Below, piece by piece: positions 1 through 64,000 of a DNA stretch of 64,000 nt; within the stretch, counting starts at the first letter, position 1; each line of letters starts with the position of its first letter. The notes beneath the pieces are model-generated. The model saw nothing but the letters and a program-made list of their open reading frames with translations. It ran no database searches and had not been told where the DNA came from. The DNA comes from an uncultured Alistipes sp. Its GTDB lineage: Bacteria; Bacteroidota; Bacteroidia; Bacteroidales; Rikenellaceae. The translations under genes were made by a program, and so were the position numbers. The stretch lies in assembly GCA_944320625.1 (NCBI GenBank), contig CALUIG010000002.1, positions 3,803 to 67,802 of the forward strand. Reading direction: 5' to 3'.

Positions 1-803
1 TACTTCAGGAAGTCCTCGGCCAGTTCCATGTTGTCCTCCAGGTCATAGAAGGCGGCCTCGGGTTCGATCATCCAGAACTCCGAGGCATGGCGCGGAGTAT
101 TCGAATTCTCGGCGCGGAACGTCGGGCCGAAGGTATAGATGCGGCCCAGCGAAAGGGCACCCAGTTCACCTTCGAGCTGTCCCGAGACGGTCAGGTTGCA
201 CGACTTGCCGAAGAAGTCCTGCGTATAGTCGACCTTTCCCTCCTCGTTGCGCGGCGGGTTGTTCAGATCCAGGGTCGTGACCTGGAACATCGCGCCGGCG
301 CCTTCGCAGTCCGAAGCCGTGATGATCGGCGTATGGAAATAGTAGAATCCGTGGTTGTTGAAATACTCGTGGATGGCATAGGCCATGGCGTGACGGATGC
401 GCAGCACGGCACCGAACGTATTGGTCCGGGGACGGAGGTAGGCGATGTCACGCAGGAACTCCAGCGAATGCCCCTTCTTCTGGAGCGGGTAGGTCTCGGG
501 GTCGGCCGTGCCATAGATCTCGATCCGCTCGGCCTGGACCTCGACGCCCTGTCCGGCTCCCGGCGAAGCGACCAAGCGGCCGTCAACCCGGATGCAGGCC
601 CCCGTGGTAATGGGTTTGAGCTGTTCTTCCGGGATCTTGGCCAGATCGACCACCACCTGTATGTTGTTCACGCACGACCCGTCGTTCAGGGCGATAAACG
701 CCACGTTTTTGTTTCCGCGCTTGGTGCGCACCCAGCCTTTGACAACCAGGTCGGTATCCACGACTCCCGATTTCAGGATTTCTGCGATTCTCTGCGTTTT
801 CAT
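1..803 (-). CDS. asnS: Asparagine--tRNA ligase (5' part; runs off the left edge)
   Basis: Manual minus-strand translation from ATG at 803: [43 protein letters not shown]...; later [12 protein letters not shown] and [26 protein letters not shown]-like class IIb motifs. Not in the ORF track because it is open at the edge. Confidence 0.95.
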
Positions 804-837
804 AAGGATATTCAGTTCACACATTTTTCCGAATTGA

Positions 838-883
838 CAAAGTTAGCCATAATTTGCGATTTGACAAAAAAAAAGTACCTTTG
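838..883. promoter_or_regulatory. Overlapping divergent Bacteroidota sigma-A promoters (asnS on -, GH2-like gene on +)
   Basis: Minus: TTTG (865-868)-N19-TAACTTTG (838-845). Plus: TTTG (853-856)-N19-TACCTTTG (876-883). Both match the TTTG-N19-21-TAnnTTTG consensus. Confidence 0.75.
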
Positions 884-908
884 TCCGAGTCATACAACCC
901 AGCACACG

Positions 909-2258
909 ATGAAACGAACGATATGGACGGCTGCGCTGACAGCCTGCATACTGACGTCCGCGGCCCAAATCCAGGGACTGGAGGAGTCCACGCCCGTACC
1001 GCTGGCCGAAGGCGGCCGCATCTACCGCACCGAAGTGGTTCCCTACGACGCCCGCCACGACGCCGATGCCCGCAACCGGGAGGCCGGCGGTTACTGGATG
1101 TCCTTCCGGCCGGAATTGATCGTCGAATCCGCCGGCGAGATCTCGGCATTCTACGGCGCCAAGGTCGAGATTCCCTTCGCCTGGACCGACGGACGGGTCT
1201 TCCTGCACCTCGAAAATCCGGGAGCGGGCTATTCGCTCTGGCTCAACGACCAACCCGTCGCGGAGGTGAACGACCCGCTGACCCCGGCGGAATTCGACCT
1301 CACGCCCTACGTCCGCCAGGGACTCAACAATTTCCGGGTGCTGATGCACGCCCGCCGCATGTCGATCGACGGTCCGAACCCCGAGCGTCCGATCTTCGAA
1401 AACAGCTACCTCTACTATCAGAACCGGCGTTCGATCGCCGATTTCGAAATTGCCCTCGTGCCCGACTCGCTGGACCGTGACTTCGGCATGCTCGACCTGA
1501 AGATCGTCGCCTGCAACGCCTACAACTACGACGAAGCCGTCACCGTGGGCTACGACATCTACTCACCGCAGGGCAAACTGCTCGAATTCAACATGACGGA
1601 GATCACCATCCCGGGCCGTTCGACCGATACGGTGCGCTTCAGCCCGTTCATCTACCACACCTACGAGAACAAATGGGAGTCCGGGAGCAAGAATCCGCCG
1701 CTCTACCGCGTCATGCTCTTCACGCGCCGCAACGGTGTCTACAAGGAGTACATGCCGCTGAAGATCGGATTCGGAAAGACGGAGCTCGTCGACGGACGCC
1801 TCATGCGCCTGGGCAAGGAACTGCAGCTCGTCAAGGCGGAATACGATGCCGCCGCAGACCGCAAAACCACCCTCTCGGAGCTCAAGGCCCTGAAGGCCAA
1901 GGGCAAGAATACGATTTGCCCGAGTCATCCGCAGCCGGTTTGGTTCTACGAGTTGTGCGACGAACTGGGTCTCTACGTCATCGACCGGGCGTCCATCTCG
2001 GCCCCGGAACGGCGCGACGACCGCCGTGTGGGCGGCACGCCCTCGAATGACCCGGCCCTGGTCGACGAATACCTCGAACGGGTGAAGGCGATGTACTACC
2101 GTTCGCGGAACTTCACCTGCGTGGTGGCCTACGAACTGGGCTCGCCTTCGGGCAACGGATACAACATGTATAAGGCCTACCAGTGGCTCAAATCGGTGGA
2201 GAAATCGCGCCCGGTGATCTACGCCGATGCCGCCGGAGAGTGGAACAGCGATCTCTGA
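909..2258 (+). CDS. Secreted glycoside hydrolase family 2 (beta-galactosidase)-like protein, C-terminally short and probably non-catalytic
   Basis: Real start MKRTIWTAALTAC (signal peptide) at 909, after the promoter. GH2-like segments WFYELCDELGLYVID and SGNGYN..KAYQWLKSVEKSRPVIY. Confidence 0.75.
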   Translation: MKRTIWTAALTACILTSAAQIQGLEESTPVPLAEGGRIYRTEVVPYDARHDADARNREAGGYWMSFRPELIVESAGEISAFYGAKVEIPFAWTDGRVFLHLENPGAGYSLWLNDQPVAEVNDPLTPAEFDLTPYVRQGLNNFRVLMHARRMSIDGPNPERPIFENSYLYYQNRRSIADFEIALVPDSLDRDFGMLDLKIVACNAYNYDEAVTVGYDIYSPQGKLLEFNMTEITIPGRSTDTVRFSPFIYHTYENKWESGSKNPPLYRVMLFTRRNGVYKEYMPLKIGFGKTELVDGRLMRLGKELQLVKAEYDAAADRKTTLSELKALKAKGKNTICPSHPQPVWFYELCDELGLYVIDRASISAPERRDDRRVGGTPSNDPALVDEYLERVKAMYYRSRNFTCVVAYELGSPSGNGYNMYKAYQWLKSVEKSRPVIYADAAGEWNSDL

Positions 2259-2307
2259 GGACCGGGACCCCGGGAAAGAGACGGAGCACACAGACAAAAC
2301 GGGTGGC

Positions 2308-2781
2308 ATGAACATCGAACTGATCGTCATCGGCAAGACCGATTCACAGGAGATCGCCGCACTGGTCGAGCTCTATGCCCGACGGGTGAACCGCTACTGC
2401 CGCTTCTCGGTGACGACCCTGCCCGACGTCCGCAACACGAAGAACCTGAGCATCAGGCAGCAGTGCACGGCCGAGGGCGAAGCGATCCTACGCCAGCTTG
2501 CCGAAGGCGACTACGTAACCCTGCTCGACGAGCGGGGCACGGAATACCGCTCGGTAGAATTCGCCGAGTGGTTGCAGAAACGGATGAACAGCGGCGTAAA
2601 ACGGCTCGTCCTGGTAATCGGCGGTCCCTACGGATTTTCCGAAGAGGTCTATGCCCGGGCCGACGCCAGATTGTCGCTCTCGCGCATGACCTTCTCGCAT
2701 CAGATCGTACGGGCAATCTTCGCCGAACAGATCTACCGCGCCTTCACCATTCTGAACAACGAACCCTACCACCACGAATGA
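2308..2781 (+). CDS. rlmH: 23S rRNA (pseudouridine1915-N3)-methyltransferase
   Basis: MNIELIVIGKT start; LLDERG, VIGGPYGFS, LSLSRMTFSHQ and EQIYRAFTI..NEPYHH SPOUT signatures. Confidence 0.95.
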   Translation: MNIELIVIGKTDSQEIAALVELYARRVNRYCRFSVTTLPDVRNTKNLSIRQQCTAEGEAILRQLAEGDYVTLLDERGTEYRSVEFAEWLQKRMNSGVKRLVLVIGGPYGFSEEVYARADARLSLSRMTFSHQIVRAIFAEQIYRAFTILNNEPYHHE

Positions 2782-2803
2782 TGCGCCATTCGGAATAAAA
2801 GCA

Positions 2804-2811
2804 TATCTTTG
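2804..2811 (+). promoter_or_regulatory. Sigma-A -7 element for the TonB receptor operon
   Basis: TATCTTTG 30 nt upstream of the likely ATG (2842). Confidence 0.55.
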
Positions 2812-2841
2812 CAGGCGAAACAAACCAAACACCGCCCGGAT

Positions 2842-5118
2842 ATGATGCCCATCCGCCCGATTCTCCTGTTGTTGCCGCTGCTGGCGGGCCTTGCAGGCCC
2901 TGTGCGGGGCGTTGCCGCCGGGGATCCGGAACCGGACCGGGCCGACACGACGATCACGGTCGACCGCGTGCAGGTGACGGCCATCAAGCAGGGTCCGGTC
3001 CTGCGGTCGACGGCCGTGGCGTCGACGATCCTCGGCAGCCGGGCCGTGGCACGCGGCGGCATCTCCGCCCTGAAGGAGATCTCGACGGCAGTTCCCAACT
3101 TCCACGCCCCGGACTACGGTTCACGCATGACCTCGTCGATCTATGTACGGGGACTCGGCGCACGCATCGACCAGCCGGTCATCGGACTGAACGTCGACAA
3201 CGTGCCGCTGCTGAACAAGAACGCATTCGACACCGAACTGGCCGACATCGAGCGTATCGAGGTGCTGCGGGGCCCGCAGTCGACCCTCTACGGCCGCAAT
3301 ACGATGGGCGGAGTGGTCAATGTCTACACCCTTTCGCCGCTTGCCTATGAAGGGGTGCGCGCACTGGCCGAATACGGCAGCGGCAACACCCTGCGCCTGC
3401 GGGCTTCGACCTACTACCGTCCGCTGCCCGACGTAGGGTTCTCCGTGACGGGCTTCTACACCCGTTCGGACGGTTTCTTCGAGAACGAATACACGCACAA
3501 AACCTGCGACCGGGAGTGGCAGGCCGGAGGCCGCTGGAAGGTCCAGTGGGACAACCGGCGGGGGCTGCGCCTCGACAACACGCTCTCCCTCTCGCGGCTC
3601 GAACAGGGCGGCTACCCCTATGCCTACGCCGGCGAGGCGATCATCGAGGAGGGCAAGACGATCCTCCGCCCCGGGCAGATTGCCTACAACGATCCCTGCA
3701 GCTATCTCCGCACGTCGGTCAGCGACGGACTCACCGTGCGTTACGACGCCGCACGGTACAGTGTTTCGTCGATCACCAGCTACCAGTACATCGACGATGC
3801 GATGACCCTCGACCAGGACTTCACGCCGCTCCCCTACTTCACATTGCGGCAGGCTGTCCGCGAACACGCCCTGACCGAGGATCTGGTCTTCCGTTCGCGG
3901 GGTACGGAGCGCTACGAATGGCTTTTCGGAGCCTTCGTCTTCTACCGCCACCAGCGGATGAATGCCCCGGTAACCTTCAAGCGCACGGGCATCGAGCGGC
4001 TGATCCTGGACAACGCCAACCGGATGCCCGACCTGCTCCGCTACGCCATCGACGCCGACGAACTGCTGCTTTCGTCGGAATTCCGACTGCCGGCATGGGG
4101 TGCGGCACTCTACCACGAGTCGCGGCTCCGACTGGGGCGATGGCTTCTGACCGCGGGTCTGCGGGCCGATTTCGAACGCACACGGCTCCGCTACCGCAGC
4201 CGTACCGATCTGGACTATACGCTCAGTGTCAACGGCAGCGAGCCGACCCCCCAACACCTTTCGATCGACGACTCGGGGCGGTTGGCTCACTCCTATCCGG
4301 AACTGCTTCCGAGACTCTCGGCGATGTACGCCTTCGATCCGACGCGCAATCTCTACGTCTCGGTCTCGCGGGGCTATAAGGCCGGAGGATTCAATACGCA
4401 GATGTTCTCGGACATTCTCCAGGAGAAGATGCAGGCGCTGATGATCTCGGGGATCGTCCGCGAAGACCCCGACCGGATGTCCTACCGTCCGGAATACAGT
4501 TGGAACTTCGAATTCGGAGGGCACTTCTCGTGTCTGGAGGGGGCCATCCGGGGCGATTTTGCCCTGTTCTGGATCGAGGTCCGCGACCAGCAGCTGACCG
4601 TTTTTCCCGAGGGGCAGACCACCGGCCGCATGATGGCCAACGCAGGACGCACACGCAGCCGCGGTGCCGAACTCTCGTTGCAGGTCTCGCCCTGGCGCGA
4701 TCTCGACCTCAACCTCAACTACGGCTACACCGATGCCCGGTTCGTGCGTTACCGCAGCGGGCTGGACGACTACGCCGGGAAACGCGTACCCTACGCTCCG
4801 GAGCACACCTTCTCGGCCACGGCAACATGGAGCCGCCCGACGGGTATCGACTGGCTGGGCGACGTGGTGGTGCAGGCCGGGGTGCAGGGCCTGGGGACGA
4901 TCGCATGGAACGAGGAGAACTCCCTCACGGAGCCCTTCTACGCCCTCGCGAATGCCTCGGTACGGCTGGAACACCGCCGCTGGTCGCTCGGCATTTGGGG
5001 CCGCAACCTCACGGACACAAACTACAACGTATTCTATTTCAAGTCGATCGGGAACGAGTTCGTCCAGCGCGGACGGCCCCGGACCTTCGGCATCACCTTA
5101 ACCCTAAACATCGATTGA
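2842..5118 (+). CDS. TonB-dependent receptor
   Basis: Signal peptide; plug motif IERIEVLRGPQSTLYGRNTMGGVVNV; GYKAGGFN; C-terminal beta strand PRTFGITLTLNID. Confidence 0.9.
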   Translation: MMPIRPILLLLPLLAGLAGPVRGVAAGDPEPDRADTTITVDRVQVTAIKQGPVLRSTAVASTILGSRAVARGGISALKEISTAVPNFHAPDYGSRMTSSIYVRGLGARIDQPVIGLNVDNVPLLNKNAFDTELADIERIEVLRGPQSTLYGRNTMGGVVNVYTLSPLAYEGVRALAEYGSGNTLRLRASTYYRPLPDVGFSVTGFYTRSDGFFENEYTHKTCDREWQAGGRWKVQWDNRRGLRLDNTLSLSRLEQGGYPYAYAGEAIIEEGKTILRPGQIAYNDPCSYLRTSVSDGLTVRYDAARYSVSSITSYQYIDDAMTLDQDFTPLPYFTLRQAVREHALTEDLVFRSRGTERYEWLFGAFVFYRHQRMNAPVTFKRTGIERLILDNANRMPDLLRYAIDADELLLSSEFRLPAWGAALYHESRLRLGRWLLTAGLRADFERTRLRYRSRTDLDYTLSVNGSEPTPQHLSIDDSGRLAHSYPELLPRLSAMYAFDPTRNLYVSVSRGYKAGGFNTQMFSDILQEKMQALMISGIVREDPDRMSYRPEYSWNFEFGGHFSCLEGAIRGDFALFWIEVRDQQLTVFPEGQTTGRMMANAGRTRSRGAELSLQVSPWRDLDLNLNYGYTDARFVRYRSGLDDYAGKRVPYAPEHTFSATATWSRPTGIDWLGDVVVQAGVQGLGTIAWNEENSLTEPFYALANASVRLEHRRWSLGIWGRNLTDTNYNVFYFKSIGNEFVQRGRPRTFGITLTLNID

Positions 5119-5120
5119 AC

Positions 5121-5660
5121 ATGTTGAAAAAACTGCTGATGATGAGCGTGGCGGTCCTTGCACTGGCCGCCTGTAACGACGAAGCCGACGACGGCATCCA
5201 GTATGCGTCGAGCAACCCCGAGATCGTCGACGGCGTCTACTCGGGCCAGACCATGCACTTCTACGGAACGGCCACGGTGACCAACACGAAGGACAACTCG
5301 ACCTACTCCGATCCGGAGGCGTGGTTCGAAATCCACGGGGACAAGGGGCTGGTCATCTACATGCACCAGACGCGTTTCGCCGCCCAGATGCCCGCCCTGG
5401 AGATGCGCATCTACCGCATCCCATATACGCCGGGCGAGGGGGCTTCGCTCTCCTTCTCGGCCGAGAGCAGCGTTCCGCAGGTCCAGCTTCCGAATGCGCA
5501 GGGCGGCGGATACAGCTATCAGGACATGCCTTCGTACACGCTGACCGATGTCGAGGGGTCGATCGACAACACCGACTGCCGCGTGGCCTTCACCTGCGAC
5601 GTTCCGCGCCTGGGAACCTATCGCATGGTGTACGAAGGACGGCTGCTGGTAAAAAAATAG
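5121..5660 (+). CDS. Lipoprotein, possibly calycin/lipocalin-like partner of the TonB receptor
   Basis: ATG 2 nt after the receptor stop; lipobox MLKKLLMMSVAVLALAAC; beta-rich sequence. The fold call is an inference. Confidence 0.7.
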   Translation: MLKKLLMMSVAVLALAACNDEADDGIQYASSNPEIVDGVYSGQTMHFYGTATVTNTKDNSTYSDPEAWFEIHGDKGLVIYMHQTRFAAQMPALEMRIYRIPYTPGEGASLSFSAESSVPQVQLPNAQGGGYSYQDMPSYTLTDVEGSIDNTDCRVAFTCDVPRLGTYRMVYEGRLLVKK

Positions 5661-5727
5661 CCCGAGAATGCCGACTTCCGCCCGCGAAGTGTTAACTTTG
5701 CAACCGAAACCCTAAACAAGTTAACGT

Positions 5728-6582
5728 ATGAAACCCGAATACAAACCCTTCGTGGACGAACTGATCGAACTCTGCATCAAGGAGGACATCGGCGACGGCG
5801 ACCACACGTCGCTCTGCTGCATTCCCGCGGACGAACACGGCCGCATGCGCCTGCTGTGCAAGCAGGAGGGTGTGATCGCCGGGATCGAAATCGCACAGCT
5901 GGTTCTGCACCGGCTGGATCCCGAGATGAAATTCGAGCAGGTGCTCCAGGACGGCGACCGCGTAAAGCCCGGCGACGTGGCCTTCTACGTCTCGGGACGC
6001 CTGCGCTCGCTGCTGCAGGCCGAACGCATCCTGCTCAACATCATGCAGCGCATGAGCGGCGTGGCCACGCAGACTGCAGTCTACGTCAGGCAGCTCGAAG
6101 GACTCCACACCAAGGTCCTCGACACGCGCAAGACCACGCCCGGCATGCGCGTACTGGACAAGATGGCCGTAAAACTCGGCGGCGGAGAGAATCACCGCAT
6201 GGGCCTCTTCGACATGATCCTCCTGAAAGACAACCACATCGACTTCGCCGGAGGTATCCGCCAGGCCATTACCGGCGCCCGCGAATACCTGAAGGCCAAG
6301 GGCAAGGATATTCCGATCGAGTGTGAGGTGCGCACGCTGGAGGACATCGACGAGGTATTCGCAGCGGGGGGTGTCGACCGCATCATGTTCGACAACTTCA
6401 CGCCCGAAATGACACGCCTCGCCGTGGAGAAGGTCGCCGGACGCTGCGAAACCGAGTCCAGCGGCGGCATCACGCTCGAAACGCTGCGTGAATATGCCGC
6501 CTGCGGCGTGGACTTCATCTCCGTCGGGGCGCTGACCCACCAGATCCGCTCACTCGACATGTCGCTCAAGGCCTGCGAATAA
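5728..6582 (+). CDS. nadC: Nicotinate-nucleotide pyrophosphorylase (carboxylating)
   Basis: EDIGDGDHT, DTRKTTPG, HRMGLFDMILLKDNHI, DFISVGALTH; promoter element TAACTTTG at 5693-5700. Confidence 0.96.
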   Translation: MKPEYKPFVDELIELCIKEDIGDGDHTSLCCIPADEHGRMRLLCKQEGVIAGIEIAQLVLHRLDPEMKFEQVLQDGDRVKPGDVAFYVSGRLRSLLQAERILLNIMQRMSGVATQTAVYVRQLEGLHTKVLDTRKTTPGMRVLDKMAVKLGGGENHRMGLFDMILLKDNHIDFAGGIRQAITGAREYLKAKGKDIPIECEVRTLEDIDEVFAAGGVDRIMFDNFTPEMTRLAVEKVAGRCETESSGGITLETLREYAACGVDFISVGALTHQIRSLDMSLKACE

Positions 6583-6648
6583 GAGCGGGGCGTCACCGTC
6601 AGCGACCGAACGAGAGAAAACAGCATTCGGCACCCAACGGGAATCACA

Positions 6649-8589
6649 ATGGAACGAACGATCCGGAATCAAAGTCTGCCGAGCCGCCTGCTCCGCACCC
6701 CGCTGGGGATGCTGGTGTGGCGGCTCGTTCTGCTCTATGCGGTGCTGATGCTCTGCCGTGTGGCGTTCTACCTCTACAACGCCACACAGTTGGGAGTGCT
6801 CTCCGCCGGTGAAATCGCCCCGCTCCTGACCGGGGCTCTGAAGTTCGACACCGCCTCGGTGGTCTACGCCGACGGGCTGTTCATCCTGCTGTCACTGCTT
6901 CCGTTCCACGTGCGCGAACGCCGCTGGTACCGGGGCGTGCTCTACGGCTACTACGTAGCGGTCAACTCCCTGCTGGTCGTGGCCACCAACCTCGCCGATA
7001 CGGTCTATTTCCGCTACACCCAGAAACGATTCACGGCCGACGAAATCTTCTTCGCCGACAACGACAACTCGTTGCAGCTCGTCGGGAAATTCATGGCCGA
7101 AAACTGGTATCTTGTCGTGCTGTGGGCTCTCCTCACGGCCCTGCTGGCCTGGGGCTACCGCCGCAAGGTGCACGAAGAGAGCCTGCTGCGCGGAGGTTGG
7201 CCCTACTACGTCGGCGGGACGCTGATTCTGGCCCTCGCCGCGGGGCTGAGCATCGCCGGAATGCGGGGCGGCATGACGCGCATGACGCGTCCGATCACCC
7301 TCTCGAACGCCACGCTCTACACCCCGGACAGCGGCAAGGCCAACCTCATTCTGAGCAATCCCTTCTGCATTCTCCGCACGGCAGGAAGTTCCGGGAGTGT
7401 AAAGTTCCGGCAATACTACTCCGAAGAGGAGCTTCCGCAGCTCTTCACCCCCGTCCACCAACCGGCAGACAGCACCGCGCTGAATCTCGGAAACCGCAAC
7501 ATCGTGCTCTTCATTCTGGAGAGCATGTCGGCCGAACACTCCGCACACCTCTGCCCGGAGCTCTATGCCGACCTCCCGCAGAAGGGCTTCACGCCATTCC
7601 TCGATTCGCTGATGCGCGAGGGGCTCACCTTCCGCCGGATGTACGCCAACGGCACACGCTCGATCCAGGCCATGCCTTCCGTCCTGGGAAGCATTCCGTC
7701 GTTCCGAACCCCCTTCGTGCTGATGCCGCAGTCGCTCGGCGAAAGCCGGCAACTCCCGGCCCTGCTCACCGACCGGGGCTACACGACAGCCTTTTTCTGC
7801 GGTTCGGAGCACGGTTCGATGGGCTTCGGAGCCTACGCCCGTTCGGCGGGCGTCGAGCGGCTCGTGAGCCGTGAGGATTATGAGGCACGCCACGGCACCG
7901 GGGATTTCGACGGTTACTGGGGCATCTGGGACGAACCCTTCCTGCAATTCATGGGTGAGGAACTCACGGCCATGCCCGAGCCCTTCTTCGCCACGCTCTT
8001 CACCCTCTCGTCGCACCATCCCTTCGTCGTACCCGAACGGTACGCCGCAACGCTCCCCAAGGGCTACACCAAGATCCATCAGGGCGTAGCCTACGACGAT
8101 CAGGCTTTCCGCCGCTTTTTCGAACGCTTCGCCGGAGAGGAGTGGTTCCAACGGACGATCTTCGTCTTCGTGGCCGACCACGTCTCGTCGGAGAAGTTTG
8201 CCGAGGCGACCCGCACCTATCCGGGGAACATGCACATCCTCGGCTTCATGTATACGCCCGACGGGGCCCTGCGGGGCGAGGTGACGGAGATCACACAGCA
8301 GCTCGACCTGATGCCGACGCTGCTGGGACTCACGGGTAACCGCGAGCCCTACTTCGCCTTCGGCCGCGACGTACTGAACGAACCCCTCCGTCCCAGTTGG
8401 TCCGTGAGCTACGACGGACAGTTCCGCGCCCTGACCGACGACGGCACGCTCACGCTCGACGATGCGGGAGCGACGGTCGGACCCACCCCGGCAACCCCGG
8501 CGGCCGACAGCCTCGACCGGAGTTTCCGGGCCCTCGTCCAGCAATACTACGGGCGCATTGCGCAAAAGAATTACACGGTTCATGATTGA
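6649..8589 (+). CDS. LTA synthase family (sulfatase-fold) membrane protein
   Basis: N-terminal TM helices, then NIVLFILESMS, TPFLDSL, TLSSHHPF and FVADH alkaline-phosphatase-superfamily metal motifs. Confidence 0.88.
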   Translation: MERTIRNQSLPSRLLRTPLGMLVWRLVLLYAVLMLCRVAFYLYNATQLGVLSAGEIAPLLTGALKFDTASVVYADGLFILLSLLPFHVRERRWYRGVLYGYYVAVNSLLVVATNLADTVYFRYTQKRFTADEIFFADNDNSLQLVGKFMAENWYLVVLWALLTALLAWGYRRKVHEESLLRGGWPYYVGGTLILALAAGLSIAGMRGGMTRMTRPITLSNATLYTPDSGKANLILSNPFCILRTAGSSGSVKFRQYYSEEELPQLFTPVHQPADSTALNLGNRNIVLFILESMSAEHSAHLCPELYADLPQKGFTPFLDSLMREGLTFRRMYANGTRSIQAMPSVLGSIPSFRTPFVLMPQSLGESRQLPALLTDRGYTTAFFCGSEHGSMGFGAYARSAGVERLVSREDYEARHGTGDFDGYWGIWDEPFLQFMGEELTAMPEPFFATLFTLSSHHPFVVPERYAATLPKGYTKIHQGVAYDDQAFRRFFERFAGEEWFQRTIFVFVADHVSSEKFAEATRTYPGNMHILGFMYTPDGALRGEVTEITQQLDLMPTLLGLTGNREPYFAFGRDVLNEPLRPSWSVSYDGQFRALTDDGTLTLDDAGATVGPTPATPAADSLDRSFRALVQQYYGRIAQKNYTVHD

Positions 8590-9967
8590 GTTTCACCCCG
8601 TCCGTCTCGAAGACCGCAGCGTCATCGAGCGCTACACGATGTCCTCGGGCATCTGCAACTGCGACCTGGCCTTCGCCAACATGTACTGCTGGCAGGCCGT
8701 CTATCACAGTGCGTGGGCCGAGGTCGGCGGGTTCCTGGTGATCCGTTTCCAGATCGACGGCGGAGAGCGCATCGGCTACATGCAGCCGGTCGGTGAGGGA
8801 GACTTCGGGCCGATCATCCCGCAGTTGCGCGAGGATGCACACGCCCACGGGCAACGGCTCCGCATCATCGGATTGACGGACGAGGGACGCGACATGATCC
8901 GGCGGATGCACCCCGGGGAGTTCGCCTTCGAGTCGGACCGGGCCCTGGAGGATTACCTCTACCACGCCGATGACCTGCGCACCCTGCCGGGGCGCCGCTA
9001 CCAGCCCAAGCGCAACCACATCAACCGCTTCACGGCCGAATACCCCGACTACCGCTACGAGGAGCTGACTCCGGAGCGGTTCCAGGAGTGCATGGCCCTG
9101 GAGCGCGAATGGCGAAAGGTCCACGAGGGGCACACTTCGGAGTTGTGCGCCGAACAACGGGCCATGCAGCGGGCCTTCGAGCACTTCGAGGAACTGGGGC
9201 TTATGGGCGGCTGCATCTACGTGGGTGACCGACTGGTGGCCTTCACCTACGGCTCGGCGGTCAACGACCACACGTTCGACACCCACGTCGAGAAGGCCGA
9301 TACGGAGTACGACGGGGCCTTCACGATCATCAACAAGCGCTTTGCCGAACACCTTCCCGCACACTTCACGCTCATCAACCGCGAGGAGGACCTCGGGATC
9401 GAAGGGCTCCGGCGGGCCAAACTCTCCTACCACCCCGCCTTCCTCCAGCACAAGTTTACGGCCATCCGGCTGCACCCCGACGAACTCGCCTGCAAACAGC
9501 TCTGGCAGGAGGCCTTCGGCGACGACGAGGCGTTCATCGACTCGTTCCTGATCCGCTACTACTCGCGGCGGCGGGCACTGACCGTCGAGGAGGAGGGCCG
9601 GACCGTGGCGATGCTCCACCTTTTGCCGTTCGAGACCGAACTGGGCCGTACGACCTACATCTACGGCGTTGCCACGGCCGAATCGGCCCGCCGCCGCGGC
9701 CTGGCCTCGCAACTCCTGCGACAGGCCCTGACGCTGATCGACGAACGCGGCGACGATGCGGCCTTCTTGATTCCGACACCGGGTGAAACCTGGCTTCGGG
9801 AGTTCTACGGCGGGTTCGGATTCGGGGACGATCTTCCCACGACCTTCGTCTCCCCGGACGGGTTCGACTTCGGGACGGGCGATGCGTCCACCGACCGGGC
9901 GATGGTCTGGCGACGCGACACCTCCACCCCACTGCCCGAGACGCTGACGGCCACCCTCCGCCGATAG
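8582..9967 (+). CDS. DUF2156 (aminoacyl-PG synthase C-terminal-like) domain fused to a GNAT acetyltransferase
   Basis: Start MIEFHPV overlaps the upstream stop by 8 nt; KRNHINRF, HVEKAD, INREEDLGIEGLRRAKLSYHP; C-terminal YIYGVAT..ARRRGLAS acetyl-CoA motif. Confidence 0.85.
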   Translation: MIEFHPVRLEDRSVIERYTMSSGICNCDLAFANMYCWQAVYHSAWAEVGGFLVIRFQIDGGERIGYMQPVGEGDFGPIIPQLREDAHAHGQRLRIIGLTDEGRDMIRRMHPGEFAFESDRALEDYLYHADDLRTLPGRRYQPKRNHINRFTAEYPDYRYEELTPERFQECMALEREWRKVHEGHTSELCAEQRAMQRAFEHFEELGLMGGCIYVGDRLVAFTYGSAVNDHTFDTHVEKADTEYDGAFTIINKRFAEHLPAHFTLINREEDLGIEGLRRAKLSYHPAFLQHKFTAIRLHPDELACKQLWQEAFGDDEAFIDSFLIRYYSRRRALTVEEEGRTVAMLHLLPFETELGRTTYIYGVATAESARRRGLASQLLRQALTLIDERGDDAAFLIPTPGETWLREFYGGFGFGDDLPTTFVSPDGFDFGTGDASTDRAMVWRRDTSTPLPETLTATLRR

Positions 9968-10057
9968 CATCCGAAAAGGGTGCACACGGCGACCCGGTTT
10001 CCCGCTCCCGACACGGCGGCAGCCTCCTTCCGCCGGAAAACAGCCTCACCTCCTCAC

Positions 10058-10095
10058 ATGAAAAGGCCCGGAACCGACGTTCCGGGCCTTTTCAT
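10058..10095. terminator. Bidirectional intrinsic terminator between convergent operons
   Basis: ATGAAAAGGCCCGGAAC-cgac-GTTCCGGGCCTTTTCAT, a perfect 17-bp inverted repeat with A/T tracts on both sides. Confidence 0.85.
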
Positions 10096-10136
10096 CAGGA
10101 TAGCCGCCGCCCCTCATCAGGCCGACCACATCCATT

Positions 10137-10985
10137 TTACTTGCGGCTTTTCAAAAAGCACTCGATCGTATTCTCCATCAGGCAGCAGATCGTCATCGGA
10201 CCGACACCGCCCGGCACCGGCGTGATGACCGAGGCCTTGGGCTCGATGGCCGCAAAATCAACGTCACCGCACAGTTTGCCCGTCTCCGGGTCGCGGTTCA
10301 CACCCACGTCGATCACCACGGCACCCTCGGAGACCATATCGGCCGTCACGAATTTCGGGCGTCCGATGGCCACGACCAGAATCTCCGCGCCACGGGTCAC
10401 CTCCGCCAAGTTGCGCGTACGGCTGTGGGCCATCGTCACCGTGGCATTCGCATCCAGCAGCAGCTTCGAGACCGGAAGTCCCACGATATTGCTGCGTCCG
10501 ATCACCACGGCACGTTTCCCGGCGATCTCCACCCCGGCGGCCGTCAGCATCTTGAGGATCCCCTTCGGCGTGCAGGGCAGCGTGCAGGGCTGTTTCTGCC
10601 ACAAAGCCGCCACATTCAGCGGATGGAATCCATCCACATCCTTCGCCTTGTCGATCGCCTCGATCACCTTGCTCTCGTCGATGTGCTTCGGCAGAGGCAG
10701 CTGCACCAGAATCCCGTCCACCTCCGGATCGGCATTCAGTTCGGCGATCAGTCCCAGCAACTCCTCCTCCGAGATCGACTCCGGACGGCGGATCGTCGTA
10801 TTGCGGATTCCGACCTCGGCCGAGGCCTTCGCCTTGCCCGTCACATAACTCACACTGGCCGGGTTCTCACCCACGAGGATCACGACCAGATGGGGCACAC
10901 GCCCGTACTTCGCAGGAAAGCCCTTCACCTGCTCCGCCATTTCGGCCTTCAACCGGGCCGACAATTCCTTTCCGCTGATTATCAT
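10137..10985 (-). CDS. folD: Methylenetetrahydrofolate dehydrogenase/cyclohydrolase
   Basis: DGILVQLPLP, KDVDGFHP, PCTPKGI, GRSNIVG, TPVPGGVGPMT. Confidence 0.97.
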   Translation of the reverse strand: MIISGKELSARLKAEMAEQVKGFPAKYGRVPHLVVILVGENPASVSYVTGKAKASAEVGIRNTTIRRPESISEEELLGLIAELNADPEVDGILVQLPLPKHIDESKVIEAIDKAKDVDGFHPLNVAALWQKQPCTLPCTPKGILKMLTAAGVEIAGKRAVVIGRSNIVGLPVSKLLLDANATVTMAHSRTRNLAEVTRGAEILVVAIGRPKFVTADMVSEGAVVIDVGVNRDPETGKLCGDVDFAAIEPKASVITPVPGGVGPMTICCLMENTIECFLKSRK

Positions 10986-10996
10986 TCTCCTATTCG

Positions 10997-12250
10997 TTAT
11001 TTATCAAAAGCCCAATGTCCAATGTCCGTACGGTGGAAGAGGTTGTCGCAACCGATGCGCTCCACATCGCGCAACGCCGCAGCACGCGCCTCGGCCAGAT
11101 CACGACCCCGCCCCACGACGAACAGCACACGGCCTCCGGCCGTCAGAATACGGTCGCCGTCGGCCTTTGTACCCATGTGGTAGACCGTTCCCGCGACGTT
11201 TTCGAGTCCTGTGATCTCGTGCCCCTTTTCGTAGCTGCCCGGGTATCCCTTCGATGCCAGGACGATGCCCAGAGCGGCAAAATCGTGCCACTCCAACCGC
11301 GTGTCACGTCCCTCGGCCACGGCGCAGAAAATATCGACGATGTCACTCTTCAACCGCGGCAGTACCACCTCCGTCTCGGGATCGCCGAAGCGGGCGTTGA
11401 ACTCGATGACCTTGATACCCTGCGCCGTCTTCATCAGACCGCCGTACAGCACCCCTTCGAAGGGGCACCCTTCGGCAACCATCGCGTCGGCCACCGGCTG
11501 CAGGATGTGTTCCAAGGCGTAGCGCTCATCCTCGGCCGTAATGAACGGCAGCGGGGAGTAGGCCCCCATGCCACCCGTATTGGGACCCTTGTCGCCATCG
11601 TAGGCACGCTTGTGGTCCTGGGCCAGTACCATCGGCCAGACACGGTGCCCCGAGACGAAGCACATGAACGAGAACTCCGGGCCTTCGAGGTAATCCTCGA
11701 CGACGACCTTGCCTTCTCCGAACTTGTCGTCGAGCAGCATGTCCTTCAGGGCCGCATCGGCCTCCTCCATCGTCTGAGCGATCACCACGCCCTTCCCGGC
11801 CGCCAGTCCATCGTACTTCAGCACCGCCGGGAAAGGACGCCCGGCCACGTAGTCCCGGGCCGCGGCATACTCCGTGAAGGCGCGGAATCCGGCCGTCGGA
11901 ATGCCGTATCGGGCCATCAGCTCCTTGGCGAACTCCTTCGACGACTCGATGCGTGCCGCCGCCTTCGTGGGGCCGAAAATCCGCAGTCCCGCGGCCTTGA
12001 AACAATCGGCCACGCCGGCCGCGAGGGCCACTTCGGGCCCCACGACCGTCAGACTGATGCCCTGCTCTGCGGCAAAATCGCGCAGGCGCTCCACCTCGGT
12101 CTCCCGGATGGGCACACACTCGGCCTGTCGCGCGATTCCCGCATTGCCGGGGGCACAGTAAATCTTCTCCACCTGCGGCGAACGCGCAAGTGCATCGACA
12201 ATGGCGTGTTCGCGGCCTCCGCCGCCGATTACAAGCACTTTCATAGCCAT
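10997..12250 (-). CDS. purD: Phosphoribosylamine--glycine ligase
   Basis: VIGGGGREHA, APGNAG, QDHKRAYDGDKGPNTGGMG, EFNARFGDPE. Start could be 12244. Confidence 0.97.
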   Translation of the reverse strand: MAMKVLVIGGGGREHAIVDALARSPQVEKIYCAPGNAGIARQAECVPIRETEVERLRDFAAEQGISLTVVGPEVALAAGVADCFKAAGLRIFGPTKAAARIESSKEFAKELMARYGIPTAGFRAFTEYAAARDYVAGRPFPAVLKYDGLAAGKGVVIAQTMEEADAALKDMLLDDKFGEGKVVVEDYLEGPEFSFMCFVSGHRVWPMVLAQDHKRAYDGDKGPNTGGMGAYSPLPFITAEDERYALEHILQPVADAMVAEGCPFEGVLYGGLMKTAQGIKVIEFNARFGDPETEVVLPRLKSDIVDIFCAVAEGRDTRLEWHDFAALGIVLASKGYPGSYEKGHEITGLENVAGTVYHMGTKADGDRILTAGGRVLFVVGRGRDLAEARAAALRDVERIGCDNLFHRTDIGHWAFDK

Positions 12251-12265
12251 TCGCGTTTTCGTGGA

Positions 12266-13795
12266 TCAGTGTTTGAAATGGCGCTCGCCGGTGAAACACA
12301 TGGCAATGCCCTTCTCGTCGGCCTTACGGATCGAATCCTCGTCACGCACCGAACCGCCCGGCTGCACGATGGCCGTCACACCGTACTCGGCAGCCAGCGC
12401 CACACAGTCGTCGAAGGGGAAGAAACCGTCCGAAGCCAGGACGATACCCTCCGTCACACCGGCAGCCCGGGCCTGATTCAGGGCCAGTTCGGCCGAACCG
12501 ATGCGGTTCATCTGCCCGGCGCCGACTCCTAACGTGCGACCGTCCTTCACGGCCACGATGGCATTCGACTTCACGTGCTTGACGATTCTCCAGCCGAAGT
12601 TCAGGTCGTCCATCTGCTCCGCAGCGGGCTGCGCCTTCGTAACGCACATTTCGGGCGTCACCTCTTTCGTCGCCACGTCGAGGTCCTGCACCAGCAGACC
12701 GCCGTTGACGCTCACATACTGTTTCGGATCCACGGAGCCCTTCGTCATGTCGACCTCCAGCAACCGCAGATTCTTCTTCGTGCAAAGCACCTCCAGAGCC
12801 CCTTCGTCGAACTTCGGGGCCATGATGATCTCCAGGAAGATGGGCTTCATCAACTCGGCCGCCTCACGCGTCACGGTGCAGTTCGTGGCGACAATCCCGC
12901 CGAAGATCGAGACCTTGTCAGCCTCGTAGGCCTTGGTCCACGCCTCGACGACATCCTTGCCCTCGGCCGCCCCGCAGGGATTCATGTGCTTCAGTCCGAC
13001 GCAGAACGGACGGTCGAACTCCCGCACGATGCACAATGCGGCATTGGCATCCTGGATGTTGTTGTACGAGAGTTCCTTGCCGTTCAACTGGCGGGCGAAG
13101 GCCAGCGAATAGGGCACCTTGTGCTCCTCGCGGTAGAACTTCGCCGACTGGTGCGGGTTCTCGCCGTAGCGCAGCGGCTGCACGAGGTCGAACTCCAGGA
13201 AGAGTTTCTCGTTCAGGCCGGCCTGGGCACGCATGTAGGTGGCGATCATCGCGTCGTACTCTGCCGTATGGGTATAGGCCTTGGCCGAGAGTTTCAACCG
13301 CGTCGTCTTTTCCGTATTGCCGCCCTTGCCGATCTCGTCGAGGATCTGCGCATAGTCCGCCGGGTCGCATACCACCGTTACGTCGGCCCAGTTCTTCGCC
13401 GCCGAACGCAGCATCGAGGGGCCGCCGATGTCGATATTCTCGATGGCATCCTCCATCTTCACGTCGGGTTTCGCAATCGTCTGACGGAACGGATAGAGGT
13501 TCACGCACACCAGGTCGATGAACTCGATACCGTTCTCCTTGAGCGCCTTCAGATGCTCGGGATCGTCACGGCGTGCCAGCAGTCCGCCGTGGACCTTCGG
13601 GTGAAGGGTCTTGACCCGCCCGTCGCAGATCTCCGGAAAGCCCGTCACGTCGCTGATGTTCAACACCTCGACGCCGCTTTCACGCAGCAGTTTCATCGTG
13701 CCGCCCGTGGCGATCACCTCCCAACCGAGAGCCCGGAGCCCCTTGGCGAACTCCACGACACCCGTCTTGTCACTTACGCTGATCAATGCTCGCAT
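12266..13795 (-). CDS. purH: Bifunctional AICAR transformylase/IMP cyclohydrolase
   Basis: RALISVSDKTG, GRVKTLHP, ENIDIGGP, LRYGENPHQ, ASDGFFPF, RHFKH. Confidence 0.97.
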   Translation of the reverse strand: MRALISVSDKTGVVEFAKGLRALGWEVIATGGTMKLLRESGVEVLNISDVTGFPEICDGRVKTLHPKVHGGLLARRDDPEHLKALKENGIEFIDLVCVNLYPFRQTIAKPDVKMEDAIENIDIGGPSMLRSAAKNWADVTVVCDPADYAQILDEIGKGGNTEKTTRLKLSAKAYTHTAEYDAMIATYMRAQAGLNEKLFLEFDLVQPLRYGENPHQSAKFYREEHKVPYSLAFARQLNGKELSYNNIQDANAALCIVREFDRPFCVGLKHMNPCGAAEGKDVVEAWTKAYEADKVSIFGGIVATNCTVTREAAELMKPIFLEIIMAPKFDEGALEVLCTKKNLRLLEVDMTKGSVDPKQYVSVNGGLLVQDLDVATKEVTPEMCVTKAQPAAEQMDDLNFGWRIVKHVKSNAIVAVKDGRTLGVGAGQMNRIGSAELALNQARAAGVTEGIVLASDGFFPFDDCVALAAEYGVTAIVQPGGSVRDEDSIRKADEKGIAMCFTGERHFKH

Positions 13796-13808
13796 ATTCG
13801 TCTCTTCT

Positions 13809-14384
13809 TTATTTTGTTTGTTTTTCGTTCAACAATTTTCCGATCGTCTCGACATAAAGCGGGTACTCCACCGCATGAATCATCGGTTCCAGCTCCGCGA
13901 TGTCGTGTCCCTCGTAAGGGAATGCCCGCTGGGCAATGATCCGCCCGCCGTCGAGTTCGGCATCGACGTAATGGATCGTCACACCGAAGACCTTCACACC
14001 ATACTCCAGGGCCTGTTCGATGGCATGCGCCCCGCGGAAGGCCGGCAGCAGCGACGGGTGGATGTTGATGATCCGCCCCGCATAGGCCGCAAGCAGTTCC
14101 TCGCCGATGATCCGCATGTAGCCGGCCAGACAGACCAGTTCGACCCCGGCGGCACCCAGCCGTGCGATGATCTCGCGTTCGTAGTCGGCCTTCGAGGCGT
14201 ACTCCTTCGGTGCGAAGGCGAAAGTCTCGACCCCATGCCGGGCCGCACGTTCGATCACCCGGGCCCCGGGCCTGTCGCAGACCATCAACACAACCTCCGC
14301 GGGCAGATCGCCCCGCTCGCAGGCCGTCACGATGGCCTCGAAATTCGTGCCGCTGCCGCTGGCAAAGACTGCAAGGCGGTGCAT
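13809..14384 (-). CDS. purN: Phosphoribosylglycinamide formyltransferase
   Basis: Start MHRLAVFASGSGTN; LAGYMRI, INIHPSLLPAF, HYVDAELDGG. Confidence 0.96.
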   Translation of the reverse strand: MHRLAVFASGSGTNFEAIVTACERGDLPAEVVLMVCDRPGARVIERAARHGVETFAFAPKEYASKADYEREIIARLGAAGVELVCLAGYMRIIGEELLAAYAGRIINIHPSLLPAFRGAHAIEQALEYGVKVFGVTIHYVDAELDGGRIIAQRAFPYEGHDIAELEPMIHAVEYPLYVETIGKLLNEKQTK

Positions 14385-14388
14385 GGCC

Positions 14389-15414
14389 CTATCGGATAAC
14401 GACACTCCCGGTGTCCGTGACACGTCCGATGACCGAAGCCCGTTCGCCCTGGGCCGTCAGGATCTCGATGGCCTTCGGAGCCTCCGCGGCGTCCAGCGCG
14501 ATGACCATGCCGATTCCCATGTTGAAGATGTTGAACATCTCGCGGTGCGCCACCTTGCCGTACTTCTCCAGGAAACGGAACACCGGCAGGATCTCCCACG
14601 AGCCCTCCTCGATCTCCAGCCCCTGCCCTTCATGCAGGATGCGCGGGATATTCTCGTCAAAACCGCCGCCCGTGATGTGGCTGATGCCGTGGACGTCGCA
14701 CTGCCGAATCACCTCGAGGACCTGCTTCACGTAGATCTTCGTCGGCGTGAGCAGCACCTCACCCAGCAATTTGTTCGACAGTTCGGGATAGCTGCGGTGC
14801 AGATCGAAACAGTTGTCCGCAAGGATCTTGCGTACCAGGCTGAAGCCGTTCGAGTGGACGCCGCTCGACGCGATGCCCACCAGTACGTCACCCGTACGGA
14901 CCTTCGAGCCGTCGATCAGCTTCGACTTCTCGACCACACCGACCGTGAATCCGGCAATGTCATACTCCCCGTCGGCATACATGCCCGGCATCTCGGCCGT
15001 CTCGCCGCCCACCAGGGCGCAGCCTGCCTGCCGGCACCCCTCGGCGACACCTGCCACGATGGCCTCGATCTTCTGGGGTTCGTTGTGCCCCACGGCCACG
15101 TAGTCCAGGAACAGCAGCGGTTCGGCACCTTGGGCCAGGACATCGTTCACGCACATCGCCACGGCATCGATACCGATCGTGTCATGCTTGTCCATCTGGA
15201 AGGCCAGCTTGAGCTTCGTGCCCACGCCGTCCGTGCCGCTCACCAGCACCGGCTCCCGGACCTTCAGCGCCGCGAGGTCGAACATCCCGCCGAAAGCGCC
15301 GATATTGCCCATCACGCCCGTGCGGGCCGTCGAAGCCACGTGTTTCTTGATGCGTCGCACCACTTCGTAACCGGCTTCGAGGTTCACACCGGCCTTTTCA
15401 TAACTTTGAGCCAT
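14389..15414 (-). CDS. purM: Phosphoribosylformylglycinamidine cyclo-ligase (AIR synthetase)
   Basis: [45 protein letters not shown]. Confidence 0.97.
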
Positions 15415-15444
15415 AACTATTCAGGGTTTTTAAGATTCCTAACA

Positions 15445-16863
15445 CTATTTGTTGTCCTTGTTGGCCTCCTCCATCGACTGATACAGCGCCGTGGGATACG
15501 AACCCGTGAAGCAGGCCATGCACAACTCGCAGCGGTTGCCGGCCTTCAGCAGCGATTCCGCGGAGAGGAAGGCCAGCGAATCGGCTCCGATCTCCTGACG
15601 GACCCCCTCCACGTTCTTGCGCGCCGAGATCAGTTCGTCATAGGTCGACGTGTCGACACCGTAGAAGCAGGGTCCGATCATCGGAGGGCTGGCAATGCGC
15701 ACGTGCACTTCGGTGGCTCCGGCCTCCTTGAGCATCGTAACGATGCGCCGCGAGGTCGTGCCCCGCACGATCGAGTCGTCGACCAACACCACGCGCTTGC
15801 CCCGCACGATCGAACGCACGGCCGAAAGTTTCATCCGCACGCCCTTTTCACGCAACTCCTGCGTCGGCTGGATGAAGGTCCGCCCGATGTACTTGTTCTT
15901 GATCAGACCCATCTCATAGGGCAGGCCGCTCTCTTCGGCATAACCCATCGCGGCACTGAGGCTCGAATCCGGGACGCCGACCACGATGTCGGCCTCGGCC
16001 GGAGACTCCTGACACAACAGACGTCCCGACTCCTTGCGGTAGGCGTGGACGTTGCACCCCTCGATGTCGCTGTCCGGACGCGCAAAGTAGATGTACTCCA
16101 TCGAACACATCTCGTGACGCTTGTACATCGAGTAGTCGCGGCTGCGGAGACCCTGGTGATCGATGGTGACGATCTCGCCCGGCTCGACGTCGCGCACGAA
16201 CTCCGCACCCAGCACGTCGAAGGCGCACGTCTCGCTCGAAACGACCCAACCCTCGCCCAAACGACCGATCGACAGCGGACGCAGGCCATACTTGTCACGG
16301 CAGGCGTAGATCCGGTTGGCCGTCATGATCAGGAAGGCAAAAGCGCCCTCCAGCATGTTCAGCGCATCGATGATCGAGAAGATGCGCGGCCGGTCATGGA
16401 ACCGGGACTCCTTCTTGATCAGATGGGCCAGGATCTCGCTGTCGGAGGTCGACTGGAAGAGACTGCCCCGGTTTTCGAGATACTCGCGCAGCAACGCCGA
16501 ATTGACGATATTGCCGTTGTGGGCCATGGCGAAATCGCCCGTGTTGTGGCGGAACAGGAACGGCTGGATATTCTCCACACCGCCTCCCCCGGCCGTCGTA
16601 TAACGTACGTGGCCTATGGCCATCGAACCCTTCAACGTGGCGAGTTTCCCCTCGTCGAAGACCTCGGTCACCAGACCGCCGCCCTTGATACGGCGGAACG
16701 TACCCTTTTCATCCACCGAGACAATCCCGGCACCCTCCTGCCCGCGGTGTTGCAGCGCATGGAGACCGTAATAGGTGAGCGAAGCGGCATCCGGCACCCC
16801 GTAGATGCCGAAAACCCCGCACTCCTCATGCAACTCGCGGTCGCGGATCACTTCTTCCATCAT
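15445..16863 (-). CDS. purF: Amidophosphoribosyltransferase
   Basis: Propeptide plus EECGVFG, LQHRGQEGAG, GHVRY, VDDSIVRGTTS; Fe-S cysteines (PCFYG, CMAC). Confidence 0.97.
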   Translation of the reverse strand: MMEEVIRDRELHEECGVFGIYGVPDAASLTYYGLHALQHRGQEGAGIVSVDEKGTFRRIKGGGLVTEVFDEGKLATLKGSMAIGHVRYTTAGGGGVENIQPFLFRHNTGDFAMAHNGNIVNSALLREYLENRGSLFQSTSDSEILAHLIKKESRFHDRPRIFSIIDALNMLEGAFAFLIMTANRIYACRDKYGLRPLSIGRLGEGWVVSSETCAFDVLGAEFVRDVEPGEIVTIDHQGLRSRDYSMYKRHEMCSMEYIYFARPDSDIEGCNVHAYRKESGRLLCQESPAEADIVVGVPDSSLSAAMGYAEESGLPYEMGLIKNKYIGRTFIQPTQELREKGVRMKLSAVRSIVRGKRVVLVDDSIVRGTTSRRIVTMLKEAGATEVHVRIASPPMIGPCFYGVDTSTYDELISARKNVEGVRQEIGADSLAFLSAESLLKAGNRCELCMACFTGSYPTALYQSMEEANKDNK

Positions 16864-16864
16864 G

Positions 16865-17581
16865 TTATTCGGTAATTTTTCTCAAACGCTCCAGAATCTC
16901 CTCGTAAGCCTCGCGCACCCGGCCCAGGTCACGGCGGAAACGGTCCTTGTCGAGCCGCTCACCCGTGGTCATGTCCCACAGACGGCACGTGTCGGGCGAC
17001 ACCTCGTCGGCCAGCACGATCTCACCCTCCGGCGTCCGGCCGAACTCGATCTTGAAGTCCACCAGCGTGATGTTCATCCGCGCGAACAGCGACTTGAGGA
17101 TCTCGTTGATCCGCGTGGTCATGGCATAGATCCGGTCCAACTCCCCGTAGGTCACGAGCCCCAGCGCTACGGCATGGTGGTCGTTGATGAGCGGATCGCC
17201 CAGTTCATCCCGCTTGTAGCAGATGTCGATGATCGTGTTCGAGGGCTGCGTACCCTCCTCGATGCCCAGGCGCTGAGCCATCGAACCCGCAACGATGTTG
17301 CGGACGATGACCTCCAGCGGAATGATCGTCACCCGGCGGCATACCTGGTCGCGGTCATTGATCGTATCGATGTAGTGGGTCTTCACCCCGGCCTTCTCCA
17401 ACTCCCGGAAGAGGATCGTCGAGATGGCATTGTTCACCACCCCCTTGTTTTCGATCGTGGCCTTCTTGATGTTGTTGAACGCCGTGGCCGTATCCTTGTA
17501 GTGGATGATGATCTTCTCGGGATCATCCGTCCGGAAAACCTGCTTCGCCTTACCCTCGTAGAGCATTTCGAGCTGTTTCAT
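16865..17581 (-). CDS. purC: SAICAR synthetase
   Basis: [45 protein letters not shown]. Confidence 0.97.
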
Positions 17582-17614
17582 CTCTATTTTTCGCGTTTGA
17601 ATGATTCGGTTGTT

Positions 17615-20600
17615 CTATTTTTTCCGGAAATAGGCGACGGCATTCTCGAAGAGCGGCTGCCGCCTGTTGCCTGCAATGTTCTTGAATAGGTTCTCCTCCC
17701 AGCGCTCCGTGTGGCCCATCTTGCCGAGGATCTGACCGTTTTTCGAAACGATACCCTCGATGGCATAGGACGAACCGTTGGGGTTGAACGGTGCTTCGGC
17801 CGTGGGCCGGCCCTCGGCGTCGGCGTACTGGAAGGCCACCTGTCCCGCCTCGAACAGTTCGCGGGCCAGCTTTTCGCTCACCACGAACTTGCCTTCGCCG
17901 TGGCTGACGGCGATCGAGTGCAGGTCGCCGACATGGAACGACGACAACCACGGCGAGTTGGTCGAAGCCACGCGGGTCGTAACGATCTGCGAGATGTGGC
18001 GGTTGATGTCGTTGCGGAACAGCGTCGGGGACTCCTTCGTGACCATCCCCAGGCGTCCGTAGGGCAGCAGTCCCGACTTGACCAGCGCCTGAAAACCGTT
18101 GCAGATACCCAGGATCAGCCCCCCGCGGTCCAGCAGGGCGTGGATCTCCGCCATAATATCCTTGTTATTCAAGACATTGACAATGAATTTGGCACTTCCG
18201 TCGGGTTCGTCGCCCGAGGAGAAGCCGCCGCTCAGCACGAAGATATGGGCCCGGCGGATGTGCTCCTTCATCTCGGCGATCGAACGCAGGATGTCGTCGC
18301 CCGCGATGTTGCACAGCACGCTCATCTCCACTTCGGCTCCGGCCCGGCGGAACGCCTTGGCCGTGTCGTAGTCGCAGTTCGTGCCGGGGAAGACCGGAAT
18401 GTAGACCAGCGGGTGTTCGACCGCCTCGCCCGGATAGGTGAAGTGCTTTTCGGCTGGCTGCGAAGTCATTACCTCAGCCGAGTTCAAGCCCTTGTCCGGA
18501 TAGACGGCCGCAAAGCGCTCGGTATTGGCCCGGTACAATTCGTCGAGCGGCATCCGCACACCGCCGACCGTCACCGATTCGTCGGCTACCGTGAAGCCCA
18601 CAAGTTCCGCATCCGGATACTCCAGCGTCCCTTCGCACTCCACGAGGATCGAACCGTAGGCATAGTCGTAGAGTTTCGACTCCTCCATCGTGACCTCCAC
18701 GCCGATACCGTTTCCGAAGGCCATCTTCGCCACGCCTTCGGCCACGCCGCCGAAGCCCACGGACCACGCTGCGAGAATCTTCCCTTCGGCAATCCGGTCG
18801 CTCACGAACGTGAAGTTCCGCTTCAACTGCGCCGTATCGGGCATCCAGTTCTCACGCGGCGTGTGGCGCACGAGGTACAACCGGTGTCCGGCCCCCTTCA
18901 GGTCGGTCGAGATCACCCGCCGCGCATCGACCGTCGTAATGCCGAAGGCCATCAGCATCAGCGGCACGTTGATATGCTGGAACGTCCCCGACATCGAGTC
19001 CTTGCCGCCAATCGACGGAAGGCCCAGTTCGACCTGCATCTTCAAGGCTCCCAGTAGCGCACCCAGCGGTTTGCCCCACGATTCGGCATCCTTGGTCATG
19101 CGTTCGAAATACTCCTGGTAGGAGTAGCGCATCCGGTCGTAGCGCGCACCCGCAGCCACGACCTTCGCCGCAGCCTCCACCACGGCATAGGCCGCCCCGT
19201 GGTAGGGGCTCCACGATGCCACATAGGGGTTGTAGCCGAAGGCCATCACACTGGCCGTATCGGTATAGCCGTCCGTCGGGAGCTTCTGCACCGAAACCTG
19301 CGTCTCGCTGCGCTGCGTACGTCCGCCGAAGGGCATCAGCACCGTCGAGCGGCCGATCGTCGAGTCGAACATCTCGATCAGCCCCCGCTGCGAGACGACA
19401 TTATTGTCCTTTAGGTTGTTGGCAAAGCGTTCCACCGTCGTGGCGCCCTCGATCGTCCGTGCGAAGGGGTTGCGATTCTCCACTTCGCCGATCTTTGCCT
19501 CGGCGTAGTGCTTCGCACCCGCGCTGTCGATGAATTCGCGGCTCAGATCCACGACCTTCCGGGCACCGTTGAACATCCGCATCCGCCCCGTGTCCGTCAC
19601 GTCGGCCACGTGCACCGCCTCGATGTTCTCCTCGCGGCAGTAACCCATGAACTCCTCCATGTCCTTCGCCTCCACAACCACCGACATGCGCTCCTGCGAC
19701 TCGCTGATGGCCAGTTCCGTGGAGTTCAGACCGCTGTATTTCGTCTTCACCCGGTCGAGGTAGATGTCCAGGCCGTCGGCCAGCTCGCCGATCGCCACGC
19801 TGACACCGCCCGCACCGAAGTCGTTCGATTTCTTGATCAACCGGGTCACCTCCGGACGCCGGAACAGCCGTTCCAGTTTCCGCTCCTCGGGAGCGTTTCC
19901 CTTCTGCACCTCGCTGCCGCACGTCTCCAGCGACTTGGCGTCGTGCTCCTTCGACGAACCCGTCGCTCCGCCGATGCCGTCACGACCCGTCCGGCCGCCG
20001 AACATGATAATCCGGTCTCCCGGAGCCGGGCGCTCGCGCCGCACGTTCTCCGCCTTCACGGCTCCGACGACGGCGCCCACCTCCAGACGCTTGGCCACAT
20101 AGTCCTCGTGGTAGATTTCACGCACGTGCGTCGTAGCCAGGCCGATCTGGTTGCCGTAGCTCGAATAGCCCGCGGCGGCCTTCTTCGAGATGACGCTCTG
20201 CGGGAGTTTCCCGGCGAGGGTCTCCGAAACCGGCAGGTAGATGTTCCCGGCCCCTGTCACACGCATCGCCTGATAGACGTAACTGCGGCCCGACAGCGGG
20301 TCGCGGATCGCGCCGCCCAGGCAGGTCGAGGCCCCGCCGAAGGGTTCGATCTCCGTCGGATGGTTGTGCGTCTCGTTCTTGAACTGCAGGAGCCACGTCT
20401 CCGGCTTCCCGTCGACGTCGACCTCCACGTAGATCGAGCAGGCGTTGTTCTCCTCCGAGACCTCCAGGTCGTCCAACAACCCCTTCTGTTTCAGGTAGCG
20501 CGCCCCGATCGTCGCCATGTCCATCAGGCAGATGCTCTTGTGCTCGCGGCCCAGTTCGCGGCGGATCCGCAGGTAGAGCGCCAGCGAATCCTCGATCTCG

Positions 20601-21328
20601 CTCTTCACGAACGACTCCTCGACGGTGATGCCTTCGAGTTCGGTCGTGAAGGTCGTATGGCGGCAGTGGTCGCTCCAGTAGGTATCCAGGATGCGCAACT
20701 CCGTCTCGTAGGGATCGCGCCCCTCGGCCCGGAAGTATTTCACCACCTCATAGAGGTCGTCGGCATTCATCGCCAGGCCCATCCGCTTACAGTAAGGCTC
20801 CAGCTCGTCATCCGTCATCTCCCGAAAACCCTCCAGCACCTGAACGGGCTTTACCTCGGCCTGCTCCATGTCCGTCAGCACCGAGAGATCCTTTTCGCGC
20901 GACTCCACGGCATTGATATAGTAGTGGCGGATCCGGGCCAGCTCCTCCTCGGTCACGCTGTCATCAAAGAGCAGCAACTTCGCCGAGCGGATGTTCACCT
21001 GCGCCTCGGGGTCAATCAGCCGCACGCAGTCCACCGCCGAAGCGGCCCGCTGGTCGAACTGTCCGGGCAGGCACTCCACGGCGATATACTTGCGGCCCGC
21101 CAAGTCGCACGTGTCGCTCACCTCATCGGTCACCACCTCGCCGAAGACCGTGTAACGGCTCTTCTCCAGCAACTCCGCCGTAAAGCCGAACAGGTCATAG
21201 ACGTTCAGCAGGCGCAATTCGCGCAGCGAGAGGTTCAGGTTCGTGTTCAGTTCGCGCCGAAGGCTCTCCGCCTCCACCCGGAAGCGCGGCAGTTTCTCGA
21301 CGAAAATACGATAGTCGGTCGTGTTCAT
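17615..21328 (-). CDS. purL: Phosphoribosylformylglycinamidine synthase (large, fused form)
   Basis: YWSDHCRHTTF, KNETHNHPTEIEPFGGA, DFGAGG; C-terminal glutaminase FPGTNC, GICNGFQ, MGHTER. Confidence 0.97.
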   Translation of the reverse strand: MNTTDYRIFVEKLPRFRVEAESLRRELNTNLNLSLRELRLLNVYDLFGFTAELLEKSRYTVFGEVVTDEVSDTCDLAGRKYIAVECLPGQFDQRAASAVDCVRLIDPEAQVNIRSAKLLLFDDSVTEEELARIRHYYINAVESREKDLSVLTDMEQAEVKPVQVLEGFREMTDDELEPYCKRMGLAMNADDLYEVVKYFRAEGRDPYETELRILDTYWSDHCRHTTFTTELEGITVEESFVKSEIEDSLALYLRIRRELGREHKSICLMDMATIGARYLKQKGLLDDLEVSEENNACSIYVEVDVDGKPETWLLQFKNETHNHPTEIEPFGGASTCLGGAIRDPLSGRSYVYQAMRVTGAGNIYLPVSETLAGKLPQSVISKKAAAGYSSYGNQIGLATTHVREIYHEDYVAKRLEVGAVVGAVKAENVRRERPAPGDRIIMFGGRTGRDGIGGATGSSKEHDAKSLETCGSEVQKGNAPEERKLERLFRRPEVTRLIKKSNDFGAGGVSVAIGELADGLDIYLDRVKTKYSGLNSTELAISESQERMSVVVEAKDMEEFMGYCREENIEAVHVADVTDTGRMRMFNGARKVVDLSREFIDSAGAKHYAEAKIGEVENRNPFARTIEGATTVERFANNLKDNNVVSQRGLIEMFDSTIGRSTVLMPFGGRTQRSETQVSVQKLPTDGYTDTASVMAFGYNPYVASWSPYHGAAYAVVEAAAKVVAAGARYDRMRYSYQEYFERMTKDAESWGKPLGALLGALKMQVELGLPSIGGKDSMSGTFQHINVPLMLMAFGITTVDARRVISTDLKGAGHRLYLVRHTPRENWMPDTAQLKRNFTFVSDRIAEGKILAAWSVGFGGVAEGVAKMAFGNGIGVEVTMEESKLYDYAYGSILVECEGTLEYPDAELVGFTVADESVTVGGVRMPLDELYRANTERFAAVYPDKGLNSAEVMTSQPAEKHFTYPGEAVEHPLVYIPVFPGTNCDYDTAKAFRRAGAEVEMSVLCNIAGDDILRSIAEMKEHIRRAHIFVLSGGFSSGDEPDGSAKFIVNVLNNKDIMAEIHALLDRGGLILGICNGFQALVKSGLLPYGRLGMVTKESPTLFRNDINRHISQIVTTRVASTNSPWLSSFHVGDLHSIAVSHGEGKFVVSEKLARELFEAGQVAFQYADAEGRPTAEAPFNPNGSSYAIEGIVSKNGQILGKMGHTERWEENLFKNIAGNRRQPLFENAVAYFRKK

Positions 21329-21358
21329 TTATTGTTTTTGTTTGCTTTTGCTCTGTTC

Positions 21359-22468
21359 TTATTTCACGAAACGGTCGGACCACTCCCGCTCGTACGCCCC
21401 GCCCGTCATGCCGACGAAGGTGATGTGTCCCATCTTGCGTTTCGGGCGGCTTTCGCTCTTGCCGTAGATGTGGACGTAGGTGTTCGGATGCTCCTCCCGC
21501 GCCACGGCCCGGGCCGCTTCGAGGTCCTGCCCGAGGATGTTCTTCATCACCGTCGGAGCCACCAGCCGCGGCTCCTGCAACGGCTCGCCGATCAAATAGC
21601 GCACCAGTTCGCGGAACTGGTTGGTCGTACACCCCTCGATCGTATAGTGCCCCGAGTTGTGGGGGCGCGGCGCCATCTCGTTGAAGTAGATCTCTCCGCC
21701 CCGGATGAAGTACTCGATGGCCAGGATCCCTTCGTAGCCGCACTCGCGCATGAAGCCTTCGCTCTGTGCCTTCATCCGGTCGAGCACCTCCTGCGAGGCC
21801 GCCGCCGGAACGATCGAGAGGTCCAGAATGCCGTCGCGGTGGATATTCCGCCCCACGGGGAAGCTCACGACCCGTTCCCGGTCGGCCACCATCACGATAC
21901 TGGCCTCCGAGTCGAACGGAATGAACTCCTCCAGGATGCAGGGAACCGTCAGCAGCGGCAGTGCCCGTTCGATGTCGGCTTCGCTCTTCAGCACCAGCTG
22001 CCCGTGTCCGTCGTAGCCCAGCGTACGGGTCTTCAGCACCGCCGGAAGCCCCAGCTCGCGCACCGCGGCCCGCAGCGACGCTTCATCGTCCACGGCCGCA
22101 AAACCCGGAGTTTGCAGCCCGTGGTCGCGGGCATTCGACTTCTCGCGCAGGCGGTCCTGCGAATCGTAGAGCGGTTTATACCCCTGCGGGATGTTGTATT
22201 TTTCGCACAGCGGGATCAGGATCTCGCCCGGAACATTCTCGAATTCGTAGGTCACCACGTCGCACATGCCGCACAGCCGTTCGAGCGCCGCGGCATCGTC
22301 GTAAGCCGCCACGATATGATCGTCGCAGACCCGGAAGGCCGGAGCATCCGGCGCCGGATCGAGTGCCACGGCCCGCACGCCCAGGCCATGCGCCTGTTCG
22401 GCGATCATCAGCCCCAGCTGTCCCCCTCCGATAATTCCGATCGTCTTCATTTTTCCCGGATTTTCCAT
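21359..22468 (-). CDS. purK: N5-carboxyaminoimidazole ribonucleotide synthase
   Basis: IGIIGGGQLG, TYEFEN, GYDGHGQ, NEMAPRPHNSGH, RKMGH. Alternative starts at 22450 or 22477. Confidence 0.95.
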   Translation of the reverse strand: MENPGKMKTIGIIGGGQLGLMIAEQAHGLGVRAVALDPAPDAPAFRVCDDHIVAAYDDAAALERLCGMCDVVTYEFENVPGEILIPLCEKYNIPQGYKPLYDSQDRLREKSNARDHGLQTPGFAAVDDEASLRAAVRELGLPAVLKTRTLGYDGHGQLVLKSEADIERALPLLTVPCILEEFIPFDSEASIVMVADRERVVSFPVGRNIHRDGILDLSIVPAAASQEVLDRMKAQSEGFMRECGYEGILAIEYFIRGGEIYFNEMAPRPHNSGHYTIEGCTTNQFRELVRYLIGEPLQEPRLVAPTVMKNILGQDLEAARAVAREEHPNTYVHIYGKSESRPKRKMGHITFVGMTGGAYEREWSDRFVK

Positions 22469-22502
22469 ATGGTTCATCTCCTCACGAGCCTTGTGTTCCT
22501 CC

Positions 22503-22547
22503 ATTCCGGCTCCCGGACTCCTTATTCCGGCTCCCGGACTCCTTATT
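22503..22547. repeat. 21-bp tandem duplication (2 copies plus 3 nt) at the purE 3' end
   Basis: ATTCCGGCTCCCGGACTCCTT at 22503-22523 and 22524-22544, followed by ATT. Confidence 0.9.
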
Positions 22548-23019
22548 TCAATTCGGCTTTCAGGACGTCGGCAGTCTGCTTGGCGCGGAAGGCGTCGAGT
22601 TTCGCGGCCAGTGCCTCGTCCTGCAACGCCAGGATCGACACGGCGATCAGCGCGGCATTCTTGGCTCCGTTGATTGCGGTCGTGGCCACGGGAACACCCG
22701 CCGGCATCTGCACGATCGAAAGCAGCGAGTCCAGGCCGTTCAGGGCCCGCGACTTCACCGGAACGCCCACGACCGGCAGCGTCGTCATCGAAGCCACCAT
22801 ACCCGGAAGGTGGGCTGCACCGCCCGCGCCGGCAATGATTACGCCGATCCCGCGCTGTTTCGCGGTCTTGGCATATTCGCACAGCAGGTCCGGCGTACGG
22901 TGGGCGCTGACCACCCGTTTTTCAAACTCCACGCCGAACGATTCGAGCATCGTCACCGCGTCGGACATCACTTCGTAGTCGCTCACCGAGCCCATAATCA
23001 CGCCTACTTTCATAGCCAT
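22543..23019 (-). CDS. purE: N5-CAIR mutase
   Basis: [41 protein letters not shown]. Start 23019 or 23013. Confidence 0.97.
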
Positions 23020-23047
23020 ATCGCATTTACTGGTTTGTTCAGAATCC

Positions 23048-23087
23048 AAAAAAACAGACCGCCACGACATCGCATGTCATGGCGGTC
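23048..23087 (-). terminator. Intrinsic terminator (attenuator) in the pur operon leader
   Basis: Minus strand GACCGCCATGACAT-gcg-ATGTCGTGGCGGTC-TG-T7, located between the promoter and purE. Confidence 0.85.
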
Positions 23088-23093
23088 CGGTAT

Positions 23094-23237
23094 CTATCCG
23101 AGAAGTCCGCAAGCCGACTGTCGTCGCACCAAGGAGCCGGTGCCACGCATCGACTGATACGCCGAAGAATAGAAGGCAGCGGCCTGGACCTGTTGCTGCT
23201 TCCGCTCGCGCCGGTCGATCGTGCAGAGTGAGTTCAT
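23094..23237 (-). CDS. Putative pur operon leader peptide (47 aa)
   Basis: Manual translation MNSLCTIDRRERKQQQVQAAAFYSSAYQSMRGTGSLVRRQSACGLLG*; starts 30 nt after the -7 element and stops 6 nt before the terminator stem. Confidence 0.55.
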   Translation of the reverse strand: MNSLCTIDRRERKQQQVQAAAFYSSAYQSMRGTGSLVRRQSACGLLG

Positions 23238-23267
23238 CGGGATAACCTAACTGTTAAAACATCGTTA

Positions 23268-23298
23268 CAAAAGTAGCGCTTTTCGCCCTACTTTCAAA
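23268..23298 (-). promoter_or_regulatory. pur operon sigma-A promoter
   Basis: TTTG (23295-23298)-N19-TACTTTTG (23268-23275) on the minus strand. Confidence 0.8.
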
Positions 23299-23434
23299 AT
23301 TCCGGGACAGATTATATCGACATTTTATCGACAATCGCCCCGGAACACACGAAACACCCCGGAAACCGCAATGGCCCCGGGGTGAAATCCTTCTCTTCGG
23401 GACGGGCATCCGTCTCCCCTCCCGTCCATCGCCG

Positions 23435-24520
23435 CTATCGAGCCTTCGCCTCGCAGTAGGCACAGCGGCACGTCCCGTCGGGCATCCGGCGGAACAACCG
23501 GTCCACATCCTCCGTCGCCGAAATGCAGCGACGATTCGGACACTCCATCTCGTTGACGATATACTCCTCGCCGAAAACCGGCGTATGGGCAAACGGACGG
23601 TTTTCGTCAGCCCACCGCAGCAGCGTCAGAATCAAAGCCATACGCACGAACTTGCCGTTCTCCACCTGCCGGAAGTAGGCCGCACGAGGATCGTTGTCCA
23701 CCGCCCGCGTGATCTCGTTCACCCGCGGCAGCGGATGCAGGATCGTCATGTCCGCCTTCGCCGTACGCAGCTTCTCGGGATTCAGCACGAAACTGTTCTT
23801 CACCCGGTCGAACTCCTCCTCATCCAGGAAGCGCTCCTTCTGCACGCGCGTCATGTAGAGGATGTCCAGTTCGGGCATCACCTCCTCCATCGTGCGCACC
23901 TCCCGGAACGAAAGTTTCGAATTGGCCTGCATCTCCTGCAGCATGTAGTCCGGCAGACGCAGCTCCTCGGGCGAAATCAGAATCACCTCGATCCCCTCGT
24001 AGCGCGACAACGCCTTGATGAGCGAGTGCACCGTGCGGCCGAACTTCAAATCCCCGCAGAAACCGATCGTCATGTGGTCGAAACGCCCCTTCTCGCGCTT
24101 GATCGTCAAAAGGTCGGTCAGCGTCTGCGTCGGGTGCGAGTGGCTGCCGTCCCCAGCGTTGATCACCGGAACCCCGGCGTACTGCGACGCCACGAGCGGA
24201 GCTCCCTCCTTGAAGTGGCGCATGGCGATGATGTCCGCAAAACAGCGGATCACCCGAACCGTGTCGGCCACCGTCTCGCCCTTCGACACCGACGACGAAT
24301 TGGCGTCCGAAAAGCCGATCACCTGCCCACCCAGTTCGAGCATCGCCGACGTGAAGCTCAACCGCGTGCGCGTCGACGGCTCGTAGAAAAGCGTCGCCAG
24401 CTTCTTGCCCTTGCACGCCTCGCTGTACTTGGCCCGGTTGGCAATGATGTCTTCGGCCAGGGCCACGATCTGCTCGGTCTCCTGTACCGTCAGATCCGTC
24501 GGGTCTATCAGATGTCGCAT
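23435..24520 (-). CDS. pyrB: Aspartate carbamoyltransferase catalytic chain with fused C-terminal PyrI-like zinc domain
   Basis: Start MRHLIDP behind AAGGAGG; [23 protein letters not shown]; tail CPNRRCIS...CRCAYCE. Confidence 0.95.
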
Positions 24521-24543
24521 CGTATCCTCCTTTTTTATCTTTT

Positions 24544-25176
24544 TTAACGGTTCATCCACGATTCGTCCGACGGATTGTCGCGGAACTTCAGCAGACGCTC
24601 CTTGTCCTCGGGCTTGATATACCCCTCCTCGGCCGCAACCTCCACCAGCGCGTCGAGATTCGAAAGGCTGTAGTTCACGACGTTCGCCTCGCGCAGCCGG
24701 TCCAGGCCCTTCTTCATCCCGTAGGTGAAGATCGAAGCCACACCCAGCACCTCGGCGCCCGCCTCCCGCAGGGCGTTCACCACCTCGATGCACGACCCCG
24801 CCGTCGAGATCAGGTCCTCGATCACCACGACCTTCTGCCCCTTCTCCAGGCGGCCTTCGATCTGGTTGCCGCGTCCGTGGTCCTTCGAGCCCGAACGCAC
24901 GTAACCCATCGGCAGGTTGAGGATCGTCGCCGTGATCGCCGCATGGGCAATTCCGGCCGTCGAGGTGCCCATCAGCACCTCCGCTTCGGGGTATTTCGTG
25001 CGGACGATCTCCGCCAGTCCCGCTTCGACATGTCCCCGGACCTCCGGCGCCGTCAGCGTCAGCCGGTTGTCGCAATAGATCGGGCTCTTGATGCCGCTGG
25101 CCCACGTAAACGGCTGCTCCGGGCGCAGGAACACTGCGCCGATCGACAGCAAATCCTTGGCAATAGCTTTTTCCAT
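24544..25176 (-). CDS. pyrE: Orotate phosphoribosyltransferase
   Basis: [34 protein letters not shown]-binding motif. Confidence 0.96.
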
Positions 25177-25293
25177 GTTTTTCGTATGTTGCTTTTTCTG
25201 ATTCCGGTTCATTCGGGGTTCCGGCTGCAGATCCGACCGGCATCGGGTCTCCGGCTTCGCGTCCGGAGGCGCTCCGCAACTCCTCCCCCCTCT

Positions 25294-25554
25294 CTATTCC
25301 AATGCCTGCCGCAGTACCCGTTCCACCTCATCGGGGTAGATGCCGCCCTCGTGGACCTTCACCCCGTCGACGTAGAACGTCGGCACGTAATAATAGTCGT
25401 ACCGGTCGGCCACGGCCGGCTCCTCCGACTCCTCGATCATCTCGATTGCGACCGCTTCCAGCTCCGGATGAGCCGCCTTCGCCTCCTCGATGTAGCGCAG
25501 CGCCTTCTTGCAGAAGGGGCACGACTTCAGGTAGAAAAGTTTGACGGGTTTCAT
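25294..25554 (-). CDS. Glutaredoxin/thioredoxin-like protein
   Basis: 86 aa; CPFC active site; [10 protein letters not shown] cis-Pro motif; own TATCTTTG element at 25561-25568. Confidence 0.85.
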
Positions 25555-25621
25555 GCTCTACAAAGATAAAAAGATTTCGGGAATCCCCAATCTCCGGGAA
25601 ACGTTTCTCCGCCCGAAAGAA

Positions 25622-26329
25622 TCACATGCCGCAGAACTCCGACACGCAGCGCCGGTAGGCTGCCACGGGATCCGCCGCCGCCGTGATCGGGCGTCCCACG
25701 ACGATGAAGTCCGAACCGATCTCGCGGGCCCGCGCCGGGGTCGTCACGCGTACCTGGTCGGCCACCTCGCCGTCGGCGAAGCGCACGCCCGGCGTCACGG
25801 TCAGGAAATCCCGTCCGCACGCCTCGTGGACCATCCCCGCTTCGAGCGGCGAACAGACCACACCGTCCAGACCCGCCTCGCGCGTATTCTGCGCATACTT
25901 CACGATCGTGTCGTTGATCGATGCCCCGATCAGCAGTTCCCGTTGCATCCGCTCCTCGCTTGTCGAGGTGAGCTGCGTCACGGCGATCAGCAGCGGCCGC
26001 GTGCCGTCCTCGCGCGTCAGGCCCTCGCGCGCCGCCCGCATCATCTCGATCGTCCCCGCGGCGTGGACGTTGCACATGTCCACGTCCAGGCGCGACAGAA
26101 CCGCCATCGCCTTCTTCACCGTATTGGGAATGTCGTGGAGCTTCAGATCGAGGAAGATCCGGTGTCCCCGGCGCTTGATCTCCCGCACGATCGACGGGCC
26201 CTCGGCATAGTAGAGTTCCATGCCGATCTTCAGAAAGGGTTTGCGCGCCTCCTCCCTGAAAAGGTCGAGGAAGCGGAAGGTATCCGCTGCGGATTTGAAA
26301 TCGCAGGCGATAATGACGTCTCGTTCCAT
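25622..26329 (-). CDS. pyrF: Orotidine-5'-phosphate decarboxylase
   Basis: IIACD, KIGMEL, FLDLKLHDIPNTV, VTPGVR, VVGRPIT. Confidence 0.97.
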   Translation of the reverse strand: MERDVIIACDFKSAADTFRFLDLFREEARKPFLKIGMELYYAEGPSIVREIKRRGHRIFLDLKLHDIPNTVKKAMAVLSRLDVDMCNVHAAGTIEMMRAAREGLTREDGTRPLLIAVTQLTSTSEERMQRELLIGASINDTIVKYAQNTREAGLDGVVCSPLEAGMVHEACGRDFLTVTPGVRFADGEVADQVRVTTPARAREIGSDFIVVGRPITAAADPVAAYRRCVSEFCGM

Positions 26330-26342
26330 ATTTTTCCTGTTG

Positions 26343-27290
26343 CTATGCTATTCCGATTATGTCCGACAGGCGGTCGATGCCCAACCGCCGCATCTCCCCG
26401 GGCAGCGCCTCGACGATCTCCTTCGAGGCGTAGGGGTTCACCAGATTCGCGGCACCCACCTGCACGGCCGTAGCCCCGGCCATCATCATCTCGATCACGT
26501 CGCGCGCCGACTGTACGCCGCCGCACCCCATGACCGGAACCCGGCACGCCCGCGACACCTGGTAGACCATCCGCAGGGCCAGCGGGAAGACCGCAGGACC
26601 CGAAAAACCGCCCATCGTGTTGGCGATCACCGGACGGCGACGCTGAATGTCAATGCGCATACCCAACACCGTATTGATCAAGCAGATGCCGTCGGCTCCC
26701 GCATCCTCGCACGCCCGGGCGATCGAGACGATGTCCGTAACGTTGGGCGAGAGTTTCACGAAGACCGGTTTCGTCGTCACGGCCTTCACCGCACGCGTCA
26801 CCTCCGCGGCCATCTCCGGGCTGTTGCCGAACGACATGCCTCCGTGCCGCACGTTCGGGCACGAGACATTCACCTCGATGATCCCGACCTGCTCCTGTTT
26901 GTCGATCCGTTCGCAGCAGTAGGCGTACTCCTCGACCGAGAAGCCCGAGATGTTGGCGATCACCGGCTTGCGGAAGAAGTGCCGCAGGCGCGGCAGCTCG
27001 TGACGGATCACGGCGTCGATACCCGGATTCTGCAGGCCCACCGAGTTGATCATCCCCGCCGTACACTCCGCGATACGGGGCGTGGGGTTGCCGAAGCGCG
27101 GCTCGCGCGTCGTTCCCTTGAACGAGAACGAACCCAGGATGTTGATGTCGTAAAAGTCCTTGAATTCATAGCCGTAGCCGAACGTCCCGCTGGCCGGAAC
27201 CACCGGATTGTCCAGCCGCAGCCCGCACAGCTCCACCGAAGTGTCCACCTCCGCGACCGATCCTTCGGGCATGATCTGCTTCTCTACCAT
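26343..27290 (-). CDS. pyrD: Dihydroorotate dehydrogenase 1B catalytic subunit
   Basis: ASGTFGYG, NSVGLQNPG, NVSCPNV, KLSPNVTDI; start overlaps the pyrK stop. Confidence 0.95.
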   Translation of the reverse strand: MVEKQIMPEGSVAEVDTSVELCGLRLDNPVVPASGTFGYGYEFKDFYDINILGSFSFKGTTREPRFGNPTPRIAECTAGMINSVGLQNPGIDAVIRHELPRLRHFFRKPVIANISGFSVEEYAYCCERIDKQEQVGIIEVNVSCPNVRHGGMSFGNSPEMAAEVTRAVKAVTTKPVFVKLSPNVTDIVSIARACEDAGADGICLINTVLGMRIDIQRRRPVIANTMGGFSGPAVFPLALRMVYQVSRACRVPVMGCGGVQSARDVIEMMMAGATAVQVGAANLVNPYASKEIVEALPGEMRRLGIDRLSDIIGIA

Positions 27291-28024
27291 ATGATCTCTC
27301 CTTTCTGCAGCACCGGGCCTTCCCGGCAGATGCGTTTGTTGCCGTATTTCGTCTTGCACGTACAGCCCATGCAGGCCCCGAAGCCGCACCCCATGCGCTC
27401 CTCGAACGAGAGCTGACCGTCCTGCTTCACCGCGTTGTAGAGGGCGTGGAGCATCGGGAGCGGTCCGCAGGCGTAGAAGTAGTCGAAATCAAGGCCCGCC
27501 TCGGCGATGGCCGTCGTCACGAAGCCCTCGATGCCCCGCGAACCGTCGACCGTGGCAACCGTCACGTGACAGCCCAGGGCCCGGAACTCCTCCTCGTAGA
27601 AGACCTCCGAAGCCGTGTTGAAGCCCAGCACCACCTCGACCGGCTTCCCCGCGGCAAGCAGCTGCCGCGCCAGGTTGTAGAGCGGCGGAACCCCCACGCC
27701 GCCTCCGACCAACAGCGGCTTGCGCGCATCGTTCTTCGTCGAAAAACCGTTGCCAAGACCCGTCAGCAGGTCCAGTTCCGCACCCGCCTCCAGGCGGCTC
27801 ATCTGCTCCGTACCTTCACCAACCACTTTATAGATCAGTGTAATACGGCCCTCATCCCAGTCACACACCGAGATCGGACGACGCAGATAACGGCCCGCCA
27901 GCGCAATGTTCACGAACTGACCCGGAGCCGTGATCCACTGCGTGTCGCCCGCAAGCGTCATCCGCCACACCGTCTCCGTGAGCCGTTCGTTCCGTTCGAT
28001 CCGATAGATTCCCTTCTTGTACAT
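27284..28024 (-). CDS. pyrK: Dihydroorotate dehydrogenase electron-transfer subunit
   Basis: PGQFV, LRRPIS, GGGVGVPP; 2Fe-2S motif MGCGFGACMGC...ICREGPV. Confidence 0.95.
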   Translation of the reverse strand: MYKKGIYRIERNERLTETVWRMTLAGDTQWITAPGQFVNIALAGRYLRRPISVCDWDEGRITLIYKVVGEGTEQMSRLEAGAELDLLTGLGNGFSTKNDARKPLLVGGGVGVPPLYNLARQLLAAGKPVEVVLGFNTASEVFYEEEFRALGCHVTVATVDGSRGIEGFVTTAIAEAGLDFDYFYACGPLPMLHALYNAVKQDGQLSFEERMGCGFGACMGCTCKTKYGNKRICREGPVLQKGEIIW

Positions 28025-28032
28025 CGCTTTTC

Positions 28033-31000
28033 TTATTTCGCGTCGATCGTCGAAACCCGCAGCGTGATCTCCTCCAGCACGTCCAGCAGCACCTTCACCG
28101 TCTCCAGGGCCGTGAAGACCGTCACGTTGTTCTCCACCGCCGTGCGGCGGATCTCATACCCGTCCAGCCGCGTATTGTGCTGGTTGACGTCGATCGTGTT
28201 GATCACATAGCTGATATGACCCTGGCGCAGGGCATCGATGATCTCGTTGCTCCCTTCGTTCAACTTGCGGCGCGTCCGCGTACGGATGCCGTGTTCGCGC
28301 AGGAACTCCGCCGTACCCGTCGTCGCCTCGATGTTGAAGCCCAGATCGTAGAAACGCTGCACCAGCGGAAGGGCCTGCGGCTTGTCCTGGTCGGCGATCG
28401 TCACGAAGATCGTCCCGTAGTTCGAAACGTGCATGCCCGTCGCCTGCAGCGCCTTGTACAGCGCACGCGTCAACTTGTCGTCGTAACCGATCGCCTCGCC
28501 CGTCGACTTCATCTCCGGCGAGAGGTACGAATCCATACCCCGGATCTTTGCAAACGAGAAGGCCGGCGCCTTCACATACCAGCGCGTCTTCTCCTGTCCG
28601 TACACCTGCGTATAGCCCAGTTCGCGGAGCTTCTTGCCCAGGATCACCTGCGTGGCGATGTGCGCCATCGGAACCCCCGTCGACTTCGACAGGAACGGTA
28701 CCGTACGCGACGAACGCGGATTCACCTCGATCACGTAGACATCGTCTTCGCCCGCCACGATGAACTGGATGTTGTAGAGGCCCACGATGCCAATCCGAAG
28801 GCCCAGTTTCACCGTATAGTCGATGATCTTCTCCTTGGCGGCCTGGCTCACGCTGAATGTCGGGTAGACGCTGATCGAGTCACCCGAGTGGATACCCGTA
28901 TGCTCGACATGCTCCATGATGCCCGGAATGAAGACATCCTTCCCGTCGCAGATCGCGTCGACCTCCAGCTCCTTGCCCATGATGTAGCGGTCGACCAGCA
29001 CCGGCTGGTCCACGTTCACCTCCACGGCCGTCTGCAGGTAGTGGCGCAGCCGCTCCTCGTTCGAGACGATCTGCATGGCCCGGCCGCCCAGCACATAGCT
29101 CGGACGTACCAGAACCGGATAACCGATCCGGGAGGCAGCCTTCACGCCCGCCTCGATGTCCGTCACGGCCTCGGCCTCCGGCTGCGGAATGCCCAACTCC
29201 TCCATGATCCGTTCGAAGCAGCCCCGGTCCTCGGCGTTGCGGATCGCCTCGCAGTCCGTGCCGATAATGGGCACGCCCAGCTGTGCAAGCGGCTCCGCCA
29301 GGTTGATGGCCGTCTGACCGCCCAGCGAAACCACGATCGCCTTCGGCTTTTCGAGGTGGATGACATTCATCACGTCCTCGACCGTCAACGGCTCGAAGTA
29401 GAGCTTGTCACTGGTCGTGTAGTCCGTCGAAACGGTCTCCGGGTTGTTGTTGATGATGATCGCCTCGTAGCCCGCCTCGCGGATCGACCAGATCGCGTGC
29501 ACCGTCGAATAGTCGAACTCGACGCCCTGTCCGATACGGATCGGGCCCGAACCCAGCACGATGATCTTCTTCTTGTCGCTCACCTTCGATTCGTTCTCCT
29601 CCTCGTAGGTCGAGTAGAAGTAGGGCACGTACGACGAGAACTCGCTCGCACACGTGTCGATCATCTTGTAGACCGGGAAAATGTCGTGCTTCTCCCGCAG
29701 ACGGTACATCTCATGCTGCGAAAGACCCCACAACTGACCGATATACTGGTCGCTGAAGCCCATCCGTTTGGCCTCGCGCAGCGTCTCGACATCCATCGGA
29801 TGCGCGCGGACCACCTTCTCGAACTCCACGATATTCTTGAACTTCTCGAGGAAGAACATGTCGATCTTCGTCTTGTCGTAGATCAGCGCCAGGTCCACGC
29901 CTCCGCGGATCAGCTGCGCAATGGCATAAAGCCGGTCGTCGGTGCCGATCTTGATGTAATCCAGCAGGTCGTCGTTCGTCCACGAGTCGAATTTCTTGTG
30001 GTAGATGTGGCAGACGCCCGTCTCCAGCGAACGGACCGCCTTCAACAGCGACTCCTCCATCGTGCGGCCGATCGACATCACCTCGCCCGTGGCCTTCATC
30101 TGCGTGCCGAGTTTGTTCGAGGCGTCCGAGAACTTGTCGAACGGGAAGCGGGCCACCTTCGTCACCACGTAGTCCAGCGTCGGCTCGAACGACGCCGGCG
30201 TATTGGCGATGCGGATCTCGTCGAGGGTCAGACCCACGGCAATCTTCGCACTCACCCGCGCAATCGGATAGCCCGAAGCCTTCGAGGCCAGGGCCGACGA
30301 ACGCGACACGCGCGGATTCACCTCGATCAGGTAGTATTTGAACGACAGCGGGTCCAGGGCGAACTGCACGTTGCAGCCCCCCTCGATCTTCAGGGCCCGG
30401 ATGATCTTCAGCGCCGAGTCGCGCAGCATCTGGAACTCCTTGTTGGTCAGTGTCTGGCTCGGGGCAACGACGATCGAGTCGCCCGTGTGGATACCCACCG
30501 GATCGATATTCTCCATGCAGCAGATGCTGATCGCCGTGTCGTTGTGGTCGCGCATCACCTCGAACTCGATCTCCTTGTAGCCCTTGATGCTCTTTTCGAC
30601 GAGCACCTGGTGAACCGGAGAGAGTGCCAGACCGTTGCGCATCATCTCGCGCAACTGCACCTCATCGTCGGCAAAGCCGCCGCCCGTACCGCCCAGCGTA
30701 AACGCAGGACGCAGGACGACCGGATAGCCGATCCGCGCGGCAACCTCCGCACCCTCCTCGACCGTCGTGGCAATCTCCGAAGGAAGCACCGGCTCGCCCA
30801 GCGATTCGCAAAGCTCCTTGAAGAGTTCCCGGTCCTCGGCCTGCTCGATCGAGTCGAACGACGTGCCCAGGATCTCCACCTGGCACTCCTTCAGAATGCC
30901 CTTCTTGGCCAGCTGCACGGCCAGGTTCAGACCCGTCTGTCCGCCCAGGCCCGGGACGATGGCATCCGGACGCTCGTAGCGGATGATCTTCGCCACGTAC

Positions 31001-31215
31001 TCCAGCGTCAGCGGCTCCATGTAGACCTTGTCCGCAATGTGCGTGTCGGTCATAATGGTCGCCGGGTTCGAGTTCGCAAGGATCACCTCGTAACCCTCCT
31101 CCTTGAGTGCCAGGCACGCCTGCGTGCCCGCATAGTCGAACTCTGCGGCCTGGCCGATCACGATCGGGCCCGACCCGATCACCATCACCTTCTTGATATC
31201 TTTTCTCTTAGGCAT
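28033..31215 (-). CDS. carB: Carbamoyl-phosphate synthase large subunit
   Basis: Start [30 protein letters not shown]; duplicated ATP-grasp domains; C-terminal MGS domain. Confidence 0.97.
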
Positions 31216-32299
31216 GTCTGTACTCCTCCATGATTTTAGTGAACTTATTGAACAGATAGGCGCTGTCCTGAGGACCCGAAGCGCTCTCCGGATGGTATTG
31301 CATCGAGAAGACACCCTCTGCGGCGCACTCCACCCCTTCGGCCGTGCCGTCCAGCAGGTTCACGTGCGTAAGCGTCAGACCCGTGCCCTTCAGCGAGTCA
31401 ATATCCACGGCATAGCTGTGATTCTGACTCGTGATCTCCAGTTTTCCCGTCACCAGGTTCTTCACCGGATGGTTCGCTCCACGGTGTCCGAACTTCATCT
31501 TGAAGGTCTTCGCACCGTAGGCCAGGGAAATCAACTGGTGGCCCATGCAGATTCCGAAAATCGGAAGACGGCCCCGCAGCTGCTTTACCAGTTCAATCAC
31601 CGGCGTCACGTCCGCCGGGTTGCCGGGGCCGTTCGACAGCACGATCCCGTCCGGACGGAAGGCCAGAATCTCCTCCACCGTCGAATTGTACGGCATCACG
31701 ATCACGTTGCATCCCACCCGGTTCAGCAGCCGCACGATGTTGTACTTGATACCGCAGTCGATTGCAACCACGTCGTACTTGTGGTTCGCCACACGCGACA
31801 TCCAGCGTTTCCGGCAGCTCACACGCGCAACCATGTCGTGCGGCATTTCATAGGCATTCAAACGGGCCAGAGCCTCCTCGCGCGGTGTCGCGGCATCGGT
31901 GATGATCACTTTCTGGCAACCCTCGTCGCGGATGATGCGTGTCAGGGCCCGGGTATCCACGCCCGAGATGGCCGGAATGTCGTACTCCTCGAAGACCTCG
32001 TTGAGCGTCTTCGTGTAACGGAAGTTCGACGGGAGGTCGTTGTACTCCCGGACGATCATTCCGCCGATGGTCGGCGTCTTGGTCTCGTAATCCTCGTCCG
32101 CCATCCCGTAGTTGCCGATCAGCGGGTAGGTCATCACCACCATCTGATCCGTGTACGACGGATCGGACATGATCTCCTGATACCCCACCATCGAGGTATT
32201 GAAGACGATCTCGTTGATGGCCTCGCGGTCGGATCCGAACCCGTATCCGTAGAACTCGCGGCCGTTCTCCAAGACAATTTTTTTCGTAAAAGCTTTCAT
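31208..32299 (-). CDS. carA: Carbamoyl-phosphate synthase small subunit
   Basis: [39 protein letters not shown]. Confidence 0.97.
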
Positions 32300-32311
32300 C
32301 CTTGTCTCCTC

Positions 32312-33598
32312 TTATCTGATTGTTTTCGTTGTCAGCGTATCGTAAACCGCGCGCCCGCCCACCACCGTGAGCACCGCACGCCCCTCGACCTCCCACCCGG
32401 CAAACGGCGTGGCGCGGCCTTTCGAAAGAAACTCCTCCGGATCGATTTTCCAACGCGCCCCGAGGTCCAGCACCGTGAAATCGGCCTCCTCACCCGCCTC
32501 GATTCCCCCTTCGAGGCCGAAGAGCCGACGCGGCGACGTCGACATCAGGTCGATCAGCCGCTCCAGCGGGATGATGCCGGATTTCACCAGCCCGGTATAA
32601 AGCAGCGGGAAGGCCGTCTCGATCCCCACGATGCCCATGGCACTCCCGGCCAGACCGCGCGACTTCTCCTCAGCCGTATGCGGGGCGTGGTCCGTAGCCA
32701 CGACCTCGATCGTGCCGTCGGCCACTCCGGCGATCAGCGCCTCGCGGTCGGCACGGCTCCGCAGCGGCGGGTTCATCTTGAAACGCCCCTCCTCCTGCAG
32801 ATCCTCGTCGCACAGCAGCAGGTAGTGCGGAGCCGTTTCGCAGCTCACGCGAAGCCCCCGCGCCTTCGCCTCGCGGACCAGTTCGACGCTCTCCTTCGTG
32901 GAGACGTGGCAGACGTGGTACTGGCAGCCGGTCCGAGCGGCCAGTTCGATGTCGCGTCCGACCTGCCGCCATTCGCTCTCCGACGAGATGCCCCTATGGC
33001 CGTGGGCATGGCAGTAGTCGCCGTCGTGGATATACCCTCCGCGGAGGAGTTCATCGACCTCGCAGTGTGCCACGATCGGCTTGCCGACCGCCGCGGCACG
33101 GCGCATCGCCTCCTCCATGAGTTCGGCCGACTGCACCCCGCGGCCGTCGTCCGAAAAGCCCGCGACATGGGGAGCCAGCGCCGCGAAGTCGGCCAGTTCG
33201 CCGCAGCCGCGCTGTCCCACGGTGATCGTGCCGTAGGGTTTCACCCGCACCACGGCATCGCGGCGGATGATCGACAACTGCGCTTCGAGATGTTCGGGAG
33301 AATCGGGAGCCGGATTCACGTTGGGCATCGAGCAGACCGTCGTATAACCGCCGCGAGCGGCCGCGGCCGTACCCGTAGCGATGGTCTCCTTCTGCGGAAA
33401 GCCCGGTTCGCGCAGGTGGACATGCACATCAACCAGTCCCGGGACCAGATACAGACCTCCGAGATCCACCCGCCGGTCTTCGGGCTGCGGTTCGCAATCG
33501 GCAACTACCCGGCCCGCCTCCACGACCAGACAACCCGGTTCGAAGCGGCCCCCGCGATAGATCGCAGCATTTTCGTAAAACGTCTTCATCGGCTCCAT
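32312..33598 (-). CDS. pyrC: Dihydroorotase
   Basis: PGLVDVHVHLREPG, MPN, HCE, CHVST, KMNPPLR, ATDHAPH. Start 33598 or 33589. Confidence 0.95.
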   Translation of the reverse strand: MEPMKTFYENAAIYRGGRFEPGCLVVEAGRVVADCEPQPEDRRVDLGGLYLVPGLVDVHVHLREPGFPQKETIATGTAAAARGGYTTVCSMPNVNPAPDSPEHLEAQLSIIRRDAVVRVKPYGTITVGQRGCGELADFAALAPHVAGFSDDGRGVQSAELMEEAMRRAAAVGKPIVAHCEVDELLRGGYIHDGDYCHAHGHRGISSESEWRQVGRDIELAARTGCQYHVCHVSTKESVELVREAKARGLRVSCETAPHYLLLCDEDLQEEGRFKMNPPLRSRADREALIAGVADGTIEVVATDHAPHTAEEKSRGLAGSAMGIVGIETAFPLLYTGLVKSGIIPLERLIDLMSTSPRRLFGLEGGIEAGEEADFTVLDLGARWKIDPEEFLSKGRATPFAGWEVEGRAVLTVVGGRAVYDTLTTKTIR

Positions 33599-33603
33599 CG
33601 CAT

Positions 33604-33635
33604 AAAAAAATAGGGCAACCGAAACAGTTACCCTA
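33604..33635 (-). terminator. Intrinsic terminator (attenuator) in the pyr operon leader
   Basis: Minus strand TAGGGTAACTG-ttt-CGGTTGCCCTA-T7, directly before pyrC. Confidence 0.85.
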
Positions 33636-33735
33636 ATAAAACAATAATACCGAATCCTGCCGAAGAGTGGGACCCCGACCAATAATCCTGCTGCCAGAAC
33701 TTCTGTGCCGTTGGGATGAGGGGGTTACAATTCAT
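33628..33735 (-). CDS. Putative pyr operon leader peptide (35 aa)
   Basis: Manual translation MNCNPLIPTAQKFWQQDYWSGSHSSAGFGIIVLLG*; the stop codon lies inside the 5' arm of the terminator. Confidence 0.6.
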   Translation of the reverse strand: MNCNPLIPTAQKFWQQDYWSGSHSSAGFGIIVLLG

Positions 33736-33761
33736 AGGATTCGGTCCGCTGTAATTGCTCA

Positions 33762-33793
33762 CAAAGATAGGGGTTTTTCGCCTCCCCTGCAAA
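33762..33793 (-). promoter_or_regulatory. pyr operon sigma-A promoter
   Basis: TTTG (33790-33793)-N20-TATCTTTG (33762-33769) on the minus strand. Confidence 0.8.
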
Positions 33794-33935
33794 ACTTTTC
33801 CCGATTTTTTTTCAACATTCCGTCAACGCCCGGCCCCAAATCCCGGCCCCGCACAAAAATACCGACTCCTCGCGGTTGGCTTCTTCCGTTTTGTGCATTA
33901 TCTTTGTCCGCTGACAACCGCAACCCGGAATTCAT

Positions 33936-34739
33936 ATGGAACAGTACAATATCCTCGCACCGCTGCTCCTTACCCTCGGAGCCGGTCTCGCAACCGGAAT
34001 CGGAAGCGCCATCGCCTTCCTCGCAAAACGGACCAACAAACGCCTGCTCTCCTTCTCGCTCGGACTCTCCGGCGGCGTGATGATCTACGTCTCGTTCGTC
34101 GAGCTGTTCCACGAGGCCGGCATCGCCCTCTCGGCCGAATGGGGCCCGCAGCTCGGAGGTTCGGTCACCGTCCTGAGCTTCTTTGCCGGAATCCTCCTGA
34201 TCGGCATCATCGACCGCCTGGTCCCCTCGGTCGAAAACCCCCACGAAGCACACAGCGTCGAGGAGATGAACCACAAACCCCGCAACCCGAAACTCATGCG
34301 CATGGGCCTGCTCACCGCCCTGGCCATCGGCATCCACAACTTCCCCGAAGGAATCGCCACCTTCACCTCGGCCGTCGACAACATGACACTCGGTGTCGCC
34401 ATCGCCGTGGCCATCGCCATCCACAACATTCCCGAAGGCATTGCCGTCTCGATCCCCGTCTACTACGCCACGGGCGACCGCGCCAAGGCCTTCCGGCTCT
34501 CGCTCCTCTCGGGTCTGGCCGAACCGGTCGGAGCCCTGCTGGCCTATCTGGTCCTGATGCCCTTCATGTCGCCCACACTCATGGGATGCATCCTCGCCGG
34601 AGTGGCCGGGATCATGGTCTTCATCTCCATCGACGAACTTCTCCCCGCCGCCCGCGAATACGGCGAGGCTCACACTTCAATCTACGGCGTGGTGGCCGGG
34701 ATGGCCCTGATGGCCGTCAGCCTCCTGCTGCTCGGATAA
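33936..34739 (+). CDS. zupT: ZIP-family zinc transporter
   Basis: [43 protein letters not shown]; TATCTTTG at 33899-33906. Confidence 0.93.
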
Positions 34740-34763
34740 ACCCGCAAAACTCCTGACTGCAAA

Positions 34764-35747
34764 ATGGACATTCTCCTGCTTCTGACCGGACTGGCGCTCA
34801 TCCTCGCCGGTGCCAACTTCCTCACCGACGGATCCGCGGCCCTGGCCCAGCGCTTCCGCGTCCCGGAATTCATCATCGGTCTGACGATCGTCGCCGTCGG
34901 AACCTCCACCCCCGAACTGGTCGTCTCCGTCCTTTCGGCCCTGGCCGGAAAGAGCGACGTGGCCATCGGAAACGTCGTCGGTTCGAACATCTTCAACGTC
35001 TTCCTGATTCTGGGCATCTGCGCCCTGGTGCGACCGCTGCCCCTCACGGCCGGGAACATCCGGCGCGACATCCCGTTCGGAGTCGCCACGTCGCTGCTGC
35101 TCCTGATCCTCGCCACGGACAGCTGGTTCTGTTCGGGAGCCGCAGACCGCATCGGACGCCTCGACGGCATGCTGATGCTCGTCATCTACTTCCTGCTGAT
35201 GATCTACACGATCCGTGCAACCGGACGCACGACAATCCCGGAACCCGCCGGGAGTGCCGCGGCCGCAGATCCCGCCGCCGAAGCCCCCCGCAAGCCGATG
35301 GCCGGATGGCTCATGGGCGTAATGATCGTCGGAGGCCTGGCCGCACTGATCTTCGGAGGAGAACTCTTCCTCGACAATGCCGTGGCGCTGGCCCGAAGGA
35401 TGGGTGTCAGCGATTCGCTCATCGCCATCACGCTCGTGGCCGGAGGCACGTCGCTCCCCGAACTGGCCTCGTCGCTCGTCTCCCTGCTCAAGGGCAAGAG
35501 CGACATGGCTCTCGGCAATGTCATCGGTTCGAACATCGCCAATATTCTCCTGATTCTGGGACTGAGTGCCACGATCCATCCCCTGACGATGGGCGGAATC
35601 ACGATGGTGGATCTGCTGATGGTGCTGTTGAGTGCGGTGCAGCTCTTCCTGGCGGCCTTCACCTTCCGCCGCCGGGCCGTCGACCGCTGGGAGGGGGCCC
35701 TGTTCCTGGTGATCTACGCCGCCTACATCGCCTACCTTATAAAATAG
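34764..35747 (+). CDS. Calcium/sodium antiporter (YrbG family)
   Basis: Two alpha repeats: GTSTPEL..GNVVGSNIFN and GTSLPEL..GNVIGSNIAN. Confidence 0.93.
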   Translation: MDILLLLTGLALILAGANFLTDGSAALAQRFRVPEFIIGLTIVAVGTSTPELVVSVLSALAGKSDVAIGNVVGSNIFNVFLILGICALVRPLPLTAGNIRRDIPFGVATSLLLLILATDSWFCSGAADRIGRLDGMLMLVIYFLLMIYTIRATGRTTIPEPAGSAAAADPAAEAPRKPMAGWLMGVMIVGGLAALIFGGELFLDNAVALARRMGVSDSLIAITLVAGGTSLPELASSLVSLLKGKSDMALGNVIGSNIANILLILGLSATIHPLTMGGITMVDLLMVLLSAVQLFLAAFTFRRRAVDRWEGALFLVIYAAYIAYLIK

Positions 35748-36792
35748 CCTCGGGCGACGAAAGGTAACGGTCGAGCAGACGAGGTATGGCGTAGTCGCCG
35801 AGTGCCGGGGTCGGAACGGCGACCGAGGCGGCAAGCGGAGTGAGCGTCGGGGTTTCGATGCGGTAAACCCGGGCATGGAGCCGCTGGTGGGAGAGCTGGT
35901 GCACGGGCAGTGACGTACTCCGCAACAGATGCCACGGGGCATCGCCCAGCCATTCGGCAAAGCGCGGATCCTGGACCAGATCCGGAAGATCGGCCGGCGC
36001 CGCAGTCTCCAGCAACGGGAATTCGTAGAGGCCCTGCCAGATGTCACGACCCTCGCGGCGGCAGAGCAGCGTCCGGCCGTCGGAGGTGATGTGCAGGTAA
36101 TGGAACCAGCGGTCGCGTACGCGGGTCCGGCCCTGCTTGACGGGGCGTTCGGCAACGGTTCCGGCCGCAAGGGCCAGGCAGCGGTCCGAAAGCGGACATA
36201 CGTCGCAGCGCGGCGATACGGGGGTACATTGCAGGGCGCCGAAATCCATGATCGCCTGGTTGTAGCGTCCGGGAGCCAAAGGGTCGAGTTCCGCACGGGC
36301 CAGGTCGGCAAAGGCGCGGCGCCCGGAGGTGGAGTCGATCGGCAGGTCGAGGTCGAAGAGGCGCGACAGAACCCGATAGACATTGCCGTCGACCACGGCA
36401 CAAGGTTCGTCGTAGGCCACAGAGCAGATTGCCGCGGCGGTGTAGTCACCCACGCCGCGCAGCGAACGCACCTCGTCCAGCGAACGGGGAAACGCACCGC
36501 CGAAACGCTCGACAACCTCACGGGCCGCGGCCAGCAGGTTCCGCGCCCGACTGTAATAACCGAGGCCCTGCCAGAGTTTCAGCACCTCGTCCTCGGGGGC
36601 CGCGGCCAGCGAGGCGATGTCGGGGAAGCGCGCCGTGAAGCGTTCGTAGTAGGCCAGGCCCTGCGCCACACGGGTCTGCTGGAGAATCACCTCCGAGAGC
36701 CAGATCCGGTAAGGGTCACGGGTGCGGCGCCACGGCAGGTCGCGGCCCGCGCGGGAATACCAGTCGAGCAATATGTCGGAAATACGAACCAT
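35737..36792 (-). CDS. mutY: A/G-specific adenine glycosylase
   Basis: RDLPWR, WLSEVILQQT, WQGLGYYSRARNL, GVGDYTA, VDGNV; Fe-S motif C-x6-C-x2-C-x5-C. Confidence 0.96.
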   Translation of the reverse strand: MVRISDILLDWYSRAGRDLPWRRTRDPYRIWLSEVILQQTRVAQGLAYYERFTARFPDIASLAAAPEDEVLKLWQGLGYYSRARNLLAAAREVVERFGGAFPRSLDEVRSLRGVGDYTAAAICSVAYDEPCAVVDGNVYRVLSRLFDLDLPIDSTSGRRAFADLARAELDPLAPGRYNQAIMDFGALQCTPVSPRCDVCPLSDRCLALAAGTVAERPVKQGRTRVRDRWFHYLHITSDGRTLLCRREGRDIWQGLYEFPLLETAAPADLPDLVQDPRFAEWLGDAPWHLLRSTSLPVHQLSHQRLHARVYRIETPTLTPLAASVAVPTPALGDYAIPRLLDRYLSSPEAIL

Positions 36793-36861
36793 ACGGAGGA
36801 CAAAAATAGGACTTCGGAACCGAATTTGAAACGTTCCGCAAAGATTCAAACCTGAAAAAAG

Positions 36862-37167
36862 ATGGAAAAACGCTATCCACTCATCCACAACGAGGAGCGG
36901 CACCGCTACGAATTCCGGCTCGACGGCGGGGTCGCCTATGTCGAATACGAGTCGGCCGGCGACGGCACTTACCGGTTGACCCACACGATCGTACCCCCGC
37001 AGTTCGAGGGGCAGGGAATCGGCCGCGAACTGGTTGAATCGGTCCTCGAGGCCCTTCGTGAACGCGGCGCGCGGATCATTCCGCAGTGTTCGTTCATCGT
37101 CCGCTACATCCAGCGCCATCCCGAGTGGGAGCCGCTGCTGCCCGAAGGCCGGAAAATCGAAGGTTAG
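36862..37167 (+). CDS. Small GNAT acetyltransferase (YjdJ-like)
   Basis: HTIVPPQFEGQGIG...IIPQCSFI pattern. Confidence 0.88.
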   Translation: MEKRYPLIHNEERHRYEFRLDGGVAYVEYESAGDGTYRLTHTIVPPQFEGQGIGRELVESVLEALRERGARIIPQCSFIVRYIQRHPEWEPLLPEGRKIEG

Positions 37168-37336
37168 AATCCCAAGAAGCGGCGCCGGAACGTCCCGGGG
37201 TATGAAAGGCCTCGGGGCTCTTCGGCCGTACGCCTGCAAAAGTTCCCCCGCTCGATCACCGGTCGGAAAAACGCCGGCCGCTTTTTCGGACGGCATGGCA
37301 AAATTTTCCGGAAACTCGAAAAATTCGGTCTAAAAA

Positions 37337-37368
37337 TTTGGTTTATAAAATAAACTACTTTATATTTG
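37337..37368 (+). promoter_or_regulatory. Sigma-A promoter of the three-gene membrane/regulator operon
   Basis: TTTG (37337-37340)-N20-TATATTTG (37361-37368). Confidence 0.75.
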
Positions 37369-37432
37369 CGATAGGATTAAACTCCGAGGCCCGGAATCAA
37401 GATCGACCGACACATCAAAAAACAGAAAAAAA

Positions 37433-37711
37433 ATGGAAGCCACCGACCGTATGAAAACCTCCCGAAAAGAGATCCGCACCGCCGACGCCGTCGAAGCAAA
37501 CGCCAAACGCCGTCGGTTCATCCGCCCATTCGCCCAACAGGTCATCATCTGGGCCGTGACATGCGCTTTTCTGGCCGTCGTGAACCGATTGACCTCTCCC
37601 CACTACTGGTGGGTGCTGTGGGTCATCGGCGGATGGGGACTGCAACTCCTCCTCGCATTCGCCTTCTACCTCTTCGACCGCGAGGAAGAGGAAACACCAC
37701 AACTCCATTGA
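37433..37711 (+). CDS. 2TM domain-containing small membrane protein
   Basis: AKRR..F followed by two hydrophobic helices, LAVVNRLTSPHYWWVLWVIGGWG. Confidence 0.75.
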   Translation: MEATDRMKTSRKEIRTADAVEANAKRRRFIRPFAQQVIIWAVTCAFLAVVNRLTSPHYWWVLWVIGGWGLQLLLAFAFYLFDREEEETPQLH

Positions 37712-37762
37712 ACGACGCCACCCCGAAACCGGGAACAATCCAAAAACATAAAACACACTGCC

Positions 37763-38401
37763 ATGGAAGAGAGAAAACTCGACGCGCAGGAGAGCATCGA
37801 ACTCATCACGCGCATGATCCGAAACACCCGCCAACGCCTCGAACGGCACTCGGGCCGTCCGTTCCTCATCTGGGGATACACCACCGTGGCCGTCTCGCTG
37901 CTCAACTACGCGCTCAACATCGTCGGGGCCGATCCGGCGTGGAGCCTCTCGTGGTTCCTCATCCCCGTGCTGGGCATCCTCCTCATGCGGCTCTTCCCCG
38001 AAAAGAAGAGTTCGGAACCACGCACCGAGATTGACCGTATCGTCTCGGCCCTGTGGCTCGTCTGCTCGCTGACGCTCATTCCGATCTTCCTCTCCAGCTT
38101 CCTGCACGGCCTGAGCTACCGCCCCAGCCTCTTCGCGCTGATTACCCTCGTGATGTCGATCGGGACCGCCGCAACCGGGCTGATCGTCCGCTCGAAGGTC
38201 TACTCCGCAGCCGGATTTTTCGCAATGGCCGGATCCGCACTCTTCGCACTTTACGATTTCCATCTCGCGCAGATCGCCCGAACCGCCCCGATCGACGCCT
38301 CCCTGCTCAACAACGAGATCCTGATCTTTGCGGCGATCTTCATCGTGATGATGGTCATCCCCGGCCACATCATCAACTACCGGACCCGTCACGAAAAATA
38401 G
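37763..38401 (+). CDS. Hypothetical multi-pass membrane protein
   Basis: ESIELITRMI N-terminus, FLIWG, about 6 TM segments, IPGHII C-terminus. Confidence 0.8.
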   Translation: MEERKLDAQESIELITRMIRNTRQRLERHSGRPFLIWGYTTVAVSLLNYALNIVGADPAWSLSWFLIPVLGILLMRLFPEKKSSEPRTEIDRIVSALWLVCSLTLIPIFLSSFLHGLSYRPSLFALITLVMSIGTAATGLIVRSKVYSAAGFFAMAGSALFALYDFHLAQIARTAPIDASLLNNEILIFAAIFIVMMVIPGHIINYRTRHEK

Positions 38402-38405
38402 CGTC

Positions 38406-38690
38406 ATGTTCAAGGAATTGAATCCCCTGTTGCACTCGGAACTGAGGCTCGCCGTCATGTCGGTCCTCCTCGGGGTCGAAAGCGCCGACTTCGTCTTCCT
38501 CCGTCAGCAGACCGGCGCCACAGCCGGGAATCTCTCCGTGCAGCTCGACAAACTGGCCAGGGCGGGATACATCGAGATCGAAAAGAGCTTCCGCGGCAAA
38601 ATGCCCTGCACAGTCTGCCGCATCACCGACGTCGGGCGCGACGCCTTCGCAGAGTATGTCGAGGCGTTGCAGACCTACATCAAGCGATAG
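38406..38690 (+). CDS. Winged-helix (MarR/ArsR-like, HTH_34) transcriptional regulator
   Basis: LHSELRLAVMSVL, TAGNLSVQLDKL..AGYI, GRDAFAEYV. Confidence 0.9.
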   Translation: MFKELNPLLHSELRLAVMSVLLGVESADFVFLRQQTGATAGNLSVQLDKLARAGYIEIEKSFRGKMPCTVCRITDVGRDAFAEYVEALQTYIKR

Positions 38691-38718
38691 GACCGAGGAT
38701 TCGGTCCTATCGCTTTTT
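38682..38718 (+). terminator. Intrinsic terminator overlapping the regulator stop codon
   Basis: AAGCGATAGGACCGA-ggat-TCGGTCCTATCGCTT-TTT. Confidence 0.85.
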
Positions 38719-38734
38719 CAGCCTTCGGAAGCCG

Positions 38735-39697
38735 TCAGAGCGAACAGAAGAAGGTCACCAGAAACGGCACGCTGAAATCCATGACACAGCCGTGGAAGAT
38801 CGACACCACGGCATAGGGGCGCCCGGCAGCCCGGGTGATGATCGGCAGCGTCGTGTCGAAGGTCGTCGCACCGCCGATCGAGATCGCGGCCAGCGGCCCG
38901 AACCACCGTGCCACCAGCGGGGCCGCCAGCAGCGTAAAGAGTTCCCGCAGGATGTTGCACAGCAGTGCCACCGTAGCCAGTTCGGCACCCCGCAAGTCGG
39001 CAATGAAGATGCTCGACAGCGAATAGTACCCGAACCCCGCGCCGACGGCCAGGGAATCGGCCGCGGAGGTCACCGCAGAATCCGCTCCGAAAAACGGAGT
39101 GGCAAGCAGCGCTCCGCCGAGTGTCCCGACGGCCGTAGCCACCGGGAGCAGCGCCAGGCGCCGGTCGAGTTGTCGGACCCGCTCTACCAACGTACGGTCA
39201 TTGCCCAGCGTCACCCCCACGCAGAACATCAGCGCATAGAGCACATAACTGCTCACGCGGGAGTCCGTCAGGTCGGGATCGGCCCAAAATCCCGCCGCGC
39301 ACCCCACGGCAAAGAAGGCCACGATCGTCAGGCTTCCCCGCAACGCTTTCCAGGTCGACTCCGAAGGTTCCCGGTCGGCAGCAGGGCCCGGATGGTCGGC
39401 CGCCGTCCCCTGCTGCGGCAGTCGGGACGAAGATGCTCCCGCACCGATCCACCGCCCCACGCCCCACGCCGCAAAGATGCTCCCCGCCACCGAAAAGGCA
39501 AAGAGCACGAAAGCCGTCGCACCGAGCGTCGCCAGACCGCCTGCCACCGCAGGATCCGACCCGGCCTCCAGCCCCAGCAGAAAGAGCAGCAGCCAGATGA
39601 TCCCCGTGATGAGCGGCTGGACAAACGAGAGGCGCCGGCCGTAAAGCAGGCGCCCCGTCAGAATTCCGCCGAAAAGTACGGCAAATACAACCAGCAT
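38735..39697 (-). CDS. LysO (DUF340)-family exporter
   Basis: LLLFLLGLEAG N-terminal module; GFGYYSLSSIFI, NILRELFTLL, GGATTFDTTLPII. Confidence 0.85.
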   Translation of the reverse strand: MLVVFAVLFGGILTGRLLYGRRLSFVQPLITGIIWLLLFLLGLEAGSDPAVAGGLATLGATAFVLFAFSVAGSIFAAWGVGRWIGAGASSSRLPQQGTAADHPGPAADREPSESTWKALRGSLTIVAFFAVGCAAGFWADPDLTDSRVSSYVLYALMFCVGVTLGNDRTLVERVRQLDRRLALLPVATAVGTLGGALLATPFFGADSAVTSAADSLAVGAGFGYYSLSSIFIADLRGAELATVALLCNILRELFTLLAAPLVARWFGPLAAISIGGATTFDTTLPIITRAAGRPYAVVSIFHGCVMDFSVPFLVTFFCSL

Positions 39698-39700
39698 CGG

Positions 39701-42412
39701 CTATTCCGCTTGGGAAGTCAGTTTCTCGATCTGACGCTCCGCCTCGGATTCGAGGTTCGCAGCCTGTTTTTCGGCTTCCTTGACCAGTTTGTCTCCGGCT
39801 GTCTGTGCCGCAATTTTGGCCAGCGCACCCTTCTTCGAAGCCTCTTCAACGAGTTTGTCGCGCTGCGCCTCGGCCGCCTCGATGAGTTTCTGTCCCGCAT
39901 TCCGGGCCTCCGCACGCAGGTTCTCGGCCTGCTTGGCGATCTCCTCCGAAAGCGACTCGCTGCCCGTGAGTTTCTGGATCTGCTCGTTGACCACGTTGGT
40001 CACGGCCTCCTCGACCGCCTCCTTCACCCCTAAGGTGATCTTCGGAGAGGTGAACGTTCCGCCGATATTCACACCCACCGTCTGCAGCACTCCGCCGCCC
40101 GGAATAGCCACCTTGGCCTGGTAGTCGATCGTCTGGTCGAGGCCCGTCGAACCCGAAAGGTTCACCCCGATGTCGCCGATCTTCAGATCAAACGGCTCGG
40201 TCGTAATCCGGCCCTCCTTGATGGCGAAGCGGATCGACACGTCCTTGGCCTCGATCTTGCGCAACTTGTCGTTGCCCAGCGCATCGGCCAGGGCGTCGAA
40301 CGCCGCGATGTTCTGGATGTTGATATTTTGCGAACGGATCTCGCCCGAAGCGGTGAGTGTCTTGAGGTCGGGAGACATCTGTGCGTCGAGCATCGTCGCA
40401 AGGTCCAGCGACAACGAATAGTCGCCACCCGTCTTGGCAAAGATCGGAACCAGCTGCTGCACCATCTCCAACTGTTCGAAAGTCTGTTGGAACGAGGCAT
40501 TGGCGAAATCCGCATCGAGTTTCAAGGCCGGATGTGCGGGATCCGCAGCCGTCGAGTAGCTGCCCGACGCCGAAACCTTGCCGCCGAAGGCTCCCAGCGA
40601 GAGCCCGTTGAGCGACAGCGTACCGTCGGACATGCGCATCTCGCCCTTCATGTCGCTGAAGGTCATCTTGCCGAAGAGCACCTTGTGCAGTTCGGTATTG
40701 AGCGAAAGGTTCAGATTTGTCGGAATGGCAAGCGCCGTTGCCGCATCGGCGGCAGGCTCCTCCCCGGCAGGCTCCTCCGCAGGCTGCGACCCGTCCGGAT
40801 CCGCGTCAGCAGAGGTCGGCAGGGAATCCATGATCTCGTTCAGATCCAGCAGGTCGGACTTCACGTAAAGACGACCCGAGAGTTCCTCTCCGCGCAGCAG
40901 GTAGCCGATATAGCCGCTCAGCTGTCCATTGGCCGACAGGTCGCTCCGACCGACCGTCAGGCCGAACTCCCCGAGGGTCATTGCCGCGGGCGTGATCGTC
41001 GCCGCAGCACGGCGGATATGGACCGGAGGAAGATTTTCGAGCGTCAGGCCCAACTCCTCCAGAACAAACGTCCCCTGGGCCCCGAGTTGTTCGTAACGGT
41101 TCTTCTCGATGTAGGACATCCGTCCCGAAAGTTTCAGATCCGCGGTGATCCGGCCTTCGAGCTCCACCCCCTTCTCCAGCGGATAGACCTCCTTCACGGC
41201 GCCCAGATCGACATGTCCTTCGGCCGTGGCCCGGAACGTGGGATCGCTCGCCAGATTCGTGGCATAGAAGGTTGCCGAAACGCTGTTCCCGGCCATCTTC
41301 AGACCGAATTTCGAGAGATCAACCTCCGTGCGGTCCATACCTCCGCCCGGATTGGCGATCCGAGCCGCCAGGTTGATGTCCGTAACGGCTTTCGGCAGCG
41401 ACGAATACTGGAAGCTGCCGTTCCGCACCTCGCTCTTCAACTCAAAGGCCGGAAGGTCCGAACCCCGCATCTCCCCGCGGGCCCACAGCGACAGGGACAA
41501 CTCCCCTCCCGCCGTCAGATTCTTGAACTCCCGCGTATAGAAGGCCGGAATGAGCGACAGCACATCCTTGAACTGCACGGATTCGCAGCCCGCCTTGAGG
41601 TCCATCGCCACCACGTCATCCTTCATCTCGACCCATCCGTCGAGCCCCACCTGGATGGCATTCAGCAGGAAGGTGTTCTCCGAGAAGGTGAAGCGGCTGT
41701 TCTCCAGATCGGCATCGATCGTCGCCACAAGCTCCGCCTCGGCATCGCTCAACAGCGGAATACCGCCCGAAACGAAGTTCGTACGTTCGGTCTTCAGCCG
41801 CAGGTCCAGATTCGTGTGTGCGGCCGACATGTCCCCCCGCAGCCGCAGCGACAGCGGGTCGGTCGAAAAGCGCATCCGCGTGGAGTCGTCTTCGTAGCGA
41901 ATCACCGCGCCCGAGATCCGGAAATCCCGGACCGAAAGCCGGAACGACGACGGTTCATCCGAGTCATCGGATGTCTCCGCCTCCGGGGTCTCCGCCTCCG
42001 GAGACTCCTCCCCGGAGGGTTTCATCACGTCCCAGTTCACGGCTCCGTCGGCCAGCTTGCGGGCATGCAGCGCCGGATCCGCAAGAATCACCTTCGTCAC
42101 CTCGAAGCCGCTGTCGCCGAAGAGCGACATCAGATTCACGACCACCGAAATGCGCCGCGCCGCAACGATCGTATCGCCCTCGAAGCGCTCCACGCCCACC
42201 AGCGTCAAACCTTTCAGTTCGACCGAAGCGTTCGGGAAATGGCGCAGCAGACTGATGTCGAGTTTTTCGAAATCCAGTCGTGCGGCAAGCATCGCATTGG
42301 CCTCCTTTTTCACAATGTCGGCAATCTTGCCCCGCAAGGCCATCGGCACGATCAGGGCAACGGCCAGAACAACCACTATAACCGTGGTCAGAATCTTTAC
42401 GAACTTTTTCAT
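39701..42412 (-). CDS. AsmA-family protein
   Basis: N-terminal TM anchor, ISLLRHFP, long beta-rich body, GSTGLDQTIDY, coiled-coil C-terminus. Confidence 0.85.
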   Translation of the reverse strand: MKKFVKILTTVIVVVLAVALIVPMALRGKIADIVKKEANAMLAARLDFEKLDISLLRHFPNASVELKGLTLVGVERFEGDTIVAARRISVVVNLMSLFGDSGFEVTKVILADPALHARKLADGAVNWDVMKPSGEESPEAETPEAETSDDSDEPSSFRLSVRDFRISGAVIRYEDDSTRMRFSTDPLSLRLRGDMSAAHTNLDLRLKTERTNFVSGGIPLLSDAEAELVATIDADLENSRFTFSENTFLLNAIQVGLDGWVEMKDDVVAMDLKAGCESVQFKDVLSLIPAFYTREFKNLTAGGELSLSLWARGEMRGSDLPAFELKSEVRNGSFQYSSLPKAVTDINLAARIANPGGGMDRTEVDLSKFGLKMAGNSVSATFYATNLASDPTFRATAEGHVDLGAVKEVYPLEKGVELEGRITADLKLSGRMSYIEKNRYEQLGAQGTFVLEELGLTLENLPPVHIRRAAATITPAAMTLGEFGLTVGRSDLSANGQLSGYIGYLLRGEELSGRLYVKSDLLDLNEIMDSLPTSADADPDGSQPAEEPAGEEPAADAATALAIPTNLNLSLNTELHKVLFGKMTFSDMKGEMRMSDGTLSLNGLSLGAFGGKVSASGSYSTAADPAHPALKLDADFANASFQQTFEQLEMVQQLVPIFAKTGGDYSLSLDLATMLDAQMSPDLKTLTASGEIRSQNINIQNIAAFDALADALGNDKLRKIEAKDVSIRFAIKEGRITTEPFDLKIGDIGVNLSGSTGLDQTIDYQAKVAIPGGGVLQTVGVNIGGTFTSPKITLGVKEAVEEAVTNVVNEQIQKLTGSESLSEEIAKQAENLRAEARNAGQKLIEAAEAQRDKLVEEASKKGALAKIAAQTAGDKLVKEAEKQAANLESEAERQIEKLTSQAE

Positions 42413-42423
42413 TCCGCATCCAA

Positions 42424-42852
42424 TTATTTACAGACGAAAACCGTGGTTTCCGCTTCGTTGAATCCGCATTTCCGGTAGAGTGCCCGGGCCGCCGCACGGG
42501 AGGGATTCGACGTGAGCAGCAGCCGCTCCGCCCCGACCTCCGCGGCATGACGCTGCGCGGCCTGCACCAACGCCCGTCCCACGCCCTGTCCCCGGGCCGC
42601 AGCATCGACCACCACATCCTCGATCCACGCCTTGCGACCCGACGGCACGTCGTACCACACCAGCGTCAGGACCCCCACGATCCGCTCCCCGATCCGTGCG
42701 GCGAAGAGCGCCGTCGTGGGATGGGCCAGCATCGCCTGCAGACGCGCCTCCGCCGGAGCCCCGAGCCGCGGCGACAACTGCGGCAGCAATGCGTCCAACG
42801 ACGCACGCAACGGAGCGGTAATTGCCGCAATCCGATATACCGAAAGGTCCAT
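42424..42852 (-). CDS. GNAT acetyltransferase
   Basis: KAWIEDVVVDAAARGQGVG, LTSNPSRAAARALYRKCGF; TATCTTTG at 42871-42878. Confidence 0.9.
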   Translation of the reverse strand: MDLSVYRIAAITAPLRASLDALLPQLSPRLGAPAEARLQAMLAHPTTALFAARIGERIVGVLTLVWYDVPSGRKAWIEDVVVDAAARGQGVGRALVQAAQRHAAEVGAERLLLTSNPSRAAARALYRKCGFNEAETTVFVCK

Positions 42853-42937
42853 TTGCCGGTCAATTTTTCACAAAGATAACCTTTTTTGCGCGAAACCTTA
42901 TGGCGTTCCGCGGAAAAAAGCGTACTTTTGTCGCGCC

Positions 42938-43108
42938 GCGGTTCCGAAAACACCCCGAAAACGGGTGTCGGGATTAAAAGGGAATGCCGTGAAAATCGGC
43001 AACAGTTCCCGCTGCTGTGAGTTGCAGACCGCGTTCCGGTACTCTTGGCCACTGTCCCCTTCCGGGACGGGAAGGCGCCGGAACGGCAACAAGTCAGAAG
43101 ACCTGCCC
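42938..43108 (+). ncRNA. Cobalamin riboswitch
   Basis: GGTT..AAAAGGGAATGCCGTGAAAATCGGCAACAGTTCCCGCTGCTGTGA..GCCACTG..GGGAAGGC..AAGTCAGAAGACCTGCC B12 box; TACTTTTG promoter element at 42923-42930. Boundaries approximate. Confidence 0.93.
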
Positions 43109-43224
43109 CGGCATTTCACTCTGGAAACCCTGCGGTGAATGGGGTCCGAAGCGAATCCGAATGCCTTTCGCAGATCTCCGCCCACCCGGTTCCCGGAGCA
43201 ACATCCGAAAACGGAAACGACGCG

Positions 43225-44262
43225 ATGAACCGCTGGACAAGCAAACTGCTCTGGGGCCTTGTGCTCCTCGCGGGGGCCTGCATGGAATATGGTCCCCAGC
43301 CCGAAGAGGCCTTCGACCGCTCCGGGCGCGGCGTCTTCATCACCTGCGAGGGAAACTTCATGTGGGACAACGCCTCGCTCTCCTACTACGATCCCCGGAC
43401 CCGGGAGGTCGAAAACAACGTATTCCTCCGCGCAAACGGCATGAAACTCGGGGACGTGGCTCAGTCGATGGCTCTCCACGACGGAAAGGGATATGTCGTG
43501 GTCAACAACTCGGGGGTGATCTACGTCATCGACCCCGCGACGTTCCGCATCACCGGGCTCATCGAGGAGGTCGTCTCGCCCCGCTACATCCACTTCGTCG
43601 ACGAGCAGACCGCCTATGTCACCGACCTCTACGATCCGCGCATCGCCGTGGTAGACACCCGGACCAACCGCATCCGCTCGCGCATCGACATGAACGGACA
43701 CCGCTCCACCGAACGGATGGTGCAGGTCGGCAGCCGGCTCTTCGTCAACTGCTGGTCCTACGACAACAAGATCCTCGTGGTCGACACCGAAACCGAACAG
43801 CTGGTCGACTCCCTCACCGTGGGCTGGCAGCCCAACTCGCTGGTGCTCGACGGAAACGGGAAACTCTGGACCGCGACGGAAGGCCGCGACGGCGAAGCCC
43901 CGGCCCTGTGGCGCATCGACCCCGCGACGCTCGAAATCGAACGGCGCTTCGATCTCCCGAGCGCGAATCCCCCCTCGAAACTGGCCCTCGACGCCCGGAA
44001 CAACCGGCTCTACTTCATTGCCCGGGACGTCTGGCGGATGGAGGCCGATGCGGAGTCTCTCCCCGCAGTGCCCTTTCTCCCCTACACCGGAACCCTCTAT
44101 TACGGGCTGGGCATCGATCCCGACACCGGAGAGGTCTACGTCGCCGACGCCATCGACTACGTGCAGCACGCCGTCGTCTACCGCTTCACCCCCGAGGGCG
44201 GGGCCGTCGACACGCTCCGCGTGGGAATCACCCCCGGATCCTTCTGTTTCAAACAACGATAA
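43225..44262 (+). CDS. btuG: BtuG-like (YncE/DUF5074) beta-propeller lipoprotein, B12 capture
   Basis: Lipobox LLAGAC; EGNFMWDNASLSYYD, LGDVAQSM, VVNNSG, SPRYIHF, VADAIDYVQ; first gene behind a B12 riboswitch. Confidence 0.8.
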   Translation: MNRWTSKLLWGLVLLAGACMEYGPQPEEAFDRSGRGVFITCEGNFMWDNASLSYYDPRTREVENNVFLRANGMKLGDVAQSMALHDGKGYVVVNNSGVIYVIDPATFRITGLIEEVVSPRYIHFVDEQTAYVTDLYDPRIAVVDTRTNRIRSRIDMNGHRSTERMVQVGSRLFVNCWSYDNKILVVDTETEQLVDSLTVGWQPNSLVLDGNGKLWTATEGRDGEAPALWRIDPATLEIERRFDLPSANPPSKLALDARNNRLYFIARDVWRMEADAESLPAVPFLPYTGTLYYGLGIDPDTGEVYVADAIDYVQHAVVYRFTPEGGAVDTLRVGITPGSFCFKQR

Positions 44263-44274
44263 ATCAACCGCAAG

Positions 44275-45189
44275 ATGAAAAAATACGCCTTTCTGCTGCT
44301 GTTGGCCACGGCCTGCAATTCGAGCGAGACGATCACCACCTCACGCATCGAAGAGCCCGCATCGAAGGTCCTCGAATACACCCCCGCTCCCGGGCAGTTC
44401 ATCAACAACCCGATGGCCGGATTCTCCGCAGACGCACCGGTCACCACCCCCGAAGCGGCTGTCGCCTATGCCCGGGCGCGACTCGCCCTGGGCGGTGAAC
44501 CCGACTCCGCGGCCGAAACCGTCGCCTACGGATTCGTCTCACTCGGCGGATGGGGCGGCTATATCGTCCTGGGATTCGACCAGCCGGTGCCCAACACGGG
44601 CGACTACGACCTCTACGTCACCGGGAACTCCTTCGACGGATCCTCCGAACCGGGGATCGTCTGGGTGGCACAGGATGCGAACGGTGACGGATCGCATGTC
44701 GGCGAAACCTGGTACGAACTCAAGGGCAGCGAATACGCCAATCCCGCCACCCGCTTCGGCTACGAAGCCACCTATACCGCCCTCGACGACGGAACCGCCT
44801 CCTGGGTCGACAACCTCGGAGGCAGCGGATCGATCGACCGCACCATCCACAACCAGAGCTACATCCCGGCCTGGGTCCAGCCGTTGACCTACTCCGGAAC
44901 GCGGCTTCCCGACAACGTCTCGGTCAATCCGGAGAACGGCGTGTACGTCATGTCGGCCTTCGCCTGGGGCTATGCCGACAACGCCTCGGCCATCGACCGG
45001 GCAGGGATGAAAAACCGGTTCAAGATCGCCAATGCCGTCGATGCCGAGGGCAACCCCGCCAACCTGCCGCAGATCGACTTCATCAAGATCCAGACCGGCG
45101 TGAACTGCAAGGCCGGCGGCAACGTGGGCGAGATCTCCACCGAGGTGTGCGCCACAGGCTGCTACCGCACCGTCACACGTACCGAATAG
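44275..45189 (+). CDS. Cell-surface lipoprotein of B12 loci (BtuH-like domain)
   Basis: Lipobox LATAC; YTPAPGQFIN, SLGGWGGYIVLGFD, SSEPGIVWV, WYELKGSEY, GEISTEV. Confidence 0.7.
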   Translation: MKKYAFLLLLATACNSSETITTSRIEEPASKVLEYTPAPGQFINNPMAGFSADAPVTTPEAAVAYARARLALGGEPDSAAETVAYGFVSLGGWGGYIVLGFDQPVPNTGDYDLYVTGNSFDGSSEPGIVWVAQDANGDGSHVGETWYELKGSEYANPATRFGYEATYTALDDGTASWVDNLGGSGSIDRTIHNQSYIPAWVQPLTYSGTRLPDNVSVNPENGVYVMSAFAWGYADNASAIDRAGMKNRFKIANAVDAEGNPANLPQIDFIKIQTGVNCKAGGNVGEISTEVCATGCYRTVTRTE

Positions 45190-45202
45190 ATCCCGACAGT
45201 CC

Positions 45203-47257
45203 GTGTTCCGATCTGCCGCCATCCTGCTTGCGCTGCTCTGCACCGGGCCCGTCCTTGCGCAGCACGACTCCACGGCCCGCACGGTGGCCATCGAGCAGGT
45301 CGAGATCGCCGGCGTGCGGCCGATGAAGGAGATCGGCGTACAGCGCACCGTACTCGACAGTGCCATCCTGCGCGAAAACATCTCCTCGTCGCTGGCCGAC
45401 GCCCTGAGCAGCGGATCGACCCTCTTCATCAAGTCGTACGGACGGGCCACACTCGCCACAGCCTCGTTCCGCGGCACGGCACCCTCCCACACCCAGGTCA
45501 CCTGGAACGGCATGAAGATGAACTCCCCGATGCTCGGACAGGTCGACTTTTCGCTCATCCCCTCCTACTTCGTCGACGACGCCTCGATCTACCACGGAGC
45601 CAGTTCCGTGGGAATCACCGGCGGCGGGCTGGGCGGGGCCATCACCCTGGGCACGAAGGAACCCGACGCCCAAGGCTTCTCGATGCGCTACGTGCAGGGA
45701 GTCGGATCGTTCACCACCTTCGACGAGTTCCTGCGGCTCAGTTACCGCGGCGAGCGCTGGAGCTCCTCGACGCGTGTGCTGGTCAGCACCTCGGAGAATG
45801 ATTTCCGCTACCGCAATTACGATTCGAAGCAGTTCGTCATCGGAGCCGACGGGCAGATCTCCGGCGACTACTACCCCCTGCAGCGCAACCGCAACGGCGC
45901 ATTCCGCGACCTGCATCTCCTGCAGGAGCTCTACTACACCTCACGCCAGGGCGACCGTTTTTCGCTCGCGGCCTGGTACCTCGACACCGACCGCGGACTG
46001 GCCATGCTCTCCTCGGACCGCAACACCACGCGCGAAAAACGCAACTCCCAGACCGAACGGACCCTGCGGGCCGTTGTCTCCTGGGACCGGCTCTTCGGCG
46101 GACTGAAAGCCGGCGTACGGGCCGGGTACACCTACGACGACCTGCGCTATCTGATGGAGTCCGATCCCGACGGACTGGGCAACTTCACCCCCATCACCGA
46201 TGCACGCAGCCGGATCCACACCTTTTTTGCCCGGGCCGAAGCCGAATATGCCCCGAACGAAAGGTGGATGTTCGCAGCCAACGTCTCGGCCCATCAGCAC
46301 CGGGTCCACAGCGGCGATCTCTCGCTCATCGACGCCACGTCGGGACGCCGCGCCGACACGCTCTACCGCCAGCAGCGGTTCGAACTCTCGGCATTCGCCT
46401 CGGCCAAATGGCGCCCCGTCCCGCGCCTGGGCATCGCCGCCGACCTCCGCTGGGAGCTCTACGGCAACCGCACCACGCCCCTCATCCCGGCACTGTTCGT
46501 CGACTGGCTGCTCGCCCGTCGCGGGAATGTCGTCCTGAAGGCCTCCGCAGCCCGCAACTACCGCTATCCGACGCTCAACGACCTCTATTTCCAGCCGGGA
46601 GGCAATCCCGATCTCGATCCCGAACGCGGCTGGACATGGGATACCGGCATCGAATCGTCGCTCAAAAACAGCCGCAGCTCACTGCGACTCTCGGCAACGG
46701 CCTTCGATTCGCGCATCGATGACTGGATCCTCTGGATCGCAACCGCCAAGCAGGGCGTCTACACCCCGATCAATATCCGCCGCGTGCACAGCTACGGTCT
46801 CGAAGGAAAACTCGCCGCCTCGACCGTCACCTCCGGCGGCTGGCGTCTCCTATTCGACGGAAACCTCGCCTGGACCCGTTCGATCAACCGCGGAGACAAG
46901 TTCTCCGAGGCCGACGAGTCGGTCGGCAAGCAGCTGGTCTACATTCCGGTCTGGTCGGCAGCCTGCACGGCCCGCGTGATGTGGCGTCGGTGGGAACTGA
47001 GCTACAAGTGGCAGTGGTACAGCGAACGCTTCACCATGTCGGACAACAACCTCGGTGTGCTGGGGCGCGTCGCCCCCTATCTGATGAACGACATCGCCCT
47101 GGAAAAGAGCCTCGAATTCCGGCATCTCGACCTCTCGATCAAGGGCTGCATCTACAACCTCTTCAACGAGGAGTACCAGTCGGTGCTCGGACGCCCCATG
47201 CCGCGGTTGAATGCCGCCGTGTTCATCGGGATTACGCCGAAGTTCGGAAAGCGATGA
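45203..47257 (+). CDS. btuB: TonB-dependent receptor, BtuB-like
   Basis: FIKSYGRATLATASFRGT..HTQVTWNG plug; PTLNDLYFQPGGNPDL; follows btuG behind a B12 riboswitch. GTG start approximate. Confidence 0.8.
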   Translation: MFRSAAILLALLCTGPVLAQHDSTARTVAIEQVEIAGVRPMKEIGVQRTVLDSAILRENISSSLADALSSGSTLFIKSYGRATLATASFRGTAPSHTQVTWNGMKMNSPMLGQVDFSLIPSYFVDDASIYHGASSVGITGGGLGGAITLGTKEPDAQGFSMRYVQGVGSFTTFDEFLRLSYRGERWSSSTRVLVSTSENDFRYRNYDSKQFVIGADGQISGDYYPLQRNRNGAFRDLHLLQELYYTSRQGDRFSLAAWYLDTDRGLAMLSSDRNTTREKRNSQTERTLRAVVSWDRLFGGLKAGVRAGYTYDDLRYLMESDPDGLGNFTPITDARSRIHTFFARAEAEYAPNERWMFAANVSAHQHRVHSGDLSLIDATSGRRADTLYRQQRFELSAFASAKWRPVPRLGIAADLRWELYGNRTTPLIPALFVDWLLARRGNVVLKASAARNYRYPTLNDLYFQPGGNPDLDPERGWTWDTGIESSLKNSRSSLRLSATAFDSRIDDWILWIATAKQGVYTPINIRRVHSYGLEGKLAASTVTSGGWRLLFDGNLAWTRSINRGDKFSEADESVGKQLVYIPVWSAACTARVMWRRWELSYKWQWYSERFTMSDNNLGVLGRVAPYLMNDIALEKSLEFRHLDLSIKGCIYNLFNEEYQSVLGRPMPRLNAAVFIGITPKFGKR

Positions 47258-47340
47258 ACGGATCGGGGAATTCCGCCTGTTCGGAACACAAGAAACGGAA
47301 TGTTCCCCGAAACCGAAGAACGGTCTCCAACGTATTTCCG

Positions 47341-47378
47341 GAAAATCCACGAAAAATCCACGAAAAATTCACGAAAAA
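47341..47378. repeat. 11-bp imperfect tandem repeat (about 3.5 copies)
   Basis: GAAAATCCAC GAAAAATCCAC GAAAAATTCAC GAAAAA, just before the ATG at 47382. Confidence 0.8.
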
Positions 47379-47381
47379 GCC

Positions 47382-48077
47382 ATGAATATCCTCGAAAAGC
47401 TCCCCGAAAAGCTCCTCGGCATGGCCGACCCGGCCTACCGCGACTTCAATGCCCGGATCATTCCCGGCGCTGGCGAAATGCTCGGCATCCGCATTCCCCG
47501 GCTGCGCGAAATCGCCCGGGAGATCGCCCGCGACGACCACTGGCGGGAATTTGTCTCCCGCGACGACTGCCGGTATTTCGAGGAGCGGATGTTGCAGGGG
47601 ATGGTCATCGGCGCAGCCCGCTGTCCGATCGACGAAAAACTTGCACTCGTCGCCCGGTTCATCCCCCGGATCGACAACTGGGCCCTGTGCGACTGCTTCT
47701 GCTGGAGACTCCGCACCGCGGAACGCGACCCGATGTGGCGGTTCATCCAGCCCTATTTCCGTGCCGAAGCCGAGTACGGCGTCCGCTTCGCCGTGGTCAT
47801 GGCGACCGCGAATTTCATCGACGAAGAGCATCTCGAAGCCCTGCTCCGCCACTTCGAAGCATTCCGACACGAGGCCTACTACGCCCGTATGGGTGTCGCC
47901 TGGGCCGTCTCGGTCTGCTTCGTGAAGTTCCCCGGGCGGATGCGCCGCTGGCTCGAAGAGGCCTGTCCGCTCGACGACTGGACCTTCAACAAGTCCATTC
48001 AGAAGATCGTCGAATCGTTGCGCGTAACCGATGCCGACAAGGCCTTCGTCCGCACACTGCGCCGGGGTGCAAAATAA
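47382..48077 (+). CDS. DNA alkylation repair protein (AlkD-like)
   Basis: LGIRIPRLREIA, YFEERMLQG, IDNWALCD, YYARMGVAW, NKSIQKIVES. Confidence 0.88.
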   Translation: MNILEKLPEKLLGMADPAYRDFNARIIPGAGEMLGIRIPRLREIAREIARDDHWREFVSRDDCRYFEERMLQGMVIGAARCPIDEKLALVARFIPRIDNWALCDCFCWRLRTAERDPMWRFIQPYFRAEAEYGVRFAVVMATANFIDEEHLEALLRHFEAFRHEAYYARMGVAWAVSVCFVKFPGRMRRWLEEACPLDDWTFNKSIQKIVESLRVTDADKAFVRTLRRGAK

Positions 48078-48149
48078 AACCGACAAAAAGCGGATTTCGG
48101 AAAATAATCGTATATTTGTTCCTCCAAAACCATTTACGGCTGATTCGTC

Positions 48150-48872
48150 ATGCGCAAACTCGTCATCATCCCGACCTATAACGAAAAGGAGAACATCTCG
48201 AAGATGATCTCAAAGGTCTTCTCCCTGCCCGAACCGTTTGAAATGCTCGTCATCGACGACGGCTCGCCCGACGGTACGGCCGCCATCGTCAAGGAGCGAC
48301 AGAAGGAGTTCCCCGGGAAGCTCCACCTGCTCGAACGATCCGGAAAACAGGGACTCGGAACCGCCTATCTGGCCGGATTCCGATGGGGGCTCGAAAACGG
48401 GTTCGACTACATCTGCGAAATGGACTGCGACTTCTCGCACAACCCCGACGATCTGGTCCGCCTCTACCGGGCCGCCGTCGAAGGCGACTGCGACGTGGTC
48501 GTCGGATCCCGCTACGTTAGGGGCGTGAATGTCGTCAACTGGCCCATGTCGCGCCTGCTGATGTCCTACTTCGCATCGGCCTACGTGCGAACGGTCACCC
48601 GCATGCCGCTGCGCGATGCCACGGCCGGATTCGTCTGCTACTCCCGCCGCGCCCTGGAGACCATCGACCTCGACGCCATCCGCATGAAGGGATACGGATT
48701 CCAGATCGAAATGAAATACACCGCCTGGAAGCTCGGACTCAAGCTCCATGAGGTATCGATCATCTTCGTCGAGCGCTGCGAGGGCGTCTCGAAGATGTCC
48801 GGGGGCATCTTCCGCGAGGCCTTTTTCGGGGTCCTGGGGCTTCCGTTCCGCAAAATCCGAAAACGCCGGTAG
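48150..48872 (+). CDS. Polyprenol monophosphomannose synthase-like GT2
   Basis: IIPTYNEKEN, IDDGSPDGT, GLGTAY, EMDCDFSHNP, GYGFQIEM; TATATTTG at 48111-48118. Confidence 0.92.
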   Translation: MRKLVIIPTYNEKENISKMISKVFSLPEPFEMLVIDDGSPDGTAAIVKERQKEFPGKLHLLERSGKQGLGTAYLAGFRWGLENGFDYICEMDCDFSHNPDDLVRLYRAAVEGDCDVVVGSRYVRGVNVVNWPMSRLLMSYFASAYVRTVTRMPLRDATAGFVCYSRRALETIDLDAIRMKGYGFQIEMKYTAWKLGLKLHEVSIIFVERCEGVSKMSGGIFREAFFGVLGLPFRKIRKRR

Positions 48873-50027
48873 ATGTCCATGACTCAGGTATCTCCGAAGC
48901 CCGGACCGACCGACCGGCATTCCGTGTGGCAACGCATCGGCGCCTTCTTTCTCAATCCCCGCAACCTCTATCTCCTGGGCATGCTGCTCGTCCTGCTCCT
49001 CTCCTTTTCGGAGGTGGCGCGAGGTCGGCACAAGAACTTCATGATCTTCGCCGAGTCGACGAAACTCTTCTGGCAGCACATCGCACCCTACGGTGAAAAC
49101 TGGACCCAGGCCGTACCCCACCTGGACTACTTCCTCTACGGGCCCCTGTTCAACATCCTCTTCGCACCGTTCGCCTACCTGCCTGCATGGCTCGGGCCCT
49201 TCGTCTGGAACCTCTTCAACTTCTCGATGTGGTTCGCGGCGATCTTCACCCTCCCCGGGCGCTTCACCCGCGAGGAGAAGTGCAAGTCGTTCCTCTACAC
49301 CTTCCTGATCCTCGCCTGCACGCAGCTCTCGTTCCAGTACAACGTCGCCGTAGGATACATGTTCCTCTTCGCCTACTCGCTGCTCGAACGCGACAAGGGC
49401 TTCTGGGCCGTGCTGCTCATCCTGGTCTCGGGATTCACCAAGGTCTACGGCATCTTCCAGCTGGGATTGCTGCTCTGCTACCCCCACTTCTGGCGCAATG
49501 TCGGGTATGCCGTGCTGATCGGCGCCCTGTTCCTTGTCGCCCCGGCCGTCAACATGCCCTTCGCCGAACTCCCCGGCTACTACGGAGAGTGGATCGGTGC
49601 CCTCACCGAACACAAGGACACCCGCACCTGGATGAACATCTTCTATCTGCGACCTCTCGGGCTGCTGCCCTTCCGGATGTGGGTTCAGATCGGCGTCCTC
49701 GCGCTGCTGGCCGCCGGTCTCATAGCCAACCGCCGCAAATGGGGACAACCCTTCTTCCGACTGACCGCCCTGGCCGTACTGATGGGATACGTCATCCTCT
49801 TCAGCAACTCCAGCGAGGGACACACCTACGTCATCACGCTCATCGCCTACCAGTTCTGGTACTGGAGCATGAAGCGCGGCGGATCACTGAACCCCGTCGA
49901 CCGGATCGTCTACTGGGCCACGTTCGTCGTGGTGGTGGTCATGCCCGTCGACGTACTCTGTCCGCCGGGCGTCATGCAACTCTTCTACGGCTGGCAGCTC
50001 AACCTCTGGCTGCTGCTCTACCTCTGA
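48873..50027 (+). CDS. DUF2029/GT87-like membrane glycosyltransferase (possibly truncated by a premature TGA)
   Basis: Multi-TM protein; NFMIF, DYFLYGPLF, FQYN, TKVYG; the frame continues for 24 codons to TAA at 50102. Confidence 0.75.
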   Translation: MSMTQVSPKPGPTDRHSVWQRIGAFFLNPRNLYLLGMLLVLLLSFSEVARGRHKNFMIFAESTKLFWQHIAPYGENWTQAVPHLDYFLYGPLFNILFAPFAYLPAWLGPFVWNLFNFSMWFAAIFTLPGRFTREEKCKSFLYTFLILACTQLSFQYNVAVGYMFLFAYSLLERDKGFWAVLLILVSGFTKVYGIFQLGLLLCYPHFWRNVGYAVLIGALFLVAPAVNMPFAELPGYYGEWIGALTEHKDTRTWMNIFYLRPLGLLPFRMWVQIGVLALLAAGLIANRRKWGQPFFRLTALAVLMGYVILFSNSSEGHTYVITLIAYQFWYWSMKRGGSLNPVDRIVYWATFVVVVVMPVDVLCPPGVMQLFYGWQLNLWLLLYL

Positions 50028-50129
50028 CTGCGGATCTGCTGGACGGCCTTTCTCCGCACACCGCCGACACTTGCGGAGGAGAAGCGACTCGCCGGCGTAT
50101 AAGATCACGGGGATTCCCGGATACAAGCC

Positions 50130-50162
50130 AAGAAAAAACCCCGGAATCCGGGGCTTTTTCTT
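50130..50162. terminator. Bidirectional terminator between convergent glycosylation genes
   Basis: AAGAAAAA-A-CCCCGG-aat-CCGGGG-C-TTTTTCTT. Confidence 0.7.
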
Positions 50163-50193
50163 ATTTCCTGACATGGCAAGGGGAGGGCTGGAT

Positions 50194-50562
50194 TCAGAAC
50201 GTGAAAAAGTAGTTCATGAAAAAGTTCCAGAAGGTCACCACCCCGATGGCGAAGAGTTTCGCCAGGTAGAAATTCAACCGGAAACGGCCGTGCAACACGT
50301 AGATCGTGGCGTTGTTGATCACCAGTCCGACCAGGGCGATCGCCAGGAAACGAAGGTACTGCCCGGCAATGTCGGGATTCTCGTTGTGGAACGTCCACAA
50401 CCGGTTGAAGATGTAGTTCGTGGTCGAGGCGCAGAGGAATCCCAGCGAATTGGCCACGTACTTGTTCAGCCGCAGCCACTCCTTGCACGCATAGGTGATG
50501 CCGAAATCGACAAACACCCCGGAACCGCCTACCACACAGAATTTCAGAAACTGCTCGATCAT
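50194..50562 (-). CDS. GtrA-family flippase-like protein
   Basis: QFLKFCVVGGSG..VDF, NYIFNRLWTF, FWNF; 4 TM segments. Confidence 0.92.
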   Translation of the reverse strand: MIEQFLKFCVVGGSGVFVDFGITYACKEWLRLNKYVANSLGFLCASTTNYIFNRLWTFHNENPDIAGQYLRFLAIALVGLVINNATIYVLHGRFRLNFYLAKLFAIGVVTFWNFFMNYFFTF

Positions 50563-52280
50563 CGTTGTTCGTTCATCCCGCCGACCTCGGTCGGAACGGG
50601 TTTTCCGTTAAACCAGTTCGTATAACCTTCACGGCGCAGGGCGAATCCCGCGTCGAACGTCTCTCCGGCAAGCTGTTCCGGAACCCGGAAGCACACCTCA
50701 CGCATCACCGTCGTATCGGCCGGCAGCGTGAAATGCGCCCCGGTCGAAAACTCCTCGACACGGAAACGTCCGTGTTTCCAGAGCATCGTCAGCGACGTGT
50801 CACCCTCTCCGATGCGGATCGCGTAGGGGTAGGGATTTTCGAGCCGCAGCGTCAGGTGCAGCGTATCGCCCGCAAGGACCCGTTCGGGGAGCCCTTGGAA
50901 GGAGATGTCGACCCGCCGCACGGGATGGAACGAAGAGTCGACGAACCATGTGAAGGTCCGGCCATTGGCCAGGCGGATGGTCCGCACGTCACGCGTAGAG
51001 TCGGCGTCGGGCGTACACTCGACGAGCACCTCGCGGCCCGTGAAGCGCGTATCGTCGTCACGGAACTGCCACTGGTGGGTCCGGTAGCGGATATTGGGCT
51101 GGCAGTAGGCCTCGCCCCCGGTGTAGAAGGCATATTTGGCCGCCGTGGCATAGCCGTGGCGGAAGACGACCGGACGCCCGGCCGCTTCGGCGGCAATGGC
51201 TCCGTAGCTTTCGGGATTGTGGAACACCTCGAAGCGGATGCCCGTCGGGTTGAAGATCATCACCAGCCGCACCACAACGACCAGCACAACGGTCGTCAGG
51301 CCGGCCCTCAGGACGTAACGCCGCGTGCGGGGATGGCGCCGGGCGTAGTCGAACAGCAGGTAGAGGAGTCCGAACGAGGCGACGATGACCCACTGGGGCT
51401 GGACGTAGCCGCGCAGCGACGAGAGCAGGAAGAAGCCGATGAAACCCACGGGCAGCAGCCGCAGAAGCCGTTCGAGGGGTGTACGGCCGCGGTTCTTGCG
51501 CCACGCCTGGACGTAGAGCGGCACGAAGAAGGGATTGAAGACCACGAGCATGTTGGCCAGGAAATCCGTGACGTAGCTCACGCGGAAGAGGGCATTGCGT
51601 CCCGAAAGATGATAGGCGAACGAGGCCCAGTCGTGGTGGTATTGCCAGAGGAGGTGCGGGACGAGCAGCAGCAGCGTCACGGCACCGGCCAGGTAGAGGC
51701 CCGGGCGCAGGAAGAGGCGGCGCGGTGTGACCGTCAGGGCGAACAGCACGACCAGCGCCCCGTGGTATTTGCTGTAAGCCATCAGGGCCATCGTGACACC
51801 GAGCCAGAGCCACGCCCCGGGACGTTCCCCGGTGAAGCGGCGGAACGCCCACAGGAAGAGTGCGGAGGTGAAGAGCAGCGGTCCATCGGGCACGGCGATG
51901 AAACCGTAGAGCTGCAGCATGAGCGTGGCGGCCGCGATCGTCACGAAGAGTACGGCATCACGGCGCGCAGCATCCGCGGGGCGGATCAGACGCCACAGCA
52001 CCCACAGATAGAGGGGTTGCAGCAGCGTGAAGCAGAACCGCACGCCCAACTCCCCGCCGAAGAGGCGTTCGCCCAGCCAGACCAGCAGGGCCGTCATGGG
52101 CGGGTGGTCGAAATAGCCCCACGAGAGGTGTTCGGCAAACATGTGGTAATAGGCCTCGTCGTTGGCCAGCTGCGTGCAGCCAGCCTGGATGACATTGGCC
52201 AGCCACCACACCCCGAGCCAGCAGAGGACCAACCGGTCGGGCCCCCACGAAGCGTACCACTTTCCGAGCGATGCTTTCAT
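50559..52280 (-). CDS. ArnT/GT39-family membrane glycosyltransferase
   Basis: DEAYY..LSWGYFDHPP, PDGPL, SKYHG, PHLLWQ; TACCTTTG at 52289-52296; 4-nt overlap with gtrA. Confidence 0.88.
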   Translation of the reverse strand: MKASLGKWYASWGPDRLVLCWLGVWWLANVIQAGCTQLANDEAYYHMFAEHLSWGYFDHPPMTALLVWLGERLFGGELGVRFCFTLLQPLYLWVLWRLIRPADAARRDAVLFVTIAAATLMLQLYGFIAVPDGPLLFTSALFLWAFRRFTGERPGAWLWLGVTMALMAYSKYHGALVVLFALTVTPRRLFLRPGLYLAGAVTLLLLVPHLLWQYHHDWASFAYHLSGRNALFRVSYVTDFLANMLVVFNPFFVPLYVQAWRKNRGRTPLERLLRLLPVGFIGFFLLSSLRGYVQPQWVIVASFGLLYLLFDYARRHPRTRRYVLRAGLTTVVLVVVVRLVMIFNPTGIRFEVFHNPESYGAIAAEAAGRPVVFRHGYATAAKYAFYTGGEAYCQPNIRYRTHQWQFRDDDTRFTGREVLVECTPDADSTRDVRTIRLANGRTFTWFVDSSFHPVRRVDISFQGLPERVLAGDTLHLTLRLENPYPYAIRIGEGDTSLTMLWKHGRFRVEEFSTGAHFTLPADTTVMREVCFRVPEQLAGETFDAGFALRREGYTNWFNGKPVPTEVGGMNEQR

Positions 52281-52477
52281 ACCGTCGGCAAAGGTAGGAA
52301 TTTTTCCCGGGATTCGCCACAGACCCGCCGGTTTTGTCCCGATTCGGGGTGCGGAATTCCGGAATCCGCCCTGCAGATCTCCCGAAGCGGGCTTCGCGGG
52401 GCTGTTCATAACTTGTTCATTAAAATTTCCCCCGAAAAGATTGCGCTTCTCCGAACTATCCCTATCTTTGTTCCCGA

Positions 52478-52643
52478 GCAAGGTTCCCAGCCGGCGGCTG
52501 CCGGCCCGGGATCAAAAGGGAACTCCTGTGCAAATCAGGGACTATGCCCGTAGCTGTAAGCTCCGAAAAAGGCTGCACACTCTCTGCCACTGTCCTGTGG
52601 GGACGGGAAGGCGTGCGGCGGGAGCGAGTCAGAAGACCTGCCT
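52478..52643 (+). ncRNA. Cobalamin riboswitch
   Basis: AGGTTCC..AAAAGGGAACTCCTGTGCAAATCAGGGACTATGCCCGTAGCTGTAA..GCCACTG..GGGAAGGC..GAGTCAGAAGACCTGCCT; TATCTTTG at 52463-52470. Boundaries approximate. Confidence 0.93.
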
Positions 52644-52829
52644 TGCCGAACCGGCCGAAACCCTCGGGATGTCAGGGCAACGCCGCAACTGTTTTTACTT
52701 TTTTTGAACATACGATCCCCGGTACGACGGCCTGTCGTACGACGTTCCGTGCACCCCCTTTGCGCCGTGCCGGAGCCGTTCGCCCGTCTGCCGGAACGAT
52801 TGTGCAAACCCTAAACTCATTGGACCATT

Positions 52830-54965
52830 ATGGGCATTTCGGAACTCTACATCGTCAAGCGCGACGGAAAACGAGAGGCTTTCTCCGTCGAAAAGATCAA
52901 ACGCGCCGTCAGCAAGGCCTTTCTCTCCGTAGGCGGATACGCCACGGACGATGACCTCACGGCCATACTCAGCCGTGTGCACGTCGCCGACGGAATGTCC
53001 GTCGAGGAGATTCAGAACCAGGTCGAGGTGGCCCTGATGGCCGAGCACTGTTTCGCCGTGGCCAAAAGCTACATGCTCTATCGCCAGAAGCACACCGAAG
53101 AGCGCGAGGAACGTGAAAAACTCCGCTTCCTCACCGACTACTGCGCCGCCTCGAACCCCGCCTCCGGATCGAAGTACGACGCAAACGCCAACGTCGAAAA
53201 CAAGAACATCGCCACCCTGATCGGCGAACTCCCCAAACAGAACTTCATCCGCCTGAACCGCCGCCTGCTCACCGACCGAATCCGTGAAATGTACGGCAAG
53301 GAGCTGGCCGACAAGTACATCCACCTGCTCAAAAGCCACTTCATCTACAAGAACGACGAAACCTCGATGGCCAACTACTGCGCCTCGATCACGATGTACC
53401 CCTGGCTGCTCGGAGGAACGATCTCCATCGGCGGAAACTCCACCCGGCCCACGAACCTCAAGTCCTTCTGCGGCGGATTCGTCAACATGGTCTTCATCGT
53501 CTCGTCGATGTTGTCCGGAGCCTGCGCCACCCCCGAGTTCCTCATGTACATGAACTACTTCATCGGACTGGAGTACGGCGAGGACTACTACACGCGCGCC
53601 GACGAGGTGGTCGACCTCTCGCGCAAACGCCGGACCCTCGACAAGGTCATCACCGACTGCTTCGAGCAGATCGTCTACTCGATCAACCAACCCACCGGAG
53701 CCCGGAACTTCCAGGCCGTCTTCTGGAACGTCGCCTACTATGACCGCTACTATTTCGAGGCGCTCTTCGGGGAGTTCCGATTCCCCGACGGTTCGCGTCC
53801 CCACTGGGAGTCGCTCTCGTGGCTGCAGAAGCGCTTCATGCGTTGGTTCAACCGCGAACGGACCCGCACCGTACTCACCTTCCCCGTCGAGACGATGGCC
53901 CTGCTCACCAGGGACGGCGATGTCCTGGACCGCGAATGGGGCGACTTCACCGCCGAGATGTATGCCGCCGGGCACTCCTTTTTCACCTACATCAGCGACA
54001 ACGCCGACTCGCTCTCGTCGTGCTGCCGCCTGCGTAATGAGATCCAGGACAACGGCTTCAGCTACACGCTCGGGGCCGGAGGCGTCTCCACCGGTTCGAA
54101 GAGCGTGCTGACGGTCAACCTCAACCGCTGCATCCAGAATGCCGCACGCAACGGCATGCACTACCTCACCTTCCTGGAGGAGGTCGTCGACCTCACGCAC
54201 AAGGTCCAGACCGCCTACAACGAAAACCTCAAGGAGCTGCAGGACAAGGGGATGCTGCCGCTGTTCGACGCCGGATACATCAACCTCTCGCGGCAGTATC
54301 TGACCATCGGCGTCAACGGGCTGGTCGAGGCCGCCGAGTTCCTCGGCATCGAGATCAACGACAACGACCGCTACGCCTCGTTCGTCGAGGAGGTGCTGGG
54401 GCTCATCGAGCGATACAATCACAAATACCGTTCGAAGGAGCTGATGTTCAACTGCGAGATGATCCCCGCGGAGAACGTCGGCGTCAAGCACGCCAAATGG
54501 GACCGTGAGGACGGTTATGCCGTGCCGCGCGACTGCTACAACTCCTATTTCTACGTCGTCGAGGACCCCTCGCTGAACATCATCGACAAGTTCCGCCTCC
54601 ACGGACGCCGCTACATCGAACACCTCACCGGAGGTTCGGCCCTGCACATGAACCTCGAGGAGCATCTCTCGAAAGAGCAATACCGCCACCTGCTGCGCGT
54701 GGCCGCTGCGGAAGGGTGCAACTACTTTACGTTCAACATTCCGAATACGGTCTGCAACCGCTGCGGGCACATCGACAAACGCTATCTGAAGGAGTGTCCG
54801 GAGTGCCACTCGACAGACATCGACTACCTCACGCGCGTGATCGGATACATGAAACGCGTCTCGAACTTCTCTGCCGCACGCCAACAGGAGGCCGCACGCC
54901 GCTTCTATGCCTCCGCGGAGAAGTCCCCCGAAAACATCCGTCCGGAAAAAGCCGCCAACGCATGA
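52830..54965 (+). CDS. nrdD: Anaerobic (class III) ribonucleoside-triphosphate reductase
   Basis: ATP cone IVKRDG; SCCRLRN; zinc site CNRC..CPEC; glycyl-radical loop TRVIGY. Confidence 0.95.
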   Translation: MGISELYIVKRDGKREAFSVEKIKRAVSKAFLSVGGYATDDDLTAILSRVHVADGMSVEEIQNQVEVALMAEHCFAVAKSYMLYRQKHTEEREEREKLRFLTDYCAASNPASGSKYDANANVENKNIATLIGELPKQNFIRLNRRLLTDRIREMYGKELADKYIHLLKSHFIYKNDETSMANYCASITMYPWLLGGTISIGGNSTRPTNLKSFCGGFVNMVFIVSSMLSGACATPEFLMYMNYFIGLEYGEDYYTRADEVVDLSRKRRTLDKVITDCFEQIVYSINQPTGARNFQAVFWNVAYYDRYYFEALFGEFRFPDGSRPHWESLSWLQKRFMRWFNRERTRTVLTFPVETMALLTRDGDVLDREWGDFTAEMYAAGHSFFTYISDNADSLSSCCRLRNEIQDNGFSYTLGAGGVSTGSKSVLTVNLNRCIQNAARNGMHYLTFLEEVVDLTHKVQTAYNENLKELQDKGMLPLFDAGYINLSRQYLTIGVNGLVEAAEFLGIEINDNDRYASFVEEVLGLIERYNHKYRSKELMFNCEMIPAENVGVKHAKWDREDGYAVPRDCYNSYFYVVEDPSLNIIDKFRLHGRRYIEHLTGGSALHMNLEEHLSKEQYRHLLRVAAAEGCNYFTFNIPNTVCNRCGHIDKRYLKECPECHSTDIDYLTRVIGYMKRVSNFSAARQQEAARRFYASAEKSPENIRPEKAANA

Positions 54966-55435
54966 TCCGCTACCACAACTTCGACATCGTCTTCGCGGAG
55001 ATTCCCGACGAGACGACCCTGGCCATCAACCTCACCGGTTGTCCGAACCGCTGCCCGGGGTGTCACAGCCCCCACCTGTGCAGCGACACGGGACGCCGAC
55101 TCGACGAAGAGGAGCTCGCGGGTCTGCTCCAGATCTACGGACGGGCCGTTACCTGCGTCTGCTTCATGGGCGGCGATGCCGACCCGTGTGGAGTGGTCCG
55201 GCTGGCGGAGTTCCTCCGGCGGGAGTGGCCGGGGCTGCGCGTGGGCTGGTATTCGGGGCGCACGAACCTGCCCGAAGGGGTGGCACCGGAGGCGTTCGAC
55301 TACGTGAAACTCGGTCCCTGGATCGAGGCCCGAGGCCCGCTGACCGCTCCCACCACCAATCAGCGGCTCTACCGCATCGGGCAGGACGGGACGATGACCG
55401 ACATCACCGCACGCTTCCGCCGAAATGCCGTATGA
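54962..55435 (+). CDS. nrdG: Anaerobic RNR activating radical-SAM protein
   Basis: ATGA overlap with nrdD; GCPNRCPGCHS, CFMGGD, TTNQRLY. Confidence 0.93.
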   Translation: MIRYHNFDIVFAEIPDETTLAINLTGCPNRCPGCHSPHLCSDTGRRLDEEELAGLLQIYGRAVTCVCFMGGDADPCGVVRLAEFLRREWPGLRVGWYSGRTNLPEGVAPEAFDYVKLGPWIEARGPLTAPTTNQRLYRIGQDGTMTDITARFRRNAV

Positions 55436-55526
55436 CACTCCCGGGAGCCGGAAATGACCCAGAGATTAGTAACCCCTTCGCGTCGTCTGCCATACGACCC
55501 GTTCCGGCTCCCGAAGAGTGTTCCCG

Positions 55527-55567
55527 ATGCCGCAGCTCCCGATCCCCGGGTGCGCGGCATTTTTTTT
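55527..55567 (+). terminator. Intrinsic terminator after nrdDG
   Basis: ATGCCGC..CCCG-atccc-CGGG..GCGGCAT followed by T7. Confidence 0.65.
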
Positions 55568-55618
55568 GTCCCGGCCGCATGGGGAATCTCCGAAAAAACG
55601 TATTTTTGCCCCCGAATT

Positions 55619-56386
55619 ATGAAAACCAGGCACGAACTGACCGAAATCCTCGATTTCATCGCCGAATATGCCACCTACCTGCTCGGATCGGGGGTCCATA
55701 CCTCGCGGGCGATCCGCAACTCGCAGCGTATCGGCGAGTCGCTGGGCGTCGACATCCAGTTGTCGAGCTTCCAGCGCAGCACGATCCTTACGGTCCGGGA
55801 CGAGGAGAGCGGCGAAGCCCTCACCCGCGTGGTGAAGATCCCCGCACTGCCGATCAGCTTCGAACGCAACTCCGATCTGAGCGCCCTGAGCTGGGACGCC
55901 CTCGACGAACGGCTCCCGCTCGCCGAGATCCGCCGCCGCTATGCCCTCCTCATCGAAAAACCGCGCATCGATCCGATTTTCGTCCTGGTCACCGTGGGAC
56001 TGGCCAACGCCTCGTTCTGCCGACTCTTCGGCGGAGACTGGACCGCCGTGGCCATCGTCTTCACCTCGACCCTCGTGGGATTCGCCGCCCGGCAGCGCAT
56101 GCAGGCTCACGGCGTCAACCACTTTCTGATCTTCATCATCGCGGCATTCATGGCCTCGCTCTGTGCGTCGGTCGCCCTGCGCTTCGACTGCACGGCCGAA
56201 ACCGCCCTCGCCACGAGCGTCCTGTTCCTCGTTCCCGGCGTCCCCCTGATCAACGGCGTGATCGACATCGTCGAGGGACACATTCTCATCGGATGCAGCC
56301 GCCTGATCAACGCCCTGCTGCTGATCATCTGCATCGCCGTCGGGCTCGCAGCCACGCTTCTCATGGTCAAAGACAGCCTGCTATGA
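55619..56386 (+). CDS. ThrE-family threonine/serine exporter (YjjP-like)
   Basis: LLGSGVHTSRA, ASFCRLFGGDW, LVPGVPLINGV; TATTTTTG at 55601-55608. Confidence 0.88.
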   Translation: MKTRHELTEILDFIAEYATYLLGSGVHTSRAIRNSQRIGESLGVDIQLSSFQRSTILTVRDEESGEALTRVVKIPALPISFERNSDLSALSWDALDERLPLAEIRRRYALLIEKPRIDPIFVLVTVGLANASFCRLFGGDWTAVAIVFTSTLVGFAARQRMQAHGVNHFLIFIIAAFMASLCASVALRFDCTAETALATSVLFLVPGVPLINGVIDIVEGHILIGCSRLINALLLIICIAVGLAATLLMVKDSLL

Positions 56387-56955
56387 TCGCTGCGGATATT
56401 CTTCTCGACGGGCTCTTCGCGGCCGTGGCCGCCATCGGATTCGGAGCCATTTCCGATCCCCCGATGCGGGCCTTCCCGCGCATCGCCCTGCTCGCCGCCG
56501 CAGGTCATGCGCTGCGTTTCTGTCTGATGAATTACGCCGGAGTCGACATCGCCTCGGCATCGCTCTCGGCCGCCATGCTTATCGGCTTCGGAAGCCTCTG
56601 GCTCGGACGCGAGATCCGCTGTCCAATGACCGTTCTCTACATCCCGGCACTGCTGCCCATGGTCCCCGGAATCTATGCCTACAAGAGCGTCTTCTCGCTG
56701 ATCATGTTCCTGCAGTCGCTCAACGATCCCGGACAGGGCATGCAGTACATGCAGCTCTTCTTCCTCAACGCCACGGTCTCGCTGAGCGTCATCGCCCTGT
56801 TGGCCGCCGGAGCCACGCTGCCGATCTTCGTCTTCAACCGCCGGGCATTCTCCCTTACCCGCCGCCGGAGAGGCGACCGGACCGCTCCCGAGCCCCTGGA
56901 AAGGATGGAATCCCACACGCACCGTCACCCCGAATCCCGCAATTCCGACGAATAG
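56383..56955 (+). CDS. ThrE_2-family exporter subunit (YjjB-like)
   Basis: ATGA overlap; AAVAAIGFGAI, IPALLPMVPGIYAY. Confidence 0.88.
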   Translation: MIAADILLDGLFAAVAAIGFGAISDPPMRAFPRIALLAAAGHALRFCLMNYAGVDIASASLSAAMLIGFGSLWLGREIRCPMTVLYIPALLPMVPGIYAYKSVFSLIMFLQSLNDPGQGMQYMQLFFLNATVSLSVIALLAAGATLPIFVFNRRAFSLTRRRRGDRTAPEPLERMESHTHRHPESRNSDE

Positions 56956-56964
56956 CCGCCCGTC

Positions 56965-57702
56965 ATGGAAATCTTCTGGAATACGATCGCCGACTACAAC
57001 GCCGCCACCTGGCCCGCACAGCTGCTGCTGACAGGAATCGGTGCCGTACTGACCCTTTTGCTTTACAAACGCCCCTCGGACGCCGTGTGCACGGCCATGA
57101 AGATCTACATGGCGGCACTCAACTTCTGGATCGCCGGCATCTACTACCTCGTCTATGGCGGGCCCCGGGAATACCACCGCATGCTGGCACTCTTCTGGGC
57201 CATCATGGGCTGCATCTGGATCTACGACCTCGTGGTGAAGCACGCCTCGCTCTCCCGAAAAGGCCATCATACGCTCTTTGCAGGCATACTTTTTGTCATG
57301 CCGCTCGTCTATCCGCTCGTCTCGCTGGCCCTGGGCCGCACATTCCCGATGATGACCTCACCCGTCATGCCCTGCTCGGTAGCCGTATTCACCATCGGGC
57401 TGATGCTGGCCTTTGCGGAACGGGTCAACATCGTCCTGGCCATGTTCCTCTGCCACTGGGCACTGATCGGGCTCTCAAAGGTCTATTTCTTCGGAATTCC
57501 CGAGGACTATCTGCTGGCATGCAGCGTCGTGCCGGCCCTCTATCTCTTCTTCCGCGAATACATCCGCAGCCTCGCCGGCAGCGCATCGAAACCATCGCCT
57601 CGCGTACTGAATGCCCTGTTGGTGGTTCTCTGTGCGATCATCGGCGGGTTCTTCGTCTTCACGCTGCTGCACCAGTTCAACCTTTTCACGGAGACAATAT
57701 AG
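56965..57702 (+). CDS. Membrane protein (DUF6064-like)
   Basis: FWNTIADYNAATWP, PCSVAVFTIG, GIPEDY; about 7 TM segments. Confidence 0.75.
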   Translation: MEIFWNTIADYNAATWPAQLLLTGIGAVLTLLLYKRPSDAVCTAMKIYMAALNFWIAGIYYLVYGGPREYHRMLALFWAIMGCIWIYDLVVKHASLSRKGHHTLFAGILFVMPLVYPLVSLALGRTFPMMTSPVMPCSVAVFTIGLMLAFAERVNIVLAMFLCHWALIGLSKVYFFGIPEDYLLACSVVPALYLFFREYIRSLAGSASKPSPRVLNALLVVLCAIIGGFFVFTLLHQFNLFTETI

Positions 57703-57912
57703 TCCCGCAACCAAGGCTCCACACACTTCGAAAGGCCGACAATCTTCCCGATTGAGCGGCCTTTTTCCGTCATGTTCCACCCGTCCGCGGCACACTATGC
57801 AGCGAATCATACCGGGACATGTCAATATTTCACATCCATGCCCGCAGAGCCCGGTCTTCGTCCGTTTCGAATTACAAAAAAAGCCCGATCGCAACGCGTC
57901 GGGTTATAAATC

Positions 57913-58118
57913 TATCTCCTTTTAAGAGATCGAGTCGGTTGGGGACAAAGATAGTAAAAAAACGGTTCCACGGTCATTCCACGTTACAATTTTTTGCGTT
58001 CCGGGTTACGGAAAATCTGCACGATTATCGGTTTGTTGCCCGGAAAAACTCGTCCACTCCTGCTCGAAACCCCGGAGAACCGGTTACAGATTGAAATAAT
58101 ATCTCTTAAAAGGAGATA
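57913..58118. promoter_or_regulatory. Candidate invertible promoter: 18-bp inverted repeats flanking a 170-bp segment with an outward-facing -7 element (OFF for susC)
   Basis: TATCTCCTTTTAAGAGAT (57913-57930) is the exact reverse complement of ATCTCTTAAAAGGAGATA (58101-58118); TATCTTTG on the minus strand at 57946-57953. Confidence 0.8.
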
Positions 58119-58147
58119 TTAACAATTATTAACTCAAATTTCAGCTT

Positions 58148-61100
58148 ATGAGAAAATTTGTACTATCGTTAGTCGGACTGCTTGTCATCGCAAGTTTTGC
58201 CTTGGCTCAATCCAAGCAAGTCCGCGGACGGGTCGTCGACGAAAACGGAACTCCGGTGATCGGAGCCACCGTCGTGGTCAAGGACAATCCGACGATCGGA
58301 ACCTCCACCGATGCAAAAGGCGAGTTCATTCTCAAGAACATCCCCGCCGGCCCGAATCAAAAACTGCAAATATCCTTTATCGGCTACAAAACCCAGGAAA
58401 CCGATGTCAAGGAACGGCTCTCCATCCAACTCGAACCCGATGCTCAGGCCGTTGAAGCCGTCGTCGTCACGGGTATGACCAAAATCGACAAACGACTCTT
58501 CACCGGAGCCTCCGACCGACTCGTCGCCGAAGACGTCATCCTCAGCGGTATGGCCGACGTCAGCCGTTCGCTCGAAGGACGTGCCGCCGGTGTCTCCGTG
58601 CAGAACGTCTCCGCGACGTTCGGTACTGCACCCAAAATCCGCGTGCGTGGCGCAACCTCCATCCTCGGCAGCTCCAAACCCCTCTGGGTCGTCGACGGTG
58701 TGATCATCGAAGACGTGACCGAAGTCAGCGCCGACGAACTCTCCTCGGGAGATGCCGTCACGATGATCTCCTCGGCCATCGCCGGTCTCAACTCCGATGA
58801 CATCGAGAGCATCAACATCCTGAAGGATGGATCCGCAACCTCCATCTACGGTGCCAAGGCCATGGCCGGCGTGATCGTAGTCACCACCAAGAAGGGTCGG
58901 CCCGGGACTACGAGATTCAACTACACCGGCGAGTTCACCACCCGTCTGAAACCCGATTACAGCCAGTACAACATCATGAACTCCCAGGACCAGATGAGCG
59001 TCTATCAGGAACTGGCCAAAAAGGGCTATTTCAACTTCGCTGAGACTCTCCGTGCCAAAGAGTACGGCGTATACGGCAAAATGTACAGCCTGATCAACAC
59101 CTATGACCGGACCTCCGGACTCTTCGGACTCGACAACACCGAAAGTGCCCGGAACGGGTACCTCCGCCTGGCCGAGTACCAGAATACCGACTGGTTCGAC
59201 TTGCTGTTCCAGAACTCCGTGATGATGAACCACTCGGTCAGCGTCTCCACCGGTACGGAACGCTCCACGTCGTACATGTCCATGAGCGTGATGACAGACC
59301 CGGGCTGGTATGAGCGCAGCAAGGTCAACCGTTACACGTTCAATGCCAATACGACCTTCAAGATCCTGGACAATCTGAGTCTGAACATCCTCGGAAACGG
59401 AAGCTACCGAAAACAGGAAGCCCCCGGTACGCTCAGCCAGGATGTCGATGCCGTGAACGGCGAAATCAAGCGCGATTTCGACATCAACCCCTTCAGCTTC
59501 GCCATGAATACCTCCCGGACGCTGGACCCGGACGAGGATTACGTCCGTAACTACACCTCGTTCAATATCTTCGAGGAGCTGAACAACAACTACATCGAGA
59601 TGGATGCCACCGACATCCGTTTCCAGGGCGAACTCAACTGGACGATCATCCCCGGACTGGAATTCAACTCCCTGGCCTCGTTCCGGTACACCTCGACCTC
59701 GATGCAGCACCACATCAAGGACGATTCGAACCAGGCTCGCGCCTACCGCGAAATGTCCGACGCCGTGATCCGCGACAAGAACCCCTATCTCTACGACGAT
59801 CCCGACGAACTGAATGCCCTGCCCGTCTCGATCCTCCCCAACGGCGGTATCTACGAGAAGCGGGAATACAAGTCGCCCAGCTACACCATCCGTAATGCGA
59901 TCACCTGGAACAAGTCCTTCAACGACATCCACCTGCTCCACCTCTACGGCGGTATGGAGATCACCTCGGTAGAGCGTACAAACGACTGGTTCCGCGGCTG
60001 GGGACTCCAATATAACCAGGGCGAACAGGCCTTCTACAACTACCTGGCATTCAAGAAATCCGCAGAAGACAACGCCGACTACTTCACCCTCTCGAACACG
60101 CGTCGCCGCTCGGCGGCCTTCTTCGCCATGGCCAACTACTCCTACAAGGGCCGCTACTCGATCAACGGAACGATCCGCTACGAGGGCACCAACCGTCTGG
60201 GCAAGGACCGTTCGGCCCGCTGGCTCCCGACCTGGAATGTCGGAGGCGCCTGGAACCTCCACGAGGAGAAGTTCTTCGAACCGATCGAACGGGTCATTTC
60301 CCACCTGACCCTCAAGGGTTCCTACAGTCTTACGGCCGATGCCGGGCCCGACTACATCTCCAATTCGAGTGTCATCATCCAGAGCTACAACACACCCTAT
60401 CGCCCGACCGCCGGCGACAAGGAGACCGGACTGCAGATCTCCATGCTCGGAAACTCGGCCCTGACCTATGAAAAGAAGCACGAGTTCAACCTCGGACTCT
60501 CCTCCGGATTCCTCAACAACCGCATCAACCTGGAGTTCGACATCTACTGGCGCAACAACTTCGACCTGCTGGGTCGGACCAACACCCAGGGTACGGGCGG
60601 TGAAATCTGGAAATACGCCAACATCGCAGACATGAAGTCGCGCGGCGTGGAGTTCACCCTCTCGACCCGGAACATCCAGAAGAAGAATTTCAAGTGGACA
60701 ACCGACTTCACCTTCTCCTGGAGCGAACAGGAGATCACCAACCTGCACACCGATGCCAACATCATCAACCTGGTACAGGGTACGGGTTACAACCTCGAAG
60801 GTTATGCTCCCTATTCGCTCTTCTCGATCCCGTTCAAGGGCCTCGACACCGAAGGATTCCCGATATTCGAGATCGGAGGCCAGACCATCACCAAGGAGAA
60901 CTATTCGAGCATCAACTTCCAGAACACGGACGAAGAGGTGCTCAAAACGCTCAAGTATGAAGGACCGACCGATCCGGTCTATACCGGAGGCTTCGGCAAT
61001 ACGCTTACCTACAAGAATTTCCGACTCAATATCTTCATGACCTACGGATTCGGCAACGTCGTGCGCATGAACCAGATCTTCAAGTCCTCCTATTCGGACT

Positions 61101-61495
61101 TCTACGCCATGTCCGACGAGTTCAAGAACCGCTGGATGGTACCCGGCGACGAGGCCCGGACCAACATCCCCACGATCGCCAGCCAGCGTCAGTTGACCGA
61201 ATACGGAGCCCTCTACATGCAGCGGGGCTACAACGCCTACAACTATTCGAGCGCCCGGATCGCCAAGGGCGACTTCATCCGCATGAAGGAGATTTCGCTC
61301 ACCTACGACTTCCCGAAGAGCTGGATCAAGAAGGCCAAACTCGAAAACCTCTCCCTGAAGGTCCAGGTGACGAACCCCTTCCTGATCTACGCACACAAGT
61401 CGCTGAACGGACAAGATCCCGAATACTATCAGTCGGGTGGCGTTTCATCGCCTCTGGCCCGCCAGTTCACCTTTACCCTGAAATTCGGATTCTAA
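58148..61495 (+). CDS. SusC/RagA-family TonB-linked outer membrane protein
   Basis: Signal peptide; CarboxypepD_reg-like N-terminal domain; IRVRGATS, DIESINILKDGSATSIYGAKAMAGVIVVTTKKG; C-terminal Phe. Confidence 0.95.
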   Translation: MRKFVLSLVGLLVIASFALAQSKQVRGRVVDENGTPVIGATVVVKDNPTIGTSTDAKGEFILKNIPAGPNQKLQISFIGYKTQETDVKERLSIQLEPDAQAVEAVVVTGMTKIDKRLFTGASDRLVAEDVILSGMADVSRSLEGRAAGVSVQNVSATFGTAPKIRVRGATSILGSSKPLWVVDGVIIEDVTEVSADELSSGDAVTMISSAIAGLNSDDIESINILKDGSATSIYGAKAMAGVIVVTTKKGRPGTTRFNYTGEFTTRLKPDYSQYNIMNSQDQMSVYQELAKKGYFNFAETLRAKEYGVYGKMYSLINTYDRTSGLFGLDNTESARNGYLRLAEYQNTDWFDLLFQNSVMMNHSVSVSTGTERSTSYMSMSVMTDPGWYERSKVNRYTFNANTTFKILDNLSLNILGNGSYRKQEAPGTLSQDVDAVNGEIKRDFDINPFSFAMNTSRTLDPDEDYVRNYTSFNIFEELNNNYIEMDATDIRFQGELNWTIIPGLEFNSLASFRYTSTSMQHHIKDDSNQARAYREMSDAVIRDKNPYLYDDPDELNALPVSILPNGGIYEKREYKSPSYTIRNAITWNKSFNDIHLLHLYGGMEITSVERTNDWFRGWGLQYNQGEQAFYNYLAFKKSAEDNADYFTLSNTRRRSAAFFAMANYSYKGRYSINGTIRYEGTNRLGKDRSARWLPTWNVGGAWNLHEEKFFEPIERVISHLTLKGSYSLTADAGPDYISNSSVIIQSYNTPYRPTAGDKETGLQISMLGNSALTYEKKHEFNLGLSSGFLNNRINLEFDIYWRNNFDLLGRTNTQGTGGEIWKYANIADMKSRGVEFTLSTRNIQKKNFKWTTDFTFSWSEQEITNLHTDANIINLVQGTGYNLEGYAPYSLFSIPFKGLDTEGFPIFEIGGQTITKENYSSINFQNTDEEVLKTLKYEGPTDPVYTGGFGNTLTYKNFRLNIFMTYGFGNVVRMNQIFKSSYSDFYAMSDEFKNRWMVPGDEARTNIPTIASQRQLTEYGALYMQRGYNAYNYSSARIAKGDFIRMKEISLTYDFPKSWIKKAKLENLSLKVQVTNPFLIYAHKSLNGQDPEYYQSGGVSSPLARQFTFTLKFGF

Positions 61496-61516
61496 TACCA
61501 AACGTTTCGAACGATC

Positions 61517-63019
61517 ATGAAAAAAAACATATTGCATACCTCATGTAAATACCTCCTGCTGTTGTCGGGATCGGCGCTGCTCTTCGCTTCGTGCAACAAG
61601 TTCCTCGACGAAATGCCCGACAACCGCACGGAACTCGACAATCCGGACAAGATCACTCAGATGCTGGTCTCGGCCTATCCCTATATGCCGGCGAACCTCC
61701 ACGAACTGATGTCCGACAACGTCACGGACTACAGCAAGAACGTCGACATCTATGACGCCATGTTCGAGGAGGCCTACCTCTTCCAGGAGACAACCGACGA
61801 GGCCCAGGATTCCCCCTCCTACGTCTGGGAGGAGAACTACAAGGCCATCTCCGCCGCCAATCACGTCCTGGAGGCCATCGAGAACTACGAGGGCAGCGAG
61901 GACCTTTCGGCCCAGAAGGGCGAAGCACTCCTCTGCCGGGCCTATGCGCACTTCATCCTCTGCAACACCTTCTGCCAGGCCTACAATCCCGAATCGAGTG
62001 CCACGGACCTCGGAATCCCCTACATCACGGAGCCCGAAACAACCGTCTTCACCGAACACGGACGCGAAACCGTGGCTGAAGTCTACGAGAAGATCGCAAA
62101 GGACCTCGAAGCCGGTCTGCCGCTGATCGACGACAACCTCTATTCACATCCGAAATACCACTTTACGAAGAAAGCGGCCCATGCCTTCGCCTCGCAGTTC
62201 TACCTCTATTACGGCAAGTACGATCTGGCAATCTCGAATGCCGACCAAGTAATCGGTGAGGACCCGACCTCCCTGTTCCGCAACTGGGATCTCTTCACCG
62301 GGACCTCGTCGACCGAATACGCCAATGCCTACAACTCCTCGGACGAAGCGGCCAACATCTTCATCGTCGGATTCGGATCGGCCCATCCCCGGTTCCTCTA
62401 CGGCCGCTATATCCACACCTTCCAGCTGCAATCGGAAGTAGGACGAAGCCAGGGACCTTGGGGCAGCGCTCTGGATCCCTATTCGATCGCCTATGTATTC
62501 TCCAGCCGCAGCTATTTCATGCCGAAAATCACCGAATACTTCATGTACACGGATGTCGCAAACGGAATCGGATACCCCTATGTCACGCTGGTGGTATTCA
62601 CGACCGAGAAGACGATTCTCAACCGTGCCGAGGCCTATGCCCTCTCGGGAGAATACGATCTGGCGGCCCGCGACCTAAACTACTTCTACCGTCAGGCCGG
62701 CGCCAACACCTCGCTCAGCGCCGATGAGATCGCCGACTTCTACGAAACGGCGAATTCGAGTCTCAAGAAACCGCTCGCGCCCCGATTCACCCTGGAGCCC
62801 GGCAAGCAGACCAATCTGGTCCACGCCTGTCTGCACGCTCGCCGTATCGTGACCATCATGGAGGGCGGACGTCTGGAGGACCTCAAACGTTACGGCATTG
62901 CCTATACGCACGAGGTAGACGGTGCATCGAACATCGAAATCGAGCCCTACGACAAGCGTCTGGCCGTCCAGCTTCCCAAAGCGGTAGTAGCCGCCGGCAT
63001 GGAGCCCAACCCGCGTTAA
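61517..63019 (+). CDS. RagB/SusD-family lipoprotein
   Basis: Lipobox LFASCNKFLDEMPD; KGEALLCRAYAHF, DLGIPY, LNRAEAY, DLKRYG. Confidence 0.93.
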   Translation: MKKNILHTSCKYLLLLSGSALLFASCNKFLDEMPDNRTELDNPDKITQMLVSAYPYMPANLHELMSDNVTDYSKNVDIYDAMFEEAYLFQETTDEAQDSPSYVWEENYKAISAANHVLEAIENYEGSEDLSAQKGEALLCRAYAHFILCNTFCQAYNPESSATDLGIPYITEPETTVFTEHGRETVAEVYEKIAKDLEAGLPLIDDNLYSHPKYHFTKKAAHAFASQFYLYYGKYDLAISNADQVIGEDPTSLFRNWDLFTGTSSTEYANAYNSSDEAANIFIVGFGSAHPRFLYGRYIHTFQLQSEVGRSQGPWGSALDPYSIAYVFSSRSYFMPKITEYFMYTDVANGIGYPYVTLVVFTTEKTILNRAEAYALSGEYDLAARDLNYFYRQAGANTSLSADEIADFYETANSSLKKPLAPRFTLEPGKQTNLVHACLHARRIVTIMEGGRLEDLKRYGIAYTHEVDGASNIEIEPYDKRLAVQLPKAVVAAGMEPNPR

Positions 63020-63052
63020 TGGCTATCCAAAACCCTAAAAAGATTGTTCATC

Positions 63053-63991
63053 ATGAAAAAAATACTGCTTTACAGTCTCATGTTGACGTTCGGGGCATTC
63101 GCCACGACCGCCTGCGACGACGAGTCGCTGAGCTCCACGAGCGTCATCACCAATTCGGTCAACATCGAAACCGAATTCGACAAATGGCTCGAGGAGAACT
63201 ACCGCGCGCCCTACAACATCAACTTCTACTATCGCTACGAGGACATCGAAACGGACATGACCTACGATCTGGTCCCCGCCAAGGAGATCTACAGCCGCAT
63301 CCTGGCCAAGATGATCCGCTTCCTGTGGATCGATCCCTACACGGAGGTCACCGACATCCACTTCATGCGTGAGAATTCGCCCCGGATCATGCAAGTCATC
63401 GGCTGCGGAGCCTACAACAGCAACAACACGTTGCAGCTGGGTACGGCCGAAGGCGGTCAGAAGATCACACTCTACGTGGGCAACTGGCTCGAGGACTTTC
63501 TGAAAATCGACTATACGAACCGATCGAACGAGGACGACGGTTATACCGTAACGATCACCGACGTGGACATGATCAACCATTATTATCTGCATACCATCCA
63601 CCACGAGTTCGCCCACATCCTGAACCAGAAGATCGAATACTCCACCGACTTCAACACCATCTCGCAGAACGACTACGTGGCCCAGTGGAACACGCTCAAC
63701 GAAAGCGAGGCCGCAGAGATGGGATTCGTCAGCCCCTATGCTTCGAGCGCCTCGGGCGAGGATTTCGTGGAGGTATTCTCCTACTACCTGACCTGGAGCG
63801 AAGCCGAATGGCAGGCCAAACTCGAACAGGCCGGAACGAGCGGGGCCGATCGCATCGAGCGCAAACTGGCTATCGTGAAGTCCTATATGGCGGACAACTG
63901 GAACATCGACATGGACCAGCTCCGCGAGGTACTGGCCCGCCGCTACCAGGAGATAGATATGCTGGATTGGTCAAACTTTAATGCCGAATAA
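63053..63991 (+). CDS. Putative zinc-binding metallopeptidase lipoprotein
   Basis: Lipobox ATTAC; GTAEGG, HHEFAHIL (HExxH), GFVSPYA, EDFVE. Another ATG follows at 63997, at the window edge. Confidence 0.88.
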   Translation: MKKILLYSLMLTFGAFATTACDDESLSSTSVITNSVNIETEFDKWLEENYRAPYNINFYYRYEDIETDMTYDLVPAKEIYSRILAKMIRFLWIDPYTEVTDIHFMRENSPRIMQVIGCGAYNSNNTLQLGTAEGGQKITLYVGNWLEDFLKIDYTNRSNEDDGYTVTITDVDMINHYYLHTIHHEFAHILNQKIEYSTDFNTISQNDYVAQWNTLNESEAAEMGFVSPYASSASGEDFVEVFSYYLTWSEAEWQAKLEQAGTSGADRIERKLAIVKSYMADNWNIDMDQLREVLARRYQEIDMLDWSNFNAE

Positions 63992-64000
63992 ACAACATGA

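Follow-up and report, generated by a model that had tools for sequence, protein, structure and literature searches.

The controls known to us for de novo purine synthesis are PurR repressors and riboswitches. Purine, ZTP (pfl), PRPP/ppGpp (ykkC) and THF riboswitches resemble the leader described here in lying in front of purine genes and in having an intrinsic terminator. Sensing of nucleoside triphosphates (NTPs) through the coupling of transcription to translation is described for pyrimidine genes and, with the opposite logic, for mgtC of Salmonella (available passages of PMC3641672). In Escherichia coli, the pyrBI operon is preceded by a short leader ORF, pyrL, that abuts or overlaps an intrinsic terminator, and this nucleotide biosynthesis operon is under a UTP-sensitive, translation-coupled control in which no antiterminator is needed; tight coupling blocks the hairpin (excerpts of PMC4824070, PMC5021804 and PMC3641672). 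As far as the excerpts go, pyrBI relies on the principle of a ribosome near the terminator (PMC5021804, PMC3641672). In the same species, a terminator preceded by a stop codon at 28 bp lost most of its efficiency, from about 90% to less than 10%, once the stop was brought to 5 bp, and without translation this loss of termination at short distance disappeared (excerpt of PMC4824070).

Two further systems are close to the present one. The leader of the Salmonella mgtCBR operon, with the tandem attenuators mgtM and mgtP, reads ATP via transcription-translation coupling, as we propose for the purine leader below; the mgtM peptide is not conserved, and the same leader carries an amino-acid codon signal (Pro). 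mgtM differs in its conserved A residues, its alternative stem-loops and its lack of an intrinsic terminator, and it is switched on at high ATP and serves virulence and Mg genes (available passages of PMC3641672). In the trpL and leuL attenuators, an ORF enriched in the codons of one amino acid precedes an intrinsic terminator (available part of PMC5314783). A literature search whose scope ended short of the main attenuation reviews and of supplements found no account of a leader of this kind before purine genes. None appears in the available portions of PMC4833913, PMC13323073, PMC7858274, PMC12288461, PMC5314783 and PMC6524683, and the small ORFs noted in long Bacteroides 5′ UTRs are not linked to purines in the accessible text of PMC7366714.

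The leader studied here lies in a 64,000-nucleotide stretch of DNA from an uncultured Alistipes sp., called the window. The leader sits between pyrB (end 23435) and purE (ATG 23013), all on the minus strand. A first-pass annotation, made from the letters alone, had read a promoter, a 47-codon ORF, a terminator and purE in this order, and every part was found where it had been placed:

23268 to 23298, minus strand: predicted promoter of Bacteroidetes type, TTTG-N19-TAnnTTTG (23298-23268), in agreement with the Bacteroidetes promoter consensus
23298-23295 and 23275-23268, minus strand: promoter sub-boxes TTTG and TAnnTTTG, with a 19 nt spacer between them
23094 to 23237, minus strand: leader ORF of 47 codons plus TAG, Gln-rich and Pro-poor, conserved in frame and stop position and not in peptide
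23184 to 23207, minus strand: U-free run with the Gln codon cluster ERKQQQVQ, read from the sequence; a similar R/K/Q cluster occurs in the close clade
23048 to 23089, minus strand: intrinsic terminator, a hairpin of 16 pairs that has a conserved U-G wobble and a 3′ arm rich in G, followed by U7
10137 to 23013, minus strand: operon purE-purK-purL-purC-purF-purM-purN-purH-purD-folD downstream of the leader, typed with NCBIfam

The terminator hairpin (23089-23055) has a folding energy of -27.3 kcal/mol (z -6.3) and is followed by U7 at 23054-23048. The distance from stop codon to terminator, earlier put at 4-6 nt, is 4 nt, and the hairpin core begins at 8 nt. A sigma-70 scan gave no promoter prediction on the minus strand of the leader region. 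The purE product is typed TIGR01162, and a second in-frame ATG lies at 23019. The leader peptide matched no family of NCBIfam or Pfam. Near the predicted transcription start there is also a two-codon mini-ORF, Met-Phe-stop (23262-23254, minus strand), found at the same place in six close relatives. Within the operon, PurL is of the single-chain TIGR01857 type, and a 21-bp tandem duplication separates purE from purK (22526-22538, 22505-22517), each copy scoring as a small terminator-like hairpin on the plus strand.

Of 251 genomes of the genus, 237 yielded a purE gene. We analysed 126 distinct leaders (125 of the genus, this window included, and one from another family), picked from the best-scoring matches downward, so that close relatives are over-represented; all compared genomes are kin, and the counts therefore overstate independence. 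A strict filter kept 106 leaders with the family terminator; among the 20 others are hairpins of a similar type that have diverged, as well as loci in which no terminator was found. The layout of promoter, ORF, terminator and purE is conserved across the genus, and the TAnnTTTG box lies upstream in 100 of the 106 leaders. An ORF of at least 25 codons with its stop at -9 to -5 of the terminator core is present in 62 of 106, against 2.1 ± 1.4 in dinucleotide shuffles, which supports the leader-ORF attenuator with pyrBI-like geometry that the first-pass annotation had proposed. With an ATG frame of at least 20 codons and a stop 1-15 nt before the hairpin core, the count is 86 of 106, with a peak at -8 (32 leaders) and -7 (20 leaders). 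Among the 100 leaders with a promoter box, an ATG frame reaches the terminator in 96: 86 stop just before it, 3 inside it and 7 read through, and in the other 4 no frame of the required length reaches it. To judge from these sequences, the selected trait looks to be reaching the hairpin rather than stopping. Four congeners carry shortened leaders (L073, L080, L128 and L129) in which 41-116 nt separate promoter and terminator and the long ORF has been lost or falls short of the terminator; these are natural loss-of-leader variants.

Ordinary genes of the source genome end differently. By crude gene calls, a gene stop lies near 151 of 277 predicted terminators at a median distance of 29 nt, and within 12 nt in only 4 of the 151. 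Ordinary terminators are thus kept beyond the reach of the ribosome, and the stop of the leader ORF is held within it; the ORF comes within the ribosome footprint of the intrinsic terminator, as in the pyrBI type. The leader is very probably a ribosome-occlusion attenuator of this type. The leader ORF would be translated, and a ribosome that gets to its end before the polymerase has left the terminator would mask the 5′ arm of the hairpin, so that the pur genes are read through; with a lagging ribosome, the hairpin would form and transcription would stop. The 11 RNA runs listed for the locus of a congener consist of contigs; in four of them, from one study, the contigs bridge the terminator in three cases, and in the fourth a contig of low depth ends shortly before the hairpin, an end that carries no information on termination.

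The same window holds a second leader of this design, in front of the pyrimidine operon, which served as an internal control:

33604 to 33769, minus strand: leader of the pyr operon, with a promoter box at 33769, a 35-codon ORF, a hairpin and U7
33735-33628, minus strand: pyr leader ORF of 35 codons with a U-rich end, its stop lying inside the hairpin 33635-33611

Downstream of it follow a pyrC-like gene (dihydroorotase-like, under the curated cut-offs), carA, a pyrK-like gene, pyrD, pyrF, a pyrE-like gene and pyrB. By its sequence, this leader would be a pyrBI-like attenuator in a Bacteroidota genus, and it matches pyrBI, as far as the latter is described in the accessible text, down to the U-rich tract. 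The complete pyr and pur operons stand back to back (33589-10137, minus strand). A small glutaredoxin-like gene lies between pyrF and pyrE on the plus strand (25294-25554). The pyrB gene (about 24508-23435, minus strand) encodes a C-terminal extension with four cysteines and a weak match to the PyrI regulatory subunit (TIGR00240, E 4e-4); its product would be PyrB fused to the PyrI zinc domain. Downstream of pyrB, a GC-rich hairpin with a U-containing stretch (23384-23355, minus strand) is likely to be the terminator of the pyr operon, isolating the pur promoter. In the source genome, 876 promoter-like sites were counted, of which 93 are followed by a terminator and nine rows (eight loci) have an ORF ending at the terminator; the clear biosynthetic cases among these eight loci are the pur and pyr leaders, and a leuA row is also listed. 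Among 50 pyrC loci of the genus, 44 had the hairpin, and 37 of these 44 the ORF-terminator layout.

The two leaders differ in composition. The pyr leaders have 48-59% U in their last 20 nt. Where a genome has both leaders, as 28 do, the last 30 nt are always poorer in U in the pur leader (0.24 versus 0.43 in the pyr leader), and its purine content is higher than that of the pyr leader in 26. The 3′ arm of the terminator contains 56% G in pur leaders, 24% in pyr leaders and 39% in the background; at least six G in the 3′ arm also occur in 47 of 277 background terminators, and the G-rich arm of the pur terminators is one inherited sequence. The U-rich tract for UTP-sensitive pausing is thus present in the pyr twin and absent from the U-poor pur leader. 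An A or G counterpart of this tract is not clearly seen in pur leaders. The longest U-free run is 22.3 nt compared with 16.8 nt in shuffles, but the longest purine, G and A runs are 7.1, 3.7 and 3.8 nt compared with 7.6, 3.9 and 3.3 nt. The U-free, purine-rich run to which the first-pass annotation had drawn attention exists in this leader (23207-23189, 15 of 19 purines); across leaders, runs of purines, of A or of G are at most slightly longer than in shuffles.

The pause consensus of Bacteroides fragilis polymerase resembles that of E. coli (available part of PMC11685472). Steps of a pyrimidine followed by G number 17.8 per 100 nt in pur leaders versus 18.6 in genes. The elemental pause (G-10, Y-1, G+1) was considered as a GTP sensor, at 5.96 per 100 nt versus 4.51 in shuffles, and was rejected as specific evidence because genes give 5.69 per 100 nt. 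The A-rich spacer was likewise rejected as a purine signal, since its 43% A equals the 42% of background terminators. Because no excess of A or G tracts was found, sensing of a purine NTP is argued by analogy, on the grounds of which genes lie downstream, of the twin design and of the absence of U tracts, and we lean only slightly towards a purine NTP as the main signal.

The codons of the leader ORF carry a clearer mark. Across pur leader ORFs, Gln makes up 9.5% of residues in frame versus 1.8% and 2.6% in the other two frames, both Gln codons are enriched, and 36 of 43 sequence clusters have more Gln in frame than out of frame. Its share is 2.0% in control ORFs from intergenic DNA (732 ORFs) and 3.4% in genes, and at least 12% Gln is reached by 24 of 69 leaders compared with 3 of the 732 controls. 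Avoidance of stop codons was rejected as the source, as the control ORFs show no such excess. The cluster QQQVQ picked out earlier lies at 23198-23184; over the whole set, Gln codons are dispersed with no single fixed run, and Gln occurs once or not at all in 7 of 69 pur leaders. His is mildly enriched and Pro is low, and Pro-Pro is absent from all 69 leaders; in E. coli, poly-Pro before the pyrL hairpin increases termination in the absence of EF-P (excerpt of PMC5021804). The source genome encodes GlnRS. The proposal of purine-NTP or glutamine sensing thus gained codon-level evidence on its Gln side, and on the purine side any excess of purine, A or G runs is slight at most. Given the Gln excess in frame, glutamine may be a second input. 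The pyr leaders are enriched in Gln as well (7.2%, in 6 of 8 clusters, one cluster comprising 29 of the 37 sequences), and the signal is therefore not specific for purines.

Taken as a whole, an explanation by occlusion, with low purine NTP as the on-signal, commands somewhat more of our credence than of our doubt; that a Gln gate acts together with it is possible rather than probable. When GTP or ATP is low, the polymerase would move slowly through the leader, which is poor in U, and through the G-rich 3′ arm of the terminator, the ribosome would catch up, and the operon would be switched on. Low GTP could slow translation as well. When Gln-tRNA is short, the ribosome would be slowed at the Gln codons and the operon kept off: as there is no antiterminator, slowing at these codons would favour termination, which would make sense in pathways that use up glutamine. 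The operon would then be on when purines are low and glutamine is available. A broader proposal, which we put forward tentatively and hold to be possible rather than probable, is that both de novo nucleotide operons of the genus are under one protein-free, two-input leader-ORF design, in which the speed of the polymerase would report the pool of the end-product NTP (UTP in the pyr case, GTP/ATP in the pur case) and the pace of the ribosome at Gln codons would report the nitrogen donor, the operon opening only when the nucleotide is low and Gln is available.

The same occlusion could have ribosome speed as its main signal, set by the supply of Gln-tRNA or by general translational capacity; both nucleotide operons would then shut when Gln or amino acids are short, and purine feedback would lie elsewhere. 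The Gln excess is the only strong codon-level signal, it is seen in both pur and pyr leaders, no A or G tract is enriched, and the de novo pathways for purines and pyrimidines both consume Gln. We nevertheless consider this reading unlikely, given that a U tract in the pyr twin and none in the pur leader point to tuning by the specific nucleotide, and that some leaders are nearly without Gln and the Gln codons of the others are dispersed.

Control at initiation was also considered, as the pur promoter is preceded by a repeated element:

23315 to 23333, minus strand: tandem 8-bp direct repeat with an 11-bp period, candidate operator or upstream promoter element, at -58/-47 from the -7 promoter box

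The tandem box occurs twice in the source genome, before purE and before guaB. One box or more was found in 75 of 80 purE leaders, where it keeps fixed positions, in 22 of 43 pyrC promoters and in 26 of 680 background promoter-like sites. In a relaxed form, it is found at 19 promoters of the source genome, and a single box precedes purA, prs and pyrC; besides the purE leader, loci with the box include L342 (at about 1805-1785), L343 and L344. The box is presumably one mismatch from a DnaA box, and no cluster of at least three boxes was found in the source genome. From its distribution, it is possibly an operator of a nucleotide regulon or an element of strong promoters, which suggests a second layer of control, and the purine response could run through it in part or even entirely. 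In that case, the leader might be a fixed dampener or a check on translation quality, with purine control exerted at initiation through the tandem box and a factor. The fixed position of the box and its recurrence before other nucleotide genes speak for such an arrangement. We judge it improbable, because guaB has the tandem box without a leader ORF or terminator, a fixed dampener needs neither the contrast in composition between pur and pyr leaders nor the Gln excess, and the relaxed box stands, in 14 of its 19 occurrences at promoters, before genes that are not nucleotide genes as read from the N-terminus (nadB being the only one of them typed by HMM).

A new riboswitch or a binding site for an RNA-binding protein, centred on the conserved terminator and with the ORF secondary, was also considered. 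In its favour, seven terminator pairs are invariant in 30 closer leaders and the U-G wobble is kept in 28 of them; the 15 pairs of the terminator are 96% kept in these leaders, seven of them with changes on both sides. The consensus fold of these leaders comprises the terminator and one 4-bp helix within the ORF, for which some two-sided changes are seen in the close clade, and nothing else. However, terminators of distant leaders change in sequence with compensation, the leader ORF folds no better than expected (z -0.55 ± 1.21 in 69 leaders), and pairing of the terminator 5′ arm with upstream sequence, as an antiterminator would require, did not exceed that of shuffles (z +0.55; 1 of 69 below -2). 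A long hairpin noted in the first reading (23112-23155) does fold in this leader (-22.9, z -2.9); it is missing from the 30-sequence consensus, and the matching region (-70 to -20) has a local fold z of -0.13 over 69 non-redundant leaders. In Rfam (15), nothing in the leader reached the gathering score, the E-value listing held just three weak matches, all of them to unrelated families (E 1.5-6.3), and 20 homologous loci gave nothing but one tRNA. The by-eye reading, which had found no fit to the purine, ZTP/pfl, THF or ykkC riboswitch cores, was thereby upheld, and the branch of the first-pass annotation that allowed for a new riboswitch gained no support, with no conserved aptamer or antiterminator found. 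In the source genome (86.6% complete), nothing matched NF003549 (PRK05205), which we take to be PyrR, or TIGR01743 (B. subtilis PurR). A riboswitch or protein site is therefore highly improbable. Elsewhere in the window, two cobalamin riboswitches (RF00174, 105 bits each) were found on the plus strand, at 42922-43124 and 52464-52659. Control through the sequence of the leader peptide, of the arrest-peptide type, is the least probable reading: 28 of 69 leader peptides end in Gly, frequently preceded by aliphatic residues, and dN/dS is 0.55 over 19 disjoint pairs, but this simple count falls below 1 under transition bias, the peptides range from 26 to 69 aa with no residue conserved across the genus and no conserved C-terminal arrest motif found, and 10 leaders stop inside or beyond the hairpin.

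Occlusion of the terminator by the leader ribosome thus stands as the preferred reading, and it can be set against the described systems as far as these are known from the excerpts. The pur leader most likely works like the pyrBI attenuator, to which it is likened by design rather than by sequence. It differs from pyrBI in serving purine genes, in having no homopolymer tract of the sensed base, in its Gln excess, in a stop that usually lies before the hairpin and in its occurrence in Bacteroidota; by the criterion of a U tract and pyrimidine genes it is outside the pyrBI type. Nor is it a known riboswitch: unlike the purine, ZTP, PRPP/ppGpp and THF classes, it matches no Rfam family and shows no conserved aptamer. 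Among purine precedents mgtM of Salmonella comes closest, with the opposite polarity; compared with mgtCBR, the pur leader has one ORF, an intrinsic terminator and no alternative stems, and controls a biosynthetic operon. Compared with trpL and leuL, it has no antiterminator, its polarity would be the reverse, in that a ribosome stalled at Gln codons would promote termination, and Gln is a substrate of the pathway rather than its product.

Outside the genus, where the range check covered purE loci, the full design was absent from the best 28-29 loci (L309-L337), drawn from 250 genomes of the order. Among the 80 matches listed by a scan with the terminator pattern, 12 are from Alistipes, and the remainder resemble chance GC-rich matches. 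In most other families of the order, purE is more distant and lies in other contexts, a pattern that may reflect lateral acquisition.

If the proposed mechanism is true, a ribosome-gated terminator before the pur operon would be a third route of purine control, and would explain how a costly ten-gene pathway is controlled in a common gut genus in whose leader no purine riboswitch was detected. It would be the first pyrBI-type attenuator of purine biosynthesis and, with it, a glutamine-codon gate of reverse polarity; the Gln excess makes such a gate for substrate availability directly testable. The adjacent pur and pyr leaders form a ready swap system for how RNA polymerase reads NTP pools, and they bear on whether transcription-translation coupling operates in Bacteroidota.

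Follow-up and report, generated by a model that had tools for sequence, protein, structure and literature searches.

In Escherichia coli, expression of pyrBI follows a logic of UTP-dependent coupling between RNA polymerase and the ribosome, as set out in the accessible sections of PMC5021804 and PMC3641672. In the same organism a stop codon placed a few bases from a terminator represses that terminator (PMC4824070, accessible text), and the pause in the E. coli pyrL leader is reported, in the available part of PMC9291695, to be not stabilised by NusA and unlikely to depend on a hairpin. For Bacteroides, transcription-translation coupling has been suggested, not shown (accessible part of PMC11685472). 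The literature that we searched, of which most subscription journals lay outside and other items were available in part, describes no leader attenuator of a pyr or pur operon in Alistipes or Bacteroidota, and the accessible main texts of PMC11109978, PMC2965389, PMC13323073 and PMC4833913 hold nothing on the element described below.

The window, by which we mean the whole stretch of 64,000 nucleotides from an uncultured Alistipes sp. that was analysed, carries on its minus strand a pyrimidine operon in the order pyrC-carA-carB-pyrK-pyrD-pyrF-pyrE-pyrB, which ends at 23435 (the gene that we take to be carB was named from its sequence). Among 80 named loci, the nearest PyrC relatives are those of Alistipes, at up to 85% identity. 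The parts of the leader in front of pyrC, and pyrC itself, are as follows.

33790 to 33793, minus strand: -33 box TTTG of a Bacteroidota-type promoter (sequence; by eye, a similar box in homologs)
33762 to 33769, minus strand: -7 box (TAnnTTTG), TATCTTTG (sequence)
33736 to 33745, minus strand: 5' arm of helix P1, directly before the leader AUG (exact complementarity, covariation)
33628 to 33735, minus strand: leader open reading frame (ORF) of 35 codons, with its TAA stop in the terminator 5' arm (sequence, conserved layout)
33686 to 33699, minus strand: internal hairpin P3, which holds most of the first GCAGGATT copy (weak covariation)
33649 to 33658, minus strand: 3' arm of helix P1, whose end is 14 nt short of the terminator G-C core (complementarity, covariation)
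33635 to 33648, minus strand: U-rich tract, predicted to be a UTP-sensitive pause region (base composition)
33604 to 33635, minus strand: intrinsic terminator, an 11-bp hairpin (33635-33611) and 7 U (sequence, folding)
32312 to 33589, minus strand: pyrC, the first gene of the operon (protein comparison)

The TTTG and TATCTTTG boxes were assigned by what we take to be the Bacteroidota promoter consensus, and transcription would start near 33756. Twelve public RNA runs, all in the form of contigs, were covered, and none of them contains half of the query words. One contig, from a related strain with 120 differences over 944 nt, has its end at 33744 and spans the terminator into pyrC, which is weak evidence; a contig from another run crosses the promoter, so that the RNA contigs support no conclusion. 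The first-pass annotation, made from the letters of the window, had described a promoter followed by a 35-codon ORF with U-rich last codons and a stop within the terminator 5' arm, and the sequence bears this out: in a genome of 59.5% GC, 11 of the 18 positions in the six codons preceding the final Gly are U, and the TAA lies 3 nt into the terminator G-C core, inside the 11-bp hairpin. The ORF has Ile at codon 7 (AUC) and Gln at codons 11, 15 and 16, and the leader is more stable than its shuffles (z -3.05; 2 of 200 as good). Elsewhere in the window, PyrB (23438-24514, minus strand) is extended at its C-terminus by a segment that weakly matches the ATCase regulatory subunit (E 4e-4), suggesting a putative fused PyrI zinc domain, and two cobalamin riboswitches lie on the plus strand at 42922-43124 and 52464-52659.

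The leader resembles E. coli pyrL in that a short ORF overlaps a U-rich stretch and an intrinsic terminator before pyrimidine genes, with no antiterminator. The two are nevertheless unlike in sequence, as a comparison of pyrL with 120 leaders gave no blastn match at E<=1; the leader peptide matched no NCBIfam family. The ORF of E. coli pyrL spans the whole terminator, with its stop 43 nt past the core, whereas the Alistipes stop lies in or just before the 5' arm, and the Alistipes leader, unlike pyrL, heads a whole eight-gene operon and contains a covarying helix in which the initiation region takes part. Around the Alistipes start, no more than two U follow one another, and reiterative initiation of the pyrBI type is therefore not predicted. 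With the PyrR attenuators of Firmicutes (RF00515) the leader shares the target operon, but it has a conserved ORF and lacks a PyrR site, the PyrR protein and an antiterminator. Attenuators of the trpL/hisL type have the same series of promoter, leader peptide and terminator, but they carry runs of cognate codons and stops well upstream, whereas the Alistipes pyr leader has no such runs and stops at the terminator. Classical amino-acid attenuators are turned on by stalling, while in the Alistipes pyr leader stalling would switch the operon off. Our best reading is that the leader is probably pyrL-like in action, as a UTP-sensing attenuator, while being unrelated in sequence to enterobacterial pyrL.

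To follow the layout across relatives, we matched PyrC in 147 of the 151 genomes of the genus and drew a sample of the best 30 of those loci, 40 more chosen by hand down the list and 80 named loci; after removal of duplicates and of one locus short of upstream sequence, the parsed set held 115 loci from outside Firmicutes and 24 on the Firmicutes side (one of them Actinomyces). A -7 box and a terminator occur together in 105 of the 115. The layout was scored as an AUG 5-60 nt after the TAnnTTTG box with a stop at -16 to +10 nt from the terminator G-C core, and it was present in 90 of the 105 parsable Bacteroidales/non-Firmicutes leaders against 9.2 expected by shuffling, counts that overstate independence because the loci are kin, mostly of one genus, and that carry a small bias because the shuffle null took the nearest promoter box only. 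None of the 24 Firmicutes-side loci has it. By eye, the 15 exceptions are mostly GUG starts, parser errors or ORFs that run through the terminator like pyrL. Several relatives place the stop 7-14 nt before the core or have an ORF through the terminator, and close relatives have a stop in two frames at the hairpin foot (TAG before the arm, or TAA/TAG within it). The pyr leaders form 30 clusters at about 62% identity with diverging peptides, and invariance in the alignment is limited to letters of the terminator, the AUG and a few isolated bases. Since the stop stays at the terminator while frame and peptide change, the position of the stop appears to outweigh the peptide, and the ORF-terminator layout is, judging from the counts against shuffles, under selection. 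The peptide code is probably not wholly irrelevant, since the dN/dS of the leader is 0.39 and the conservation of in-frame Gln and of early Ile/AUA codons exceeds what a leader free of sequence constraint would need.

The U tract is specific to the pyr leader. In the last 30 nt before the terminator, the U fraction of the window leader is 0.47, a value reached by 2 of 251 gene-end terminators of the genome (mean 0.20, from crude gene calls), and in the last 20 nt of pyr leaders it rises to 0.50-0.57. In all 25 genomes that have both leaders, the pyr leader exceeds the pur leader in U of the last 30 nt (means 0.47 vs 0.25), and the longest U run is above shuffles in 26 of 30 pyr clusters; E. 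coli pyrL gives 0.40 on the same U measure. We propose that, with ample UTP, RNA polymerase would cross the U tract ahead of the ribosome, so that the terminator hairpin forms and ends transcription at about 33604. When UTP is low, the polymerase would dwell in the U tract, and the ribosome could catch up and cover the terminator 5' arm, so that the operon is read. The leader is real and conserved, and we hold it very likely to be a ribosome-gated terminator; we consider it likely that UTP is sensed in one way or another, taking together all readings that include this. The specific reading as a ribosome-coupled attenuator like E. coli pyrL, in which we infer the UTP sensing, seems rather probable to us.

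A PyrR site was sought with Rfam, as the first-pass annotation had suggested. No match reached the gathering score in the leader, for PyrR or any other family, and the best sub-threshold match, at 20 of 43 bits, was between the terminator and an unrelated sRNA. The absence of pyrR that the annotation had noted for the window extends to the genome (86.6% complete), where neither the gene nor a PyrR RNA site was found, and none of 61 Alistipes genomes, three of them single-contig, has a PyrR protein over the cut-off of a model that scores a Firmicutes PyrR, the positive control, at 232 bits. With no covariance-model match and no PyrR protein, we ruled out a PyrR element. A search for a conserved antiterminator in the leaders found none (median z 0.37; z < -2 reached by 4 of the 90 pyr leaders and by 2 of the 30 pur leaders), and the terminator has a pair probability of at least 0.9 in 87 of 90 pyr leaders in the equilibrium ensemble.

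The nearest PyrC relatives outside Bacteroidota are from Clostridia. Directly upstream of the Clostridia-type loci, PyrR-site matches of 39.8-44.8 bits, below the gathering score of 54, were found in 5 of the 9 scanned, and one Clostridia-type relative locus has pyrR adjacent. With a cut-off of E <= 1e-100, this PyrC type was seen in 5 of 301 genomes from the order and in 9 of 81 from the family, and a promoter plus terminator was found in none of 30 Bacteroidaceae pyrB loci. Presence across the phylum was ruled out, and the element tracks one Clostridia-like pyr operon in Alistipes and a few other Bacteroidales. The earlier label of a pyrL-like attenuator in Bacteroidota therefore keeps its translation-coupled layout, its independence of PyrR and its dissimilarity to E. 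coli pyrL, but the group named was too wide. In a midpoint-rooted PyrC tree of 111 rows, built by a quick method, the rows that bear the leader cluster, as do those from Firmicutes (3 changes each). The PyrR-like sites of the Clostridia relatives and the scarcity of the PyrC type across order and family fit a lateral gain of the pyr operon with replacement of its control, in a direction that we infer and with a donor and a number of transfers that the tree does not fix. The same pyrC type with a leader of ORF, U tract and terminator is also seen in Porphyromonas canoris (L050), Bacteroidaceae (L085), Sangeribacter (L088), Paludibacteraceae (L100) and Cryptobacteroides (L065), and in two of these five scattered Bacteroidales leaders the ORF reads through, like pyrL. 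The data suggest that the pyr operon moves together with its leader. Among 30 order-wide pyrB loci inspected by eye, about 4 have a terminator-like leader end. The native pyrB of other Bacteroidales families (L142, L158, L161, L163, L165) has, also by eye, an apparent leader of its own that combines a short ORF with a terminator-like end.

We then examined the long-range helix to which the first-pass annotation had assigned an extra switching role. The sequence at 33745-33736 is, as it had stated, the exact complement of 33658-33649, and a perfect inverted repeat of at least 10 bp arises in 17 of 5000 leader shuffles. When the raw alignment was folded with RNAalifold, P3 and the terminator were recovered but P1 was not; by eye, indels move P1 out of register, and P1 was therefore tested alignment-free. 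In 32 non-redundant leaders of one close Alistipes clade, cognate P1 arms pair at -12.1 kcal/mol vs -7.7 kcal/mol for non-cognate arms, with the difference seen in 31 of the 32 leaders, none of 5000 permutations as good and three control pairings null. In 29 of the 32, a gap of 12-15 nt separates the P1 3' end from the terminator core downstream, so P1 would close only with the polymerase in the U tract. Once P1 has formed, the predicted unpairedness of the region from -10 to the AUG falls from about 0.6 to 0.09, and at one intermediate transcript length a value of 0.23 shows a transient earlier pairing in the window sequence. For P3, one pair is changed on both sides in 7 of 30 sequences and none of 5000 permutations is as good, but only 14 of 32 rows do better than the median. 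A middle helix, P2, was rejected as unsupported (18 of 32 rows; 480 of 5000 permutations).

The helix P1 is thus real, covaries and buries the start region once formed, but it did not hold up as an extra switch, since it does not compete with the terminator and is undetected in deeper lineages that keep the core of ORF, U tract and terminator; the deeper clusters give no consistent P1 signal, with only 13 of 86 leaders at z < -2. Both copies of GCAGGATT are present, beginning at 33691 and 33660, but the alternative pairing of the P1 5' arm with the first copy finds no comparative support (-5.3 kcal/mol for cognate and non-cognate arms alike, equalled in 2600 of 5000 permutations), and the first copy belongs to the local hairpin P3. 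As P1 can close only once the polymerase is at the U tract, it is likely an accessory that would close late and lengthen the U-tract pause and/or block re-initiation on the released leader RNA, rather than a chooser between two folds. With 77 nt between its arms, P1 differs from a canonical pause hairpin, and this loop together with the hairpin-independent pause reported for pyrL (available part of PMC9291695) weakens the pause role.

A second leader in the window, directly after pyrB and in front of the purine operon, has the same geometry.

23268 to 23275, minus strand: -7 box of the purine-operon promoter (sequence)
23094 to 23237, minus strand: sister leader ORF of 47 codons, 6 of them Gln, with a TAG 7 nt before the terminator core (sequence, layout)
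23048 to 23089, minus strand: intrinsic terminator of the purE leader, -27.3 kcal/mol (folding)
10137 to 23013, minus strand: purE-purK-purL-purC-purF-purM-purN-purH-purD-folD operon (protein comparison)

In a sample of 55 purE loci (the best 30 of 101 genomes, 20 taken by hand and 5 from other Bacteroidales), the pyr-type layout was present in 30 of the 42 parsable leaders against 1.8 expected, and a scan of the whole genome (2145 gene calls) returned nine such layouts, among which, by eye, the two in front of pyrC and purE stand out as cleanest. No shared sequence was detected between the pyr and pur leaders, and the purE leader shows no antiterminator or alternative fold and no enriched A, G or purine run. 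A purine tract mirroring the U tract was rejected, as 172 of 251 gene-end terminators are as purine-rich; purine runs exceed shuffles in only 7 of 19 pur clusters. Because the purE leader shares this geometry but lacks a special tract, the layout alone is no proof of NTP sensing. At sites fitting the pause consensus G(-10)Y(-1), the incoming nucleotide leans to G in 14 of 19 pur clusters and to U or C in 19 of 30 pyr clusters each, a weak tendency from eight tests. The lean to incoming G is the only hint, and a weak one, that the purE leader may sense GTP. A run of T 9-12 nt after the -7 box (window 23262-23255, minus strand) is seen in 10-13 of 19 purE clusters per position and may play a part in start-site choice or slippage. 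The mgtM leader of Salmonella mgtCBR, which according to the accessible text of PMC3641672 senses a purine NTP (ATP) by coupling and whose peptide is not conserved, is the precedent that we found for purine-NTP sensing of this kind, but it has conserved A residues and alternative stem-loops and is on at high ATP, and the purE leader is without these sequence features.

Glutamine is the most over-represented residue in both leader sets, at 7.3% of the 3098 pyr codons and 10.7% of the 1417 pur codons, compared with 1.8-3.5% in the other frames, an enrichment of about 3-fold over off-frame or shuffled codons. Gln is more frequent in frame than off frame in 27 of 30 pyr and 14 of 19 pur clusters vs 29% of 1406 chance small ORFs, and at least two Gln are present in 24 of 30 pyr and 17 of 19 pur representatives vs 18% of chance ORFs; ordinary N-termini have 3.2% Gln and the six amino-acid attenuator leaders of the genome 1.2%. 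Within clusters Gln is retained at 0.65 (pyr) and 0.62 (pur), Lys at 0.53 and 0.54 and Glu at 0.45 and 0.54, and 23-28% of the kept Gln pairs switch between CAA and CAG. The six apparent amino-acid attenuators (G000:C1, C38, C43, C48, C57, C73) have, by eye, runs of Trp, Cys, His, Met, Ile/Leu/Val and Phe/Tyr codons and stops 23-57 nt before the terminator. A 726-aa gene at G000:C99:2566-4746 (minus strand), which presumably resembles glutamine synthetase III, has a weak leader of short ORF plus hairpin. An ATA/CATA motif about 17 nt after the AUG (leader nt 11-32) lies in frame in 63 and off frame in 14 pyr leaders, in frame in 2 and off frame in 18 pur leaders, and it also occurs, by eye, in four of the six amino-acid leaders. 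It could be either an Ile at codon 7 or, given the out-of-frame triplets, a nucleotide motif such as a pause.

How far do these observations fit accounts other than a pyrL-like attenuator? A PyrR site, a novel riboswitch or another protein-binding RNA, with the ORF incidental, could account for a leader that is more structured than its shuffles and in which P1 and P3 covary, but the leader has no Rfam match, PyrR or antiterminator, its invariant bases are few and the ORF layout is about 10-fold above chance, making this reading very improbable. If instead P1 were the deciding switch, a ribosome would have to load before the P1 3' arm is made, or else P1 or a pairing of the first GCAGGATT copy would lock the start and lead to termination. 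The covariation of P1, the closing of the start region and the transient earlier pairing at one transcript length speak for such a role; P1 is complete 14 nt before the core, however, which would be too late for a new ribosome to cover ~30 codons, the alternative pairing does not covary and the deeper clusters have no consistent P1, so we think this reading improbable.

The likeness of the purE leader, which shares the geometry without a distinctive tract, would also be explained by a general meter of translation capacity or growth rate, in which slowed ribosomes lead to termination with no nucleotide specificity and an early rare AUA sets the lag. AUA occurs 71 times at codons 6-9 of 90 pyr leaders, against 55 of 811 genes of the ordinary kind, and it makes up 516 of 24155 codons for Ile, yet the window leader has AUC at codon 7, the triplet is off frame in the 14 pyr and 18 pur leaders mentioned above, and the U tract found in the pyr and not the pur leader of 25 of 25 genomes would be left unexplained; there is only a slight chance, in our view, that this is what the leader does. 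A two-input gate adds glutamine to UTP: low UTP plus fast passage of the ribosome over Gln codons would let the operon be read if pyrimidines are low and glutamine is available. Gln would be a permissive second input, since slow Gln decoding in this geometry would favour termination. CarA, PurL and PurF are glutamine-using amidotransferases; CarAB of the pyr operon consumes glutamine, and the purE leader, in front of purL and purF, would stand under the same Gln gate. Gln heads the enrichment in the two leader sets although these are unrelated, its codons switch synonymously while the residue is retained, and glnS is present in the genome. Against this, leaders of a sister genus (g2; L268, L269, L273, L274) and L065 have no Gln, the Gln codons are scattered, with QQ or QxQ in only 8 of 30 pyr representatives, the clusters share ancestry and the enrichment was found post hoc across all 20 residues, and E. 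coli pyrL has 2 Gln in 44 codons without any such claim. We regard the two-input gate as a tentative and rather unlikely addition, and keep to the pyrL-like attenuator as the preferred reading.

Taken alone, the pyr part would be a convergent copy of a textbook mechanism, while a specialist would not expect the purE leader that is paired with it, nor the Gln bias. Within the literature searched, with most subscription journals outside it, neither the purE leader nor the Gln bias is described, and no item, as far as its accessible text extends, joins 'glutamine codons' with 'leader peptide' and 'attenuation'. In a wider scenario, which we put forward with considerable doubt, Alistipes took in Clostridia-type pyr and pur operons, dropped PyrR and added matched, unrelated, ribosome-gated AND-gate terminators, in which the polymerase would read UTP (at the pyr U tract) or GTP (at elemental pauses of the pur leader) and the ribosome would read glutamine. 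If true, this would mean that a de novo purine operon is controlled by a leader-peptide attenuator and that codons for the nitrogen donor of the pathway serve as a permissive input. Alistipes is a common gut genus, and for the tuning of its nucleotide synthesis, where no PyrR was found, the leader offers a precise and testable answer; it also adds comparative support for transcription-translation coupling in this group.

Follow-up and report, generated by a model that had tools for sequence, protein, structure and literature searches.

The window (the whole stretch of 64,000 nucleotides analyzed here) belongs to an assembly of 2.29 Mb in 213 contigs (86.6% complete, 59.5% GC; genome G000 in our comparisons). 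It ends in the first genes of a SusC/SusD operon, and upstream of these lie ThrE and DUF6064 genes and an intergenic region in which two inverted repeats enclose a putative promoter. The features are given below, with X numbers denoting public sequencing runs.

57730..57767, plus strand: predicted terminator (hairpin and T-run after the DUF6064 gene, -17.6 kcal/mol) that would insulate susC from read-through
57876..57903, minus strand: predicted terminator (hairpin and 7 T, -11.3 kcal/mol; z -1.74 over 75 nt, statistically weak), where transcription in the OFF direction would end
57913..57930: left recombination site (IRL), with ATCTC at 57914-57918, spacer CTTTTAA at 57919-57925, and GAGAT at 57926-57930; inverted contigs join here
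57931..58100: invertible segment of 170 bp, OFF in the window; reversed in contigs of X8, X9, X14, and X17, with a short junction end in X15
57946..57953, minus strand: predicted Bacteroidota -7 promoter box TATCTTTG, with a T-run before it; position kept in 12 of 12 aligned susC-type interiors
57984..57993, minus strand: element resembling AAAATTGTAA, some 30 nt upstream of the -7 box, in a conserved alignment block; it may be an upstream promoter element or a protein site
58084..58096: degenerate copy of a TTAC-N5-GTAA palindrome, which in relatives lies just inside the promoter-distal repeat; it may be an accessory site
58101..58118: right recombination site (IRR), ATCTC-TTAAAAG-GAGAT with arms reaching 9 bp; predicted to lie within the leader of the ON transcript
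58148..61495, plus strand: SusC/RagA TonB-linked outer membrane protein, 1115 aa (TIGR04056 E 2.9e-189, also Pfam; nearest solved chains 8YPU/8YPT, E ~1e-99)
61517..63019, plus strand: SusD-like lipoprotein, 500 aa (PF14322; nearest solved chain 8YPT_A, E 4.7e-13)
63044..63991, plus strand: substrate import-associated zinc metallohydrolase lipoprotein (Peptidase_Mx1; PF15890; TIGR04549 E 7.5e-96)
63997..64000, plus strand: start of a DUF4302/DUF4987 lipoprotein gene (433 aa) that continues beyond the window (locus L293)

Beyond the window, a BACON-domain gene (439 aa, also in L293) continues the operon, yielding the five-gene order susC-susD-zinc metallohydrolase-DUF4302-BACON, among which no glycan-degrading gene was seen. 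The solved structures 8YPT/8YPU are those of ButCD, and the accessible part of that report proposes that SusCD loci containing peptidases import proteins or peptides (PMC11467351). By analogy, the operon likely encodes a peptide or protein importer. A separate TonB-dependent receptor is encoded at 45203-47257 of the window. Positions 52535-52830, upstream of nrdD, hold what we take to be a cobalamin-riboswitch-like leader (candidate).

The earlier note had described perfect 18-bp inverted repeats with 170 bp between them and a right site built of 9-bp arms around an asymmetric 7-bp spacer, and both descriptions are exact: the repeats occupy 57913-57930 and 58101-58118, 170 nt apart, and the right site reads TAATATCTC (58097-58105), TTAAAAG, and GAGATATTA (58113-58121). 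The left site has the same arm-spacer-arm layout (ATCTC-CTTTTAA-GAGAT), and both conform to ATCTC-N7-GAGAT with perfect arms and spacer kept in each. Resampling the 445-nt intergenic region 2000 times (first-order) produced no perfect repeat longer than 14 bp, so that none of the 2000 reached 15 bp by chance. The search for further copies that the note had proposed returned only these two 18-mers in the assembly and no others at up to three mismatches; a SusC/SusD shufflon of the Tsr0667/BT1041 type, by comparison, has extra repeats and silent susC cassettes. Likewise, no ATCTC-N7-GAGAT site was found upstream of the 31 other susC-like matches in the assembly.

From the stop codon of the upstream gene to the ATG of susC (57703-58147), TATCTTTG on the minus strand is the only TAnnTTTG, and none is aimed at susC in the window's orientation. 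As claimed before, it faces away from susC at 15 nt from the left repeat, and the susC ATG lies 29 nt past the right repeat. A canonical TTTG -33 box is absent for TATCTTTG at the usual spacing. The sigma-70 scan is ill-suited to Bacteroidota promoters. A terminator scan detected neither of the two predicted hairpins (57876..57903 and 57730..57767), and no hairpin plus T-run matching the OFF terminator was seen in seven relatives that were folded. A known small RNA behind the OFF promoter was considered and rejected, as 57600-58250 gave one chance-level Rfam match (E 0.13, far below gathering).

Public DNA assemblies from bird and other guts provide direct evidence of inversion. Of 24 listed runs, 20 contain the stretch or part of it, and eight of them, from five studies, were compared as assembled contigs rather than reads. 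The interior is flipped exactly at the repeats in four of the eight, lies as in the window in three (X5, X7, and X10), and shows mixed junction ends in one. In X8, a single contig of 19,080 bp (depth 20.8) carries 57931-58100 strand-reversed and joined to its flanks at the two repeats. X9 and X14, from the same study, are flipped as well (leaving aside an X14 record of 49 nt whose end resembles an adapter), and in these three runs the flipped form is the assembled majority at depth 7-32. It is also present in a second study, where X17 shows the two flipped joints, the shorter side of each spanning 90-92 nt, among the pieces listed. The contigs of X15 break at the repeats: one ends in 12 nt of the flipped left junction, and two others carry the unflipped left junction (8 nt of flank) and the unflipped right junction (12 nt of interior). 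The left flank of X15 is a single contig with a single set of differences (one SNP haplotype), and its evidence for both orientations comes from contigs only and reaches 8-12 nt past the repeat, below the 31-nt bridging guide. The RNA-labelled runs X19 and X20 contain only 0.08 and 0.06 of the words, respectively, and count as no evidence.

The segment really inverts between its repeats, and the test for inverted forms that the earlier note had put forward came out positive in X8, X9, X14, and X17. It is intergenic, it is bounded by inverted repeats, a promoter-consensus box near one of them points outward, and both orientations are present as DNA with their joints at the repeats, all of which are hallmarks of an inverton. 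The five runs bearing the flipped form share differences at 57437, 57531, 57681, and 57723, which are lacking in the window, X5, X7, and X10. X5 differs from the window at two positions, and in X7 and X10 a change of base 57913, outside the core, shortens the repeat to 17 bp. Since the flipped copies all sit on one haplotype that differs from the window's, we infer, rather than observe, that the window's own strain still switches.

Similar switches occur in related genomes. The two-site pattern was found in 12 of 376 same-genus genomes (none for a reversed-pattern control), and nine two-site susC switches were examined (G000, G170, G167 with two copies, G101, G121, G148, G039, and G138). All nine were assembled OFF (G148 with one arm mismatch), and their spacers match inside each pair and mostly differ between species. 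Across 12 aligned interiors, the -7 box with its T-run, the AAAATTGTAA-like block, and the TTAC-N5-GTAA palindrome near the far repeat are conserved. Metagenome contigs show both states: a human-gut relative that shares the core site and has an integrase next to its switch is ON in two contigs (L038 and L072) and OFF in five (L059, L061, L063, L100, and L108) as well as in its genome locus L004 (six of eight OFF). A sibling type is OFF in three of three metagenome contigs, and another species is ON in L047 (an indel-rich contig) and OFF in L112. A metagenome scan with the exact 18-mer returned 82 stretches, none of them from the window's species; 13 had a susC or integrase match or a partner site, and the remainder were set aside as chance.

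On a broader scale, we collected 141 distinct ATCTC-N7-GAGAT pairs (at least 122 stretches from a species-genome scan plus 14 genus loci, with L286 left out), some from related genomes and hence non-independent. Among the matches listed, the spacers are mirror-identical in 97 pairs (48 distinct spacers), direct in 19, and unrelated in 25. A TAnnTTTG within 20 nt of a repeat accompanies 88 of the 97 mirror-spacer pairs versus one of the 44 others, and those 88 boxes, again among the matches listed, point outward through one repeat. Strand exchange across the spacer predicts matched spacers such as these 48, and an operator would not need them. Among the matches listed, such switches are widespread in Bacteroidaceae, Prevotellaceae, and Muribaculaceae (L117-L238), often with no integrase detected within 3 kb and with varied neighbors, including (by eye) UpxY-like regulators.

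The surroundings of the sites offer some further observations. Over positions 58083-58165, which take in the right site, the leader, and the first codons, the window shares 89% identity with the susC region of G170 (L003), with only ~25% identity between the proteins. The orthologue in G031 (L002/L247), 87% identical, has no repeats and no TAnnTTTG in the 420 nt upstream. From these alignments, the switch plus leader looks grafted onto the window's operon. Elsewhere in the genus, G146 (L013/L246) has a single ATCTC-N7-GAGAT before susC with a forward -7 box and no partner site, and G092 (L019/L248) has a degenerate site before susC. One query found no family integrase in either genome, and these single-site relics are possibly switches fixed ON. 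G039 (L245) carries a second inverted repeat pair (13 bp, 167 nt apart, 1313-1505) just upstream of its susC switch (1972-2173), which by analogy with pMMCAT may form a tandem switch.

No recombinase gene adjoins the window's switch, in line with the earlier placement of the enzyme outside the window; the upstream neighbor is DUF6064, and the best integrase-remnant match upstream of the left repeat (E 0.02) falls inside that gene and was rejected. Four of the nine same-genus susC switches (the first copy in G167, G101, G121, and G148), on the other hand, have a ~400-aa tyrosine recombinase (PF13102, PF00589, PF17293) directly upstream, ending 21-36 nt before the left repeat, with the G101 and G148 matches covering only the last ~300 residues. 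The form of the sites, ascribed before to tyrosine recombinases, is that of a published Bacteroidales tyrosine-invertase family. In a quick tree, from which four duplicate rows were dropped and to which we give low weight, the four adjacent integrases group with those of G039 and G138 (support 93). The latter two are each flanked by a tRNA on one side and a yebC-like gene on the other and have no site near them; the switches of these genomes are on other contigs. In G167, the second switch differs by one spacer base and has no integrase in 18 kb. Given these lone switches in G039, G138, and G167, action at a distance is the simplest reading. The available text of earlier studies describes precedents: BF2766/Tsr19 acts on distant promoters (PMC4747536), and two cross-acting Phocaeicola vulgatus enzymes, BVU2677/BVU2684, reach distant promoters as well (PMC12940148).

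The window's assembly has four PF00589 matches: a XerD-like and a XerC-like protein, a broken mobile-element integrase on contig C90, and a 403-aa protein on contig C119. The last is the only strong match in the assembly to a 48-row family profile, and XerC, XerD, and the C90 integrase were dismissed as belonging to the wrong family. The C90 gene (L115 1462-2436, minus strand) is interrupted by a stop codon and lies ~4 kb from xerC. Next to the C119 gene is its own pair of 19-bp repeats, 167 nt apart (C119:3149-3353, locus L116), with the segment between them assembled in the ON orientation, facing a DUF3575 gene and other genes of fimbrial type; judged from its layout, this segment is likely a second invertible promoter. 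No integrase of the susC-linked branch was found in the window's assembly (86.6% complete) or in G170, which has the closest site (86% complete). The place next to the yebC-like gene, where G039 and G138 have theirs, is unoccupied in the window's assembly, and the matching tRNA is at a contig end. The cognate gene may be unassembled, or the C119 enzyme may cross-react.

Tyrosine recombinases act as four subunits on four arms and exchange strands across the spacer. Applied to this locus, one recombinase subunit would be bound per ATCTC/GAGAT arm, strands would be exchanged across the asymmetric 7-nt spacer, and identical spacers in inverted orientation would lead to inversion; two switches whose spacers differ would not recombine with each other. 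In the OFF state of the window, the -7 box would fire leftward, giving a short transcript into the terminator hairpin, and the second hairpin would block read-through from upstream, leaving the operon silent. In the ON state, the right site would follow the box after 15 nt and become part of the leader, and the ATG would follow the box after 62 nt; orientation would in this way set susC transcription. The purpose could be to hedge bets on a large surface importer whose cargo is probably peptides or proteins and which may also be an entry point for phages or protein toxins. In short, we consider it quite probable that the 170-bp segment, whose inversion is observed, serves as an ON/OFF promoter switch for the five-gene operon and that a predicted tyrosine invertase of ~400 aa, encoded elsewhere in the genome, flips it.

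The repeats could also be repressor or activator operators, with the inverted contigs being assembly or library artefacts. Each site is indeed palindrome-like and near a promoter, and template switching at inverted repeats can yield rare chimeras. Inverted contigs joined at the exact repeats nevertheless remove an operator-only reading, and as artefacts they would have to make up the assembled majority in three runs of one study and recur in a second. Moreover, the assemblies were presumably built with 31-mers, longer than the 18-bp repeat, and mirror-identical spacers, unneeded by an operator, are nonetheless present in 97 pairs among the matches listed. We regard this explanation as extremely improbable. 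A frozen switch would be another matter: the window's lineage may have lost the cognate recombinase, with orientation being a strain polymorphism and only some strains switching. The restriction of flipped forms to one haplotype, the OFF-only state of X5, X7, and X10, the missing susC-branch integrase, and relics that look locked ON (G146, with its one site, forward box, and no family integrase found) all speak for it. Against it, the arms and spacer are perfect at both sites, each OFF haplotype is represented by a single compared run, and contigs drop minority forms. In addition, most assembled copies of the relative whose integrase adjoins its switch are OFF too, and the window's assembly is 86.6% complete and split over 213 contigs. 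Taken together, we deem a frozen switch quite unlikely.

The 403-aa C119 integrase might serve both its own fimbrial-type switch and the susC switch, the two being separated by their spacers. This sub-case of the preferred reading, a distant invertase acting on the susC promoter, we put forward tentatively, as a possibility to which we lean less than halfway. The enzyme is the only family member in the assembly, its catalytic-region motifs are intact and match those of a relative's enzyme, and its own sites (TTTC/TCTC-TTCTCAA-GAGAA/GAAAA) share inner arm bases with the susC switch. On pMMCAT, two adjacent invertible promoters with different spacers lie behind one invertase gene (10.1101/2024.04.29.590671), and cross-acting paralogues have been published (PMC12940148, accessible part). 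However, the enzyme falls in another branch (support 98) than the susC-linked integrases (93), by the quick tree only, and the sites of its branch are mostly GAGAA rather than GAGAT, with the exception of two enzymes there that have ATCTC/GAGAT sites. A bolder extension of the distant-invertase reading, which we judge unlikely, would have a stand-alone "master" invertase of this genus, located away from any switch, flip orphan promoters for which the 7-nt spacer is the sole distinguishing mark, with a promoter-plus-leader cassette grafted between unrelated susC genes; here it would gate a ButCD-like protein importer and let part of the population close the door to protein toxins or phages.

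A real DNA switch was recognized here from sequence alone. Its mechanism is textbook for Bacteroidales, which limits the surprise. For other Bacteroidales, the accessible parts of PMC10939037, 10.1101/521070, and 10.1101/2024.11.17.624012 describe inversions close to SusC/SusD genes, as well as selection by phages acting on surface genes that vary in phase. No description of this locus or of an Alistipes susC switch was found among the papers listed, and earlier supplements may list the site type or a related Alistipes locus; the available portions of PMC11602134 and PMC12632263 contain no such locus, and the ATCTC-N7-GAGAT motif gave no match in main texts. The 48 spacers in 97 pairs (among the matches listed) offer a test bed for how one recombinase family keeps its switches separate, and following the operon's orientation across metagenomes of the poultry gut could report on pressure from phages or toxins.

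Among known systems, ButCD of B. fragilis is the closest for the operon, as it provides the best solved-structure matches of both SusC and SusD, and it is likewise a SusCD locus with a zinc peptidase, no glycan genes, and proposed protein or peptide import. On the present evidence (moderate scores) it is not an orthologue; its gene order differs, and the available text of its description reports no ButCD in Alistipes and leaves phase variation unmentioned (PMC11467351). For the switch, the B. thetaiotaomicron BT1927 S-layer system (PMC4611039, 10.1101/521070, accessible parts) has a comparable design of 5-bp arms and a 7-nt spacer in a 17-nt imperfect palindrome with a varying mid-part, is mostly OFF, and targets a surface protein. 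It differs in its GTTAC-N7-GTAAC arms (ATCTC/GAGAT in the window, which sets the latter apart from the BT1927/Tsr26 type), its adjacent recombinases, and its S-layer lipoprotein target. B. fragilis Tsr19/BF2766 with IVp-I/IVp-II and P. vulgatus BVU2677/2684 similarly invert distant promoters that lack an enzyme of their own, but the available text gives their repeat motif as TACTTNNNANGTAANNGAA and their targets as EPS and fimbriae (PMC4747536, PMC12940148).

The nearest relatives by site are the gut Bacteroidales invertible promoters IP-ARG-1/2/3 (Yan, Hall, Jiang 2022, PMC8748976) and the pMMCAT eps promoters (10.1101/2024.04.29.590671), here compared on the accessible parts of both sources. 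The repeats of IP-ARG-2 are ATCTC-N7-GAGAT with two different spacers and a 404-aa invertase, whereas classes 1 and 3 have shorter TCTC-N7-GAGA motifs. The IP-ARG segments are of similar length to ours, and their 401-404-aa invertases share N- and C-terminal motifs with the integrases found here (by eye, in the visible sequence). They are carried by conjugative elements, immediately follow their invertase gene, and drive genes for resistance or glycans, whereas the window's switch has no adjacent invertase and no sign of a mobile element and precedes a SusC/SusD operon. The pMMCAT invertase shares 58.6% identity with the C119 enzyme and 52% with a relative's susC-linked enzyme and is by sequence of the same ~400-aa tyrosine recombinase family; the pMMCAT repeats are of the TTTCTC-N7-GAGAA type, 178 nt apart; locking that switch ON changed the phenotype. 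Unlike the window's switch, it is plasmid-borne with the enzyme in cis, has T rather than A as the outer arm base, and controls exopolysaccharide. Judged by its (A/T)TCTC-N7-GAGA(T/A) sites with mirror-identical spacers, the switch described here belongs with this IP-ARG/pMMCAT-type family, without the usual adjacent invertase, a neighbor that the mechanism does not require. With it, the range of this Bacteroidales invertase family would come to include operons for SusC/SusD transporters in Alistipes.
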